The translations under genes were made by a program, and so were the position numbers. The notes under the pieces were generated by a model. It saw nothing but the letters and a program-made list of their open reading frames with translations, was not told the origin of the DNA and did no database searches. 64,000 bases of DNA from a virus. The DNA is taken from the IMG/VR virus record IMGVR_UViG_3300022226_000004, positions 12,992 to 76,991 of that record. One strand, 5' to 3'. This document shows, in pieces, positions 1 through 64,000 of the stretch; position 1 is the first letter of the stretch; the number at the start of each line of letters is the position of its first letter.

Positions 1-1
1 A

Positions 2-2344
2 TTGAAGAAAGATCCCTGCACGATGAGGAAACCACTTAGCTTGTTCATCAGCCCGGCTCCCTGCGGCATCATGCTCATCACCGGTAGTCAGAGATCGACA
101 GCCAATAGGCATCCCTTCAAGGACGTTACCGTCTCTGTCGATAACTCTTTCCTTTTTGAATCGCCCGCAACCAGGCTGAGACCCAAACCCAATGAACAAC
201 TCGAGAGTTGATGGTATAGTCTGAACTGGCGCCGTGAAGTTCACTGAAAAATCAGAGATGGTTTTCTCGAGATCGGTCTTGAAGTCATCTGCCCCGGATT
301 CAAGAACAGTCGTGTAGCCATCCAAAACATAATCAGAACCTCCCGTAATGCGCTCTCGATTGAAATTGTCATCAGTGTATTCCTTGAGTGCGAAGTCAGT
401 AGCGCTCGCCATCACAAACCTATCGGACGATTCGCATTCACCGCATAGTTCCGACTCAGAAACAGCACCAATTCTTGAGCACACTGAATCAGGGTCGGCT
501 GGCAGATCGGGGTCCTCTGTCGCATTTAGGATGTAAGTCGGTGGATCAGTAAAGGGCTCGCTGGTTGCCGGGTTCGATGGCCCTTCCTTGACGGCATCAG
601 CGCTCAGTGCTTCACGAGTGCAAATCTCTAACTCCTCTAGAAAGGCGGCAATGGTCTGAGCCTTCCTGCCGCTTAGCCAATGGAATGCGGTGAAACCATG
701 GTCAACTAAATCCGCACCAAGCTGAGCGTTAGTCAGGTTGAAAACCAAGCTCATGTTAGGACAAACGTTTTCATCGGTTGGCCATGAAAACCAAAGCTCC
801 TTGAATTGCGGATTCCACCCTCCCACAAAATGCTGGCAAGCATCCTGATTCAGCGGGCCGAACGAAATATCATCGCGCTCAATGCCATCGAATACCACAT
901 TGCTGACCATTCGCTGCCAATCAATTTCCCTGGGGCGCTTGTCAAAAGACGTGAACTGAAGTAAGCGATCCTCAGACCAATAGTAATGAGCGTCACCTGT
1001 ATTGACCAAGCTCCACTTGTATTTGAGTGAGTCCTCACCCTTGTAAATCTGCTCAATGAAAAACACTGGGTCTGTGTCCTGCGAACCAGCTGTCAGGGCA
1101 ACGCGATATATCGAGAGATCCGTGTAGATGAACATGAAGTCATTCAGGCCCTCAATCCTCAAGATTGTCTCGCCTATGCCTAGATCTTGAAACCCTGCTA
1201 GCGAATCATCAGACGGGACATAACTTGTCGGGTCATTGAAGTCAGACCAAACAATCCGATCTCGGTGGCGAATACCGTCCTGAACAACATCGCCAAAAAA
1301 GATGAACCCCTTCCACTCGCCAACGACACTTGCCGCCGTAATGTTGAGAGTGTCGAGATCGTCTATCTCAACGGCAGCCCAAAGATCACACCCCTGAGGC
1401 TGAGACAGCATGTTCCAATAAAGTGGAGGGTTGAAGCCGTTCGTGAAGATCACTGAATTCTCATGGACAGCAGACATGAACTTCGTTTGAGAGCAGTTGT
1501 TGCAATCCTCGTCTTCATCCACAACCCCGCCAAGACCATCGGCCAGGATCTTCCAGTTGCCAGTGTCTTCATTGAGTGCATACAGTCTGCTCTTCGTTCC
1601 AGCCACAAGCATTCTGGCCCCCTCTGAGCTAGTGGCATGGTTCAGCAGGGTGATAGCCTCGAGACACCCGCTCCTAGTCTTGAGCTCATCGCCGCAATAA
1701 GTATAGGTGTATCGAAGGTCAGTCGAGTAAACAGGGATCGGATCCCCGTAGCCATAGCCGACAACTGTTTCGCCTGGGTCGATTTGAACCAGCTTTAGCT
1801 CGAAGTAGGATGTCTGCCAGTAATCCGGGTATCCAGTCGTGCACGGCGGGTCATAGGCGCCAAGCAGGGTGTCAAAAAAAGCTGGCTGCAGGGTGTAAGG
1901 ATGCCCTTCAAAGTATGGTTCGCAAATCGTAAACTCGCCGTCAACGAATGACCTGAAATTGTAGACACCAAAAAAATCAGGGGCAAACCCGCACTCAATT
2001 CCGTAGGGGATGTTTGTCTGTGTCTCTGGAGTAATTGAAGACGGAAAGAAAAACGGATATTGAACCCCTGTCTGTGTCCCGTCGATCGATATGGGAATGG
2101 AAAACTCATCGTAGTAAAGCTGCAGACCTGTTAGCTGGTCGTGCAAATCTGAATTGTTGTAAGGATCGTTGACCCCTGAAAATAATCGCCTCCATCCTCC
2201 CCGGCGACACCGCTTATTTCTGCCACGAATAGATGAATTCAGGACAAGCCTAAACCCGTCGGCCTTCGTTTCATCGGGCTGGGATCTGGTGTCAAAGATT
2301 CCAGCAAACGACCTGAGCTTAACGCTTTTGAACGGGTTGGGCAT
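2..2344 (-). CDS. Tail tubular/nozzle protein (P22 gp10 / T7 gp12-like), runs off the left window edge
   Basis: Not in the ORF track. Manual translation from ATG 2344 (overlapping the TGA of the collar gene) gives MPNPFKSVKLRSFAGIFDTRSQPDE...RDRIVWSDFNDPTSYVPSDDSLAGFQDLGIGETILRIEGLNDFMFIYTD, open through at least ~965. The IVWSDxxDP and YTD motifs are typical of podovirus nozzle beta-propellers. Confidence 0.7.
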   Translation of the reverse strand, partial: MPNPFKSVKLRSFAGIFDTRSQPDETKADGFRLVLNSSIRGRNKRCRRGGWRRLFSGVNDPYNNSDLHDQLTGLQLYYDEFSIPISIDGTQTGVQYPFFFPSSITPETQTNIPYGIECGFAPDFFGVYNFRSFVDGEFTICEPYFEGHPYTLQPAFFDTLLGAYDPPCTTGYPDYWQTSYFELKLVQIDPGETVVGYGYGDPIPVYSTDLRYTYTYCGDELKTRSGCLEAITLLNHATSSEGARMLVAGTKSRLYALNEDTGNWKILADGLGGVVDEDEDCNNCSQTKFMSAVHENSVIFTNGFNPPLYWNMLSQPQGCDLWAAVEIDDLDTLNITAASVVGEWKGFIFFGDVVQDGIRHRDRIVWSDFNDPTSYVPSDDSLAGFQDLGIGETILRIEGLNDFMFIYTDLSIYRVALTAGSQDTDPVFFIEQIYKGEDSLKYKWSLVNTGDAHYYWSEDRLLQFTSFDKRPREIDWQRMVSNVVFDGIERDDISFGPLNQDACQHFVGGWNPQFKELWFSWPTDENVCPNMSLVFNLTNAQLGADLVDHGFTAFHWLSGRKAQTIAAFLEELEICTREALSADAVKEGPSNPATSEPFTDPPTYILNATEDPDLPADPDSVCSRIGAVSESELCGECESSDRFVMASATDFALKEYTDDNFNRERITGGSDYVLDGYTTVLESGADDFKTDLEKTISDFSVNFTAPVQTIPSTLELFIGFGSQPGCGRFKKERVIDRDGNVLEGMPIGCRSLTTGDEHDAAGSRADEQAKWFPHRAGIFLQ

Positions 2345-3000
2345 CAGGTTTTAATCAGATATCTCATGGCAGCATACGGAGGCATGTTGTCATGTGACCC
2401 GCCTCCTCCAGTGTCTCTTGTCTCACCCAAAGCAGCTGCCACATTGTTGAACTGCCAGTCAACCTCTTCGCCACCGCCCACACGAAGCCTGCCAACCTCG
2501 CCATCTGTAGTGAGCCCATCATCCTCAACGCCAAACGTGTGATTATGGGCTGGGATCTGAGCTTCCGTCAGTGTTACGGCTTTGGCCCCCCCTGTTCCAG
2601 CAAGGACGAAATCGACATCAGTGCCGCTCAGCCCGAAAATGCTTTTGCCCTGAAGGTCTGGAAGGTTGAAAGTTGTGGATGAATCCCCGGCGCCGTAAAC
2701 AGTCCCCAGCTTGGCAAAGAGGTTCGCATAGGTAGTTCTGCTGACCTCCTGCCCGTTGCACCATAGCCAGCCATCAGGAATGTCTGCGCCAGCATAGGCC
2801 TGAACAATGCCGGGCGGGAGCTGGAAGACCTCATTACGGAAGGCCTGCGACAAGGACCCATCCGCATTCAGCATGTAGTTCAGGAAATCGCATATCAGCT
2901 GTGGCTGTTGAAACAGAACTCGCCGCAGCGCTTCACATCGGTCTGTCCCCGGTGTCGGCGTCAGTGAGCAAAACTCATCAGGTGTCGTTGGGCTAGGCAT
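2344..3000 (-). CDS. Phage tail collar domain protein
   Basis: PPGIVQAYAG..IPDGWLWCNGQEVSRTTYANLFAKLGTVYGAGDSSTTFNLPDLQG and C-terminal HDNMPPY..MRYLIK are the classic tail-collar signature. Confidence 0.9.
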   Translation of the reverse strand: MPSPTTPDEFCSLTPTPGTDRCEALRRVLFQQPQLICDFLNYMLNADGSLSQAFRNEVFQLPPGIVQAYAGADIPDGWLWCNGQEVSRTTYANLFAKLGTVYGAGDSSTTFNLPDLQGKSIFGLSGTDVDFVLAGTGGAKAVTLTEAQIPAHNHTFGVEDDGLTTDGEVGRLRVGGGEEVDWQFNNVAAALGETRDTGGGGSHDNMPPYAAMRYLIKT

Positions 3001-4048
3001 CTATTATCCCGTGTTCGATTAAAATGTTCACAAGGCCTTCCGCAAATTGAAGCTCCGTGAAACGTGATGCAGATTCGGCAGCCAGTAACCCTCGATGCCT
3101 AACGATATCGCGATTACTGTAAGTCCACCGGAGCTGCTTTATCGCTGAATCACGATCTGGCTCCAACCATGTCCCGGACCCTTCGTAGATACCCTGCGCT
3201 GGAACAAACGAAAAGTCCAGTGGGAACGCATTGTTTCGATCCATGAACATCTGGAGGGAGGTGAATACAGGGCAACAACATGGTCGGCCAATAGCCATCG
3301 CTTGCTGCTGCCACAACCCCCACCCCTCACCCCTGGACATCGAGAAAAAGATGTGCCCACTAGCCAGCCAATCGGCAATCCCTGAGTCACTCATGTTCTC
3401 ACGCCTCACTGCTATCCGCGTGTCGCCCCAGGTTTCATCCAGATCGCACCTCGGGCTGATCTTGACATGCAACTCAACGTCAGGGGTGTCCGGAAATGCG
3501 GCAATCCATGTTTCGATCAGCTCGGGCAACATCTTCCTGAGCCCGCCAACTTCGCGCTGGCCGGCTGCCTTTACGACAAAAGGCCCATCAATCGCCATTG
3601 GCTTGAAAGAGAATGTGTCCGTATTGATCCCGAGAGGCAGAACGGCAATCTTGCTTTTCACGCCGGCTGCTGAAAAGACGGAGGCATTCCAATGCGACGG
3701 CACAATGACCAGCTCTGCTTTGTTTAGCTCATCAACATAGGTGCTAGCCAACCCGTTGGTCTCCCACATCGTGAACCAGGCAATCTTCTTGCCCCTGGAT
3801 TCGCTCAATGGGTCAGTGGTTGGCGGATGAAACAAAAGCTCCCATTGCTCTGCTCCAGGCCTGCGGACAAAGCATCGTTTTATCGATTCCGGAATAGCAG
3901 GATCATCCCAGGCAGAAGACACCGTTGGGCGAAGATCTACATGGAGCCCGAGAAACTCGAGATTGGAAACGGCCATCTGGGTAACACGACCCCAGGCTGA
4001 ATGCCCATCTACTTGACCACGAATATTGATACGGCGCGACGAATTCAT
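2993..4048 (-). CDS. GT-B (GT4-like) glycosyltransferase within the tail module
   Basis: FTMWET, IVPSHWN, PLGIN..F, SRGEGWGL..QQAMAIGRP motifs. Confidence 0.85.
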   Translation of the reverse strand: MNSSRRINIRGQVDGHSAWGRVTQMAVSNLEFLGLHVDLRPTVSSAWDDPAIPESIKRCFVRRPGAEQWELLFHPPTTDPLSESRGKKIAWFTMWETNGLASTYVDELNKAELVIVPSHWNASVFSAAGVKSKIAVLPLGINTDTFSFKPMAIDGPFVVKAAGQREVGGLRKMLPELIETWIAAFPDTPDVELHVKISPRCDLDETWGDTRIAVRRENMSDSGIADWLASGHIFFSMSRGEGWGLWQQQAMAIGRPCCCPVFTSLQMFMDRNNAFPLDFSFVPAQGIYEGSGTWLEPDRDSAIKQLRWTYSNRDIVRHRGLLAAESASRFTELQFAEGLVNILIEHGIIDA

Positions 4049-4066
4049 CGACGCCAGTCTGCCGCA

Positions 4067-5275
4067 TCATTGGTCCTCAATCCAGAGCAAACTTAACGTT
4101 GCGTCCGTAGTCGCAGCGGTGGCTCTTGCGGCAAAGGAAACAACATCGCCCGGAAACACCCTCGCATTGAGTTCATTCAGATTCAGGGAGAAACCTCGAT
4201 CCTTTGCCACGGATCTGACTATTAGGGCGGTTCCTCCAGTCACCGTTGTTCCAGCGGTATCTTTCTCAGTAAACGATTGCGAGGCGTTGATATCCGCATA
4301 AGAAGGAGACCCTCCAAGAGTAGGGTTTAGGACAACTCGAATGATGGCCGGCTTCGTCCCGTCAACACCAGCACTAAACAGGATGGGGAGCAGGAGCCCC
4401 TTGTTGTTCTTGCCGTTGAATGTTGACTTAACGCGCAACGCAAAGATGTTCGTGAGCGTGGTGCCAACACCAGTCTTAGTATTGTCCGTTGTGAATCTTG
4501 GCCCCAATAACCCGCCAGAGACCCCCTGCTGCCCAGCAAACCAAGATGCACACTTAACCACTACATCCGTGGCGTTACTCGTGTTGTTGGACTCAATCGC
4601 AAGCGGGAATGATGGGTTGTCAAAAGATGGCGCGGTATTGAGATTGGCGTATTTGATCCTGTGAACCAGGTAAAACGCACCAGTATCATTGCGCTCAATA
4701 TAAAACTGGATCTCACCAAACCCAAGATACTGCATTTGGATCCGGTAGACATTGCCGGTCTGCTGGTCAAGCGTGTCGCCACTCGGGCCAGTGCCGTCCA
4801 TCGGGTCAACATTCCATGAGGCTTGAGGAACAAACGTGTCAACGGTTGCTGAACGTCTGAAAATCCCAAAGGTCGTCCCCTGGTAGCCAAACATGACGCC
4901 ATTATCCACATCAAAGGCGCCGGCATACTGGTTGTTTCCTGAAGCTGGCGTATCAAAAACTGCGGTGAACCGAAAATCAGAACCTTGTCCGGCATCATAT
5001 TTGGCGATGCGGCGACTCCTCCCTCTCCCGACAGAACTCGTAGCCGCCCCGCTATGAGCCTCCAGCATGGATGACGCTACTGCTGTCGATCCAGACCCGG
5101 AGCTCTCGTCTGTTACGTTCTGAGCATTAAGCGTGTAGGTGAACGAAGCCTGAACTAACGGTTTGATCGACGTTATGATTTTCTCGCCAAAAGCAGCAAT
5201 CTGAAAATCCGGATCAACCGTGGTTTGAGCCGCAATGCCAACGCTTACCGGTGGTGGGGTGATTGTCAAGCTCAT
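4067..5275 (-). CDS. Virion structural / tail-associated beta-rich protein
   Basis: 402 aa, Gly/Ser/Thr-rich, with the QASWNVDPMDGTGPSG..QYLGFG motif seen in phage tail proteins; lies in the structural operon. Confidence 0.55.
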   Translation of the reverse strand: MSLTITPPPVSVGIAAQTTVDPDFQIAAFGEKIITSIKPLVQASFTYTLNAQNVTDESSGSGSTAVASSMLEAHSGAATSSVGRGRSRRIAKYDAGQGSDFRFTAVFDTPASGNNQYAGAFDVDNGVMFGYQGTTFGIFRRSATVDTFVPQASWNVDPMDGTGPSGDTLDQQTGNVYRIQMQYLGFGEIQFYIERNDTGAFYLVHRIKYANLNTAPSFDNPSFPLAIESNNTSNATDVVVKCASWFAGQQGVSGGLLGPRFTTDNTKTGVGTTLTNIFALRVKSTFNGKNNKGLLLPILFSAGVDGTKPAIIRVVLNPTLGGSPSYADINASQSFTEKDTAGTTVTGGTALIVRSVAKDRGFSLNLNELNARVFPGDVVSFAARATAATTDATLSLLWIEDQ

Positions 5276-5808
5276 GCTTTCCTCCCGTAAAATGTAAAGG
5301 TTAATGCATTGGCAACACTAGACCTGACTGCGACCGCACCGGAACCAGATAGGATTACTGGTCCATCAAAAGTAGCGACCGAACCGGCAGCCAGTTCGAC
5401 ATCCCATGCGATCGCCGTGGCTTCAGAGTAAGCCGCACCATCGGTGTCAACCATGATCCTGAATGTTGCTGCACTTCCTGACGTGTTAGCCACAACGATG
5501 TTGTCAATCACTCGCTTCACGGAGGCCTCGGGGTGAACAACAGTGACATTGCTGGTGCCTGTTGGCCTGAATTGACCGAGCTCCGTGAACTCAGATAGGT
5601 CATTTATCCCAGTGACTGCCGCGCTGACGTTGGTCAGCTCACCGAGAGCTGTTTCAAGCGCAGTCAGATCAATACCTGATCCAGCCGTGTTTATCGCGTT
5701 GTAAACAGAAACAACAAAGTCCCTTAAATCCTGAGCGCTAATCTGCCTTGTCACGTTGTCAGGAAACAACGCCAGGATCTGTGCTTGTGTTCTTATCGTG
5801 TCTGCCAT
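5272..5808 (-). CDS. Putative virion structural protein
   Basis: FPDNVTRQISAQDLRDF N-terminal motif common in phage fibre/decoration proteins; coupled to neighbours. Confidence 0.5.
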   Translation of the reverse strand: MADTIRTQAQILALFPDNVTRQISAQDLRDFVVSVYNAINTAGSGIDLTALETALGELTNVSAAVTGINDLSEFTELGQFRPTGTSNVTVVHPEASVKRVIDNIVVANTSGSAATFRIMVDTDGAAYSEATAIAWDVELAAGSVATFDGPVILSGSGAVAVRSSVANALTFTFYGRKA

Positions 5809-6701
5809 TATCCAAATCCAAACCCGACCGCGTTAGGGTCGAAAGAATTGATGGTGTTGCCCTCGGCAAGGTCAACCTGAGGGTGTGGGTAAACTGGAGG
5901 GAACATCTGTGACAGCTGCCCTGGATCTAATCCTTGACTGCAATCCCTGTCAGCCTGAACCCTGCGATGCTCATTGCACCAATACATCAAGTCAGCAAAT
6001 GCAGTGTTGGCTTCCTCCCTGAGGTCCCTGGCGTAGGAAGGATTCTTGCGATCCCTGAGAGCGACATCAGCCTTGATCGAAAGACCAACGTAATTCTCGA
6101 TCGCTGAGTCATTGGGAATCGCATCATTTGCCGACCAGTTGTATCGGATCCCTTCCCAGTGAACAGCTACTACATAGCCACATGGGAATCTTGGAGCCAA
6201 GTAGACCTCACCCCCTCGTCCTGTGGCGAAATACCGGGAAGCGCACTTGAACCTGTCATCTGGCTCGTCCTCCCCAGACGCGTAATACGGGTAGCACACT
6301 TCAGAGCCAGCAGTGTAGAGCGTTGTGTCAGGGTTCTGCCACCTGCACCCGTCTTCAGACGCCCAACAGCTAACAAACTGGTAGGTCTTATGATCGTAGA
6401 AAAACTTCTCGCAACCAGCTAGAGGCTTGAAGGCATAGACAGCGTTGATCTTCGCTCTGACCGGGGCGTGGATCAAAGACATCCCGCAATGATCAAACGC
6501 CTGGTCCTTGTAGTAGAAGTTGACCTGGAGGGACCGCCAACACTCATTGTAGGTCTGGAGTTTTGTGAGAGCGTTCTTGAAGTAAAGGTCGTGGGCGGCA
6601 GCCATGCTCTCCCCAGAACCCTCCGGAAAAATCACCGCTCTTACAGCATTCTTGAACGCTGCGTAAGTCGTGTATTCAATGGTCTGTTCTGGGCTTATCA
6701 T
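5808..6701 (-). CDS. Putative head-tail adaptor (tail tubular A-like), Cys-rich
   Basis: Position between the capsid genes and tail genes; 297 aa; TAATG coupling. Confidence 0.45.
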   Translation of the reverse strand: MISPEQTIEYTTYAAFKNAVRAVIFPEGSGESMAAAHDLYFKNALTKLQTYNECWRSLQVNFYYKDQAFDHCGMSLIHAPVRAKINAVYAFKPLAGCEKFFYDHKTYQFVSCWASEDGCRWQNPDTTLYTAGSEVCYPYYASGEDEPDDRFKCASRYFATGRGGEVYLAPRFPCGYVVAVHWEGIRYNWSANDAIPNDSAIENYVGLSIKADVALRDRKNPSYARDLREEANTAFADLMYWCNEHRRVQADRDCSQGLDPGQLSQMFPPVYPHPQVDLAEGNTINSFDPNAVGFGFG

Positions 6702-7135
6702 TATGCTTTGCCCACCTTCGGCACCACGAACTCCGTTTCAACTGCAAGAGTCTCTGGTTTCTGGGGGGCCGCTGGGCCTGTTGACGGCTGCCCGTTCCTA
6801 ATATCAGTGACCGCAACGGCGGCACCCGCGTTTGGCTGCCTTGGCTTTACGTTGCCAAGATGGGCCGGCCCCACCATTTCCCGATTTCGCAGAGCTCTTG
6901 GATCGAACGGTGTCTGAGCTTTTTTTTTCAAGAACTCCTGGTATTCAGCTTCCGTGATCTCGCTGACTCCGCCTGCTCCACGCGACATGAGCTGCATGAG
7001 CTCATTGATAATGTAACCATTGGCCGTTGCCAGATACCCGTAATTGTCGTCAGCTGCGTCAAACTCTAAGGGAGACCCGTGTGAAAGCATCACTCGTGTC
7101 CTTGGGCATTCCTTCTTGAAGTAACGTGTGTCCAT
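6701..7135 (-). CDS. Hypothetical protein downstream of the major capsid gene
   Basis: 144-aa ORF after the capsid terminator. Confidence 0.6.
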   Translation of the reverse strand: MDTRYFKKECPRTRVMLSHGSPLEFDAADDNYGYLATANGYIINELMQLMSRGAGGVSEITEAEYQEFLKKKAQTPFDPRALRNREMVGPAHLGNVKPRQPNAGAAVAVTDIRNGQPSTGPAAPQKPETLAVETEFVVPKVGKA

Positions 7136-7173
7136 CGGACTTAAACTACGTCACTGGTTGCGGTTGTGCCATC

Positions 7174-7210
7174 AAAAAAGGCCCGGCAGAAAATCAATTC
7201 CACCGGGCCG
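7174..7210 (-). terminator. Rho-independent terminator after the major capsid gene
   Basis: Minus strand GGCCCGGTGGAA-ttgatt-TTCTGCCGGGCC followed by a T run. Confidence 0.75.
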
Positions 7211-7229
7211 CCGCAGTCCCCAGGCCGAC

Positions 7230-8945
7230 TTAAACAGCCGTGTAGAGATCAGTGTAATCGCCGCTCTCGCCAGTGTGATCCGGAATGACATCGCTGAAGT
7301 TCTCAACGATTAGGTTGTCCGGAGGACATTCAACGATTGCAGTCCAGGTTACGGAGTTAAGACTCACTTCCTGAGTCGGGTTCTCCATGACGCAAGCATA
7401 CGCGCTATCGATCCTAGCCAAGTCCTCGAGCTTGCCGGTTCGGAAGACCTTGCGATTAGATGCGATGATGCCAGGGTAGATTCCGCCACCAAGATCCAGG
7501 ATCCACAAGAAGCGTGCCGTGCTAGTCAGGCCCTCGGTTTCGGCCGCCGAGCCCATGTCATCGAAGAAGAAGTGGCAAATGATGTTCATCGTCACGCCCT
7601 TCGGAAAGATGAGGTGGTAGCTCGTCCAGCGGAATCCAAGAACTCCGTGCATGCCGCTCTCCATCGCAATGTTGAACCGCGCCAACCCCTCATATTGGGT
7701 GTCGTAGTAGCGGATCATTGCCCGGTGAATCAAGGCTGCCGTGGTCGTATCCGTGTAGATATCGATCGAATCAGCCAACTTGCCTTGGTTCGACCGAGAC
7801 CGATGGATCTGATAGAGCGCGTTGAAAAGCTCCTCAAGATTCAGCTGTTGGTTTTGCAGGTCATTGACCTGGCCGCACTCATGCAGCTGCTCGTAAACAC
7901 CGACAGCGTTGGCTCTGAATCCTACACAGACAGACTCGTTCGGAATGTAGAGATCAGAACCTCCGTAGGTCTGGATCTGCTCCAATGACTTCCAGTTCGC
8001 CAAGGTTTGATTGGCGCTGATAGCCTTGTTCCAGAAGAAGCTATTGAGCCACTCCCGCTGGAAAAGCATGCCGTATTGCTTATTGCGCTCTGCGACAGGG
8101 ACATCACCGAATTGACGAAAATACTCGTTGGTCTCCATCAACTTAGCGAACCACTCTTCATAGAGGCTATCCACGCACATCGTCCACCGACTGGTCTGCA
8201 CCCAGAACGGAACAGACCGGTTAGGGTTGAGGGCCGGGCGATTGTGGCAATACGATTCCCAGTCCGACACGTTATTGGTGCCGATAACCAGAATGCCGGT
8301 CGTCGGGAATTCAACCTTGGGCGCCGGCGAATTCGAAGCCGCGTTCTCGGACACCATGGTCAACTGAGTGGTGGCACTTCCACCGAACGTGCTGTCCACA
8401 GCAGTCACGACACGCCAAGCAGTGCGGGTAGCCGTGCCCCCGGCAGTCCGACTGAAGATGAACACCCTGGTATCCGGCACAAACCACGCATTGTCCAACG
8501 GAACACCCTGCCTGGAAAGCACTTGAACGGTGTAGGCGCCGGCAGTCCCGGAACCATCAACGACCGCCCAGTATTCGTCATTAACAATCGACTTCTGCTG
8601 CGCAAGGATGAAGGGCTCCACTAGGCTGGGAGATCCCCGAACCCGGCGCTTCGTGACGAAACCGGAAAAGCTCCTAGCTGACGCCATCAGGAAATCGAAC
8701 AGTCCGTTGACCCGACTCCCGCATGCCTTGATCTCAAGCTGCGTAAGCAAGAGAGATTGCATGTCACGGAAATCGTTGTTCTCGTCCTGGAAAATCGAAG
8801 AGAGTTCCGAAGGCGTAGCCCCAATGACATCGCATCGAGTCACAGTTCCACATGAATCGAAGGATGTCCCAATGGCTACATCACAACGTCCATCCTCTGA
8901 AAAAATATTGCTTCCAATTGGCATCTGTTTAGGTCGCGGCGCCAC
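7230..8945 (-). CDS. Major capsid protein (probable start MPIGSNIF near 8924)
   Basis: 571 aa; follows the portal and an acidic scaffold and precedes a strong terminator. Confidence 0.7.
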   Translation of the reverse strand: MAPRPKQMPIGSNIFSEDGRCDVAIGTSFDSCGTVTRCDVIGATPSELSSIFQDENNDFRDMQSLLLTQLEIKACGSRVNGLFDFLMASARSFSGFVTKRRVRGSPSLVEPFILAQQKSIVNDEYWAVVDGSGTAGAYTVQVLSRQGVPLDNAWFVPDTRVFIFSRTAGGTATRTAWRVVTAVDSTFGGSATTQLTMVSENAASNSPAPKVEFPTTGILVIGTNNVSDWESYCHNRPALNPNRSVPFWVQTSRWTMCVDSLYEEWFAKLMETNEYFRQFGDVPVAERNKQYGMLFQREWLNSFFWNKAISANQTLANWKSLEQIQTYGGSDLYIPNESVCVGFRANAVGVYEQLHECGQVNDLQNQQLNLEELFNALYQIHRSRSNQGKLADSIDIYTDTTTAALIHRAMIRYYDTQYEGLARFNIAMESGMHGVLGFRWTSYHLIFPKGVTMNIICHFFFDDMGSAAETEGLTSTARFLWILDLGGGIYPGIIASNRKVFRTGKLEDLARIDSAYACVMENPTQEVSLNSVTWTAIVECPPDNLIVENFSDVIPDHTGESGDYTDLYTAV

Positions 8946-8975
8946 CGAGCAATAGCACCAGCTTTACTAAACAGA

Positions 8976-10523
8976 CTACCTCTGGAAAAGTCGGTCGGTC
9001 AACTGAACCGACCAACTCTTTTCATTGTCTGCAGTGGCTCCAGGGGTTGAGTCTATTTTTGACCCAGACGTTGTAGATGGGGCTGGGGATTTCTTGGGTT
9101 TTTGCTGGGATTCTGCTCCCTTCTTGGCGGCAGGCGGGGACAGAAGCGCCTCTTCGTTAATGTCCAGCCCTTGTGATTTAGCAAGCTTGACGAGCTCTTG
9201 CGCTCTAGATTTTGCTAGTTTGCCAGCTAAGGCCACTGCTTCTTCCTGAATCGCAGCAATCATTTCCTGCTCGCCGACAGTCCAATATTGGTCGGCTGCC
9301 GCTGGGTTGCGATTCACAAGACTGGCAAACTCATCAGTCCGCATAAACTGCTTGCCGCCACGTTGGGACTTCCGTGACGCTGCGAATGCATCATTCAGTG
9401 ATTTCTCAATCTGGGCTAGCGTTTTGTGGATTTGGTCAGATGGGTTGAACCTGGTCGATCCGGAGTAAATTTCGACGGTTGCTCGGAGATGCTTGTCCAT
9501 CTCTTCTGCAACCTCAGCAGCAACCCGATCCAGGATCCCGCCATTCTCCTTAGCCGCTGACCGTCCGGCCCGAGTAGTCAAGTCAGCACTGACTTTGAAT
9601 CCGGAAGCAAACTCCTTGGCAGCACTCTCAATCACCATTGCCGCTTTCTTATCTGCTTCCTGTTTGACCAACTTGGCCTCTAACTCCTGCAGTCTTCGTG
9701 TGGACTCGTCGGAACCACTAGGCTTTAGCACATTGAGCTTGGCCTCGTCGTAATCATCTGGGTCATACTGCACTTCAATAGAATCCAGGAAGTCAGCATG
9801 CTCATCATCCTTCCAATCAAACCGCTTGCCAGGATTGTCTTTCTGCCACTGAGTTCGATAGTCCTTTTTGGAGGTGAGCTCCTCAAGGAACTGAGTGGGA
9901 AGACTTGAGTATTCGCTCGGCCATTTTTTGGCCATGGTTTGAAGAATAGAGTAGGTCCGCTCAGCCTTCCTGTTGCCTTGGATAACCTCTGGAATCTCAG
10001 AGAGTTTTGACTCTTGCTTGAGCGTGTCCTTTGGTGTGGAAACCGCACGAGTCGCAGCTTCGGTGGCAATCCTGGTGATATCGCTTAGAGATACAGGCGG
10101 GGTTTCTTCTTCCTCCTCGGCGGCAGCAGACTTCGCATCATCCTCTTCAGCCTCAGCGTCATCGGCCTTGATCTCCTCCTCTTCTTCTGGCTCTTCCTTG
10201 GTGTCGGGCTCGTCCTTGGGAGGTTTCCGGCCGAACAGTCTGGCTTTTAGCGCCTCAGCGGCTTTCTTGCGACCCTCATCGTCTGGCCTTCCCTCCTCTT
10301 GATTTGGCTTTCCCTGGTGAACATACTCCGTGCGGGTAGCTCCATGCGTGTCTTTGGTATCATCCCCAAGTTTCTCAACCTGAATCTGCGGCTTGTCTTC
10401 CCTGGGTTTAGGCGATGCCTCTCCCTTCCTTAGGAGATGGCTTCCTAGCATGTCTCGCAATGACGGGGCGCTTGCGGTGGGTGAGGCTGTTTCTTCGGTC
10501 TGGGTTCCTGCGTCTTTTGGCAT
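8976..10523 (-). CDS. Capsid scaffolding protein
   Basis: Acidic, low-complexity, helical 515-aa protein between the portal and capsid genes. Confidence 0.6.
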   Translation of the reverse strand: MPKDAGTQTEETASPTASAPSLRDMLGSHLLRKGEASPKPREDKPQIQVEKLGDDTKDTHGATRTEYVHQGKPNQEEGRPDDEGRKKAAEALKARLFGRKPPKDEPDTKEEPEEEEEIKADDAEAEEDDAKSAAAEEEEETPPVSLSDITRIATEAATRAVSTPKDTLKQESKLSEIPEVIQGNRKAERTYSILQTMAKKWPSEYSSLPTQFLEELTSKKDYRTQWQKDNPGKRFDWKDDEHADFLDSIEVQYDPDDYDEAKLNVLKPSGSDESTRRLQELEAKLVKQEADKKAAMVIESAAKEFASGFKVSADLTTRAGRSAAKENGGILDRVAAEVAEEMDKHLRATVEIYSGSTRFNPSDQIHKTLAQIEKSLNDAFAASRKSQRGGKQFMRTDEFASLVNRNPAAADQYWTVGEQEMIAAIQEEAVALAGKLAKSRAQELVKLAKSQGLDINEEALLSPPAAKKGAESQQKPKKSPAPSTTSGSKIDSTPGATADNEKSWSVQLTDRLFQR

Positions 10524-10529
10524 AGCTTA

Positions 10530-10826
10530 CTAGTCCTGATTTTGATCAGATCCTAGGACATCGCTGCGCATCTGCAACAATAATATTTCCGCCTTCCGGT
10601 AGTTCGCTGCCTTTCTGGCAACTAATTTAATGTCTTCGATCTGCATGGGATCAGTGGCACCTTCAAGCGAAGCTTCAATCAAAAGGTTCGCGGCCTCGAT
10701 GCCTGTCTCATCTGACAGGCTTGAAAAAGCCTGACACAAAAGGTCAAACGCTTCCGAGCGAAACAACTTCTCGAGCTTTGCCCGGTCCTGACTGCTGAAC
10801 TCGTCCCAAACTGTTTTCACTGGCAC
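10530..10826 (-). CDS. Small head-module protein
   Basis: 98-aa helical ORF in the usual position between portal and scaffold; overlaps the portal 3' end. Confidence 0.5.
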   Translation of the reverse strand: MPVKTVWDEFSSQDRAKLEKLFRSEAFDLLCQAFSSLSDETGIEAANLLIEASLEGATDPMQIEDIKLVARKAANYRKAEILLLQMRSDVLGSDQNQD

Positions 10827-13122
10827 TCCTTACTATTTGTTCAAGCTTCTGGGAAATCTCCACCAATGCGCTCTGAATGACAGGAACAGTCTCAAGCATC
10901 TCCTGCTGCCCTGCAACAGCCTCGGCCACTGGAGCAACGGTCTGTTCGACAATCGCCTGAGCATCGCCGGCCGCAGCAGCCCGGACTTCCTCGGCCAACT
11001 GGGCTAACTGTTGACGGAACTCATCTCCGCCCTGTCCCTGTTCGACTTGCTCCAGTTGCCTGGTTCGCTCAAGATTGGCTACCCTGAGCGTGAAATCTCT
11101 CGGCAGCCCAGCGATACGAATAATCTGATTGGTCAGAGCAATCGCTTGTTCTGCGCCTATCGCTGTTGCGGTAATTGGATTCGACAACAGTTGGATCAAA
11201 ATCTGACTCATCGAAACGGCAACTTCGGCGTTTGAGGTCCTGTCATCAGCATCCCTCGAACTGGCAAACCCCTCGAGAAGAAGAGCTTCCTTGGGACCCT
11301 CGATCTCCGCATTCTCCCCTTCGTTTGCTGCCGCCCTAGAAACAGTGAACCCAACCTCCTCTAATGCTTCGGCAGTCACTGGATGAACCGTCGCAATCTG
11401 CGAATACACCGTGTCCTGCCCATACGCCATCAACCCGTCATAAAGCTGCTTCTTCCAAGCCGCAATCCCGTCATCAATGAACCCACCGGTTAAGGCGATT
11501 CGGTTGGTCACATTGTTGCCGATCACCCTGACCTCTTCAGCTGTCTGCTCATGCGCAGCAACGGCCCCAACCTCCTGGGCTGAGAACACGAGCACTCGCT
11601 CCACCATGTCGAGCAGTGTCCGGAAAGCCCCGAGCAGCTCGACGGTGTTGAATAATGGAAACTTGACAGTGTGAAATGCCTCTCGAATGTCCTGCTGTGA
11701 CATTCTTACCTTCCGTCCGGAAAACGGGATGAAAGGGATGGAACGATACCACTTCTCCCCAAGATTCTGGAGTTCTTCGATGTGTTGCTGGGCTACCAGA
11801 TCCGAATTTACGAACACTGCTTGCGCCAAATTCTTCTTTGCGCTCAGGATTTGCTGCGACAACAAGTTGCTCATGTGATCCTGAAACGGTAGCAACTCAA
11901 GGCTCAGGCTGGCTGGATTCTTCCGCTCTTCGTGGGCGTCATACCCCATGTAAACCGCAGGAGTGTATAGAATCGGAGCCACGTAAAGAGGCGTGTCGTC
12001 ATTCGCCAAAACAAACCGCATCCAAATCGGGGCATCGTAATCCCCTAGGCCCCATTGCTTCGGCGTTAGGCGCATGAAGTGATCAGTCAAGACCACTCCC
12101 TGATCCCTGTCCTCTGTCGAAAAGAAGCCCACCCGAGACTCCCTGTCGTTTTCCCCTGCGCCAGACCTGGCGACTAATCCGTTATCATCACAGGATGGAA
12201 GGTTGATTGTGCATGGGCAGATCTGGCGCCTAAGAATGTCCCCCTTGGGAAGGATGCTTCCCGTGTTCTTCGATACTGAATCCTTGTTGAAGAAGGTCTC
12301 ACTGTCCTCGATCTCCGAGAACCTAACGACCCGCCAATACCCAAGAAACTCAACCCCGGTATTGGTGTTGATCGTTCCCAGACGATACCGATCGTCGTAG
12401 AAAGTTCTGCTGGGGTGCGGGATATTGTAGCGCAAGCCCTCCTTGATAATCCTGTCTTCAATCGAGTCGTCTTCACCAATCTCCTTGGCAATCTCGGTGA
12501 ACCAGTCTTCTGCGGGGAACGCCAGCATGGTCCCGTAATGCAGAGCATGAAAGATCATCTGCCTGAGCGTCGCACGATAGCCCAGCTGGTCAGACATGAA
12601 ACGAATCCTGTCGGTAATAATCTCAGTCCTGATTCTGTCCTGCCTGGTGCTCTTTGCGGGCTCATACTTCAGCAATGGGTGAAGGTCGCGATCAGCGAAC
12701 AGCTTGCTCCATCTGATGTTCAGGTAGGCTCGGACAAGCGGGATTATGATCTCGTTAAAGGTGGGCAAGTCTAGCTCCTTCTCAGACTTCTCCTCGGTGA
12801 CACGTGACGCCAATGCGTTGGTCATGGGTCGGTCATTCAGGATCTCGAGCGCCTCCTTTGACTTGCCGGCCTTCAAGCTACGTAAGGCCCCATGCATAAG
12901 AGTGGGGGTTATCTGGCGAAACGGCGCATCGTAAGCCATATCGATAGCCCACCATGTCCTCCACTGACTCAGGTTGCTGTCCCTGCCGTCTCGACTCCTT
13001 GAGCAAAGAAGATTGAGCAATGTCTTGAGCTTCCCCTGAAGCACCTTGCCCTCAGGAGTGAACTTGGGTCTCAGCTGCTCTGGCGTTAAACCGAACCTCT
13101 CTAGTTGATCAAATTTTATCAT
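10744..13122 (-). CDS. Portal protein
   Basis: 792 aa with a C-terminal coiled coil; P22-like size and layout (ALHYGT, EQTAEEVR); next to the terminase. Confidence 0.75.
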   Translation of the reverse strand: MIKFDQLERFGLTPEQLRPKFTPEGKVLQGKLKTLLNLLCSRSRDGRDSNLSQWRTWWAIDMAYDAPFRQITPTLMHGALRSLKAGKSKEALEILNDRPMTNALASRVTEEKSEKELDLPTFNEIIIPLVRAYLNIRWSKLFADRDLHPLLKYEPAKSTRQDRIRTEIITDRIRFMSDQLGYRATLRQMIFHALHYGTMLAFPAEDWFTEIAKEIGEDDSIEDRIIKEGLRYNIPHPSRTFYDDRYRLGTINTNTGVEFLGYWRVVRFSEIEDSETFFNKDSVSKNTGSILPKGDILRRQICPCTINLPSCDDNGLVARSGAGENDRESRVGFFSTEDRDQGVVLTDHFMRLTPKQWGLGDYDAPIWMRFVLANDDTPLYVAPILYTPAVYMGYDAHEERKNPASLSLELLPFQDHMSNLLSQQILSAKKNLAQAVFVNSDLVAQQHIEELQNLGEKWYRSIPFIPFSGRKVRMSQQDIREAFHTVKFPLFNTVELLGAFRTLLDMVERVLVFSAQEVGAVAAHEQTAEEVRVIGNNVTNRIALTGGFIDDGIAAWKKQLYDGLMAYGQDTVYSQIATVHPVTAEALEEVGFTVSRAAANEGENAEIEGPKEALLLEGFASSRDADDRTSNAEVAVSMSQILIQLLSNPITATAIGAEQAIALTNQIIRIAGLPRDFTLRVANLERTRQLEQVEQGQGGDEFRQQLAQLAEEVRAAAAGDAQAIVEQTVAPVAEAVAGQQEMLETVPVIQSALVEISQKLEQIVRSASENSLGRVQQSGPGKAREVVSLGSV

Positions 13123-13415
13123 CCTATCCGTGGGGTTTTCTCCAGGATTCGCATCCGCATCCGCATAGCCTTCGCCTCAATTGGGGCAGACCCCGTAACT
13201 GTTGCAATGATTCTGGTGGTAACTCTCAACCTCAATGGCACACCATCCCATGTAACTTCCGCCACCGAATTCCTGTCAATGACATGCTGAACAGACCTCT
13301 CGCTGCACCGATGGAGCCTTAGATTCTTAGCCATCAACGCCAGATTTACTGTCCCGTTTTCGTTTTGCGACGCTGCTATTTCAACTGATGCTCTTGTGTC
13401 AGGTTTGCGACCCAT
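13119..13415 (-). CDS. Hypothetical protein, first gene of the head operon
   Basis: In-frame ATG at 13415 (MGRKPDTRAS) directly after a promoter; ATGA coupling to the portal. Confidence 0.55.
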   Translation of the reverse strand: MGRKPDTRASVEIAASQNENGTVNLALMAKNLRLHRCSERSVQHVIDRNSVAEVTWDGVPLRLRVTTRIIATVTGSAPIEAKAMRMRMRILEKTPRIG

Positions 13416-13466
13416 CCTGTTCAATATCCCCTTGAGTCCAACCAATGGCAAGGGGATAATGATTTC
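13416..13466. promoter_or_regulatory. Overlapping divergent sigma70-type leaderless promoters
   Basis: Plus: TTGAGT(13432)-17-GATAAT-6nt-ATG 13467. Minus: TTGCCA(13451)-17-GATATT-7nt-ATG 13415. Inverted repeat TATCCCCTTG/CAAGGGGATA. Confidence 0.65.
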
Positions 13467-15002
13467 ATGCCAGTTGACGCGAACGGTAGGTGGTATCCAG
13501 ATATTTGTGGAAAGCAACTCGAAGTCTTCAACGCCAGGAAGCGCTACACTCTTGTTGACGGTCCAAAGAAAAGCGGGAAATCCATTGCCAATCTTCATCG
13601 CTTAGCGCGGCACTTGTGGGAGGTGCCCAGTAGAGTTGGAGTTTTCACTAAGACACTCCGCAATGCCAAGTCGGGAGGAGTCTGGAATGACTTGATCGAT
13701 ATTATCCTTCCGGAATGGTTCGATTCCGGGATCGGCATCCGGTTCACAACCAGAAAATCTGACGGAACCTACGGCCCAAAGCAGGATGCCAACACCAGAA
13801 TGCAATACTTCAAAGTCAGAAACTCTCATGGAACACAATCTGAGGTTCAGCTCCACTCCATTGACAACGAGAGGGAAGTCGAATCCATTGCCAAAGGCAC
13901 AAGGTTCTCGATGTTCTACTTTGCCGAGCTCTCAAATTTCAAGAACAGGCTAGTATTCGATATTACTAGCGATCAGCTCCGCATGCCATCAATTGCATTC
14001 GAAGATCACATGTGGCTTGCCGACACAAACCCTTCTGACGACGGGCCGGATAGTTGGATCTACAAGCTCTGGTATTCATTCTTGGAAATGGAGGACTGCC
14101 CCCAGCCAAACCTTCAGCGCCACCTCCAACGAATCCAGATAATGATTGAGGACAATCCCTATCTGAGCGAAGAAGAAGTCAATGACCTCAAGGAGCGCTT
14201 TGTCTACGACCCTGATCTTTACGCCCGATATATCGAGGGCAAATGGGTTCACGCAGTGAAGGACGCCTTGTTCGAAACCCAATTCAAGCCAGCCGTCCAC
14301 GTCCTGGGTAACACAGACGCTCTAGATGAGGATCAATGGGAAATCCTACTGCCGTCAGATAACTGCTCCCAACTTCTTTCAGGATGGGATCTTGGAGACC
14401 GCTATCATTCAGCACACATCGTTGAAAAAGTTTCGACAGCTAATGGGCAGACATTCCTTGTCCTTGACGAATGCTGCAAGCTCAACCCGGAGGAGCAAGT
14501 CTCAATCAAGGACTTCACGGAAGAATTCCTGGAGCTTTACGAGTTCTGGATGAAGCGGGCAATCAATGGGCGAGTAGGCCCGGACGGAAAACCAATACTC
14601 GAGATCCCGTGGGTTCACTGGGCTGATTCGCAAGCCTTGAATTCCTACCGCAGTGGAGCAGACAACTACGATGCAAACCTGGTCTACAGCTATTCAGATG
14701 CCCGAATCGCATTCAATGCTGCCCCTAAATTTCCTGGGTCAGTCCAAACCAGAATCCGTTTAGTCAAGACACTGTTGTTTGAGGGGAGGTTGCTGATCTC
14801 GGCTAAATGCCAATCTACAATCCAGATGTTCAAATCACTGAAGGCGGGAAGTGGCGCTAAGCCAATCGCTCCATCAAAACACAGGCATCCTTTTGATTCG
14901 TTGTCCTATCTCCTTGCCTCAGAAGAGCCATGGGGCCTCCTCGAGGATCTGGATAAAACCGGGAACGACGAAAAAGAGCCGGCCATTGTGATGATACAAT
15001 GA
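13467..15002 (+). CDS. terL: Terminase large subunit
   Basis: Walker A GPKKSGKS, Walker B variant FYFAE, motif III DTNP, DNPYL..RYIEGKW, RNase H-like nuclease GWDLG...HPFDSLSY. Confidence 0.9.
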   Translation: MPVDANGRWYPDICGKQLEVFNARKRYTLVDGPKKSGKSIANLHRLARHLWEVPSRVGVFTKTLRNAKSGGVWNDLIDIILPEWFDSGIGIRFTTRKSDGTYGPKQDANTRMQYFKVRNSHGTQSEVQLHSIDNEREVESIAKGTRFSMFYFAELSNFKNRLVFDITSDQLRMPSIAFEDHMWLADTNPSDDGPDSWIYKLWYSFLEMEDCPQPNLQRHLQRIQIMIEDNPYLSEEEVNDLKERFVYDPDLYARYIEGKWVHAVKDALFETQFKPAVHVLGNTDALDEDQWEILLPSDNCSQLLSGWDLGDRYHSAHIVEKVSTANGQTFLVLDECCKLNPEEQVSIKDFTEEFLELYEFWMKRAINGRVGPDGKPILEIPWVHWADSQALNSYRSGADNYDANLVYSYSDARIAFNAAPKFPGSVQTRIRLVKTLLFEGRLLISAKCQSTIQMFKSLKAGSGAKPIAPSKHRHPFDSLSYLLASEEPWGLLEDLDKTGNDEKEPAIVMIQ

Positions 15003-15042
15003 CCGGCCACTTACACACCCTCACGCCAACCTCCGCTGGCGC

Positions 15043-15297
15043 TCATGACTTCCCGCTCGGTAGGTTGCCATCGGCCGGATTTGGCCATGGCGTATAATGC
15101 TTTCCGTTCTCCTGTGACTTGTCCATGTTCCGGGATTGAACATACATCGCAAGCACAGCCAAGACCAGGGTGGAGAATGTCTCTGGCTCGAGCTTCTCTT
15201 CCTTGGTCAGATCCCAGGAACTAACCACAACAGACAACGCAATCAAAAACCGCGTTGTCTTCGCAAGCCTTGCCACATCCTGGAACGCCTTGATCAT
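15043..15297 (-). CDS. Holin-like two-TM membrane protein
   Basis: Two hydrophobic segments, 84 aa. Confidence 0.45.
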   Translation of the reverse strand: MIKAFQDVARLAKTTRFLIALSVVVSSWDLTKEEKLEPETFSTLVLAVLAMYVQSRNMDKSQENGKHYTPWPNPADGNLPSGKS

Positions 15298-15497
15298 GGG
15301 GCTGGCTGAGTCTGCCCCTTTTTTGCCCTAGCCTCAGTGATGTAATCGTCGTAGCCCTTCTGGGCTGTCTTGAACCAATCATCCATTTGCTGATCCGATA
15401 TGGAGTCAGCACGAAACAACATGAACATCTTTTGCGCGGCCGGCAGTCCGTATTTAAGGGCCAGCTGAGCAATGGTCATGATCATTTGTGGGGTCAT
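15294..15497 (-). CDS. Hypothetical protein (lysis cluster)
   Basis: 67 aa, ATGA-coupled on both sides. Confidence 0.5.
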   Translation of the reverse strand: MTPQMIMTIAQLALKYGLPAAQKMFMLFRADSISDQQMDDWFKTAQKGYDDYITEARAKKGQTQPAP

Positions 15498-15913
15498 AAT
15501 GCGGTAACTATAGCGCTAACGATTGCCAGGATGGAAGCGGATGATTCAGATAGGGAAAGGAGGGCGCGATCAACTGAGCTCTTGTCTCCGCCTCCAGAAT
15601 CACGCGCCGTTTTGTAGATCTGCCAGGCAGCCTCAGCTGCCTGCATGGCAGACTGGTAATCGCCGTAGGCGTTTCTGACGTTCAATTCATCCTCCTTGAG
15701 ATCCGAAAGCAACTGAGCCGATTTAGTGAACGATCCGGCTGAAGCTAAGGTCTCAGCCTCAGCTTCCACTGAAACATAGTAGTCCGCCCATGCCTTCATC
15801 GCGGCATCAACGGTCTCAGCTGTCGCCCCTATGGTCTTCTTGGAGCTCTGCTCAAACGTCGCACAGCCCACAAGGCTAGCTGCGATCAATACCCATAAAG
15901 CCTTCATCTTCAT
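15494..15913 (-). CDS. Lipoprotein (spanin-like?)
   Basis: MKMKALWVLIAASLVGC signal with lipobox; helical body. Confidence 0.6.
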   Translation of the reverse strand: MKMKALWVLIAASLVGCATFEQSSKKTIGATAETVDAAMKAWADYYVSVEAEAETLASAGSFTKSAQLLSDLKEDELNVRNAYGDYQSAMQAAEAAWQIYKTARDSGGGDKSSVDRALLSLSESSASILAIVSAIVTAL

Positions 15914-15921
15914 CGCCCTTC

Positions 15922-16461
15922 CTAACACTCGCAATAGCGCCCGACTTCGACCAACCCAACAGCGACCTGAAGCGCACCTTGCCCCGGAGCACGGAAGCCA
16001 ACGGAAATCTTCTCGCCGATGTCAGCCGGCTTGACAAGGTAATGCTCGGCAACGGGTTCGAAATTACCACTGCCCTGGGCAATCGGATGAACCGTAGTTT
16101 GGCAAACGACATCATCCACGTAAAAATCGATCAGGATCTTGCTCGCGCCAAACCCGTCTTTCCGGCTGCCAACTGACAGCGTAGCCAGATACAAATCGGT
16201 TCCGTCAGGGATCGTCTCGAGCTCTTGCTTGAGACCGTCCGTTTGCCCAGCGTAGGCGACATTGGGAGGAGTCGGAACCTGTCCCGCGTTGAAATAAACA
16301 GGGTTCGCCGGATTCCAAATGCCGCACGTGAAACTGAAGGCAAGCTTCCACAGGGTATCTGCTTCGAATTGCGCCTGGGTCGGTGAGTTGCCTGTTCGGA
16401 AGCCATTTGGAGGCAACGTGATGTTGTTGAAGTTGGCGTTTGCGACGGTTACGTTATTCAT
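15922..16461 (-). CDS. Beta-sandwich hypothetical protein with its own promoter
   Basis: Probable start ATG 16461 (MNNVTVANAN) after TTGACA(16497)-16-TACTTT. Confidence 0.5.
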   Translation of the reverse strand: MNNVTVANANFNNITLPPNGFRTGNSPTQAQFEADTLWKLAFSFTCGIWNPANPVYFNAGQVPTPPNVAYAGQTDGLKQELETIPDGTDLYLATLSVGSRKDGFGASKILIDFYVDDVVCQTTVHPIAQGSGNFEPVAEHYLVKPADIGEKISVGFRAPGQGALQVAVGLVEVGRYCEC

Positions 16462-16498
16462 ATCCCCCAAAAGTAGGCCAACCAACAACCCTGTCAAG

Positions 16499-17338
16499 CT
16501 AGAACACCCCATAAAAGCCATTCGTGCCCTCCAGGCGGTCTTCCTCGTCCGTGGCGTCAATCGTGTCTATTACGTGGCACTCGGAAAACTTGCCGATCGC
16601 GCCGGCTCCATGCAAGTAATTCGCACCTATCGTGACGCCAGCAAGCCCGTTAGTCCCTGGGTTTCCACCAGTTACCTTGGCATTGTTGTCAACGCGCAAG
16701 AATGAACTCGCCCCATCAAACCCCGCTGAGATAATCGAGGATGACGCGATCGCCATATCCGTGTTAGCGTTAGCGGACGCCCCGGCATATTGGTCAATCC
16801 TTGGAGACACGCCCTGAGTCCAAATCAACTGCCTGTTCGTCGCGTCTCTGCCATCCAGAATGCCGCGAGAAATAACCCAGGTGTCATGCTGCCAAACAAG
16901 CCAAAGAGTATTGGGCTGTGCCAGTGTCCCGGCTACAAAGGCAGTTGACTGAAGGGAATGCGTGCCTCCAAACGAGCAAGCAGGCTCCCCTTCGGCATTC
17001 CTGACCACCACCCCACCGGAAACAATGGCTGGCTGCAACGCCATTGTCGGCTGCTCAAGATTGGCTGACGAGACTATCTGCCCAATGACCGTTACAATGA
17101 AGCCGTTATCGGTAGGCCCGGTGCCAACAAACGAAAGAAGGTTGGCGGTATCTAGTCGCCAGTCAGGAGTTTGTGGAATGTTCTGCTCCGCATTGTCAGA
17201 GGATCTCCGAACCCTGATCAATGGGCCATTTGAAAGCGGATTAAGCCGGCGAGCGACAGACCACAGGGCATAGGCATTCTGGGAATAATCGAACAGCCTG
17301 GGCGAATGCAATCCGCCCCTTCTGGGCAATCTTCTCAC
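16499..17338 (-). CDS. ConA/LamG-like (arabinofuranosidase-B catalytic-like) virion protein, copy 1
   Basis: WSVARRL..GPLIRVRRSSDNAEQNI..LDTANLLSFVG...QPAIVSGG motif. Confidence 0.65.
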   Translation of the reverse strand: MRRLPRRGGLHSPRLFDYSQNAYALWSVARRLNPLSNGPLIRVRRSSDNAEQNIPQTPDWRLDTANLLSFVGTGPTDNGFIVTVIGQIVSSANLEQPTMALQPAIVSGGVVVRNAEGEPACSFGGTHSLQSTAFVAGTLAQPNTLWLVWQHDTWVISRGILDGRDATNRQLIWTQGVSPRIDQYAGASANANTDMAIASSSIISAGFDGASSFLRVDNNAKVTGGNPGTNGLAGVTIGANYLHGAGAIGKFSECHVIDTIDATDEEDRLEGTNGFYGVF

Positions 17339-17661
17339 ACTGCGGTATCCACGTAATCCCAGTTAGCAGCTCTTGCGGCTGCCTCCGGAAGCATTGTCCC
17401 AGCAAAAACAAAGTCCGGGATTCCAGGTGGCTTGACCCCGCCGGCAGCCCAGGCAGCTTCGACCTCCGCGAAGTTTTCAATGAATAGCCCAATCGCATGA
17501 GGAGGCCCAGGAATCTGCCTAGCCGGCGCATACCTGAATCGCGTGATCGTGTCAGGATCGGCTATGGTTGCAGGCGTTTGGAGCTCCTGCATCAGCTGGG
17601 CGGACAATGCTTCTGCCGTCCCCGCAGGGCCGGGCGTGGGTAATACTGATCCTCTTGGCAT
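17335..17661 (-). CDS. Hypothetical protein between the duplicated lectin-like genes
   Basis: 108 aa, coupled to neighbours. Confidence 0.55.
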   Translation of the reverse strand: MPRGSVLPTPGPAGTAEALSAQLMQELQTPATIADPDTITRFRYAPARQIPGPPHAIGLFIENFAEVEAAWAAGGVKPPGIPDFVFAGTMLPEAAARAANWDYVDTAV

Positions 17662-17663
17662 GA

Positions 17664-18500
17664 CTAATAGATTCCGTAGTAAGCGTTTATATTGTCTAGG
17701 CGCCCATCCTCGTCTGGTGTGCTAACCGTGTTGATCACGAACGCCTCATGAAATGACTGAATTGTCCCTGCACCCAAGATTGCATTTGCGCCAACCGTTA
17801 AGCCATCAATTCCGGCCGCTCCTGGATTCCCCCCAGTCACCTTAGCGTTGTTGTCAACCCTGGTGAACGAGCTGGCTCCATTAAAGCCAGCTGACACTAT
17901 GGCCGCTGTCCCAATGGAAAGCCCTGTGTTAGCATTAACTGAAGACCCGGCGAACTGATCGATCCTCGGCGTCACGCCAGCCGTAATAAGCGCGTTCCGA
18001 TTCGTCAGATCATTGCCATCCATGATTCCCCTAGCGATGACCCAGGTATCCAAAGATCCCACCCACCACAAGGTATTCGGCTGAGCCAATAGGCCAGTAA
18101 AGTTGGTTGTTTGAAGACCCATTGACCCATCAAACCTGGCGCAGGGTTTCCCGGTGGATGACGTTAAGATTGCCCCAACATCAACGATGCCTGGCTGTAG
18201 TGAAAATGTTGCCTGAACAAGGTTGGGCTGGAATAAGTTCTGAGAGTAGACGGTAGTAATCCAAGCCTGGTCGGTAGGCCCGGTGCCAGTGAAGGCCAGA
18301 ATGGCAGCTGTGTCTAGGTTTCCAACCCCATCAAATCCAACGTCTAGCTCATTGTTATCAAGACTTCGTCGGATTCGAATCAATGACGCTGAATACGCTG
18401 GATCCAACCTTCTGGATACAGAATACATCCCGATGGCGCTCGCCGTAAGGTCGAACACGTCACCGGAATGAATCCCGCCGCGCCTGCTTAGCCGTCTCAT
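17664..18500 (-). CDS. ConA/LamG-like virion protein, copy 2
   Basis: YSVSRRL..LIRIRRSLDNNELDVGF..LDTAAILAF; clear paralog of 16499-17338. Confidence 0.65.
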   Translation of the reverse strand: MRRLSRRGGIHSGDVFDLTASAIGMYSVSRRLDPAYSASLIRIRRSLDNNELDVGFDGVGNLDTAAILAFTGTGPTDQAWITTVYSQNLFQPNLVQATFSLQPGIVDVGAILTSSTGKPCARFDGSMGLQTTNFTGLLAQPNTLWWVGSLDTWVIARGIMDGNDLTNRNALITAGVTPRIDQFAGSSVNANTGLSIGTAAIVSAGFNGASSFTRVDNNAKVTGGNPGAAGIDGLTVGANAILGAGTIQSFHEAFVINTVSTPDEDGRLDNINAYYGIY

Positions 18501-18503
18501 GGT

Positions 18504-19244
18504 TTATGCTGTGTCTCCAGCTATGACCCAGGTGTCTGTGTCAATCTTCGTTAGAGTCGCAATCGCATGTTGCGCTCTCAAATTCGCTCCGTTCGCTGAT
18601 TGGATCGTGACCCCTGCCCCGGAAACCTGAACCTGTCCAGCACCGGATTGAAGTATCTCAATGCATGTCCCGATAGCGAAAGCGGCGACGGCATTTGTTG
18701 GGATCGTAAGCGTTACCGTAGTCCCGGCAGTAAACCGCTTGACCTTGCCATGGTCGGCCAAAACGAGCGTATAACTGGTCCCCGCCTCGGTCTCAATGTC
18801 GGCAACCGCAATGTTGGTTCCATGAATGTCACCCTGATCCTCTTGCGCCCAGTCCACGTGCTCGGCACCCACGAACCCCAACAGATTGTCATGGTTCACG
18901 ATCGCCTCAATCTCGCCGGCAGTCATTGACGCCCCGGCACCGCCTAGCGCAGCATCAATCAGGACACCATTAGCTGGCACAATTTGCTTCGCACCGTAGT
19001 TCGTGGAGATCGCAACACTAGCGGCGCCAGATATCGTGTCGGCTGGAACAAAGGCTTCGATCGTGATGTTGTTCGCGCCAGCCTGGCCATCCGCATCAAC
19101 CACAAACCAGCTTGACCCAGGAGGTGCGTTGGGTGGAATCCTTACCGTGATGGCACCTTGAGAGGTCCGGACAGCGATAACCCGATCGGAAACGAATGCG
19201 TTGTAATCGGCGCTGACAACTACTGTTTTTGGTGCAAATGTCAT
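18504..19244 (-). CDS. Tail fibre-like protein
   Basis: TSYTLVLADHGKV..TLTIPTNA.AF.IGT.IEILQSGAGQV...TDTWVIAGD is a common phage fibre C-terminal domain. Confidence 0.65.
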   Translation of the reverse strand: MTFAPKTVVVSADYNAFVSDRVIAVRTSQGAITVRIPPNAPPGSSWFVVDADGQAGANNITIEAFVPADTISGAASVAISTNYGAKQIVPANGVLIDAALGGAGASMTAGEIEAIVNHDNLLGFVGAEHVDWAQEDQGDIHGTNIAVADIETEAGTSYTLVLADHGKVKRFTAGTTVTLTIPTNAVAAFAIGTCIEILQSGAGQVQVSGAGVTIQSANGANLRAQHAIATLTKIDTDTWVIAGDTA

Positions 19245-19281
19245 TTTCTTCCCTGTGTTTGCCCTGCCCCAAGATCCTTGG

Positions 19282-19653
19282 TCATGGCTTTTTTTCGATT
19301 ACTTTTATCAACTGATCGATTTGTTGTTGTTGCTTGGAAACCCCTTCCTCAATTGCCTCCAAAGCACGAGGGCCAGCCGTGATTGTAGTGTAGGCCTCCT
19401 TGACTGCCAGACCTAAAATCAAAATGCCGACCGCCCACATGAACTTTTTCATGCTGGCAGCCCAAGTCACCAAGCGATCAATAGCGACAACGTGAGATTT
19501 CGCGGGATCGCCATTGCCTATTATGACCTTCCTGATTTCCCCTACATCCCTTTGCATATTCTCTAGAGCCGTCACCTTAACCTGCAAAGCTTTAAGCTCC
19601 TTTTCGATCCGCTCGAAACGTTCGGTCTCAGAGCATGGTAAATGAGTCTCCAT
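19282..19653 (-). CDS. Single-TM coiled-coil protein (holin/XhlA-like)
   Basis: Coiled coil followed by the TM segment FMWAVGILILGLAV. Confidence 0.45.
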   Translation of the reverse strand: METHLPCSETERFERIEKELKALQVKVTALENMQRDVGEIRKVIIGNGDPAKSHVVAIDRLVTWAASMKKFMWAVGILILGLAVKEAYTTITAGPRALEAIEEGVSKQQQQIDQLIKVIEKKP

Positions 19654-19672
19654 TCAATCATCTTAACACTTA

Positions 19673-20530
19673 TCAAATGTCAGTGACAAATGGATAGCGA
19701 GGCTTCACATACTCTTCGTAAATGGCAGCCATGCAGGCCCTTGTCAAAGCAGTAGTCTCATAGACGGCGATGTCTAGGCAATACCACTCAGCAAAAGGAA
19801 CCGAGCCATAACTGACGCGATCCCTTCCAAGCCTTGTAAGCGTTAAGGTCTGATTGAATGTGCCTTCAGCATTAGCTGTCAGCCTGTTGTTCTGGTAAGC
19901 TGACCCGTTGCCTCCACCATTCTCTCCCCCAACAGCAACAGCTAGGTAGGAGTTCAGGGGTGGCGCGTCTCCATTCGAAACATTGTTGTAGGTAATCGAT
20001 GCCGAGCTTCCGCTTAGCCCGATCACCTCTTGCGTTGGATCTTGGAACACCATGTGTGACGTATTGATCGTCAGATTGGCGTCACCAAGAAGAGATCCTG
20101 CCTGAACCACTCGCCCAATAACTAGGCATGAGTAGTTGGGGTTTGTCAGAGCGATATTGGTGTCAAGTGTAGCGAACTGCCTGGCGTTCGTGAACGTCGA
20201 GGTGTTTGGACCATTAAAGTAAATGCATGGCGCATCAAATGGGGAAGACCCTCCGGAACCTGACGCCTGCATGTAAATAGGCCCGAATCCAGCCGTATTG
20301 TTGAAGGCCTCATTGCTGGCGATCCTGTCAACCCAGCCATATGTGGGCTTGGTGAGCTCCGTTTGGTCGGGAATTAACGGGTCAAGAGTATCAGCCCTCC
20401 AATGGTAAGTCGGCCCCGCTGAGCATCCGGTGACAGCCTCGAGCTCAATTAGCCCACCCCTTTTCCTAGCGCTCCTAAATAACGGGAGCGCCCTCGTTAA
20501 GGTCTGCCCTGGTAATACAATGCGTGGCAT
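19673..20530 (-). CDS. LamG/ConA-like virion protein
   Basis: HWRAD..GWVD start and LDIAVY end, typical of phage LamG-like domains. Confidence 0.5.
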   Translation of the reverse strand: MPRIVLPGQTLTRALPLFRSARKRGGLIELEAVTGCSAGPTYHWRADTLDPLIPDQTELTKPTYGWVDRIASNEAFNNTAGFGPIYMQASGSGGSSPFDAPCIYFNGPNTSTFTNARQFATLDTNIALTNPNYSCLVIGRVVQAGSLLGDANLTINTSHMVFQDPTQEVIGLSGSSASITYNNVSNGDAPPLNSYLAVAVGGENGGGNGSAYQNNRLTANAEGTFNQTLTLTRLGRDRVSYGSVPFAEWYCLDIAVYETTALTRACMAAIYEEYVKPRYPFVTDI

Positions 20531-20832
20531 CAGTCCGCATAGTAGCTGTAAGCTACGTCAACGCTCCCGGCCCTGGCAACCCTGAGGTCGGATAGCCTGC
20601 CGGCCGGAAACCATTGTTCAGTATCTGCGTGCACCCAGCAACCATCTGGAGCACTTGGGGCATACACCAGCAACGCTTCATCAGCGCTCTCGTTTGAAAT
20701 CCTGACCCCATTCTTGAGCTGAATGTCGTCCCCAGTCAGTGCAGCCGGTGTAGCCGTAGCCGTCCCCCCATTGCTTGCTGGCCCGACATCCGTAACATTT
20801 GGATGCGTGATATCTGGTTCGTAAAGAGGCAT
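20530..20832 (-). CDS. Small beta-rich structural protein
   Basis: 100 aa, coupled. Confidence 0.5.
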   Translation of the reverse strand: MPLYEPDITHPNVTDVGPASNGGTATATPAALTGDDIQLKNGVRISNESADEALLVYAPSAPDGCWVHADTEQWFPAGRLSDLRVARAGSVDVAYSYYAD

Positions 20833-21350
20833 TAAGATCCTTTCGCTACATTGTTGATCTGAATGGCAACTCCCTTCGCCGGCCCATCCCTAAACGACTC
20901 AAGCTTGGGCTGATTACTTGGATCCGTCGCATGGATCTTCAAGATGTTGCCTACCGCTTCATCACGGTCTCTCCATAATCTAGCCTCTAGCTCAGCGAAA
21001 GCCAGAAACCTTTCGTCTTCATCTTCGCGATCAGCTTTATTGCGGCGTTTGCGACACTTGCGCAGCAATTCGTCCCTGTTCGCATTCGAGAAGACATGCT
21101 CAGTAACCCCTATCCTGTGGAGGCCAATCGCTTGCAATTCACCAGCCATCCCCCTGGCTGCCCTGAACCTCGTTAGTCCAGAGCCCTTCAGCTTCAAGGC
21201 CGCGCAAACTTGTTGAGCCTCCGCTTCCGTCATGGGAGCGGGTAACGCTTCAGCGACCACGGAATCTATATCGATTTCCTTCTCTCGCCCTTTAGTTGGC
21301 TCAGGAGGTTCTAGATGTGTTTCCGTCATGATCTTCAAGATAGCCCCCAT
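20832..21350 (-). CDS. Hypothetical protein, possible terminase small subunit
   Basis: Helical, ends in VAIQINN, a C-terminal strand common in TerS proteins; heads the late operon. Confidence 0.35.
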   Translation of the reverse strand: MGAILKIMTETHLEPPEPTKGREKEIDIDSVVAEALPAPMTEAEAQQVCAALKLKGSGLTRFRAARGMAGELQAIGLHRIGVTEHVFSNANRDELLRKCRKRRNKADREDEDERFLAFAELEARLWRDRDEAVGNILKIHATDPSNQPKLESFRDGPAKGVAIQINNVAKGS

Positions 21351-21505
21351 TCAATGCTTCGGGCCAGCCAAAAGTTGGGACTCCGTCGGCCGCTTCCCAT
21401 GCCCAGCAGTTTTTTGAGCGATCCGTTACGGCGAAAGGCATAAAGCACCAACACCCTTGACGCTCACCATCGATGTAACTGCCAGGCGTCCCGCAAGAAA
21501 GAAGA

Positions 21506-22549
21506 TCAGTGTTCAGCATCCGGCAGCTGGAGCACGCTGCTAACCTTTGAGTCGATAAGCTCCCTGAGGGATGGTTGCGCTTGAAGAATCTTGGGCTCAG
21601 AGATAACAATATCGTTGGTGACGCCCTCCATATTGCCCGACAAAGATCTAGGCGATTTTTTGTCCGGAAAAATTCGATGCCCAGCCGTAAGACCAACTTT
21701 AGAAACACGAGCAAAAGGCAACAACGCTCTACTACACCAGGTTCGCAGCGCGACTCGAGCAAACTCTCTAGCACTTTGGATCCGCTTCGCAACATCGCCC
21801 GCATAACCTACAACCCCTAGCTTATCGAGTCTAGCCTTCTCGGCGCCCTTGCTCGCTTTGCGCCAAAGGTCAGTCGGAACACACTCCAGGTTAGGAGATG
21901 CCGTCTTGTCCTCGGGATCCATTGCTATCAGCTGACGCGATAGCAAGCGATCAGCCAACCCTGAATCAATGAACTCCCTTTCATTCGAGCATGCCTTGGG
22001 GACATTCCTGTGGCTGCGTGCCATCAACTCCTTCCAGTGAGGCCGGTAAGGCAGTAGTCCAAGCTTGCAGAACCCGAGATCCAAGACCTTGCCCTGCAAC
22101 AGCCATGTCAAAGCAATCCGCTGGAATAAGGCCCAAAAATAAGACACCTCCTCAACCTTCCACGCACTGGCTTCATTGAATAGCTTCACCACAAACGGGT
22201 TGCTAACACCAGACATATAGGCCTTCCTGACCTTTTCTGCAGACTCTTGCTCCATCTTGCCATTCCACTTCAACCAAAGCTCAGGGGTAATCCCATCAAC
22301 TTTCTTCAGCTTCTTGAATTCAGCGGTTGGCAATAGCCAGCCACCAGTTTCAGATGTCCCTAGACTAATGGATTCCAGCTTAGCCTTGAGCCTGGCGAAC
22401 CTGGCCAGCGGTAAAGCCACCGCACATGTGGTCTCGTAAACCCTCCGGTGCCCACCCACAAACCCCGCTCTGACCAACACAGGAACCTCACAGCCTTCTG
22501 TGACCACTACAACCCTAAGCTTTTTATCGCCTGATACGCGAACCGTCAT
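21506..22549 (-). CDS. Hypothetical protein
   Basis: 347-aa basic ORF. Confidence 0.6.
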   Translation of the reverse strand: MTVRVSGDKKLRVVVVTEGCEVPVLVRAGFVGGHRRVYETTCAVALPLARFARLKAKLESISLGTSETGGWLLPTAEFKKLKKVDGITPELWLKWNGKMEQESAEKVRKAYMSGVSNPFVVKLFNEASAWKVEEVSYFWALFQRIALTWLLQGKVLDLGFCKLGLLPYRPHWKELMARSHRNVPKACSNEREFIDSGLADRLLSRQLIAMDPEDKTASPNLECVPTDLWRKASKGAEKARLDKLGVVGYAGDVAKRIQSAREFARVALRTWCSRALLPFARVSKVGLTAGHRIFPDKKSPRSLSGNMEGVTNDIVISEPKILQAQPSLRELIDSKVSSVLQLPDAEH

Positions 22550-22779
22550 TACTTGAGGTCATTGAACACAGTCGCAGGAGACACAGCCATGTTTGACGCA
22601 ATTGCACGGATGGACATGCCGGTGCGCCTCATAGCTATCACCCTGGCCTTTCGCGAAGCAATGCGCTTGGCTAAGGCCTGCTCGCGAGTTTTGGCCCGCT
22701 TGGTAGCCTGCTTTTTCACGAACTCCAAATGCTCCAGCCTTTGCTTCAGGCTCATAATCTGACGGTCTATTCTTTTCAT
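22549..22779 (-). CDS. Helix-turn-helix DNA-binding protein
   Basis: GMSIRAIASNMAVSPATVFNDL. Confidence 0.75.
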   Translation of the reverse strand: MKRIDRQIMSLKQRLEHLEFVKKQATKRAKTREQALAKRIASRKARVIAMRRTGMSIRAIASNMAVSPATVFNDLK

Positions 22780-23621
22780 TTCTGGGCTACGAACCTGAGT
22801 TCCTCTCCTAGCCCACGCACTTCAAGTTGATTAACGAAATCCACCACAGCTTCAGGTTTCACATCCGGATTAACGCTCGCAACAACCCTGGACACCTCGC
22901 TCCTGGTGTAATCTCCGATGCTTGTCCAAAACGACATGCGCCCGAAGCCAGCCATTCCCAAAGCAGCCTCCAAGGTATCCTTAGTGTAGTGAACGTAGTG
23001 GTAGTTCGCGTCTAGCCAATACCAATCCTTGCCCAAAGTCTTCGAGCAGTAGGATTCGAAATTCGGAACTATCCCAATGAACCACCCGCCAGGCCGAAGT
23101 CTGCGAATGACCTGGTTGAGAGCCTCAAGCGGTTTCGGCATGTGTTCAAAAACGTGCATCATTGAAATCACGTCAAACCCTGTTTCAGGACAATCCTCGA
23201 TCGGATCCGTAGATATCTTGAGCCCAAGTGACTCCCTTCCTCGAAATGCCATCTTGCGACAAATCTCAATACCGGAAACATCCATGCCCTCGTCCCTCAA
23301 CGTAAGCATGAAAGCGCCCCACCCACATCCAACATCAAGCGCACCACCATGCCCGAGCTCAGGCCCGACACCTCTCTCCTTGAGGTCCCTGATGAAATCG
23401 TAACGCCGCAACGCCGAGTCATTTACCTTGTCAATTCCTGGCCATGCCATGTGGCTCCCGTCATCCCCGTAATCCTGGTAGAACCCTATGAAATCCCTGA
23501 CCGCATTCGATTGCGCATACACGAGTCCACAGTGATTGCATTGCCGCACATTCGGCACTACGCTGTAGCGCGGATGGCTCTCCGCACACGCACAGAGCGG
23601 ACAGTTTGGCTGAAATACCAT
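22776..23621 (-). CDS. Class I SAM methyltransferase with N-terminal Zn ribbon (polysaccharide-locus type)
   Basis: CPLC..CNHCGL, LDVGCGWG, FDVISMMHVFEH, LRPGG..VPN. Confidence 0.85.
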   Translation of the reverse strand: MVFQPNCPLCACAESHPRYSVVPNVRQCNHCGLVYAQSNAVRDFIGFYQDYGDDGSHMAWPGIDKVNDSALRRYDFIRDLKERGVGPELGHGGALDVGCGWGAFMLTLRDEGMDVSGIEICRKMAFRGRESLGLKISTDPIEDCPETGFDVISMMHVFEHMPKPLEALNQVIRRLRPGGWFIGIVPNFESYCSKTLGKDWYWLDANYHYVHYTKDTLEAALGMAGFGRMSFWTSIGDYTRSEVSRVVASVNPDVKPEAVVDFVNQLEVRGLGEELRFVAQK

Positions 23622-23635
23622 GACATCTGTTTATC

Positions 23636-23908
23636 ATGAATGGCGAAAAACCGCAATCCCGGTTTAACACCCGCACACTGTCAAGACTTGCCGAGAAGAC
23701 CGGAGCAATGGTGGTCACATTTTCAGAACCAAACATGCCAGGCCCGTTTAATGGATTCTCAACAATCGGTTACTGGGACGGAGATTGCTTCAGAAACGCC
23801 CACACCGGCCAACCATTCGCTGACTTTCCTGTCGAAGTTTCCGCCCTCGACGAAACCTGGGTCATCCCAATAAAGCTTGAAAAGCCGGGCAAGCCAGATG
23901 ATCGTTAA
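23636..23908 (+). CDS. Hypothetical protein
   Basis: 90-aa ORF, divergent and 14 bp from the methyltransferase start. Confidence 0.5.
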   Translation: MNGEKPQSRFNTRTLSRLAEKTGAMVVTFSEPNMPGPFNGFSTIGYWDGDCFRNAHTGQPFADFPVEVSALDETWVIPIKLEKPGKPDDR

Positions 23909-23913
23909 AGGAT

Positions 23914-24198
23914 ATGCCAAACAATGGACCACAACGACGGGGCGGCGAATCAATCGCAACGCCAAGCACCTTTAGTGACACTCCATCACGGGCGCCTGGG
24001 GACACCTTTGATGACTTCCTGAAGCAAACCGGTGGCGATCCAGCTCCCAGAGGAGGACATCAAGAGGCAATCAGTGACCACTTGCGGAAGATCAATGACT
24101 TCGGAAAAGAACCTAGACCTGGTTACGGGCCTGCCCCGGAACCGGAAACCTTTTCCTCGTCCCCAGAGGGAATCCTGCCTGCCGTTCAACCAGAATAA
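23914..24198 (+). CDS. Hypothetical disordered protein
   Basis: 94 aa, Pro/Gly-rich. Confidence 0.4.
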   Translation: MPNNGPQRRGGESIATPSTFSDTPSRAPGDTFDDFLKQTGGDPAPRGGHQEAISDHLRKINDFGKEPRPGYGPAPEPETFSSSPEGILPAVQPE

Positions 24199-24212
24199 AG
24201 CATCGAGCTGTA

Positions 24213-24353
24213 ATGCCCAAAGGCACTAAAGTCGAACGATGCTTCAATAAGCTGAAGCGAGAAGGGAAGCTTCCTGGGTCAGCAGCTAGAATTTGCCAGG
24301 CATCAACAGGTAAGTCGCTCAAAACTGGGAAGCCACCAAAGCGCAAGACTTGA
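24213..24353 (+). CDS. Small basic protein (46 aa)
   Basis: Below the track cutoff; MPKGTKVERCFNKLKREGKLPGSAARICQASTGKSLKTGKPPKRKT. Confidence 0.55.
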   Translation: MPKGTKVERCFNKLKREGKLPGSAARICQASTGKSLKTGKPPKRKT

Positions 24354-24388
24354 CAAGCTCACGATGCCAGCCAAACTGGCAATGACTT

Positions 24389-24595
24389 ATGAGCGAATAT
24401 TGTATCGTGAAATGGTTCGACAACAAGAAGGGCTACGGCTTCCTTCAATGTGGAAAAAAAGATGTCTTCGTGCATCACTCGACAATCACTGCCCAGGGAT
24501 TCAAAACCTTGAATGAAGGCGAACGAGTTCTAGCAGAGGTCATTGATTCCCCAAAAGGCCCTAAAGCAGTTTCTGTCACCAGAAACCCCGAATAA
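24389..24595 (+). CDS. csp: Cold-shock domain protein
   Basis: VKWFDNKKGYGFL (RNP1), DVFVHHS (RNP2), GFKTLNEGE..KGPKA; TTGACA at 24350 upstream. Confidence 0.92.
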   Translation: MSEYCIVKWFDNKKGYGFLQCGKKDVFVHHSTITAQGFKTLNEGERVLAEVIDSPKGPKAVSVTRNPE

Positions 24596-24599
24596 GGAA

Positions 24600-24626
24600 G
24601 CCCTCCCAGCTTTCACCAGGAGGGCC
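24600..24626. terminator. Hairpin between convergent genes
   Basis: GCCCTCC...GGAGGGC stem. Confidence 0.45.
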
Positions 24627-24679
24627 AACCCTAACAACCAAACCGCGCCAATGAGTTCCAGGCGCTGACTCAGCGTATC

Positions 24680-25215
24680 TCACGCAACCCTGAGCGTCAA
24701 CGCCTTCTTGCGCCTCTCGTTAGCTTGATCCAACCTCCGTCGCCTTCCTGCCTCTCGCTTGTCTAGACAAGATTGGCACGTTGACATATGGGGCAACCCC
24801 TTTTTGCCGCCGCAAGTCGAACACTTGCCCTGAGCAAGCAGCTTCCTGATTCGCTTTCTCCTTCGCTCCCGAAACCGCATCATGCAGGTTCCACAGTGAC
24901 TAGCCGTGGCTTCCTTGTCGCGCCCACAAGAACACTTTCCAATCTTCGCATACTTGGCGTGCCTCCGATCCCTCTCCGCCTTGTTCTTGAGCCGGCACCT
25001 CAAACAGGTTTTTCGCTCAGCATCCGACTCTTTCTCGCCACCACATTGGACGCAAAGCCCTTGATCGAGTCGCTCACCGTAGACCCGCTTCTTCCACTTG
25101 CGCTTCTGCTCCTTTTCAATAGCATCAGGATCCTCGGGCTTAGCTGGCGGCGCAATCAAGTCCGACCTATTTGCCACAATCCTGAGAATCTCTTCCCTCG
25201 ATGGAACACCTGTTA

Positions 25216-25219
<4 letters not shown>
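24680..25219 (-). CDS. Basic multi-CxxC zinc-ribbon repeat protein
   Basis: Three repeats of GxCxxCG...CxxC; Arg/Lys-rich. Confidence 0.65.
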
Positions 25220-27663
<2,444 letters not shown>

Positions 27664-27667
27664 AACC

Positions 27668-28273
27668 TTATCTTGCTCTCATTTTGTTGTAGATGCTCCA
27701 GAACGTTTCTGGGACATCCCTTGGCTTGCTGTTAGTGATGTGATTCTTGCGGAAGAACGTTATCCCGTCAAAGGGGCCACTCATGGAAGCACAATATTTT
27801 GCCGTCGCTTCCTTTCCCCATTTCTTTGCCACCTTCTTGATAGCCTTTTCCGGGATCTTCATGCCGGTGATGCCAGCTAGTTTGGTAGCAGTAGCAACAG
27901 GATCTGATTCTATTTCGTTGTATCTAAGCAACAGCACATCATAGAACCATTGCCTGTGCTGATATAGCCACGCCTCATACTCCTGCGACAATATCAGTTG
28001 AATGGCTGCATCCCTAGGCTTCCTGCCCACCTTGAGTAGACTGGCAGCTTGACTTGTTGCTTCACGGAAAGGGCACACAACCCTGATGTGCTCTTCAGGC
28101 AGAAAAATCGGCCTCCATAAGTGAATCTTGATGACGTTGTCATTTGGCCTCCTTAACTGCTGGTCGATGTCGCCATCCGTTGCGAACCCACCAGGCACGC
28201 CCATGAGCTCACGGAGTATGTTGTAACACCAGGTGCTCCCAACCCTGTAGCCGCTAGTAACAACGATCTTCAT
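27668..28273 (-). CDS. Sulfotransferase-like P-loop protein
   Basis: SGYRVGSTW..N (5'-PSB-like), KIH, R....QAAS, LLRYNEI..DP. Confidence 0.65.
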   Translation of the reverse strand: MKIVVTSGYRVGSTWCYNILRELMGVPGGFATDGDIDQQLRRPNDNVIKIHLWRPIFLPEEHIRVVCPFREATSQAASLLKVGRKPRDAAIQLILSQEYEAWLYQHRQWFYDVLLLRYNEIESDPVATATKLAGITGMKIPEKAIKKVAKKWGKEATAKYCASMSGPFDGITFFRKNHITNSKPRDVPETFWSIYNKMRAR

Positions 28274-28536
28274 CGAGAACTCTCTGAATCGATCAAGGCC
28301 TCCAATACATGCTTTGCCTTTTCCAGATCATCGATACCGCCCTTATTGCGCCACCTTGAAACATACTTGATGATCTCCCCCTCAGCCCACCAAAGCCCGT
28401 TCTTGATTGCATACTCCATTGGTTCAATGACCATCCCTTTGTAGTGAACCCCACCTCGCATCTTATCGTTCAACGCCGAGCAGCGTTTCTGCGATTCCTG
28501 GCTCGTTTTTTTGTCTTTGCTGCCGTCTCTTGCCAT
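28270..28536 (-). CDS. DUF3310 family (T7 gp1.7-like) protein
   Basis: GGVHYK..IEP.E..GEIIKYVSRW..KGGIDDLEKAKH. Confidence 0.85.
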   Translation of the reverse strand: MARDGSKDKKTSQESQKRCSALNDKMRGGVHYKGMVIEPMEYAIKNGLWWAEGEIIKYVSRWRNKGGIDDLEKAKHVLEALIDSESSR

Positions 28537-28715
28537 AACCTATTCCTTCTTTCGTATTGTATTGCTAACACCTTGGCCATTCTCTCTTGCCATCCTTCAG
28601 TAAAATGGTAGGCACTATCAGGAGGCTGGTAGGCTCCCGGACGAGCCTGGGGAATCTTGTCCGGGATAATGACCTTCCTATTCGGATCAATTTTTAAATG
28701 CCTGCCAGGTTCCAC
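28470..28715 (-). CDS. Hypothetical protein
   Basis: 81-aa ORF filling the gap. Confidence 0.4.
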   Translation of the reverse strand: MEPGRHLKIDPNRKVIIPDKIPQARPGAYQPPDSAYHFTEGWQERMAKVLAIQYERRNRLWQETAAKTKKRARNRRNAARR

Positions 28716-28716
28716 C

Positions 28717-29577
28717 CTAATCCTGTAACGCGTAAACGAAGTCGCACCAAATTATCCTGGCTCCATTCGCGTTCTTCAAGATCGTTGAACTCGAGAAATT
28801 CGGGGTGATGTTCAGTGCCTGGCCGCCCCATGTCGTCCATGTCGCCTCAAGTGTGTTGTCACTCCCAGGAGCAATCGTCGTAGGCTTGCCCCCAAAGGTA
28901 ATAACACCGGGAATCTCGACCTGAAACCAACCCTGGTTCATGCCAGACGATGGGCTAATGTCACGCCAATCACGCACCTTGTGAGCAAAGCCAACCGTGT
29001 CGAAGAACTTAACCCGAATCCCCACCCTAACGTCATACAAGACCGATGGACTTCCACTCAACTGAGCCACCCAAAACGGAGTCTCAAAGTCCGTGTATTG
29101 CAAGCTGATGCCAGGTTGTGGAGCTCCAGCAGGATGCCAAAACGTAGGCACCTCAACCCGAAATCCAGCAGTGTCAGTCACGCCAGGAGTTTGCACTGGG
29201 AAAGAGCTCGTGCAGGCATCCTGAAAAACACCGTTCAGATAGAACTCCTTGATCCATCCACCCCCAGCGCCAAATGGTGGGCTCAACGGTGCTCCACCAA
29301 CCCACCAGTAATCCCGACGGTGCACCGAATTCGCCGGCACATTGACTTGGATGAAGCAGGGACTCCCATAATACGAAGTAGACTGATAATCCGTGGTGGT
29401 CGTGGACTCCGAATAGCTATTGCGATTGAATGCCAGGGTCTCCGTTTTCTTTTTGACGTTCCCAAAAGGTTGGTAGTAATCCTCCACCTGGAAACTCGTG
29501 ACCGTCAAAACCTCTAAATAACCGTCCGCCGCAACACTCATCGCGGCTAATGCTAGTAATGATACTAATTTCTTCAT
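28717..29577 (-). CDS. Secreted protein with signal peptide
   Basis: Probable start 29577, MKKLVSLLALAAMSVAADG; ATGA coupling to the upstream gene. Confidence 0.6.
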   Translation of the reverse strand: MKKLVSLLALAAMSVAADGYLEVLTVTSFQVEDYYQPFGNVKKKTETLAFNRNSYSESTTTTDYQSTSYYGSPCFIQVNVPANSVHRRDYWWVGGAPLSPPFGAGGGWIKEFYLNGVFQDACTSSFPVQTPGVTDTAGFRVEVPTFWHPAGAPQPGISLQYTDFETPFWVAQLSGSPSVLYDVRVGIRVKFFDTVGFAHKVRDWRDISPSSGMNQGWFQVEIPGVITFGGKPTTIAPGSDNTLEATWTTWGGQALNITPNFSSSTILKNANGARIIWCDFVYALQD

Positions 29578-30050
29578 TTCTCTCTGTCTATTTGCTCTTG
29601 TTGCTTGACTAATGTTCCAGACATCTTCGAAATCATGCCCCAAAGCTGTTTGTTGGTCAGCTTGCGGGCCAATGGATTCACCTGACATCTCCGATATACT
29701 TTCATTTTATCTCCAAATGGAGTTATTACACCCCAATCGTAGTCCTCGCCCCTGGCTTTAAGAACCTCAGACATGGATGACGCGATTCTCTCCGCCAATT
29801 CGCGAGGGGCCAGATAATAACGCTGCCTAGTAGGCGGGATCAAGCTCACTTTGTGCTTCTTTGAGTCAGCATTGAAGTCACTCCATGTCCTCTTGACCTC
29901 AATCTCAATAACATAGCACTTGTGGTTTACCCCAACCACGTCCGGGCGCCCAGCATGGTCAAAAACCCAGCGCTCTAACGCCACAATCTGGCATCTTCGG
30001 CGATACCGAAGCCATTTAAGAGCCGCGTGTTCTAGGCTTCCAAAGCCCAT
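29574..30050 (-). CDS. PD-(D/E)XK nuclease-like protein (MmcB-like)
   Basis: RPDVVGV..IEIEVKRTWSDFNAD.KK..RYYLAP. Confidence 0.65.
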   Translation of the reverse strand: MGFGSLEHAALKWLRYRRRCQIVALERWVFDHAGRPDVVGVNHKCYVIEIEVKRTWSDFNADSKKHKVSLIPPTRQRYYLAPRELAERIASSMSEVLKARGEDYDWGVITPFGDKMKVYRRCQVNPLARKLTNKQLWGMISKMSGTLVKQQEQIDREK

Positions 30051-30243
30051 CAGGATGCTCCTGGGATAATGCTCCGAGATTCTCGCGAATATAGCGCCCA
30101 ACAGGGCTGTCTGCGTCAAAATCCGGAGCAGTCCACAAATAATGAAGGTAAGGGGCCGGCACCTCCTGCATCAACTTGCCCTTGTGCTTGCCAAACGGCA
30201 TGGGATCCAAGTCAGCAAGGGCTTTCATGGAAGTAATCTCCAC
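30016..30243 (-). CDS. DUF3820-like protein
   Basis: MPFGKHKGKLMQEVPAPYLHYLW. Confidence 0.75.
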   Translation of the reverse strand: MEITSMKALADLDPMPFGKHKGKLMQEVPAPYLHYLWTAPDFDADSPVGRYIRENLGALSQEHPDGLWKPRTRGS

Positions 30244-30536
30244 TTCATAATGATTCTAGCGTGGTTCGAACGCCTTCTGCTCTTCTGCCAACCCCAGAAA
30301 TCCCACTTTCGTCCCTTGAAAATGGATCCAGCAGCATTCCCTAGGTCGCTCGCCGGCGTTCCCTCGGCCTCCAGAGCTTCAATCACGTCATCAGCACTCA
30401 CTGTGGTTTGAATAAGCGCCAACCGCTCCGCAATCACCCTGGCTCTCTTCAAGGCATCATGCCTCTTGATCGCCGCTAACTCCATTCCCCGCTTCTTCAG
30501 CGCCTCTCCAAGCTCCAAATCCATTTGTTCAGTCAT
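30225..30536 (-). CDS. Hypothetical protein
   Basis: Start MTEQMDLELG after a promoter; LGNAAGSIFK..S.R.SNHAR motif. Confidence 0.6.
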   Translation of the reverse strand: MTEQMDLELGEALKKRGMELAAIKRHDALKRARVIAERLALIQTTVSADDVIEALEAEGTPASDLGNAAGSIFKGRKWDFWGWQKSRRRSNHARIIMKWRLLP

Positions 30537-30595
30537 CGATGACCAAAATAACCTTTCCGCTTGAACAGTCAAGCGCTTTGTGCGAAACTTTTTTC
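30537..30595. promoter_or_regulatory. Second pair of overlapping divergent leaderless promoters
   Basis: Plus: TTGAAC(30561)-17-GAAACT-6nt-ATG 30596. Minus: TTGACT(30572)-16-TATTTT-8nt-ATG 30536. Inverted repeat CGCTTGA/TCAAGCG. Confidence 0.55.
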
Positions 30596-30802
30596 ATGGA
30601 TTGGATACCTGCTCACGAAATACTCGAGCACCCAGAGTGCTTTTCGGACTCCATGGACATCGTCCCGCTGCTCTTGGCGTTCCCTGGAATGCGACACCCG
30701 GAAGTTGGGCGCTACACCTACACGGTCAATGAATTCTCTGTCATCGGGGCACCTGGCGACAGACGCCCAACTCACTTCATGCCCATGCCAAAGATGCCGT
30801 GA
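30596..30802 (+). CDS. DUF551-like protein
   Basis: MDWIP...PTHFMPMPKMP. Confidence 0.6.
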   Translation: MDWIPAHEILEHPECFSDSMDIVPLLLAFPGMRHPEVGRYTYTVNEFSVIGAPGDRRPTHFMPMPKMP

Positions 30803-31071
30803 AAGCGTTTGAAGTTTGGTTCGGGCCTGCCAGAAGCCATCGGTTCGCCAATCAGTCAGCTATCATGATCGGCGAAACAAGGGAAAAAGCCAAATACCAG
30901 TTCTTCCTGCAGGCCAAGAAGATGGGAACCGTCACCAAAATAACGGAAATCCATGTCCGAAGACGCAAAGACATGGACCGCATCATCGGAAAAGTCACTC
31001 CATACAGGAGCTATACTCATCAATTCGCGACCAAAATCTTGCTCCAAACACGCAGAACGACACTGTCATGA
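30799..31071 (+). CDS. Hypothetical protein
   Basis: GETREKAKYQF..IHVRR; coupled. Confidence 0.55.
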   Translation: MKAFEVWFGPARSHRFANQSAIMIGETREKAKYQFFLQAKKMGTVTKITEIHVRRRKDMDRIIGKVTPYRSYTHQFATKILLQTRRTTLS

Positions 31072-31247
31072 ACGCACTGCCCATGCCAGACCGTCAGCCC
31101 GACACCCCCGAAGCCGTAATTAAACAGATCTGGAAAAATCCTTGCCCTGCTTGCGGAGCCCAGTCCATGGAAGACTCGGAAATAAGATGCCAGACAGGTT
31201 ACGTCTGCCTGGCATCAGAACAAAGGGCCTTGGAAGATCAGACCTGA
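31068..31247 (+). CDS. Small Zn-ribbon protein
   Basis: ATGA-coupled start; CPACG..C..C. Confidence 0.45.
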   Translation: MNALPMPDRQPDTPEAVIKQIWKNPCPACGAQSMEDSEIRCQTGYVCLASEQRALEDQT

Positions 31248-31513
31248 ATAATCTGAAGGTTCGTGGGAGCGGGAATCACGAGCGTAATAACGCCCTGGGC
31301 CGGCACACTCTCGTTGAATTGAGCGTCAATCGCCGCAACCTCCACCTCATAGGTCTCGTTCACGTTTAACCCAGCAATCATTTTCAGCCTGTCAGTCTTC
31401 GCCACTGATGTCTCCACCCAGGTCGGAGCACCTTGAATGCGGTGCCTAACCTTGAATTGAGCAATGAATTGCTCGTCCGATGCCTTGTAGTTCCATGTTA
31501 CTTGCGCGTTCAT
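31238..31513 (-). CDS. Stand-alone fibronectin type III domain protein
   Basis: VTWN..F.V.HR..W..GLNVNETYEVEVAAID..NES; promoter TTGACA(31547)-16-TAATCT-6nt-ATG. Confidence 0.7.
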   Translation of the reverse strand: MNAQVTWNYKASDEQFIAQFKVRHRIQGAPTWVETSVAKTDRLKMIAGLNVNETYEVEVAAIDAQFNESVPAQGVITLVIPAPTNLQIIQV

Positions 31514-31543
31514 CCAAAGAGATTACGAGCAAGGAACCCCTTG

Positions 31544-31723
31544 TCAACAACGTTCAACCCTCCAGCCCTTTTTGTCGCAATACGCCTTCACCTCTCTTCC
31601 CGACCAACCCCTCATGTAGCGAATTATCGGAGCCGCTCTGACTACCTTGCCACGCCTGATCTCGCCGCCAGCAACAAAATGAGAAGCCGTTACACGGAAT
31701 CCGATGGCACCACGTTCATCCAC
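31544..31723 (-). CDS. Small hypothetical protein (59 aa)
   Basis: Below the track cutoff; GTG start, ..HFVAGGEIRRGKVVRAAPIIRYMRGWS..YCDKKGW. Confidence 0.55.
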   Translation of the reverse strand: MDERGAIGFRVTASHFVAGGEIRRGKVVRAAPIIRYMRGWSGREVKAYCDKKGWRVERC

Positions 31724-32553
31724 TTGATGCAGTCCTTGATCAACGCGTAAGTCTCCGACACATCAATACCGTAACTCCTGATCTTCCGGTTCGATAAAAT
31801 GCACTGACTCCTGGGCGCAAAACATTGCTCACGATACTCTCTCTCGCTAAACCAATACTTCCACTTCTTGTTCGAGTAAGCGCCAGCATCCTTGAATAAC
31901 CCGACAATCTCACTCGGCCGCACAGCCCCAGTGTTCACCACGTTGTAAATCCCGCAAGGCACGTTCTTCGTAATGCATTGAAGCGCCGCCGTCACAGCCT
32001 CCCCTAAATGACTCAATGAATTAGGAACCTCCACCAACTTGTCATACCCCAGGATCTTCATTAAGAAGTTCCTTGGGTTGTTGCTGCCATCAAACGGAAT
32101 CCTGATCCGCCACATCCATACTTGCTTGCCTAGAAGTAGCTCCTCCGCCTGCGCCTTGCACCCAGAATAAAAACTGGAGCCAGTCCGAAACGTGAAATTA
32201 GGGGGATCCTCCTCCGTGAAGGTGCCGGGGCCATCGTAAATACATCCAGTCGAAACATGCCCCATCGGAATGCCAGCCTTCTCACACGCGTCAGATACCG
32301 CCAACGGAAGAACAACGTTGGAACGAAAACACTCGATCTTGTTGTCCTCGCATGCATCAACGTTCGGCTTCCCAATGTAACCCGCCGCGTTGATCACGGC
32401 TTCAATCTCTGAATGCTTTTCCAGGAAATTAAACACACGTTGAGAATCACAGAAGTCCATGTGCTCCCTGGTAAGCCCAATGCCTCGCTGACCAAGCTGC
32501 TTCAAAAACTCCTGGCCAACATACCCATTGCCTAACACCAAAATCTTGTCCAT
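31690..32553 (-). CDS. rmlD: NDP-4-keto-6-deoxyhexose reductase (RmlD / NRS-ER-like)
   Basis: ILVLGNGYVG Rossmann motif, INAAGYIGKPNVDACE, HVSTGCIY, FYSGCK (YxxxK); probable start 32553. Confidence 0.85.
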   Translation of the reverse strand: MDKILVLGNGYVGQEFLKQLGQRGIGLTREHMDFCDSQRVFNFLEKHSEIEAVINAAGYIGKPNVDACEDNKIECFRSNVVLPLAVSDACEKAGIPMGHVSTGCIYDGPGTFTEEDPPNFTFRTGSSFYSGCKAQAEELLLGKQVWMWRIRIPFDGSNNPRNFLMKILGYDKLVEVPNSLSHLGEAVTAALQCITKNVPCGIYNVVNTGAVRPSEIVGLFKDAGAYSNKKWKYWFSEREYREQCFAPRSQCILSNRKIRSYGIDVSETYALIKDCIKWMNVVPSDSV

Positions 32554-32588
32554 CAAAACCAAAGTGCTTGACCCCCTTGCCTTAGTCA

Positions 32589-32654
32589 AGAAAAAGGCCC
32601 TGGGTGTCCCTCTCCCAGGGCCGAAACGAACGACCTCCATTGGATCTCTCCAAC
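32589..32654 (-). ncRNA. Candidate ~65-nt sRNA
   Basis: Between promoter TGGACA(32689)-17-GAGGCT and terminator GGCCCTGGG/CCCAGGGCC + TTTTT. Confidence 0.35.
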
Positions 32655-32690
32655 ACTGTTAGCCTCGGTGATCCCATGAAATTTGTCCAC

Positions 32691-32834
32691 AAAAAAAAGG
32701 CCGCTCACCGAAGACTCCCCAGCCAATTCAGTAAGCGGCCCGCTTCGCGTTGAGCAACGCCAAGATGAAAAATTAAACCGTAGGCCTAGACAAGTGAGAG
32801 CCTTTGGCCTACGGTGGTGACTGATTATGAAACC
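32691..32834 (-). ncRNA. Candidate ~145-nt sRNA
   Basis: Promoter TTGACA(32869)-17-GATGCT; 10-bp stem ACCGTAGGCC/GGCCTACGGT; terminator GGCCGCTTACTGAA/TTCGGTGAGCGGCC + T8. Confidence 0.45.
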
Positions 32835-32885
32835 GGGATGAGCATCGCTCACCGGCTTCAGAGTGTCAACCACCAAAAAAAGAAA

Positions 32886-33581
32886 ATGACTACAAGAGAA
32901 GCACTATTGGAGCTGATCACCTCAGCTACCGAACCTACCAAAATCGTGACCTACGATATGGCTGACAAACTCGGCGTCAGCCAAAACGCCGTTTTCAGGG
33001 CTCTGAAAAAACTCGTCAGAGACGGGCAGATCAAGCAGGTCGGACCCTCATTGTTCGCAAACCAGTCAACCAGGGTCGAAGAAGGTGTTGTTACGCCTGT
33101 TGTTACGCCTGTTGTTACGCCTGTTGTTACGCCTGTTGTTACGCCTGTTGTTACGCCTGTTGTTACGCCTGTTGTTGAAGGTGTTGTTGAAGGTGTTGTT
33201 GACCAACCTAAGCCGCTTGGCCCCAACACCTTGGAGTCAGGCAGGTTGATAGACGCCGATATTCCGCAAGACCAGTTGGCAACCATGACCAAAGCCGAGC
33301 TCGATGAAGTGATTGCCAGCGGCCCAGAAAGGCACCAGCTGCTATGCTTGAAGGAAAAACAACGCAGAAAACAAGCACAGGACCTCACCAAACTCCCGCA
33401 AGGCATGACCCTCGATCAATTCTACCGCCAGGAAAACAAGGAGATCTCCAAGAAAAAGGTCGATAGGCTCATCGAAACCATGACCGATGACCCAAAATAC
33501 GCTGATACCCTCGGAGTTTGGGCTGTTCCAAATATCACGGAAAGAAAACTCACCCTCCCGGCCCCAGAACCCAAGAACTAA
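32886..33581 (+). CDS. Winged-HTH protein with internal VVTP repeat
   Basis: DMADKLGVSQNAVFRALKKLVRDGQI; probable start 32886. Confidence 0.7.
   Translation: MTTREALLELITSATEPTKIVTYDMADKLGVSQNAVFRALKKLVRDGQIKQVGPSLFANQSTRVEEGVVTPVVTPVVTPVVTPVVTPVVTPVVTPVVEGVVEGVVDQPKPLGPNTLESGRLIDADIPQDQLATMTKAELDEVIASGPERHQLLCLKEKQRRKQAQDLTKLPQGMTLDQFYRQENKEISKKKVDRLIETMTDDPKYADTLGVWAVPNITERKLTLPAPEPKN
33087..33203 (+). repeat. 12-bp tandem repeat (GTTGTTACGCCT x7, then GTTGTTGAAGGT x2)
   Basis: Read directly from the sequence. Confidence 0.95.
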
Positions 33582-34189
33582 TGCCCCCTGAGATCCATCT
33601 CGTTAAAACCCAACCACTTATCACAACGGCTGATGTCACTGAAATCTGGAAACGAAATAAGGGCGTCCATACCAAAATCTTTGAGATCGCGAGACTCATG
33701 AAGCAAAGATCTAGCTACGAACCAAGCTGGCCCGAATTCGAGCTGACCGCCCGCACGATCATCAAGTTCTTTGAAACCATCCCTGAAATGCTGGACAGCG
33801 AGTTCAATGACCTGGAACTCCTGGCGAATCGCCTCAATAGAGACTTCACCAAGGTCATGATCCCAACCAATTTCTGGGAAGAATGGCTCACAATACACGA
33901 AAACCCTCACCCTGTTGCCCGCGTCTTCTTCCATGATCGTTGCATGTATCGCTCCTTAGCCAACTTCGTGGAACTAGCGAGTGCCAGAAGAAAGAGCTTC
34001 CCAATGCCTCAATACCAAATCGCAGCGCTCTTGAAACGCCCAAGATCTAATGTCCGCGATAGCATCGATCTCCTTCTAACTAAGAAAGTTATAGCAAAAA
34101 CCAGGGCCGCAATCCCAAAGACCAGGGCCGCAGAATACAGCCTCGATCGGAACTGGATCCCACTATGCTCAGAAAACCACGCCACATAG
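33581..34189 (+). CDS. Putative replication/DNA-binding protein with C-terminal HTH
   Basis: FPMPQYQIAALLKRPRSNVRDSIDLL...RAAEY; TAATG coupling. Confidence 0.5.
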   Translation: MPPEIHLVKTQPLITTADVTEIWKRNKGVHTKIFEIARLMKQRSSYEPSWPEFELTARTIIKFFETIPEMLDSEFNDLELLANRLNRDFTKVMIPTNFWEEWLTIHENPHPVARVFFHDRCMYRSLANFVELASARRKSFPMPQYQIAALLKRPRSNVRDSIDLLLTKKVIAKTRAAIPKTRAAEYSLDRNWIPLCSENHAT

Positions 34190-34275
34190 AGAAACCCCGC
34201 CGCATAGAGCGATGACAAAAACCACGCCCTCAGGACCCCTCATGAATCTCCAGGACCCCTCAGGAATCTCCAGGA
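34174..34275 (+). repeat. Iteron-like direct repeats
   Basis: 18-mer AAACCMCGCCRCATAGAG x2 (34174, 34192) plus a partial copy at 34219; 20-mer CAGGACCCCTCAKGAATCTC x2 (34231, 34251) plus CAGGA. Confidence 0.8.
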
Positions 34276-34345
34276 TAGGAGGTGTGGAGGAAAGGCCATC
34301 TTTTGTCCAACGGACGCTAGCTCATTTGCCATAAAAACCAAAACC

Positions 34346-34534
34346 ATGAAATGTCTCATCATCGGTTCCAGAAACGGGAAGATCACCGACGTAGGCCTAG
34401 TCGATCACGACAAATGGTTCCATCTCAACCCCCCTGGCGTAGATCGCCTCACCATCATCGATGACTTCAACCCCCTTGACTGGACTAACTCCAGGATCTT
34501 CCAAGCCTGGGAAACCTTGAATCACCTTGACTAA
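34346..34534 (+). CDS. Hypothetical protein, paralog A
   Basis: LIIGSRNGKIT...DRLTIIDDFNPLDWTNS. Confidence 0.55.
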   Translation: MKCLIIGSRNGKITDVGLVDHDKWFHLNPPGVDRLTIIDDFNPLDWTNSRIFQAWETLNHLD

Positions 34535-34561
34535 CCCAACCACCTAAGCCGCACTCAACCC

Positions 34562-34849
34562 ATGAGTCGTAAATTCAACGAAGGAACTGAGTTCACCGTC
34601 AGAAACTCAAAGTCAACCTACCGAGTCTCTCATCGCTTCGGAAACAAGATCGTCGTTACCGCACTCGACGAACACGGCGATACCCACTTCGAAGTCATGG
34701 TCGTCCGAACCCATAAACACGACCACACCCTAGAAAACCGGGTCGTCCACCTCGCCGGCGATGAGTTCCTCCCTTCGCCCAACGAATGGGGAACCTACGG
34801 ATGGACTCCCACATCCCTGAATCGCGCTCTACAAATCGCTCAGGAATAG
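34562..34849 (+). CDS. Hypothetical phage protein
   Basis: FEVMVV...EFLPSPNEWGTYGWT motif. Confidence 0.65.
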   Translation: MSRKFNEGTEFTVRNSKSTYRVSHRFGNKIVVTALDEHGDTHFEVMVVRTHKHDHTLENRVVHLAGDEFLPSPNEWGTYGWTPTSLNRALQIAQE

Positions 34850-34951
34850 CCTTTCTTCGTGTATGCACCCACCATATTTTCCATTTGAAGACACCAAGGG
34901 TATCTTTTCATGATCCCAGCCATCCAAACGCTTAAAGGCGAAAGCACTGAA

Positions 34952-35143
34952 ATGAACCTTCTAATCGCTTCCAAAAACGGGGAAATCACGTCTGTCCTCG
35001 CTCTCCAAATCCCTTGGATACCAACCTTCAACCCAAACCTCTGTGACCGCATCACCTTCATCCAAAACTTCCGCCCCGGTGACTGGACCAATTCTCCCGT
35101 CCTCAAAATCTTCTCAGACGCCTTCCCTTCAACTAGCCATTAG
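34952..35143 (+). CDS. Hypothetical protein, paralog B
   Basis: LLIASKNGEIT...DRITFIQNFRPGDWTNS. Confidence 0.55.
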   Translation: MNLLIASKNGEITSVLALQIPWIPTFNPNLCDRITFIQNFRPGDWTNSPVLKIFSDAFPSTSH

Positions 35144-35261
35144 TATGTGTGAGAGGGACCCATTATACTGAAAAGCGACTACCCCCCTTACCCCTCCCCC
35201 TACCGGGTTGTAGATATACTTGTCGATTACGCAAGTAACCTAATGGCAGCACGTTACAAAA

Positions 35262-35885
35262 GTCTCCCTTGACTAGATCCTATTCGTCGAGTTAGGGAGC
35301 TGCAGCGATTTCAGGCTCATTGGAGCAGAACGAAGTCAACGTAAACGAAAGTTTGCAAGGCCAGACAGGAGTCTGCAAACCAAGCAAACCCAAATGCTGG
35401 ACGCCACTAGCATGGGGTTGATCAGAATCGGATGGCCAAGCGGCCGCGACGTTGAATCACGTATCTCTCGACTTCGCTCTATCTGAGAGCAATGAGACGC
35501 GAGGAGCACGCAAGCCAAGATCCGAGGGCGCCAACTGCTGGAAGTGTTGGTTGCACGCGACGAGAAGATCGCCAGCCACTAGGTGTGGGCCGAAACGAGT
35601 CGAGAGACTGCCGGTGAACTAGGTTTATCCTAGCATGAGCGAAGCGGGGCGTGACGTAAAGGTTAGGTGTAGTGAGCACGGGAGTCGGGAGACAAGCCTC
35701 TCACGGATTCAATGGAACGGGTTAAAGGCCAAAGGGCTTGCTTATGGTGAGCCGGTCAACCAAGAGCGGAACAGTGGTTCAAGACTGCAACAAGATTCCG
35801 CCAAGGGAAAGGCCTTTGTTCAACCGTTCCTTGAACCGAGTCGCAGAAAGCAAGTCATGGTGACAAGCGGGCGATTCGGTTACAA
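35262..35885 (+). ncRNA. Candidate large multi-domain structured RNA (~620 nt)
   Basis: ORF-poor 750-bp gap tiled with nested helices, e.g. TCTCTCGACT(35464)/AGTCGAGAGA(35598), GGAACGG(35714)/CCGTTCC(35824), AACCGAGTCGC(35834)/GCGATTCGGTT(35871). Confidence 0.65.
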
Positions 35886-35893
35886 GGAATGAT

Positions 35894-36361
35894 ATGAACG
35901 CTATTGTAAGATCCAAGGTCCAAGAGAAATCCATCAAGATTGGCCGACGCGAGGTTCCGCTGAACGATTGCCTAGTGACGCGAGTGACTGCGACAGGAGC
36001 CGCGTCATTGGTTCCGATTAGTCGCAAGGCATTGCGTGAGCGGAATGATTTGACGGCATCGGAGGCCAAGCGGGCGCATCGCGAGGTTTGCATTCATTTA
36101 AAGCAAGTGCAAGCTGGTGTTTTCGCGTCACTATCGGCGAACAGTGATTTCGTGGGGCTTGGGTTCAAGCAGAACGCGAAGGGTAATCGCATCAGTTTTG
36201 AGCTCGAGCATCGCCTTCCTGAATCGGAGCAATCATCGCGAGCCATCCGCCTAGCGGAGGACAACGCAATGCTCAAGGAGGACAATGAAGTGTTGGCGGC
36301 CAAGTTGGAGGCCATGGAGAAGATGTTACGCGACGCCGGGCTTTTGAAAGACAAGGCCTAG
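35894..36361 (+). CDS. Hypothetical protein with C-terminal coiled coil, first early gene
   Basis: 155 aa, immediately after the structured region. Confidence 0.7.
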   Translation: MNAIVRSKVQEKSIKIGRREVPLNDCLVTRVTATGAASLVPISRKALRERNDLTASEAKRAHREVCIHLKQVQAGVFASLSANSDFVGLGFKQNAKGNRISFELEHRLPESEQSSRAIRLAEDNAMLKEDNEVLAAKLEAMEKMLRDAGLLKDKA

Positions 36362-38062
36362 CTCCAGGGTGTCCCTAACGACCAAGCCTAACGACTATGA
36401 CAGCGAAAGGAAGTAATGAAGTATTGTGTAACGTATAGAGTCGGTGAACGCATTCACGAGCGGATAGTAGAAGCGAACAGCTATGGGTGCGCCGAGGAAC
36501 GTGTCATGGCGGACGAACCGGACGCCACGCACGTTGTGAGCGAAGAATACCACGGCTATGAAGGCTATGACCGGCATGACTGGTCAACGGCGATCACGAA
36601 CTACTTGGACTAACCTAAGCCCCTGACAGCCAAACCTAGAGACCACTGAAAGGAGAAGTATGGACAAGCAAGAAAAAGCAAGGATGGACATTCGTTTATT
36701 AGCGGAGAGCGCGAAGCCGGAGCTAAGGGATTTCGCGATGTCGCGCATCAAGGAGCTCGACGAGTGCATTGGCATGCAGCGTGGCACGGAGCAAATCGTG
36801 GTCCACGGCTTCGCTTCGGAGCTTGATGCCATCGTGAGATATTTGGAGTGGAAAGGAGTAACATGGTAAAGAAGTATATAGTGATTGGCGTGCGCTTTGG
36901 CGAAACCCAAGCATGGATTTGCGAGGCCTCGTCCGAGTATCAGGCCCGCGAGAAAGCGAAGGCAAGTGGACTGTGTGTGACCCAAGTATTTGACTGCCCC
37001 TAATGAAAACCATGACCTACGAACAACAGAAGCAAGCGATACTTGCCAGTATGTCAGCGAGCTATTGGCTGAAGGAAGCCATTGAGCGGCTTGATGGGCG
37101 TGACCCATTGGATGCTCTGCAAGACGCGGAGATCCTCAAGACATTGCAGCACGTAAGGGCACTGGATCTGCTTAGAAAGGAGAAGTAAGATGGACAATGA
37201 CGTGCAGTCTTTGCGCGACCAGTTGAAGGATGCTCGCGTGAAGCATGGCGCTTGGTCAGAAGTAAGGCACGGCGGAGCCACTTACCTAGGCCCAGTTTGG
37301 TCTCATCATCAAGGAGATTTTCACTGGAGCAAGCGAGTTGGCAACACAGCTATAATGGTTTTGGAAAGCGAGCAATGATAACGACGCTAAAGGATCTCTT
37401 TAAGGAGGTTGGCGTTGACACGCTGGCGGCCCTCAAGAAATCCATCTTCAAGGGCACTGAATGTGGCGCATGGATTGAGCCTGGCGAGGGCTACGTCGTG
37501 CTCGGCAGCATCGTTGAAGGCAGTGATGCGGAGGCAACGCCCGTGGAATTGTTCTATCCATTCAGCCGGGATGATTTCTGGCAAGCACTTGAAAGCGTGG
37601 ACAAGGAAGCCTGCGCATTATGGGAAGAAGCGAACACTGAAGATGATGATGACCTATGATCAACTAATCGCCGGCCTGATCCTCACGCTGGCATTGCTAT
37701 GGAGCACGATGATGCTATGAAGTATGGACTAGTCATCAAGGTAGTGCTGCCTTCCGTGATGGAGGCAGTGCTTTTGGTGGAAACCAAGCGCGGCCAAGGT
37801 GCCAAGGCATGGTTTCATAACACTGGGCACGGGCAATGGGCCGTGTGTTGGAGGCACAAGAGATGAGTGCAGCAAAGCTATACCCAAGGCTTTTGGTTTA
37901 CCAGCTGATCGGAGGTCAGGAGATTTACGTGGGCAAGGTCATGCTGGAAGGGCAGACCCACCAAGAGGCTGTCGCTGAGCTAAGGAAACGACTATTGCCT
38001 CGTCATCGAGTGGCAACGAAGTCAATGGATAAGACGGGCAGCCTCGAGGTGCTCATATACTG

Positions 38063-38512
38063 ATGACAACCAAGGAGTATAAGGTGGTGGCATTGCGCGA
38101 GTGTCCGAGCAGTGTCAGTCAATGCGACGAGCCCGCGAAAGCTGTGACTTACTGGCATGAGTGCATTGCGAGTGACGAAAGGCACAACCCGGATGTCGAG
38201 AACATGGTTGTCTTGATGCTGACAACCAGAAGGAAAGTGATCGGGCATTACATCGCAGGAGTGGGTGTGCTAGACGGTGTCTTGGTTCACCCAAGGGAGA
38301 TATTCCGGGCCGCCATAGTTGCGGCAGCCCATGCGATTATCTTGATGCACAATCACCCGAGCGGAGACCCTGCGCCATCTGAAGCAGATGTCCGGGTTAC
38401 GCGAGACCTTCGCTCAGCCGGCCGCATCCTCAAGATGGACTTGCTAGACCATGTCATAGTCGGCTCAGGCGATCGGCCATGGGTTTCGATGAAAGAATTA
38501 GGATACTTATGA
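38063..38512 (+). CDS. radC: RadC-like JAB domain protein
   Basis: E...VHPREIFRAAI..A.AIILMHNHPSGDPAPSEAD..T..L...G..L..DLLDHVIVG. Confidence 0.92.
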   Translation: MTTKEYKVVALRECPSSVSQCDEPAKAVTYWHECIASDERHNPDVENMVVLMLTTRRKVIGHYIAGVGVLDGVLVHPREIFRAAIVAAAHAIILMHNHPSGDPAPSEADVRVTRDLRSAGRILKMDLLDHVIVGSGDRPWVSMKELGYL

Positions 38513-39816
38513 CAGAAGAACAGAACGCATTGGTCGCAGAGCTCAGGCAAAAGCTCTTTGAGGTATCGGCCCAGCTCAACGCGGTATTGCATGATCGCAA
38601 CACTGACGGGCTGTGGGGAATCCTCACTGATGTCAAGTGGGATTGCGACTACGTCATGGATCACATGCTAAAGCTGATGAAGGATAACAAATGACAAGAG
38701 AGGAATACGAGAAGTATTGCGCTGACTTTGAGCGCGGCACCAAGGGGCTGGAGTTTCTATCGAGCGGAGCCAGTCACAACTGCGGTGAATGCAACCCGGA
38801 AGGGCTCACTGAGGAGGAGTTCGGGCACGACCATGATCCATGGTTTTCAGCGAGCCCGTGCGACATCTGTGGCGGGCTGGCTGGCAATCGAGAGCCGGCT
38901 CATGGCTGGCTGAAGATGGATAACGGAACCGAAGAGCTGTGCCACATAGATATATGCGTGGACTGTGTTTACTTCATGGAATACGGGCAGCTCGACGACA
39001 TGACAATGCTAGACATGGAGGAAGAATGATACTGAACGACCTTGACCGAACGGCAGTCAACATCACCATGATTTGCGCGGCAAAACTGGATGACAACCTG
39101 CTCACCGTTAATTTCGGGGCAGGGTGGTGGATGACACTGAAATACAGCACCATTGATGGCGCGTATGCGGACTGGCATAGGATCACTGACATAATGGACG
39201 ATAAGGAGTATGAAAGAAAATACTGATCAACAGTGGTGGATTATCCACCTGCGTTCCGGGGAAGCGATAAAGTTCTTCGGAGCCGTGCAGATAGAGTTCG
39301 AGCCCGGTGGTGAGCTCAAGAGATTTAGCTGGAAACAATTTGTCATCAACAAAGGAGACACTGCGTTGATCTATATCAATCCCGAGGATGTAGCCGCGAT
39401 AACAGCGATAGCGGAAGGTGAGTCATGAGACTATTCTACTGCGATCACAATCACAAGGCCACTGAGGTCAGGCTATTGCCTTGCGGTGGTGGGGGCTACG
39501 TTCAGTGTTGCGAGAGGCACTACAAGAAGGAGATGCACTATCGTTTCTCTCGCTTCATGCAAGAGGAGGTGCCGTATGAGTTCCCTTTATGGCGAGACCT
39601 CAAGGTGGTGGAGTGATGACACCTCAAGAAGATATTGAGCAGGTGATGGCCATCGAGGAAGTGGCCATGGTTGAAGACCGGGAGGAATACTTGGCATGCC
39701 TCAATGGTAAGCCAATGGCTGAGCGGCATACCGAACGCGAGGTCAGGGATGGTTGCATCCTAGTGAATCATGTTTACCTTTTTAGAAAGACCCGTAACCC
39801 GTGAGTGCGGTAACAA

Positions 39817-40041
39817 GGCGTGGGTTCTTGGATTGCCCTTCATACTTGCGACGCGTGACGCAAGGCCAACCACTGGGATCACGCAATTACTTTCGGCAGG
39901 ACATACACTGTCGTCAGCAGGCTCCCTTCGGGGTCGAGCTGACATGCGTGAGTGCGCAATCCCGTGGGCAAACCACGGACAAGAAACGCTGAGACGAACA
40001 ACAACAAGCTGATTAGGGGTGCCGCATCAACACGGCACCCC
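39817..40041 (+). ncRNA. Candidate ~225-nt structured RNA
   Basis: Nested stems GGATTGC/GCAATCC, TCACGCA/TGCGTGA, GTCAGC/GCTGAC, CCC-TTCG-GGG, CCGTGG/CCACGG, GGGGTGCCG/CGGCACCCC. Confidence 0.55.
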
Positions 40042-42680
40042 GTTACTACAATGACAACACTGACATGGATTCTAATGATCATCTTCACTGGCATCGCAGC
40101 CCGCCTAACGGTGAGAGCCAAGCAGTATGATGCTCGACACAAAGGCAAGAAGCACAAAACATTGCGACTGACATGAAGGACATCGTGGCGGTCGCGATTG
40201 CGTTCCTGTTTGTGGCACTGGCTTTCCTGCTAGTGCTACAAGTTCAGGAAATCACGGAGGAGCAAGGGGCCAAGGAATGGGAGCAGCTAATCAAATGAAA
40301 CGGAAACTGACAGACGCTGAGAAGAACATGCGGGAGTGGATAAAGCAGCACAACAAGCGCAAATGGGCGGACATCAAGCGCCGCAAGAAGTTTGTGCCGC
40401 TGCCAGCCCACCAAGAAGTAACACTCAAATGAAGGCATGAGTTATGAACCCTGACGAAGTGGTGGCAACGCTGTTCGAAACACCATTCGGGCAGTATTGG
40501 GAGGTTCATGCACGGGACGGACAGAAACTCGGTGAGGTAGCCGGAACAGTGGTTACTGACGCGCAATTACACTTGCTCTTGGATGAGAGAGCCGTCGAAG
40601 AGCACGGGTCTGTTCGGATCCTGCAAGCAAGGCAGGTTATCTGCGGGGTGGAAAGGCGGTAGCACTGCGATGCATATCAGGATCAATACTTTCGCGGACG
40701 ACGAGGATGAGGCTGAATATATCGTCGCGCAACTCACCAAGAAGATACATGAGCAGCTTCGCCGGCCGCCCGCCAAGTGCACGGCACCAGAGGACGCTGA
40801 CGTGCTACGCAATCGCAATGGAACAATCATGGGAACCATCAAGGTAAGGAAATGAGAGCCGACATAGACCAAGACAAGAGTTACTGGTGGGGCTCAGGCT
40901 CTGGGCGCATTGAGTTCAATATGCCTGGGGAAGCAGTCCTTGATTGTCATCATCAAGGGGCATGCGACGAGGACGTGGAATACTGGCTGCCGAAAGCTAG
41001 GGAGTGGTTGAAGGATGTATCGGACGAGCTTCTGAGTGCCGAGCTCAAGGAGTATGGAGCATGGGATGAAGAAGAGCGAGAGGATCGTGACGACAATATC
41101 ATGCGCCTGATCTGGCTCGCTGCCGGCGACATCCAGGAAGATGACGAAGCAGAGGAGGAAGAATGATCACTAAAGCAAAAGCCAATGAGATCCGGCGGCG
41201 CAGTGAGCGTCTAGAGAAATGGATCACAGACAACGGCTATCGGGACAAGACTGGGTGGGCAAGCTACCCCTCTGACAAGGTGCCAAAGAAGTGCAGAGTC
41301 GGCAACACGGAGTTGTCCGCGCTTGAAGTCTACGAGTGGATGACCAGCCCGCCTGACAAATACTTCCTGTATGTCAGCGAAGACAACGCAACGGCCACCA
41401 CCTGGATGGGCGACAAGCTTGGGGCAGTGACGTTCGGCAAACCCTATAGTTCTCCAGGGTTTGGCGGCTTCGGGAGCCAGAGGGTGCCCGTCAGGGTCAA
41501 GGGGATCAATGGAGTGGAATACTACGGGACATACTACAAGTCATCGGGTGACTACGCAAGGGTGAAGAGATGCAACTAATCGACGAACTAAAGGAGCTTG
41601 CCAGGAATTGGCAGCACAAGCGAGACACGGGATCCCTGATCGAAGATCGTGGATTCAACAACGCGAAGGCAATGTGCGCCCACCAGTTGCTGGGAGCACT
41701 GGAGCAATACGAAAAAGACAATGACATTCAATAAGGAAACGCATACATGGACTCACGACGGGGCGACGATCGAACCAACTAGCGATGGGAGCTTCTTTGT
41801 CCCCACGTTGGGGCGGACGTATTCGTCGCTTGATGCTGCAGAAAAAGCCATTGGAAAAGCTGCCCGCATTGACCGCAAAAAGCCAAAGGTAGAATTCATG
41901 TGGGTTAAAGGCGAGGAAGTCAAGCGGGCAACGTTTGGCGGCATCCACTTCGGTAGCGGCCGGCCAACCATTAACGGAAAGCAAGAATACAGCTGTCAGT
42001 ATGTCAACTCCTCCAAGGCGGCCAGGTTGCGCCAAGTTCTTCAACAGATCGAGGCGCTTGTCAAAGAGAAGCAACGACTACTCCGATTAGTGATAACCAC
42101 ACAAGATCCGGAACAAGACCAGGAGCGCATAGCAAAACTACTAGAAGAAAGCATGAAGTCATGAACAGTATAGACTACGGAACACTGAACGGTAAGATCC
42201 TATGCAACAACGACGAAGAGCGGCTTGTTCGCTACGGTGTGGTTCACATCAACTCCCTGCACTACGATGTCTGGGACGACCTCGAGGCAGACTTCGGGCT
42301 ACCTGTGTGCCAAAAGTGCGGCAATGCAATGGAGGACGTTGAGCCTCTTGACGGTATTTATCATTGCCCGCTGTGCAGGCGACAGAACCATGAGGACGAA
42401 GTCTTCGGCGATGAGCCTGCCTACTACTACTACGTCGGTGAGGGCTGCAAGATGTTCAGCGCCTTCGACAACACCTGCCTGTTCGTGACCAAGAGCACGC
42501 ACGTCATGAAGGTTAGGCTGTGCTCACCTTGTGCACCTGGGGCGGGCGACATCGACAGCCCGGACGACGACCATGGATGGTGGGCATACTGTCCTCCGCC
42601 TTCCTGGTGGCCGGACGGCGAGGCGCCTGAGATGCATAAGGTCAGTGAAAGAAAGAAGTGGAACATATAAGAGAAAAGCA

Positions 42681-43019
42681 ATGAAGAACATGAAACTAGT
42701 GGGTCAGCTTTTGGAACTCCTAACTGATGACAGTTCGGAAGCAGGGTGTCACGCCAATCACATCGATGCCTTCATAGGCAAGTCGGTATTCATCCGCACT
42801 GTCACCCTGTATTACACAGGGCGCCTGGTCAAGGTGGAAGACAAGTTCCTTGTGCTCACAGATGCGGCTTGGATAGCAGACACGGGTCGCCTTAGCGAGG
42901 CGTTGATATCCGGGCAGTTCAATGAAGTAGAGCCGATGCCCGGACCAATCCTGGTAGCAATTAACGCCATCGTAGAGCTGTCCGAGTTTAGTCACCCTTT
43001 GCCAAGAGTGGCAAAATGA
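42681..43019 (+). CDS. Small Sm/SH3-like beta-barrel protein (DUF6948-like)
   Basis: IGKSVFIRTVTLYYTGRLVKV..FLVLTDAAWIADTGR; probable start 42681. Confidence 0.6.
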   Translation: MKNMKLVGQLLELLTDDSSEAGCHANHIDAFIGKSVFIRTVTLYYTGRLVKVEDKFLVLTDAAWIADTGRLSEALISGQFNEVEPMPGPILVAINAIVELSEFSHPLPRVAK

Positions 43020-43357
43020 CAGCTGCGTTATTGGCTGGGTGTTGGTTTTCGCCTAGGTCTGAGCCTGCATCTTTGTCTAGGTCTTGGTCCAGGGTTTTGA
43101 CTGGGTCCAGGTCTTGGGCTGGGTCTAGGTCTGGGTTTTCGTCTAGGTCTGGGTCTTCGGCTGGGTCTTGGGCTAGGTTTTCGGCTGGGTCTTGGTCTTG
43201 GGCTAGGTCTGGGTCCAGGTCTTGGGCTGGGTCTAGGTCTGGGTTTTCGTCTAGGTCTGGGTCTTCGGCTGGGTCTTGGGCTAGGTTTTCGGCTGGGTCT
43301 TGGTCTTGGGCTAGGTCTGGGCCTAGGTCTGGGTCTGGGTCTAGGTCTGGGGGATAG
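43016..43357 (+). CDS. Ser/Gly/Arg/Trp low-complexity repeat protein
   Basis: ATGA-coupled; alternating S/A with R/G/W. Confidence 0.55.
   Translation: MTAALLAGCWFSPRSEPASLSRSWSRVLTGSRSWAGSRSGFSSRSGSSAGSWARFSAGSWSWARSGSRSWAGSRSGFSSRSGSSAGSWARFSAGSWSWARSGPRSGSGSRSGG
43101..43321 (+). repeat. 108-bp tandem duplication built from hexamers (TCTGGG/TCTAGG/TCTTGG/GCTGGG)
   Basis: Units start at 43101 and 43209 and encode an identical 36-aa peptide twice. Confidence 0.9.
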
Positions 43358-46081
43358 ATGGATGCAACCAAAAAATCAAGATATGAATCGTGTAGCTATT
43401 ATTGTAATGGCCCTGACGGCAGCGTTCTTTATTACTGTTATCGGGAAAGCACTCTGGTCATGCACTTCCAGGCATCGCAACAATGTCACCCAAAAGAACA
43501 AACGTGACAGGCAGATATGGGAGGCCAGCCGGATTGACTGGGATGCACTGGCTAAAATGCCCATAGAGGAACGAGTGCGGCAAGTAGATAGTCTGCACCA
43601 AGCAGGTCAGCTAGTCGAGAGGGAGGCAGAAGATATATGAAGCCATGGAACTAACACTAACATTGCTTACTAGCGGGCGCGTCTCCGTGCAGTTCGAAGG
43701 CGTGACCCACTGCGAGACCTCGTTGACCTATGAGGCCGGCGTAAAGGTAGGGCGAATCGCGGCTAATGATGAGCCGACACTCGGCATTTCAATGAGTGTC
43801 GCACCTGCCGCAAATAAAAGTGAATTCGATGCCTTCATTGAAGGCCTTCGAGATGGACAACAACAAGTGAACGAAGAAGTATGAAAGCACAACAGAATGA
43901 AGTTTGGGATGCACTGTGCAGGCTCTCGAAGCAAGAGCGTTTCGTGGAGTTCTGCGTGTGGGTCAGCGACGCAAGCGAAGATGAGCTCAGGCTAGTGCTG
44001 ATCGAGGTCTTGTCTGCGGATGACATGGTGAACTGGAACAGCAAAGTGAAAAGATTGAGACTATGACAGCACAATACATTATCGAAGCACTCGACCTCTT
44101 TGAGTCCGACATCACGTTCGGTGAGGTAGGGGAACCTGGATACGACAGCGAGCCAATGTATGCGTTCGCCAATTGGAATAGCACACGGGCCTTCGTGCTC
44201 GGCAAGGGCTATGTCGGCGAGAAGGACAACACGATGCCGCGCATTGCGAAGCTGCTCGAAGCTAAGGGCGTTGTGTGCGAGTATCCGGACGAGTGGGCTA
44301 GCTGCGAGGACTGTGGCAAGTTCTTTCGCACCAGTCCTGATTGTTATGGGTGGCTGCCCACGATCATCATCGGTGAATACGGTGGAGGATCCTGTATCTG
44401 CCCTGACTGCATTGATCATGCGGACTACCTTGAAGAACTTGAGGGCGACCACGAGACCGCACTAAAGGTTGACGCAATCGACCCAGCTGAGCACGGCTAC
44501 CACAGGGTGGACGACGAGTTCGAAACCGGGTTTCACCGGGGTCAAGATGACTCCCCCAAGAAGGTTGCCAAGGCGCTGCGAGACCAGGGCATTACTAGGT
44601 TCTTGTTCCGGGTGGATAGCGTCGGGCAGTTCGATTCGAACTGGTCTGTGTGGATCCACGATGAGGAATGGGAGCGCTTCAAGGGCTTGCAGGGCAGTGA
44701 CACCCGATTCGATCCCGGAATGTCGCCCTCCGAATGCATGGAACGTGGGCTGAAAGCAGCTACGAATGAGCACAGGGCTGGGCATGTAACGGTGAACCGC
44801 ATCGACACATCCACCGGGGAATGCACGACAGAGTTCAAGACAAAGCAGGAGTTCATAGAAGGAAGGTAACACAATGATGTATTGTTCATGGGTCACAGTC
44901 AGCATCCCAGCGTCAAAGCAGGAGGAATACCTGGAGGCATTAGCGTCACCTGCGCGTTCGCATGGCTCGCCCGACAAACTAAGTGGGGAGACCGGGCGCA
45001 AGTATGTCACACTGGAATGGGAGCAAGCAAGCGCTTCAGTGTCGAGCTTCTGTGTTGACGGCATTCCCATGGTTGGGCAATGCGGATCCACTGAGGAGTT
45101 CCCGGCCGAGAAGTGGGCGTGGGACGGCACTAGATACGAAGTGTCGCAAATCAACGAGGACGAAGCCCACCTGTTGGCTGTGGGCGAAGGCACTGAGCCG
45201 GGATATGTCGATGAAGACGACCTGAATTCCGGGATCAAAAGTATAGAGAGGTTTCTAAAGTTCATGCACGAATGCGAAAGGATGCTCGATGGGTAACGGA
45301 AGAATACTATTAAGAAAGGCCTCGACCAACGAGGAAATGTGGTTCAACAAACAGGGAGTGTGGTTAGCTGGAGCCCTGATCTGGGCTGGTGGCTCCAAGA
45401 TCTACGTGGTGGCAAACGAAGGATCTGTCATGGAGACGGTTCACGCCCGGCAACTAGAACTAATAATTGAACCGATGCTCAGGCTGCCATGAAACTAGAG
45501 GCCATACTGTTTGTAACCGTGTCTGTTTTGGCCATACTTGGGGCGGTTATCGCGATCAACAAATGTGAGCAGCGCCTCCGTCAAGCCGGGGAAGCGGACA
45601 GTGAAACACAGCGCCGGCCGCTCGCGCCCAATGCGAGACCGGAAATCAGGTATGACCCGATCGGCATCGAGAAGTTCGTTAAGCCGTATGATGCAAGGCC
45701 TGAGATTGACCTAGGCAGTGGCATAAAGCTAAAACTCTAACATGATAGCAACGAAGGAAATTCACATCATACTGCAGGCTGCGCGGGAGAGGATCTGGCG
45801 GGGCATGCAGCAGCTAGAGCAAGAGCTGGCTGTGCATCTCTCGTTTGTCCGTGGCGACGAAAGTGCTTTTCGGAACTGCTACTATTGTCCAGCGCCAGGA
45901 TCCAAGTGGAAGAAAAGAGACGAGAGAGCAGGCGAGCTAAGGGAACAGATCGATAGCCATGCCACCATGCTGCAATTCCTGGACGACATCATTGAGCACA
46001 GGGGCGACACCAAGGAGAGAGCCAAGCTGTTCGCGCAATACCTCAGTGGCGATCGCAGTTTCCTCCAGCCACGAAAGTAGG

Positions 46082-46282
46082 TTGACAGAATAACGTGGGC
46101 ATGCAAAGTTCTTTGGCGGTGGGTGTTCTGTAACTTCACCCACTCCATTGCCGGCGGCCAAGACGAGAGCCCACGCGTCTTGGCTGCCTCACTTTTCCGG
46201 GCGCGAGTTCTAGCGGCGCGGGGCTGCGTCGCCTCAAACCCGGCGGCTACCAGACCGTATCTGGTAAACAGAAAGATAACAC
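46082..46282 (+). promoter_or_regulatory. Promoter plus structured 5' leader of the DUF932 gene
   Basis: TTGACA at 46082, followed by four consecutive hairpins. Confidence 0.5.
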
Positions 46283-47467
46283 ATGAGTAATACCACACTG
46301 ATGGGCCAAGCTACTCGAGCTGGCCTCACACCTGACGCAAGTTCCATCACGACCGCAGAAGCTTGCCGGCAATGGGCGAGCAGACCGGAGGACGAACGCT
46401 ACGAATCCCTTGATGCCTTGTTTGATGCGTGCAACTCGCGTCGCTCCCGGTCTCGAGAGGTTCACGTGGAGACAGCCAAGCTCGTTGTTAAGCCGCACGA
46501 CAGCGGCGAGCTCGTGATCAATGGCGAAACCAGCGAGTCTAGATGGACACACTGGAGCTTCGGCCAGACCTGCCAGCTGGTCAAAGCACCGGCATCCTAC
46601 ATGCGGACGCTGCCTGATGTTCTGGTTCAAGCCAACCTGACGCACGGCCTGATGACCACACGGGACACCATGAAGTTCATGACGATAAACCCGGAGGAGG
46701 ACGATGAGCTCACCACTCTGCAGGCCGTGACATCCACGACTTATGGCCGGATCTGGGATGCTGACTGCGTCACTGCGTGTCAACGCATCGTGGAGCGCAG
46801 CAATGGGCGCTTCCATAACCCGCTGGCCTATGCTGGTGGAGATTGGATGGGGCAGCAAGGCAGCACACCAAGGCCTAGCGGGCTCTACGCCTCCGATCGT
46901 GACGTGTTCATGTTCCTCATCGATGGCGGCTCATTGCTTGAGGCTGGGCCTAGGGCTCAACTCAATCGGGGCTTCTTCATGTGGAACAGCGAGGTTGGAA
47001 GCCGATCGTTTGGGATCATGACCTTCCTGTTCAACCAGGTGTGTGGCAACCACATCATCTGGGGAGCCCAGGATGTGAACAAGGTGATCATAAGGCACTC
47101 CAGCGGTGGACCTTACAGGTTCGAGCAAGAGGGAGCACCAACCCTGGATCGGTTCGTCAATGCCCCGGCCGCCCCGATTGAATCCGCGATCAAGAAGGCA
47201 CAGGATTACCTGCTGCCGAAGGCCAAGGATGAAGACACTGAACTCAAGGTGATCCGTTCGTTTACCGAACGCCGTGCCAAGTTCTCGGGCGCCGAGGTGC
47301 GTGATGCCATCAGGTTCGCCAAGGCTGAGGAGGGCGATTGCCGCACGCTATGGCAGCTCGTTCAGGGTTTCACCGCAAGTGCCCGCGCAATCCCCCACAT
47401 GGACACCAGGATTGACCTCGAGAAGCGGGCTGGCAAGCTCATGGATATCGTGACAGTCGTAGAATAG
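46283..47467 (+). CDS. DUF932 family protein
   Basis: QWASRPEDERY.SL, THWSFGQ, YGRIWD, LYASDRDVFMFL, RGFFMWNSEVG, VCGNH. Confidence 0.8.
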   Translation: MSNTTLMGQATRAGLTPDASSITTAEACRQWASRPEDERYESLDALFDACNSRRSRSREVHVETAKLVVKPHDSGELVINGETSESRWTHWSFGQTCQLVKAPASYMRTLPDVLVQANLTHGLMTTRDTMKFMTINPEEDDELTTLQAVTSTTYGRIWDADCVTACQRIVERSNGRFHNPLAYAGGDWMGQQGSTPRPSGLYASDRDVFMFLIDGGSLLEAGPRAQLNRGFFMWNSEVGSRSFGIMTFLFNQVCGNHIIWGAQDVNKVIIRHSSGGPYRFEQEGAPTLDRFVNAPAAPIESAIKKAQDYLLPKAKDEDTELKVIRSFTERRAKFSGAEVRDAIRFAKAEEGDCRTLWQLVQGFTASARAIPHMDTRIDLEKRAGKLMDIVTVVE

Positions 47468-47476
47468 GAGCCCACT

Positions 47477-47779
47477 ATGGACAGAATCTCTTTAGACAAT
47501 GGCGGATGGTTCGACAGGAGTCAGGCCAAATGTTACGAAGAGGACCTATTGTGGGATGGCAAAAACTACATCTCATGTGCTACCCGGTCCCAATGGGAGC
47601 ATCAATACCTCTACCACACGACTGGAGGCTCATGGGTCCTGTATAAGTGGAGTCAGTTCCAGGGCTCACTCCCATCCTACACGCAAATCACAGCGCATGA
47701 AGCCGTCAGATGGCTCATCATGAACGGACACGATATTCCTGACAACCTGAAGGCATTAGCAACGGAACAAGAGCTCTAA
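47477..47779 (+). CDS. Hypothetical phage protein
   Basis: WDGKNYIS..QWEHQYLY.T..G.WVL..WSQ.QG motif. Confidence 0.65.
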   Translation: MDRISLDNGGWFDRSQAKCYEEDLLWDGKNYISCATRSQWEHQYLYHTTGGSWVLYKWSQFQGSLPSYTQITAHEAVRWLIMNGHDIPDNLKALATEQEL

Positions 47780-47808
47780 CCCCTGACGACCATGAGGGAC
47801 CATTTGCC

Positions 47809-48195
47809 ATGAAGAAGAAATCGAAACCGAAACCCGATGGGCTTCCGCCGTTGATCGACTTCGGGCAGAAGGAGGTCATTAGACACCGGTGCCTCGTTTG
47901 CCAAGAACCGACCGGCAAAGAGGAACAACGAACCATCTCGAAAGAAGCCGACCCACTCAAGGAGAAGACAGTCGCCGATGTGACCTGGGGCCTTTGCGGC
48001 GATTGCGCATCCAAGGCTGAGTCCGGTTACACCTTCATTTTTTGTGAGGGCAACGACCCGCGTGTGGCTAAATTTGGCCCAGACCTTTCAAAGAAGCTAT
48101 TCAAACCCGAGGCAATTGGCCAGGTTTTACGCGTGTCTGTCCAGGAATTCGATGCGATGCAGGAAAAACTTGGGATGCGCAAAGAAAACACTTGA
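47809..48195 (+). CDS. Zn-finger hypothetical protein
   Basis: CLVC...CGDC. Confidence 0.6.
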   Translation: MKKKSKPKPDGLPPLIDFGQKEVIRHRCLVCQEPTGKEEQRTISKEADPLKEKTVADVTWGLCGDCASKAESGYTFIFCEGNDPRVAKFGPDLSKKLFKPEAIGQVLRVSVQEFDAMQEKLGMRKENT

Positions 48196-48226
48196 CGTTT
48201 AAAGAGAGTGGGCATAGGCTCGCCTC
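48192..48226 (+). promoter_or_regulatory. Leaderless promoter of the recombination/replication operon
   Basis: TTGACG-17-TAGGCT-6nt-ATG 48227. Confidence 0.65.
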
Positions 48227-49201
48227 ATGAGTGAACATCTTGAGTCGGAAAGCGCCCCACTAATTCAACCATCCCACCTGTCAGCGATCGAGAAAGCACA
48301 GATCGACAGCCAGGTAGCCACGGCGAAGAAATACCCGAGATCCCTGGCCGAGTGTAAGAAGCGCATGCTCGACGTAGTCCAGCTGGATCAGGAGACAGCA
48401 GCGAGTTGTTTCTATACCCTGCCTGCTCGAGCGGCAGGAACCAAGCCTATCCAGGGACCCAGTATTCGATTGGCCGAGGTTGCTGTGGCTAGCTACACCA
48501 ACCTGGCTGCCGGAGCTAGGATAGTGGAGGACGACGGAACATTCGTGACAGCTCAAGGGGTGTGCTTCGACATGGAAAACAATACCAGGGTCACGATGGA
48601 AGTGAAGCGCCGGGTTCGTGACAAACACGGGCGCCGGTATTCTGACGATGTCGTGGGCACAACCATGAACGCAGCGTGCGCCATCGCATTCAGGAACTCT
48701 GTGTTCAAAGTTATCCCCGGAGCTTTGGTCAAACCCGTCTACCAGAAGGCCTTGGAATACGCCGTCGGTGACAAGAAGACACTGGCTATGCGCCGCTCTA
48801 AGGCGGTCGAACATTTCAATAAACTGGGCATCGATAACGAGCGGCTCTTTGCCGCCATCAACGTCAAGGGCCTAGAAGAGATCACCTTGGATAAGCTCGG
48901 TGTCCTTCTCGGCTATCACACTGCCATCAGTGACGGCGACATGACTTTGGACGAAGCTTTCCCGGAGGTAGACAAACCAAAATCCTCCGGGCTCACACCA
49001 CCACAAAAAAAAGCAAAAGCGAAGAAGCCTGCCACGCCAGCAGGCAATGGAGGCAAGGAGAAGGAGGTAGCTCCCACTGCTGCAACCGAAGCTGCCCCTT
49101 CTCCAACTCTCCCGGAACCAGACCCAAATGATGCTGCCGATGATGAGCCAGAGCCGGATGAGCCGAACTCATCACAAGACGAGGAACCAGAACTATTCTA
49201 A
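48227..49201 (+). CDS. Putative ssDNA-annealing recombinase
   Basis: AKKYPR..CFYTLP..IQGPSIRLAE motif, acidic tail ending ELF, next to an exonuclease. Confidence 0.55.
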   Translation: MSEHLESESAPLIQPSHLSAIEKAQIDSQVATAKKYPRSLAECKKRMLDVVQLDQETAASCFYTLPARAAGTKPIQGPSIRLAEVAVASYTNLAAGARIVEDDGTFVTAQGVCFDMENNTRVTMEVKRRVRDKHGRRYSDDVVGTTMNAACAIAFRNSVFKVIPGALVKPVYQKALEYAVGDKKTLAMRRSKAVEHFNKLGIDNERLFAAINVKGLEEITLDKLGVLLGYHTAISDGDMTLDEAFPEVDKPKSSGLTPPQKKAKAKKPATPAGNGGKEKEVAPTAATEAAPSPTLPEPDPNDAADDEPEPDEPNSSQDEEPELF

Positions 49202-49382
49202 TGAACCAGCGACGAGCTAAGATGATCAACAGTCTGGCGGCAATCGTAGCTGCCAGTGACCCCGAAGATAGACCAGCCAAGTTTTTTGCCAGACAATGCC
49301 GCAAGTCATACCTTCGAGTGCCGAGGCCTCTGCGCTTCCAATGGATGCAGGAACTGGAACAACAAGTCATGAGTGACAGGGC

Positions 49383-50525
49383 ATGAGCGACGAACGAAAA
49401 GGGCTGCCGTCAGCCAGTGAACTCGGCCGCATTGTAGCATGCCCTGGCTACCTCAAGGCGAAGGCCAAGTTCCCGCACACCGAGCAAAAGCATTTGGCTT
49501 ATGCCGCCAGTGGTGAGGAGATCCATGACCAGCTTCAGCAAGAGGTAGGTGATGAGACATTCGAATGGCAGAACCTGACCCAGCGAGAGGAGTGGGTTGC
49601 TGAGCGCTGTGTCCGCATCCGAAGGGAGCTCTGCAAAGAACTGCTCGGCCAGGAAGAACCCGAAGACCCTTATGTCGAACAACGGTTCTGGCTCAAGAAG
49701 GTAGGCACGGAGTGCTTCAGCTCCCGCGTTGACTTCGCAGCCTTCTCTCATGATTGGCGCAAGCTGCTGATCGTGGACTACAAGTCAGGGCCAGGCATCT
49801 ACCCTGATGCTACGATGAACTGGCAGATTCATGGGAGCATAGCGGCAATGGCTTACAGTGTGGCGGAGTCCGACCCCGAGAAGTTTGACAAGCTGAAGAC
49901 TGTCTACGGAGCCATCATCCAACCCTTGGTCACGGTGAAGCCTGAAATCCTCGAGCTTGATGCCGCAGAGATTGCCCCACTACAAACGCAAGTGAGGCAT
50001 GCGCTTTCGGCGGCCAAGTTGAAGTCACCTCCGAGGATCCCTGGGTTGCACTGCATGTATTGCCCTGTCAGTGGTGCTTGCCCAGAGGCACAGGCAGCCA
50101 CACCGTTAGTCATTGAGACCAGGTGGAAGGATCAGTTGCCTGACCTGCCTCCAGCATCCATCGCAAGGATGTTGCCTTATGTCTCCGTCATTCAACAACG
50201 CTTGGATGCGCTGAAGGAGCGAGCTAAGGACATACTGAGGAAAGACCCGGATGCTCTGCCGGGATACGTTCTTAAAGAAGTAGCAGGCGGGCATGAAGTC
50301 AAGGATGTTAATGCTTTCGCCAAGGTGGTTTCAGATCATGTCGGGCGTGACGACTTGCGCCCGTTGATGAAACTTCCAGTTGCGCAGGTCAGGGACATGT
50401 GGGTTGAGCGATATTCAAAGTCCGCGAACACCACGAAGGTTGAAGCCAAAAAAGTATGGGAGCTCCTTATCGAGGACGCCACGACCCAGAAGCCTAGCCA
50501 CGAACGTTTATTCAGGAAGAAATGA
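49383..50525 (+). CDS. Cas4-like PD-(D/E)XK exonuclease (DUF2800-like)
   Basis: SAS..RIVACPG, G..IH, VEQR, VDF, VDYKSG, NWQ, PGLHCMYCP..CP. Confidence 0.8.
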   Translation: MSDERKGLPSASELGRIVACPGYLKAKAKFPHTEQKHLAYAASGEEIHDQLQQEVGDETFEWQNLTQREEWVAERCVRIRRELCKELLGQEEPEDPYVEQRFWLKKVGTECFSSRVDFAAFSHDWRKLLIVDYKSGPGIYPDATMNWQIHGSIAAMAYSVAESDPEKFDKLKTVYGAIIQPLVTVKPEILELDAAEIAPLQTQVRHALSAAKLKSPPRIPGLHCMYCPVSGACPEAQAATPLVIETRWKDQLPDLPPASIARMLPYVSVIQQRLDALKERAKDILRKDPDALPGYVLKEVAGGHEVKDVNAFAKVVSDHVGRDDLRPLMKLPVAQVRDMWVERYSKSANTTKVEAKKVWELLIEDATTQKPSHERLFRKK

Positions 50526-50974
50526 ATGCGATAACAGAACAGGAAAAACTAGTTGCCGCCCTTTACAAGGGGTTGGCTCCGATGCGTGAGAAAACTTCGC
50601 TCAATGAGCAGGAGTCTCAGACGATAGCATGGGCAGCGGTGAGCACGTTCGACTTGCTCAAACAGCACTGGCTCAAGGACATCAGGACGGGGCTCCTCAA
50701 CGGGGAGGCCAAGACCAAGATTACATTAGGCCTGTCTATTGACTTCTCGTCAGAGCCGGGATCCATTGACACCAAGATCGTGGGCAACTACGGCAAGTGG
50801 GACGACTCGACTGGCGCCATCTTCTTGCGGGATGCCAAGCAGTTTGAGCTCCCGTTCATGGGTGAAGCAAGACTTGCGACACCCGAGGACGAAGACAACG
50901 ACGAGGAGGACGACAACGACGAGGAGGAAGACGATGGGGATGCTGAGGACGATGGCACGCCGGATCTTACGTGA
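50522..50974 (+). CDS. Hypothetical protein with acidic tail
   Basis: 150 aa, coupled. Confidence 0.6.
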   Translation: MNAITEQEKLVAALYKGLAPMREKTSLNEQESQTIAWAAVSTFDLLKQHWLKDIRTGLLNGEAKTKITLGLSIDFSSEPGSIDTKIVGNYGKWDDSTGAIFLRDAKQFELPFMGEARLATPEDEDNDEEDDNDEEEDDGDAEDDGTPDLT

Positions 50975-51042
50975 GACACCGGATGCATACCTGGCCGCGA
51001 AACTCAAGGCGGCTCAGGACAAGGAACTAAAGGCGGCTGAAG

Positions 51043-51513
51043 ATGAGAATGACTCAAGAGGATGTGGATGCCTACCTGAAGAAGCGCAAGGAGAAGGCAC
51101 CCAAGCTTCCTGCTCCGACAGCGAACGCACTGGCTGACGCCGGCAACCAGGGCTGGCGAAACAAACCGACAGCGGTCGAAGCTGAGTATCACAAGATGCT
51201 CCTAAGGCAGGGTTATACCCACGTTCTTCGAGAACCAATGGCATTCATCATGGGCAGGAAGTGTAGATATACACCTGACTTCATGACGATCCATGAATCA
51301 GGCTCAATCTGGTTTCATGAAGTCAAGGGGCCATATACCTATGAGGACGCCAAGGTGAAATACAAGGTGGCAGCCTCGATGTTTCCTTTCTTTGGCTGGG
51401 TTCTCGCGGTCAAGAGCAAACCGGGATGGACTAGACTGGATCTAAGAACAAACCAACCGCTCTCAATAGCGGCAACACTAGATAACTATGAGATGGAAAG
51501 AATACCTCAATGA
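51043..51513 (+). CDS. PD-(D/E)XK endonuclease (DUF1064-like)
   Basis: RYTPDFM..FHEVKG..DAKVK.KVAA..FP. Confidence 0.75.
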   Translation: MRMTQEDVDAYLKKRKEKAPKLPAPTANALADAGNQGWRNKPTAVEAEYHKMLLRQGYTHVLREPMAFIMGRKCRYTPDFMTIHESGSIWFHEVKGPYTYEDAKVKYKVAASMFPFFGWVLAVKSKPGWTRLDLRTNQPLSIAATLDNYEMERIPQ

Positions 51514-51775
51514 AACAGAACACCCTGAGGGAGATACATTTGATCGTGCCATTTTCGGAATCGCCATGGTATCTCTGGAACTCGTTGGACAGCTCAATGA
51601 ATTCACATGCGCTGGCAAGTCTTGGGATCCCATGACTGCACGCTCGCTAACAGGAAAGCTAATGAGAAACGTCGCTATGCTTTGTCGCGCACACGACTGG
51701 CGCTTGGAAGATATCTTGGTCGAGGACGTTAAGGTTCATCAAGCCGATGTCAAACAATTGACCGACCATGAGTGA
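51488..51775 (+). CDS. Degenerate MazG-like helical protein
   Basis: Helix pattern ..ELVGQL...LMRNVAMLC...LEDIL, without the catalytic ELGD. Confidence 0.35.
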   Translation: MRWKEYLNETEHPEGDTFDRAIFGIAMVSLELVGQLNEFTCAGKSWDPMTARSLTGKLMRNVAMLCRAHDWRLEDILVEDVKVHQADVKQLTDHE

Positions 51776-52181
51776 AAGCCTAAGACAAGGACAGTTCTCC
51801 GGGACTCTCGTCCGCAACGCGGAGTTCGACAACAAGGGTGGCTACGACAAGCTCAAGTTCACCATTGCCGTCGAACGATGGGTTAAGAAGGACAGCACTG
51901 CTGATAACAGCATGTATGTGCAATGCACGTTGTTCGGCAAGCGAGCTTCATCACTGGAAGACCACCTCAAGAAAGGGACAACGGTAATTGTGTCCGGCTC
52001 ACTATGGGCCACTGCATGGACATCCAAAGGCGGCGATCCTATGGCTTCCATTCAGTGCGAGGTGAGCCAGTTTGCTTTCCAGCGGTCCCCATCTAGCGAG
52101 AAGCCAGTTTCAGCAGCACCAAAACGACAAGCTAGCGCTCCAAAACAAGACGAAGATAACGACGATGATGTCCCGTTCTGA
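51768..52181 (+). CDS. ssb: Single-stranded DNA-binding protein
   Basis: G.LVRNAE..FTIAV..CTLFGKRA..LKKGT.V.VSG.L...DDDVPF. Confidence 0.9.
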   Translation: MSESLRQGQFSGTLVRNAEFDNKGGYDKLKFTIAVERWVKKDSTADNSMYVQCTLFGKRASSLEDHLKKGTTVIVSGSLWATAWTSKGGDPMASIQCEVSQFAFQRSPSSEKPVSAAPKRQASAPKQDEDNDDDVPF

Positions 52182-52440
52182 TATCCTTATTGAACTGCAG
52201 TGCATGAAGGGGTTGCCCCCCGAAGCAGCACGCTTGTCCGTTAAAACAGGCTGTGCAATCGAAGGCCTAACCGATGAATGGCGCAACAGCGAGCCGACCA
52301 ACTCTGAATGGCTCGATGTCCTGACCGCACTGCGGTCCCATGACGACTGTCCTAAGGCAGTGGTCAATGCCATGATTGCCAAGTTTTTAATAGAGGAAGG
52401 AGACACTGATGACGGAATCCAAATCGCGCAGCGTAACTAG
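52165..52440 (+). CDS. Hypothetical protein
   Basis: Fills the gap between ssb and the initiator-like gene. Confidence 0.45.
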   Translation: MMSRSDILIELQCMKGLPPEAARLSVKTGCAIEGLTDEWRNSEPTNSEWLDVLTALRSHDDCPKAVVNAMIAKFLIEEGDTDDGIQIAQRN

Positions 52441-52930
52441 GCAGATCCAAGAGTATATCAAGGAAGGAAAGGAGCCCAACGATCCTTTGCTCACGCTTGT
52501 CCTCGACGAGCACCGGGAAGCTATGGCTGCTCAGGCCATAGCTAACACCACACTGTTCATTGGTGCCGTCTGCGCTTTGGTCGAGACGCTGAAGAAAGTC
52601 TACGCACCGGCACGCATAGATCCGTGGTCTATCGAACGTATCTACAGGGCATACCCTCGGAAGAAAGGGCGTGCGGCTGCGTTTAAGGCGATCGGCAAGG
52701 CCATCATGGACAAGGAGCTTGCCTTCGGTCTGACTGATGTATCCTCCCGAATCGCATGGATGCTCAGGCGTGTCGAACAGTATGCTGCATCGAGAGCCGG
52801 CGAAGATCAGGACTTCACCCCATACCCGGCAACATGGTTCAACCAACAACGATACCTGGACGAAGATCTAGCGCCTTCTCAACCAAAGGGCTCAGGATGG
52901 ACAACGCAAAAAAGAACGTCAGCCGCGTAA
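52409..52930 (+). CDS. Replication initiator C-terminal-like protein
   Basis: AYPRKKGRAAAFKA...FTPYPATWFNQQRYLDE. Confidence 0.7.
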   Translation: MTESKSRSVTRQIQEYIKEGKEPNDPLLTLVLDEHREAMAAQAIANTTLFIGAVCALVETLKKVYAPARIDPWSIERIYRAYPRKKGRAAAFKAIGKAIMDKELAFGLTDVSSRIAWMLRRVEQYAASRAGEDQDFTPYPATWFNQQRYLDEDLAPSQPKGSGWTTQKRTSAA

Positions 52931-53154
52931 AAGTTTGCCAAGGGCCAGACTGTGGCAAGGCGCCGGACGGACACAGCTATTACTTCTGTCGGTCATGCGA
53001 ATCCGAGGTGACTCACGCTCTGCTGGAGCAAATACGCCAGGCCTACAACGCTGACAACGCCAAGCGATTGCGAGCGTTAATGGTTCGGGCTGGTCTAGAT
53101 CTTGTCGGCAAGAAACACGGGCTGAAATGCAAGAGACGCAAGAAGAAAAAGTAA
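52897..53154 (+). CDS. Small Zn-finger protein
   Basis: CQGPDC...FCRSC. Confidence 0.45.
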   Translation: MDNAKKNVSRVKVCQGPDCGKAPDGHSYYFCRSCESEVTHALLEQIRQAYNADNAKRLRALMVRAGLDLVGKKHGLKCKRRKKKK

Positions 53155-53897
53155 CCACTTGGTTTGAGTGCGCTTCGTGCGGCAAGCGGAAGTCCATGGT
53201 CTGTAACAAGATCGGCCTAACGTGGTTCAAGGAGACCGAAACTTTGGACAATGGGGATGTGCTGGTCAAGAGCATAGGGATTCGATGCGACTCATGCAAT
53301 CAGCAGACCGTGCCGAAAACCGTTGACGGGACAGAGCTGATCAACAAGTGGATACCGGAAGCTTATAAAGATTCCCGTGTCGAGATGTTACAAGAGGTGT
53401 CAGGCCTTGGAGCCCAGACATTTGAGCGGATCATGACCTGGTCGCATGATAAGAGCCTTCTTCTTTATGGCCCTCCAAGACGGGGCAAGACAAGGATGGT
53501 TTGCCAGTTGCTAATGAGGTTTGCCCACGAGGGGCACGGCATCCAGTTCCTGGACAGCCAGCGCTTCCGCCGTGGGGTAGAGGAAGGCTTGCGAATGAAA
53601 TACTTTGATGATTGGTTCAGCCGTGCAGCCAAGGTGCGCGTGTTAGCACTAGACGATCTCGGCAAGATCAAGGGCTCTGAGAAACGAGTTGAAGAAGAAC
53701 TGTTCAACCTTGTAGACACCCGCGTCGCCAATGGGCGGCCGCTCATTGTAACGACCAACGCAAGTGTCGATGAGCTCAAATCCAGGTTCTCTAAAGCCAT
53801 AGCTGAGCCATTGATCAAGAGGCTCCAAGACTGCTGCACCTCGTTCGCTATAGGCATGGGCGACGTTGGCGAAGAACAAGAACTTGAGCTAGTATGA
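53127..53897 (+). CDS. DnaC/IstB-like helicase loader ATPase
   Basis: CxxC..CxxC, LLLYGPPRRGKT, VLALDDLG, LFNLVDTR..RPLIVTTN. Confidence 0.88.
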   Translation: MQETQEEKVTTWFECASCGKRKSMVCNKIGLTWFKETETLDNGDVLVKSIGIRCDSCNQQTVPKTVDGTELINKWIPEAYKDSRVEMLQEVSGLGAQTFERIMTWSHDKSLLLYGPPRRGKTRMVCQLLMRFAHEGHGIQFLDSQRFRRGVEEGLRMKYFDDWFSRAAKVRVLALDDLGKIKGSEKRVEEELFNLVDTRVANGRPLIVTTNASVDELKSRFSKAIAEPLIKRLQDCCTSFAIGMGDVGEEQELELV

Positions 53898-54235
53898 CAT
53901 GGCTCGAGACATTGGATCAGCTGCCGCCGATATGCTGCCGCTTGTCAGCACGGCACAACCATGCGCTCATGCCGTTGCGCATGATCCAAGATCGATCCGG
54001 CTTGTCATGGGCTAAGGTTAAAAGGATCTCGCGGTTGACAACCTGGGAGTCAGTCAAAATAGGCGATGCGATAAAGTTCGCGGAAGCGTGTGGTGTGGAT
54101 TTGCTACGGAAGCGCCACAAAAGGCACTACCTCAGGCGAGTGCTCAACGGAAGGGATCCCGTGGCAACGCTTGCGGGAAAGAAAGAACAAGAGAAATATG
54201 TGGAGACACTGATACGAAGGCTAACAAATGAGTGA
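53894..54235 (+). CDS. HTH-like protein upstream of the recombinase
   Basis: LRMIQDRSGLSWAKVKRIS..FAEACGVD. Confidence 0.5.
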   Translation: MTWLETLDQLPPICCRLSARHNHALMPLRMIQDRSGLSWAKVKRISRLTTWESVKIGDAIKFAEACGVDLLRKRHKRHYLRRVLNGRDPVATLAGKKEQEKYVETLIRRLTNE

Positions 54236-55136
54236 AGTAACAGACACTGAGGCTGCAGTAGTAGCCTACTTCGAAGCCAATGACGATCGATGGTCAGTGC
54301 GAACAAGGGAGTCAATGCGGGACTGGATCCTTGCTGCCGTTCCTCACATTGGGGCAGACCTGAATGGGGACACCATTAATAAGTATCTAGACAGGAAACG
54401 GAGGCAGGGCCGATCTAATAATACTGTGTCGCTCTATCGACGCGCTTTAAAGTCCTTGTGTCAATGGTCGGAAGAACATGGATACGCACCCAAAGGGGAA
54501 GCGGACAAAATCAAACCCTACAGCAAGGTGAGCCCGCTGAAGCGGGACGTTATCACCCATGCTGAATACCTCAAGATAATAGAGGTCACTGAAATCAACT
54601 ACCCTTGCCTTGCGGATCCTTTCCGCGTGGCTTATTGGACTGGCCTGCGCTGCTTCGATGTCTACAGATTGGCCCGAGAGCATATCGATCAGGCCGAGTC
54701 TGCTATCATTATGGTCCCGCACAAGACCAAAAGATTTGATCGTAGGGTTTGCATCCCTATCGACTGGAATACCGAACTAGGCGAGACCCTGCTGCGCCAC
54801 CTTGATCTAGCTGTGGATGATGTCACTCCTTTCTTTACGCCTTATGGGTCACTGGCGCACAAACCTGGTGCAAACCTGTCACAGGTAACAAAAGACATTC
54901 AACTAAAAGCAGGTGTCAGGAAGTTTACCTTTCATACCTTCAGGCGCACGTTCTTAACAAACTTGATGAACTCAGGGGCGGCACCACAGATTGCCACCGC
55001 TGTCTCAGGGATCAAGGCGCCCGAAGTGCTCATGAGATATGTTGTCCCACAGGCAGAGGGACTCAGAAGGGTAATGTCTGAAGCTCGTCGATACACAGTA
55101 ACCAAGGAAAAATATGGAAGCGATAAAACAATATGA
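54228..55136 (+). CDS. int: Tyrosine recombinase/integrase
   Basis: TGLR..V, HKTK, FHTFRRTF, RYV; SAM-like N-terminal domain. Confidence 0.88.
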   Translation: MSEVTDTEAAVVAYFEANDDRWSVRTRESMRDWILAAVPHIGADLNGDTINKYLDRKRRQGRSNNTVSLYRRALKSLCQWSEEHGYAPKGEADKIKPYSKVSPLKRDVITHAEYLKIIEVTEINYPCLADPFRVAYWTGLRCFDVYRLAREHIDQAESAIIMVPHKTKRFDRRVCIPIDWNTELGETLLRHLDLAVDDVTPFFTPYGSLAHKPGANLSQVTKDIQLKAGVRKFTFHTFRRTFLTNLMNSGAAPQIATAVSGIKAPEVLMRYVVPQAEGLRRVMSEARRYTVTKEKYGSDKTI

Positions 55137-55698
55137 CATCATACAGGTAGTCAAGGGGGCTGAAGACATGGCCCTGATGGGGCTAGTGATCCATGTTGGT
55201 AGGCAGCATGTGAAGTGCTGGTGCCGGACACCATATGATGCTGGCTCACAGGGGTATGTGTTCACGGCTCTGAAGGCTTCCGTTGCCAGGATAGGCAAAG
55301 GTAAGATGAGACCACGACAGGTAGCTGAGACACCAAAGGAAACGGCCCCAAACCCTAGCGTGAAGCACGACCCTCCGCCTGCCCCAGCGCCGCCACCCCC
55401 GCAGCTGCCCAGCGATATCATAGCCAAGGCAAAGGTGATTGCTGACAGAATTGTCCCTGATGAGTTGTCAGCCCCAGCAGTGCACGAAATCCCGAAACCC
55501 TTAGCGTCACATGCAAACAGAAATCAAGGTCCCAAAGAGAAGGCTCCGGAAACAACAGAGCGTGAAACCCAGGGGGAGACAATACGTCCCGAAGGTAAGA
55601 TACAAGGATCTCGGCGGCGGAAAGTATCTATTCCAATGGAGAGTAAAGGTCGGCAAAAAAATCTTCCGGCGCCAGAGCACTCGCGGCCTGGTGTCTGA
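55114..55698 (+). CDS. Hypothetical protein (SH3-like N-terminus, Pro-rich tail)
   Basis: 194 aa. Confidence 0.5.
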   Translation: MEAIKQYDIIQVVKGAEDMALMGLVIHVGRQHVKCWCRTPYDAGSQGYVFTALKASVARIGKGKMRPRQVAETPKETAPNPSVKHDPPPAPAPPPPQLPSDIIAKAKVIADRIVPDELSAPAVHEIPKPLASHANRNQGPKEKAPETTERETQGETIRPEGKIQGSRRRKVSIPMESKGRQKNLPAPEHSRPGV

Positions 55699-55746
55699 GG
55701 TCTCCGCTAAAGAAGTGGCAGCATACCTCTTGAGTCATATCACGAA

Positions 55747-56511
55747 ATGGCAGCCTTCCGAAGAAAAAAGGACACAACCTACTTCGTTCACTCAGGAGAC
55801 ATTGGCGATTTGATTTACGCATTGCCAGCCATGAGGGCCAAGGCCACTGGTCAAGTTGGGATTATCCTGGCACGCCGCTCCAAGGTTAGGCATCCGTGGG
55901 ATGAGCCATGGGTGGAGAATGCGCGGCCGCTACTGGAGGCTCAGCCCTACATTTCCCACGTCTGGTTCAATGACACAGATGACCAAAGGACAAAGATATG
56001 GGACCATGATGTTGACCCATTTCGGCCTTACCTAATCAGGAACTATCACTGGGGCTCAACGATAGCTGACTACGTGGCAATCATCTTAGGGGTGGACAAG
56101 CAATGCTCCCGTGAACCATGGATCGAGGTTGACCACCCGACCTATGTGGACGGGAGGCCTGTGGTAATCAGCCGTAGCTTGCGATACCGGAATAAGAACT
56201 TCCCTTGGAAGCGAGTCTACGAAGCCTACAAGAAGGCTGCCGTTTTCGTCGGCACTGAACAGGAGCATGCCGCATTTACTGGCCTTTACGGAAAGATCCC
56301 TATGGCTGTAACCCCAACGCTGATGGACCTAGCTCGCTTGATCAGCGGTTGCCGGCTCTTCATCGGTAATCAATCATTGCCTTACGCTATCGCGGAAGGG
56401 CTGAAGCATACCACGATTCAGGAACCGTCACCCAAGATTCCTGATTGCATGTGGTTGAGACCTAACGCAAGCTTTGGGTGGCAACCAAACATTCACTTAC
56501 CAGAGATATGA
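55747..56511 (+). CDS. GT9-like (heptosyltransferase-fold) glycosyltransferase
   Basis: HSGDIGDLIYALP, LLEAQPYI, VFVG...E, TLMDLARLISGC.LFIGNQSLPYAIAEGL. Confidence 0.8.
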   Translation: MAAFRRKKDTTYFVHSGDIGDLIYALPAMRAKATGQVGIILARRSKVRHPWDEPWVENARPLLEAQPYISHVWFNDTDDQRTKIWDHDVDPFRPYLIRNYHWGSTIADYVAIILGVDKQCSREPWIEVDHPTYVDGRPVVISRSLRYRNKNFPWKRVYEAYKKAAVFVGTEQEHAAFTGLYGKIPMAVTPTLMDLARLISGCRLFIGNQSLPYAIAEGLKHTTIQEPSPKIPDCMWLRPNASFGWQPNIHLPEI

Positions 56512-56891
56512 CAGTCAAAAAAGTATGGGGAACAGAGGAGTGGCTACACAACGGCACTTACTGCATGAAGCGGATGACCTTGCGCAAGGGCTTTCAGTGC
56601 TCGATGCACTACCACCCAATCAAGCACGAGACCTTTTTTGTTATCTCAGGCAGGATGCTTCTTGCGCAACCGGAGTCAACCTTCTCTGAACCTGTTTATT
56701 CGGTGCTCGGGCCTGGAGAGCACTGCGTTATTCCGACTTGCCGACTCCACCAGTTTATTGGCCTTGAGGAGTGCACGTTCATTGAGGCATCAAGCCATCA
56801 TGATGATGACGATGTTTGGCGGATAGATGAATCCAAGAAGCTTGGCCCAGAGGAATTCAAGGCCTGCCAGGAAATAGCTAAAGGCCTATGA
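56508..56891 (+). CDS. Cupin sugar isomerase-like protein
   Basis: KVWG.E...CSMHYHPIKHETF.V.SG...HQF..FIEASS. Confidence 0.8.
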   Translation: MTVKKVWGTEEWLHNGTYCMKRMTLRKGFQCSMHYHPIKHETFFVISGRMLLAQPESTFSEPVYSVLGPGEHCVIPTCRLHQFIGLEECTFIEASSHHDDDDVWRIDESKKLGPEEFKACQEIAKGL

Positions 56892-57586
56892 GACACACAC
56901 CTAAAGCAAGAGTCGTCATCGTTACTGGAGGCCTGCGATGCGGGAGCACGAAGCTTTTCAACCTACTGAAAGCGCTCCTCCCCGACCCGGAGGTAGCATT
57001 AAAGGACAAACAAATCTCAATCAACACCCTGGTTGCTGACCATGAATCAGCTAAGCCACTCTTGATTAAAAGACACTTCGAGATGCCAGCCACTGTGACG
57101 CCTGATGTCTATGGTCTTGTCCCCGTAAGAGACCCTGGGGATATCGCGTGCTCAATGCTGCGTTACGGCAAGCTGAACCCGTATAAGAAGAAGTGGCAAG
57201 ACCCCAACCTCATATTGACTGACGTGGCTACCCAGCTGCATTGGGAAAGACAGCTGCTCATACGCCCGGATGTGACGGCAGTGTTATACGAGGAACTCAT
57301 GCATTATTGTCTGAGCACTATGTCAGGCATCCTTGATTATATCGGACACCCCGCTGACGATGACGCAATTGCTGGTGCGTGTGCCGCCGAAGACCCTCGC
57401 AAAATCCAAGAGATATGCGCCGGGATCGAGCCAGGCAGAACTGACTACTGGACTAACCGGCATTACGGGCATATCAGCAGAGGCCTTGGTGAGTCCGTAA
57501 CGCTGGATAGCGAAGAGGCCGCCTTGAGGGAGATGGTAGACAATACCTTTGGCAAACCTCGAATCCTTCATGAACAAGCTTGGTAA
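56888..57586 (+). CDS. Sulfotransferase-like P-loop protein
   Basis: GGLRCGSTKLFN, KRH, RDPGDIACS, LYEEL. Confidence 0.7.
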   Translation: MRHTPKARVVIVTGGLRCGSTKLFNLLKALLPDPEVALKDKQISINTLVADHESAKPLLIKRHFEMPATVTPDVYGLVPVRDPGDIACSMLRYGKLNPYKKKWQDPNLILTDVATQLHWERQLLIRPDVTAVLYEELMHYCLSTMSGILDYIGHPADDDAIAGACAAEDPRKIQEICAGIEPGRTDYWTNRHYGHISRGLGESVTLDSEEAALREMVDNTFGKPRILHEQAW

Positions 57587-58983
57587 TGACACTAGATCAA
57601 TTAGCCGCCAGCTCAGGGTATCCTGACCTATCCTACCATAATTGGCTCAAGGCCCTGGCCGAGAGAGTCAGCGCCAAGCATGTCCTCGAGGTCGGGAGCT
57701 ACCTGGGATCTACAGCTGTGGCTATCCTTGGTGCAGCCAACAAGCCATCAATCACCCTGTTGGACGACCTGCAGCTCAGTGATCGAGGTGTCCTTGCTGC
57801 CAACGTGCCAGGTGATAGGGTGAGACAGATCGTCTACGGCAAGGATCTGGTTCAAATGCCTAAGATCCTCAAGGCTTTCCAAGATATTGACTTCGTTCAT
57901 TTGGATGCAGATCACAGGGCATATCCTTTGCTCGGAGAGTTGATCTGTGTTCATCTGTTCTCCGGAGCCAAGACTATTGTTGTTCATGATGCATCAGACA
58001 AGTATGTAAAGCACGGTGTTGCTGAGTTTAAGCGATGGTATGGAAGTCACTGGGATATCCAGGAAGTCAAAGAGGTTTACAGTGAGGCATATCTGATAAC
58101 TCGCAAGACCAATAGCAGGGAACAAAGCAACGCCACCACCAATCTTATAGTTCCACCAGGCATTGGAGACATAGCCTGGGTATGGCAACGATTGCCGGAA
58201 GACTTCGGTGATGTTACGGTTCAAGTGTGTGGCGGCGGGCCTCCGCGTGCTGTCCCATTTGTGGACTTGCTACCTGGGGTTATCAAAGCTGAGCTCACGA
58301 CACTGAGGTTTGCGTGGTTGCGGATTTATCGAATCCCTTATTACGCTGACCCCAGGCTATTCAAAGGGACATCCTTCCCCATCGAGGTTAATGGGTTCCT
58401 TGAGGGCGACTTCAAGCTCGGAGACGTTTTTCCTTCGGTGCCTGTTCGCTACTCCCTGCCACTGAAGATCCCCCAAGCAATGACACAACAAGCAATCCAG
58501 GTAGCAAGCAAATACAAAAACATCGTTGGACTCTACTCATCGTCTGGACCCAACAACAACTGGGGCCATAACGATCCAAGGAAGTGGTGCGAATCTGCTG
58601 TCGCAATCCACAGGGAGTTAAAGCCAGGGGCAATTGCTATCATTGGTGCTGACTTCGATAGGCCATACACTGACGTTATCTGCAGATGCCTCAAAGAGCG
58701 GCGCATACCGCATATCCCAGTGATAGGCCAACACATTGGCTACGTGACCGAGCTAATCAGACGAATGAAAGCACTACTAGCTTTCCCTTCTGGCATTGGG
58801 GTTATCGGATCCCTTGTAGGAACCCCCACAGTGATGGGTATGCCATGCCACCTGCCTAAGCTGCAATACAAATGGGTGAACCCCGCAGCAATCCAGTCAA
58901 AGAAGTTCATTCATAGGCCAATCGACAACCTAAAGCAAATGACCGACACCTTCCTTTATGAGCTCAACATGGATAGATCCTAA
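57586..58983 (+). CDS. Fusion: class I methyltransferase (Methyltransf_24-like) + GT9-like glycosyltransferase
   Basis: N-terminal VLEVGSYLGST, DFVHLDADH, VVHD; C-terminal PPGIGDIAW...IIG..D...AFPSGIGVI...TPTV. Confidence 0.75.
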   Translation: MTLDQLAASSGYPDLSYHNWLKALAERVSAKHVLEVGSYLGSTAVAILGAANKPSITLLDDLQLSDRGVLAANVPGDRVRQIVYGKDLVQMPKILKAFQDIDFVHLDADHRAYPLLGELICVHLFSGAKTIVVHDASDKYVKHGVAEFKRWYGSHWDIQEVKEVYSEAYLITRKTNSREQSNATTNLIVPPGIGDIAWVWQRLPEDFGDVTVQVCGGGPPRAVPFVDLLPGVIKAELTTLRFAWLRIYRIPYYADPRLFKGTSFPIEVNGFLEGDFKLGDVFPSVPVRYSLPLKIPQAMTQQAIQVASKYKNIVGLYSSSGPNNNWGHNDPRKWCESAVAIHRELKPGAIAIIGADFDRPYTDVICRCLKERRIPHIPVIGQHIGYVTELIRRMKALLAFPSGIGVIGSLVGTPTVMGMPCHLPKLQYKWVNPAAIQSKKFIHRPIDNLKQMTDTFLYELNMDRS

Positions 58984-59686
58984 AAAGCAAGGCGGCCCAG
59001 AGACAATGCTGATCATTGTCAATGGAGTGGAGTTTTCATTCCTGAACGAGGAGTGCATAGCCCAGCGAAATATTGCCGACACCGAGCCCAAGCAATACGA
59101 CGACAGCTACCTCGCGGAATACGAGAAGCGTGCAAGCTCACCCATAGCAGACAAGCTCATGGAATTCCGCAAGGGGTTTGCCCTGAAGTATGCACCAAAT
59201 GACACTTGCAAAATCCTGGACTACGGGTGCGGGTATGCACCTATCGTCCGCCAGGACATTGCGCTCAGGAATATGAATCAACCTGGAGCAGGCCGCTGGC
59301 ATGCATGGGACATCAATAAGGCGTGTCGCGAAGCCGTTGCTTCCAGGTGGTTGAACGTTGCTGAAACTAGAAGTCTGGATTACTTTGGGCTAGTATGTTT
59401 CTTTGATTGCCTTGAGCACTTCCAGGATCTGACGCCGGTCTTGAGCATGGTTCCCAACCGGTTTGTAGCCACCGTGCCCTGCCTGCCAACCAAGTCTTGG
59501 ATGAACCCCTGTATCCTGCAAGCATGGAAGCACTTCAAGCCAGGCGAGCACTTCATCTACGCAACTGCCCCAGGTTGGGCCAAACTGTTCCGGCAGCAAG
59601 GATTCAGTGTTCTCGATATTACCTCCATGGAGTCTAAGATAGGGCGTGAACATTCAATGACGTTTGCTTGTGAGCGAGACGAGTAA
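58958..59686 (+). CDS. Class I SAM methyltransferase
   Basis: YDDSY, ILDYGCG, WDIN, FFDCLEH, WKHFKPGEH. Confidence 0.8.
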   Translation: MSSTWIDPKKQGGPETMLIIVNGVEFSFLNEECIAQRNIADTEPKQYDDSYLAEYEKRASSPIADKLMEFRKGFALKYAPNDTCKILDYGCGYAPIVRQDIALRNMNQPGAGRWHAWDINKACREAVASRWLNVAETRSLDYFGLVCFFDCLEHFQDLTPVLSMVPNRFVATVPCLPTKSWMNPCILQAWKHFKPGEHFIYATAPGWAKLFRQQGFSVLDITSMESKIGREHSMTFACERDE

Positions 59687-60494
59687 TGCATTTAAAGCCC
59701 TGGCTGGGCCATGGATTGGCGAGCTCGGGTGGGAGATCATGTGCTGGCAGGGACACCTCAGGTGGCGAGCTAAGCGCACCCCTGACCTTAAAGGGATAAC
59801 AGTGTTGTGCGAACCTGGGCATGAAATACTGTATCGTGACTTTGCTACTCAGATCATCCACCAAGACCACTTTCCATCACCTGCCAGAGATTGCTGGGCA
59901 AATCGAGTGACCCAAGAGCTGCTTCCAATAGGTCTGGATCAATCACAATTCTCCAAGATCTGGACACCATCACGCCTTAAAGTCGACCACAGTCCTAGCG
60001 CAATCGGGTATCAATACTTCAGGAACCAGGTGTTCGTTCCATTCGGGGTCGAAGAAAAGAGAGACCGGTTGATAGTCTTTCACGCCAGGAAGACCAACAA
60101 GAACAATACTGGCTATAGGGATTGGGATACAAGACGGTGGGCTCAGCTTTATGAGTGGGCCTTCAGTAACGGCTTCGGAACAGTGTCCGTTGGCAGTAAG
60201 ACTGAATCCATTTGCGTGGGGTCAGAGAATAGCCGGTCACTTGACCAACGTGGGCTATCCCTGGAAGGCACTGTTGCTTGGCTCAGGAAAGCGCACTGCA
60301 TTGTCGGCCCATCATCCGGGCCTATGGTGTTGGCCCTGCATTCAAAGTGCCCGACAGTAACATGGGGGCCTAATGATCTCAGGGTTCGGTATGGGGAAAC
60401 ATGGAACCCCCTGAAGACCAAGGCAAAGTTTTGCTCAGCACCGAACTGGAGCCCAGAAGTAGAGAGCATCATCGAACTAATTGAATCACTATGA
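59664..60494 (+). CDS. GT9-like glycosyltransferase
   Basis: GPWIGELGWE, LYRDF, RDW...W, VGPSSGPM.LA..CPTVTW. Confidence 0.75.
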   Translation: MLVSETSNAFKALAGPWIGELGWEIMCWQGHLRWRAKRTPDLKGITVLCEPGHEILYRDFATQIIHQDHFPSPARDCWANRVTQELLPIGLDQSQFSKIWTPSRLKVDHSPSAIGYQYFRNQVFVPFGVEEKRDRLIVFHARKTNKNNTGYRDWDTRRWAQLYEWAFSNGFGTVSVGSKTESICVGSENSRSLDQRGLSLEGTVAWLRKAHCIVGPSSGPMVLALHSKCPTVTWGPNDLRVRYGETWNPLKTKAKFCSAPNWSPEVESIIELIESL

Positions 60495-61228
60495 TAGCAG
60501 TATCAAACATCACAGGGCATGGCGGTATAACTGAATACACAAACAGGATCCTATTGGACGACAGGTTTACAACAGATGATACCAGGACGATCACCGGCAG
60601 CAACCCGGGCAACGCCCTTATCCAATACCACCATACGGCGTGCGAACTCCCCTACATTGAGCGCGTGATGGAGTATTACGAAGCAACATCCATTGTGTTG
60701 CATGACCAGCATTTTGAAAACTTGTTGCCTGATCTTATTACGGAGTTCCGGTATAGGATCGTCCTTACCGAAGCCTTAAAAGCGCGTGTGCCAGACGCAA
60801 CCTTCCTGAGACCACCATGCATGGATAAAGCACCCACGGTTGTTGGGTTCGGAGCATGGAGGAACAATCATGACAGGAACCGCGAAGCATGCAGAAAAGC
60901 TGGTGTTGAATACACTGAAATAACTAAGTGGCTTTCATCACAGCAGTTCGAGATCAATCTGCGTCAAGCTGATGGTGTCATTCTTAGTTACTGCGAGGCT
61001 GATGCAATCTGTTGGCCATCGTCACTAGCTGCCGCGCTGGCTACTCACAAGCCAGTGTTCCTGTCAAACGTCCGCCACTTTGTGGATGCGCCCTCGTGCT
61101 CGTCAGTATTCAAACATGAAACGGAAGAGCAACTTGTAGCGCAGCTCGAAGATGCTTTCCGGATGCCATACATGAGAGAACACCAGTGGCACGCACACAT
61201 CAATGACCTTTACAACCTACTGAAATGA
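60491..61228 (+). CDS. GT-B glycosyltransferase-like protein
   Basis: GGITEYT, IQYH, LHD, ADGVILSY..SSLAAALA.HKPV..S..HF. Confidence 0.6.
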   Translation: MIAVSNITGHGGITEYTNRILLDDRFTTDDTRTITGSNPGNALIQYHHTACELPYIERVMEYYEATSIVLHDQHFENLLPDLITEFRYRIVLTEALKARVPDATFLRPPCMDKAPTVVGFGAWRNNHDRNREACRKAGVEYTEITKWLSSQQFEINLRQADGVILSYCEADAICWPSSLAAALATHKPVFLSNVRHFVDAPSCSSVFKHETEEQLVAQLEDAFRMPYMREHQWHAHINDLYNLLK

Positions 61229-62109
61229 AGACCGCTGTCATAGTAGCGGCCTACGATAGGCCCAACTATTTTCGAAGGACACTGCAGTCCATGGCTAGGT
61301 GCCCTCAAATCCGGTCAAAGGAATATCATGTCTTTGTCTACCTTGATGCCGGCGCCAACTCAAGGGTCAGTCAAAATAGGGCAATCGCCTCAGAGCTCAA
61401 AGCTGATAAAACCGTAGTCACTAGGCCGGGACACTGGGGGCTTGGCGTCAACCTTATTGAAGCAAGGCGCGAGGTTTTCGATAAGGGTTACGACAGGGTC
61501 TTCCTGATAGAGGACGACGTGGAGCTAGCCACACACTACTTCACAGTGATGACCAACTTGATGAACTGGTGCGAAGCCAAGGGCTACCAGGTGGGATGCG
61601 TCGGCAGCTCCATCAACTGTCGCCTGCCGGAAGCCGAGAAGAAGGATAAGTTCCGGCACGCAGGAGATATCTGTGCACCATGGACAAACTACCTGATGAC
61701 CAAGAAGGCATGGACGGACATCTACCCGATGGTCTATGAATACATGGACAGATACTTAGTCAATCGTCCTTACATGAAGAGGGACGCAGTGGCTATCCAA
61801 AAGTGGATGAAAGCCATGTCGGCTGACTTCACTACCAACCCAACTAATTTCCCCGTGGTTTATAATGTGCGCCAACGCTTCTGCCGGACAGACTGGCACC
61901 CTCCGACAGGCCAGGATGGGGTGTGCGAACTAGCTCTCAAAAAATTCGGGTATGCCAGGGTTCACACAATAGTCAACCGAGTGCTGTTCTACGGATCCAC
62001 GGGCACGCATAGCACGCCCAGATGGTTTTCCGAGCAAAGGCTTAATGAGGTTAGGCTGCACGAAATACCGGAAGACGCAACCAATAAGGAGTTCATAGAA
62101 AATGGATGA
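61225..62109 (+). CDS. GT-A (GT2-like) glycosyltransferase
   Basis: AYDRPNY..TL.S, VYLD, GLG.N, LIEDDV (DxD), QDG. Confidence 0.8.
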   Translation: MKTAVIVAAYDRPNYFRRTLQSMARCPQIRSKEYHVFVYLDAGANSRVSQNRAIASELKADKTVVTRPGHWGLGVNLIEARREVFDKGYDRVFLIEDDVELATHYFTVMTNLMNWCEAKGYQVGCVGSSINCRLPEAEKKDKFRHAGDICAPWTNYLMTKKAWTDIYPMVYEYMDRYLVNRPYMKRDAVAIQKWMKAMSADFTTNPTNFPVVYNVRQRFCRTDWHPPTGQDGVCELALKKFGYARVHTIVNRVLFYGSTGTHSTPRWFSEQRLNEVRLHEIPEDATNKEFIENG

Positions 62110-62834
62110 AGACAATTACGATACCAACAACGAATAGGCTGCCATACTTCTGGCATTGCATCGAAAGCTTGAAGGCATGTCCCGGCATTGGGCAATGGAA
62201 ACTCATAGTGTTGCAAGATCGCAGGACCTGGTCTTCTGTGATGACCGAAGCCCTGGTGCGAGACCCCGAGCTTGATGTGTCCATCGTTATCGAGGACTGC
62301 CCCACCCCAGATGAAGCTGTCTATAGGCTGCATGACCTGGCATACGGACGATTCCACTCCAATGCCAACCTGTTTCTTTGTGATGATTTCGCTGTGACGC
62401 CGGATGCCCTGTCGCTCTGCGAATGGTGGCTGCAACAGATCAGGGACGGCGCCAAGATGGACGGCAAGGATCCTGGCGCATGCCTTAGTCTGTGCCTCTC
62501 CTGTGCCAACAGGCCCTCATGCAAAGACGATGTCCTTGAAGTCTTGAGATGGTTTTATGCCGGGGCGTTCATGACCACGCACAGCTCGTGGATCGACTGG
62601 TTCGCAAGAAACCGAGAGCTTAACCACATGGGGTGGGACTATTCTATTAACGATGTCCTGAAGAAGCACGACCTGTTCTGCCTGTTCCCTGCCGTGAGTC
62701 GAGCTGTGAACATTGGGCGATGCGGAAACGCTCATCTCACACCGGGGCAGTGGGATCAGATGTATGTCGATAATCAACCAGCGGTGCAGCCAAGCTTCAC
62801 AGTGTCGCCAGAACCAGAGGAGAACAAGCCATGA
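62106..62834 (+). CDS. GT-A glycosyltransferase
   Basis: NRLPY, FLCDDF..PD, GWD.SIN, P.VSR..NIG. Confidence 0.75.
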   Translation: MKTITIPTTNRLPYFWHCIESLKACPGIGQWKLIVLQDRRTWSSVMTEALVRDPELDVSIVIEDCPTPDEAVYRLHDLAYGRFHSNANLFLCDDFAVTPDALSLCEWWLQQIRDGAKMDGKDPGACLSLCLSCANRPSCKDDVLEVLRWFYAGAFMTTHSSWIDWFARNRELNHMGWDYSINDVLKKHDLFCLFPAVSRAVNIGRCGNAHLTPGQWDQMYVDNQPAVQPSFTVSPEPEENKP

Positions 62835-63043
62835 ACTCATGGTTCAGTGTATCCGAAAACCCGCCACCGCATAAGAAGCCTGTCTTGCTTTGGTCTCCGC
62901 CAACACCAGGACACCCCAACGGAGAAACAGAGGTTTCGAATTATTCATGGGGTTACGAACGCAACAGTGTTGGAGTATCAAGCCTGAGCTGCCATGGTTC
63001 AGCAACGCATTGGATGCCCCTACCCGAGCCGCCGAACTCATAG
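62831..63043 (+). CDS. DUF551-like protein
   Basis: W.SVSE.PP..VL...THWMPLPEPP. Confidence 0.75.
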   Translation: MNSWFSVSENPPPHKKPVLLWSPPTPGHPNGETEVSNYSWGYERNSVGVSSLSCHGSATHWMPLPEPPNS

Positions 63044-63134
63044 CCAGCTATTAAGGATTCCTTAATGAGTGACTCATTCCCAAGAGATAGCATTCAGTGT
63101 CATCAGTGCGGCACACAGTTGATAAGCCTGATAG

Positions 63135-63413
63135 GTGCTCGTCATGTTTACTGATCAAAAACCTTGGGTTGTTACGAGGGCCGATACTCTCAAATCATGG
63201 AGAGGGTCGCCAGGGCATTTTAGGTGCGGGCTATGCGGTCATCGGTTTGTGGAAGGGGATGTAGCACGGTGGCAATACACGAACGATTTGTCTGGATATG
63301 GAGGTAATCCGCTAGTGTGTCAGACATGCGATGGGCCGGATGTCGTTGAGCGCTGGAAACAGCATGTCGATGAGTTCAAGCACGACAAGTATTGGATGTT
63401 TAAAAGGCATTGA
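63135..63413 (+). CDS. Zn-finger hypothetical protein
   Basis: FRCGLCGH...VCQTCDG. Confidence 0.6.
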   Translation: MLVMFTDQKPWVVTRADTLKSWRGSPGHFRCGLCGHRFVEGDVARWQYTNDLSGYGGNPLVCQTCDGPDVVERWKQHVDEFKHDKYWMFKRH

Positions 63414-63416
63414 TTT

Positions 63417-63770
63417 ATGCAGCATGGAACAGGGAACCAGTGTCATCAGTGTGGCACACAGTTGATAGGCAGGTCGTTTTGCAAGAAATGCAAAACATGG
63501 TGGTCAGAATGTGAAGCCCAGGGGGAGCTATATATTGTGAAGATTGACCGCGAGTGTTGGCTGGCTCCATGGAAGGGCGATCCGGGCCGGACAACTAAAG
63601 TGGAATCAGCTCGTCGCTTCGAGTCCCGAAGCCAAGCGATGGAGGCCTTGAGACAGGCTGAAAAATTTAGAGCTTTGCCAAACGCTAGAGTAGTAAAAGG
63701 ATCAACATGGAAACAAGAGAGAAAGAAAAAAAAGCGATCGTCTGTAAAGACTCGACCGGATACTGGGTAG
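63417..63770 (+). CDS. Hypothetical protein with N-terminal Zn ribbon
   Basis: CHQCG..CKKC, GDPGRT. Confidence 0.55.
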   Translation: MQHGTGNQCHQCGTQLIGRSFCKKCKTWWSECEAQGELYIVKIDRECWLAPWKGDPGRTTKVESARRFESRSQAMEALRQAEKFRALPNARVVKGSTWKQERKKKKRSSVKTRPDTG

Positions 63771-63868
63771 CAATAGCCCGCGATACTGACGAAAAGCTTG
63801 GCGGGCTGCAGGACTCCGAACTCGACGCATACAAGGCGGCGAATGCAGCGGGCTACCTAGTCGTCTAA
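63707..63868 (+). CDS. Small hypothetical protein (53 aa)
   Basis: Below the track cutoff; METREKEKKAIVCKDSTGYWVAIARDTDEKLGGLQDSELDAYKAANAAGYLVV. Confidence 0.45.
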   Translation: METREKEKKAIVCKDSTGYWVAIARDTDEKLGGLQDSELDAYKAANAAGYLVV

Positions 63869-64000
63869 CCATTCAAGAACCATGAATTTATGCCGTCTGG
63901 ATCAGGATGTTCGGCCGCGGGGAAGCCTGATCCTTCCCGGGGACGGCACCAATCTATTTCGTCGGGTCTGGTCATACCTTACTGACCTTAAACCGAAAGA

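Follow-up and report, generated by a model that had tools for sequence, protein, structure and literature searches.

Several described systems bear on the locus analysed here. The cloverleaf leader of MS2 is about 130 nt long, and ColE1 RNA II is a structured pre-primer RNA. In the leader of the MS2 maturation gene, delayed folding hides the ribosome site (PMC4615214), and in translational riboswitches the SD is sequestered within the expression platform (PMC4735710). GOLLD and ROOL are large ornate RNAs of phages and prophages that are independent transcripts, often near tRNA islands (PMC12286853). From predicted folds and their conservation in one related phage, we consider it rather probable that about 35520-35893 of the phage DNA described below is a cis-acting structured leader controlling translation initiation of the 155-aa gene that follows it.

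The window, the whole 64-kb stretch of DNA that was analysed, comes from an IMG/VR virus record of 76,991 bp with a completeness rating of 100%, in which it takes up positions 12992-76991; all coordinates below are those of the window unless another sequence is named. Gene direction in the window is leftward as far as about 32.6 kb and changes to rightward at 32.8 kb. Since a DnaC/IstB-like helicase loader and a tyrosine integrase (the integrase at 54228-55136) are encoded, the phage was taken to be a temperate phage of a bacterium. Compared with GenBank phages, its TerL had distant relatives only, haloarchaeal viruses at 27.6% identity, and no GenBank phage was matched at the DNA level.

One usable relative was found, IMGVR_UViG_3300022413_000008 (hereafter G001; 73,174 bp), whose TerL is 81% identical and which is, allowing for circular permutation, collinear with this genome. 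Searching IMG/VR with TerL and with a TerL alignment returned G001 plus two distant relatives on short contigs. The G001 copy of the gap studied here lies at 384-1089 of its locus L005 and measures 706 nt from a conserved box to the ATG, vs 726 nt in this phage. Identity over the gap is about 47% overall and conservation is blocky, being concentrated in the 30-nt box, a C-rich tract, GTAGTGAGC, TCTCACGGATTnAAnGGAACGGGTTA, TTCAACCGTTCCTTG and the SD CAAGGAAT together with the ATG.

Further members of the family were sought by protein and by DNA. No relatives of the 155-aa protein were found in IMG/VR, its family alignment matched only G001's own contig in the JGI metagenomes, and among 5.8 billion proteins it had only two relatives. 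A relative with 86% identity (P0002) is encoded on a 1338-nt Logan contig. DNA patterns for P1, the middle domain and the box, all described below, matched G001 only in IMG/VR, apart from AT-rich chance matches (L008-L010); two pattern scans of genome contigs gave zero matches and then one chance match in a Luteolibacter ABC-transporter gene. The stretch is present in seven sediment or estuary DNA sequencing runs, four of which were examined and contained identical low-depth fragments only, with no variants; no RNA run was among the runs listed. The comparative structure therefore rests on two sequences, this phage and G001, which are too few for R-scape covariation statistics.

The gap, 750 bases at 35144-35893, lies between plus-strand genes at 34910-35143 and 35894-36361 and is non-coding. 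A sequence-only reading of this DNA had described it as the longest ORF-poor gap of the genome; that description depends on the threshold used, and 39227-39878 is comparable. Each frame of the gap is interrupted by 5-14 stop codons. Recoded stop codons were considered and rejected, since the frame with the fewest interruptions, frame 1, contains TAA as well as TAG and TGA, and no single reassignment therefore opens it. Translational coupling through an 85-aa ORF (35635-35892) that abuts the ATG was also rejected, because the ORF has no counterpart in G001, in which the corresponding frame stays open over 8 codons. When all frames of the gap were compared with G001, no conserved peptide was found, the sole weak match lying at the conserved box on the 5' edge.

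The upstream gene is a 77-aa ORF with weak similarity to an ORF of 75 aa that occupies the corresponding place in G001. The downstream gene encodes the 155-aa protein, which has a beta-rich N-terminal part and two long helices. This protein had no match in Pfam or PHROG. Its AlphaFold2 model had a pLDDT of 68.5 and matched no PDB fold at E values up to 0.001.

Conservation of structure was evaluated with a consensus-fold test, in which the RNAalifold energy of a sequence-only MAFFT alignment with G001 was compared with 200 column shuffles. The consensus-fold z was -6.75 for 35520-35712 (SCI 0.68) and -5.84 for 35520-35896, both beating all 200 shuffles, and +0.45 for 35168-35530. In a sliding scan the local signal did not extend beyond 35508-35703, where z ranged between -4.8 and -7.5. 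For comparison, 45 coding blocks aligned between this genome and G001 were tested on both strands (90 tests); their z values had a mean of -0.12, a standard deviation of 1.12 and a minimum of -3.3. The consensus of 35520-35712, derived from the same alignment as the pair counts, has 46 pairs, with 14 compensatory, 5 changed on one side and 0 broken. When the 3' partners were slid by 1-3 columns, 0-1 compensatory pairs and 34-46% pairing were obtained. A more permissive count of positionally matched stems (4-7 bp) was dropped, as it was indistinguishable from the slid-partner null. Compensatory pairs beyond the controls thus argue for a conserved structured RNA at 35520-35712.

The strand could be assigned from the same comparison. 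G-U pairs, which would turn into A-C mismatches if the minus strand were read, make up 9 of 92 cells, the plus-strand consensus energy of -42.5 is lower than the -34.2 of the minus strand, and two tetraloops, GAGA here and GAAA in G001, are GNRA loops on the plus strand only. The RNA is therefore read as plus-sense, like the flanking genes, in agreement with the earlier claim that G-U pairs favour the plus strand. As judged from the two genomes, this is a plus-strand structured RNA of several domains that is evolutionarily conserved. An RNA of about 620 nt with several domains had been proposed; its conserved multi-domain structure stands, over about 370 nt only.

The middle domains (35531-35702, plus strand) begin with a hairpin at 35531-35550, CCAAC...GTTGG with an inner 3-bp extension, in which one of 8 pairs is compensatory (A-U to U-A) and none is broken (A4 columns 12-20 with 24-31). 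A multibranch domain follows at 35551-35659, closed by TTGCACGC (35551-35558) with GCGT (35649-35652) and GTAA (35656-35659); this closing helix carries 2 compensatory and 3 one-sided changes. Enclosed in it are a CCAC/GTGG hairpin (35576-35588) with 2 compensatory pairs, a hairpin with the GNRA loop (35589-35615) with 3, a CTAGG/CCTAG hairpin (35619-35633), which is GTGAG/CTCAC in G001, also with 3, and a small GC-GAA-GC hairpin (35639-35645). The CTAGG/CCTAG stem had been pointed out from the sequence, and its compensatory pairs bear it out. No pair of the multibranch domain is broken, and the consensus-fold z for 35548-35664 is -7.5. The connecting helices at 35660-35702, AGGT/GCCT (35660-63 with 35696-99) and GTGT/GCAC (35667-70 with 35676-79), have 3 compensatory pairs (A4 helices 10 and 11). 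Their register is less certain than that of the multibranch domain, and an alternative GTGAG/CTCAC pairing falls within the same segment.

Domain 5 (35706-35837, plus strand) is predicted to form a three-way junction in which P2 encloses the P3 hairpin and the P4 arm. The closing helix P1, GGAACGG/CCGTTCC (35714-20 with 35824-30), is invariant in G001, and its extension TTCAA/TTGAA is TTTAA/TTGGA there, with two one-sided G-U changes. P2, AAAGGCC/GGCCTTT (35724-30 with 35811-17), is AGACGCC/GGCGTCT in G001 and has 2 compensatory pairs. P3 lies at 35735-35753, and P4 consists of GCGGAA/TTCCGC (35766-71 with 35796-801) and an inner CAGT/ACTG, with other helices at the same places in G001. P1, P2 and both parts of P4 had been proposed in the sequence-only reading, and all of them held up.

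A sequence-only alignment over domain 5 and the terminal hairpin gave z = -0.8 and misplaced the arms, and the helices of these parts were therefore compared directly. When the domain 5 sequences of the two phages were folded separately, both MFE structures were this three-way junction, with energies of -54.0 and -53.8 kcal/mol. A covariance model to which only the window had contributed, with its sequence and predicted structure, scored G001 with 36.4 bits (E = 1e-5 in 137 kb); a sequence-only model of domain 5 scored it with 16.3 bits. No second copy of domain 5 was found in either genome.

The last structure is a 67-nt hairpin on the plus strand at 35825-35891 that is predicted to occlude the SD. 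Its base pairs CGTTCCTTG with CAAGGAATG (anti-SD/SD), and its inner stem pairs AACCGAGTCGC with GCGATTCGGTT. The base (CGTTCCTTG/CAAGGAAT(G)) is conserved and stacks on a stem of 11-13 bp. The hairpin of G001 is also 67 nt long, and its inner stem, TCGGGCAGTCTGG/CTAGACTGCCCGA, is rewritten at most positions with position and pairing kept, so the terminal 11-bp stem noticed earlier is supported as a pairing that outlasts its letters. Hairpin energies are -36.9 kcal/mol here and -43.0 kcal/mol in G001, and the predicted probability that the SD is unpaired is 0.001-0.002 in both phages.

The SD AAGGAA (35884-35889) and the ATG (35894-35896) lie on the plus strand, and CAAGGAAT and the ATG are conserved in G001; the hairpin ends 2 nt before the ATG. 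AAGGA-type motifs occur upstream of many genes in this phage. By a broad measure of ribosome-site accessibility, the start at 35894 was narrowly the lowest of 31 plus-strand starts (0.226 vs 0.235). In these predictions the SD is held by an anti-SD further upstream, in a stable helix that is conserved in G001.

The 3' strand of P1, CCGTTCC, and the anti-SD TTCCTTG overlap, the letters in common being TTCC(TTG). The two pairings are predicted to be mutually exclusive, and forcing P1 would cost 5-7 kcal/mol and free the SD. P1 is thus predicted to be a true alternative to the anti-SD/SD pairing. Folding of partial transcripts gave the same picture in both phages: P1 is predicted with a probability of 0.97-0.995 in transcripts that end before the SD, and the anti-SD/SD pairing with 0.73-0.87 at the ATG and 0.997 when 20 more nt are included. 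These structures and the folding order are thermodynamic predictions, and the P1 and anti-SD blocks, being invariant, cannot covary. In a region of about 50% identity the only long invariant blocks are TCTCACGGATTnAAnGGAACGGGTTA, TTCAACCGTTCCTTG and CAAGGAAT, the segments with two alternative partners. This is what a switch predicts for strands that need both partners, and it is the reason for reading the element as a switch.

On this reading, the 67-nt hairpin would at equilibrium pair the anti-SD TTCCTTG with the SD CAAGGAA and block the ribosome. P1, which is transcribed first, would form on the nascent RNA and leave the SD free; once the SD strand emerges, the hairpin would displace part of P1. 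Translation may then be possible only in a short window after transcription, a delayed-folding control like that of the MS2 maturation gene, or it may last while a ligand or protein keeps domain 5 closed, in a riboswitch-like or operator-like manner. The multibranch domain with its GNRA loop probably scaffolds or senses for the switch. We infer that the RNA is the 5' UTR of the 155-aa gene, that the switch operates in vivo and that it has a trigger.

No sigma-70 promoters or intrinsic terminators were predicted in 34500-36600, and no terminator-like site was found in or after the element. It had been suggested that the RNA acts with the protein encoded behind it. The tie to the 155-aa gene stands, because the SD lies within the last hairpin and no terminator separates the two, and control of translation is its most likely form; the RNA-protein partnership did not find support.

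The 5' part of the gap gave a different result. All helices listed in the sequence-only reading are present where it placed them, and several of its long-range closures are specific to this genome. The variable 5' half on the plus strand (35205-35519), which includes its domains 1 and 2 and the 5' part of its domain 3, is about 34% identical to G001, and the stable fold found here is not conserved. About 90 nt of this half are missing from G001, and comparison with G001 gave no support for structure in 35168-35507, domain 1 and the closure of domain 2 included. The same is true of the perfect 10-bp closure proposed for domain 3, TCTCTCGACT/AGTCGAGAGA. Its 5' arm falls within the roughly 90 nt absent from G001, and its 3' arm overlaps the conserved GNRA hairpin, which uses AGTC (35598-35601); this closure is therefore genome-specific or due to chance.

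A loop-to-distal pseudoknot, GGTTCAAG/CTTGAACC, was considered and rejected, as G001 has no complement of 5 nt or more. CAAG had been said to recur in the linkers; the plus-strand enrichment of CCAAG spans the whole 3.7-kb locus and not just the leader.

Folding energy of the single sequence was less informative. For 35262-35893 a z of -4.6 was obtained with 20 shuffles, and for 35176-35893 the values were -2.4 on the plus strand and -1.6 on the minus strand with 100 dinucleotide shuffles, so that, by energy alone, the fold is only moderately unusual. By part, the thermodynamic z was -2.9 for the 5' half, about 0 for 35520-35712 and -4.2 for domain 5 with the terminal hairpin. The value of the 5' half compares with +0.08 in G001, and its sliding z was mostly near 0, with one window at -2.1.

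At the 5' end of the gap two sequence features are conserved. The 30-nt box CATTAGnATGTGTGAnnGGGACCCATTATA (35138-35167, plus strand) lies directly after the stop of the upstream gene, is identical to G001 at 27 of 30 positions and is unique in the window at up to 3 mismatches. It did not match the sigma-70 consensus and was not found in IMG/VR contigs beyond G001. A promoter, an origin element and the 5' end of the RNA are candidate roles. The C-rich tract CCCCCCTTACCCCTCCCCC (35183-35201, plus strand) is conserved in G001, and the GC skew changes sign here.

A wider function for the element is conceivable, though we regard it as doubtful. The conserved 370-nt core, made up of the multibranch domain, the three-way junction and the SD hairpin, would then be a new class of large sensor RNA whose ligand is a small molecule, a host factor or the 155-aa protein itself, and which gates the first gene after an immunity-like module. 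The box and the C-tract might belong to the same unit, which would couple the start of replication or transcription to translation.

It is unlikely that the element is instead a free-standing large non-coding RNA of a new class, acting in trans or as an RNA-only or RNA-protein particle, as has been proposed for GOLLD and ROOL, with the overlap with the SD incidental. Rfam 15, whose families include GOLLD, ROOL, OLE, HEARO and raiA besides riboswitches and ribozymes, gave 0 matches at gathering thresholds for the whole window. At E values up to 10 the G001 locus likewise gave 0 matches, and the sole match in 34800-36400 was to pRNA (16.8 bits, E = 4); it falls outside the element, at 35073-35120 of the minus strand. 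The earlier statement that no hallmark of a group I or II intron, RNase P or tmRNA is recognisable was thereby upheld by covariance-model search, and an ARAGORN search of the 64-kb window found no tRNA or tmRNA. The missing Rfam match would suit a new free-standing class, as would the several conserved helical domains with a multibranch junction and GNRA loop, and a size of 370-720 nt fits the ornate phage RNAs (PMC12286853). Against this, the RNA has no terminator-like 3' end, its last hairpin contains the SD and stops 2 nt before the ATG, and its best-conserved letters are those that compete for the anti-SD. Moreover, the 5' half lacks conservation, the surroundings are free of tRNA genes, unlike those of typical GOLLD and ROOL loci, and neither genome has a second copy. 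The new large RNA class proposed in the sequence-only reading was thus not sustained as a free-standing RNA of the GOLLD/ROOL type, given the lack of a terminator and the SD inside the last hairpin.

The GC-skew switch that adjoins the element suggests another kind of function, and the gap could be a replication-origin element, either with a structured RNA that serves as pre-primer or forms an R-loop, on the model of ColE1 RNA II, or with DNA hairpins, the box and the C-tract serving as signals. Cumulative GC skew is lowest at about 35.2 kb, exactly where the box and C-tract lie, and the sign change is common to G001. Plus-strand genes left of the switch carry negative skew, so that the switch is not simply a change in the direction of transcription. 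Upstream of the box, the contig of G001 extends for about 340 nt and then ends. We nevertheless hold an origin to be quite unlikely as the explanation of the element: neither iterons nor arrays of direct repeats were found in the gap (35144-35893), no part of it is markedly AT-rich (lowest GC 0.46), and on reading its sequence no DnaA-box match was found. The conserved helices, with G-U pairs and GNRA loops, speak for RNA and not DNA; they are displaced from the skew switch by 350-700 nt to the right, and the structure that they form is linked with the SD.

A leader that acts on transcription of the downstream operon, either a put- or nut-like RNA that targets RNA polymerase for processive antitermination or a P4-type immunity leader yielding a small RNA, is improbable to a similar degree. 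The position, just past the conserved box and in front of a long series of genes with the same direction in a temperate phage, would fit such a leader, as would the conserved hairpin modules. With its high C and low G content, the tract at 35183-35201 resembles a Rho loading site, a likeness judged by what characterises rut sites. Yet there are no terminators predicted downstream to override, Rfam gave no match, including the antitermination and immunity RNAs as far as it holds them, and, as ARAGORN found no tRNA or tmRNA in the window, no tRNA-like processing signal is evident. The conserved occlusion of the SD would also be left unexplained.

That the helices are chance palindromes without function in a fast-evolving spacer is very improbable, since, against a single-sequence z of only -2.4, a middle domain near 0 on energy alone, a non-conserved 5' half and a permissive stem-matching statistic no different from its null, there stand consensus-fold z values of -6 to -7.5 where coding controls never fell below -3.3, the 14 compensatory and 0 broken pairs, a gap length that is kept (726 vs 706 nt from box to ATG) and a 67-nt hairpin that was rewritten yet preserved.

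Control of translation by a structured leader remains the reading that we prefer. Neither its sequence nor covariance models place the element in a described family; it represents a new family of a known kind, of which two members have been found, and for an RNA of this kind its size is unusually large. The membership of two limits its present value. Cis-regulatory structured RNAs of uncultivated phages are almost uncharted, and the element is a clean candidate in which the competition of SD, anti-SD and P1 can be read directly. If the switch is real, it would show a temperate phage limiting or timing a gene where its immunity-like module borders on the early one, and an unusually large leader would be added to the few known controls based on folding kinetics.

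Among the systems named at the outset, ColE1 RNA II is similar in being a structured RNA of several hundred nt that adjoins the start of replication-type strand asymmetry. A difference is that the conserved structure here is found downstream of the point where the skew switches and continues into a ribosome site. Close to that point the RNA is rich in C, a composition unfavourable to a persistent hybrid, and no RNA I-like antisense unit was seen. With GOLLD and ROOL the element has in common that it is a large, multi-domain structured RNA encoded by a phage. It differs from them in matching no Rfam model, in having no tRNA within 64 kb, in being fused to an SD without a 3' end of its own, with about 370 nt conserved, and in having two members vs hundreds.

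The likeness to translational riboswitches and protein-binding translational operators is closer in mechanism, if the predicted folds are right. The junction-closing P1 and the SD-occluding helix are mutually exclusive and have letters in common, and the switching segments are invariant while other helices covary. In contrast to translational riboswitches, no aptamer class in Rfam matches, and nothing about the downstream gene hints at metabolism. The element is also far larger than usual riboswitches, and as a translational operator its 370 nt or so, or 720 nt if the whole gap is transcribed, would be very large.

The MS2 leader differs in belonging to an RNA genome and in being a much shorter cloverleaf, compared with a conserved part of about 370 nt in a dsDNA temperate phage, and there is no sequence or Rfam relationship between the two. 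A further difference is that the competitor for the anti-SD is here the closing helix of a separate three-way junction. As in the MS2 leader, the structure is conserved among relatives and peripheral arms vary, an upstream complement within a multi-helix leader is predicted to pair with the ribosome-binding site at equilibrium, and translation would, on this model, be possible only before the final fold is reached.

The non-coding gap upstream of the 155-aa gene begins at a conserved element. This element, a 30-nt box followed by a C-tract (35138-35201), coincides exactly with the point at which GC skew changes from about -0.4 to positive, and 27 of the 30 box positions are identical in the diverged relative G001 (IMGVR_UViG_3300022413_000008). 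The box occurs once in the window. No match was found when it was compared with sigma-70, and it was absent from the IMG/VR contigs searched besides G001. Candidate roles for the box are promoter, origin signal or 5' terminus of the structured RNA.

To the left of the gap, the plus-strand ORFs at 32814-35143 have strongly negative GC skew (-0.1 to -0.46), in which they differ from all other plus-strand gene blocks. A 255-aa protein with weak winged-helix matches is encoded among them. This module of roughly 2 kb has no counterpart in G001, whose contig ends within about 400 nt after the RmlD-like gene, and the module is either truly absent there or was lost at the contig break.

Within the 5' half of the gap, about 90 nt (35418-35510) that include the hairpin GCTCT-ATCTG-AGAGC are missing from G001. 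The 5' arm of the 10-bp helix proposed in the sequence-only reading to close a third domain (arms at 35464 and 35598) falls within this segment, which looks like a lineage-specific insertion in a variable region.

A 26-nt motif, AGACCCGTAAnCCGTGAGTGCGG, at 39788-39813 is also conserved in G001 (4404-4429). Adjoining it is 39818-40041, formerly put forward as a second structured RNA; a simple alignment of this candidate (38% identity) gave no comparative signal (z = -0.14). A terminator scan returned repeated units, CTTGGGCTGGGTCTAGGTCTGGG, at 43113-43243 with copies 108 nt apart. These lie inside the span of the ORF listed at 43016-43357 and are probably a repeat within a coding region.

This is a temperate virus with a bacterial host. 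Two of the viral genes, at 53127-53897 and 54228-55136, encode a DnaC/IstB-like AAA+ loader and a tyrosine integrase, respectively. The stretch occurs, whole or in part, in seven listed 2018 DNA runs from sediments or estuaries, and the fragments compared, from four of the seven, were identical. The clade is very sparsely sampled: TerL (13467-15002) identified one related genome (81%) and two distant relatives (41% and 32%), both on short contigs. Among GenBank phages, TerL matched only haloarchaeal viruses, at 27.6%.
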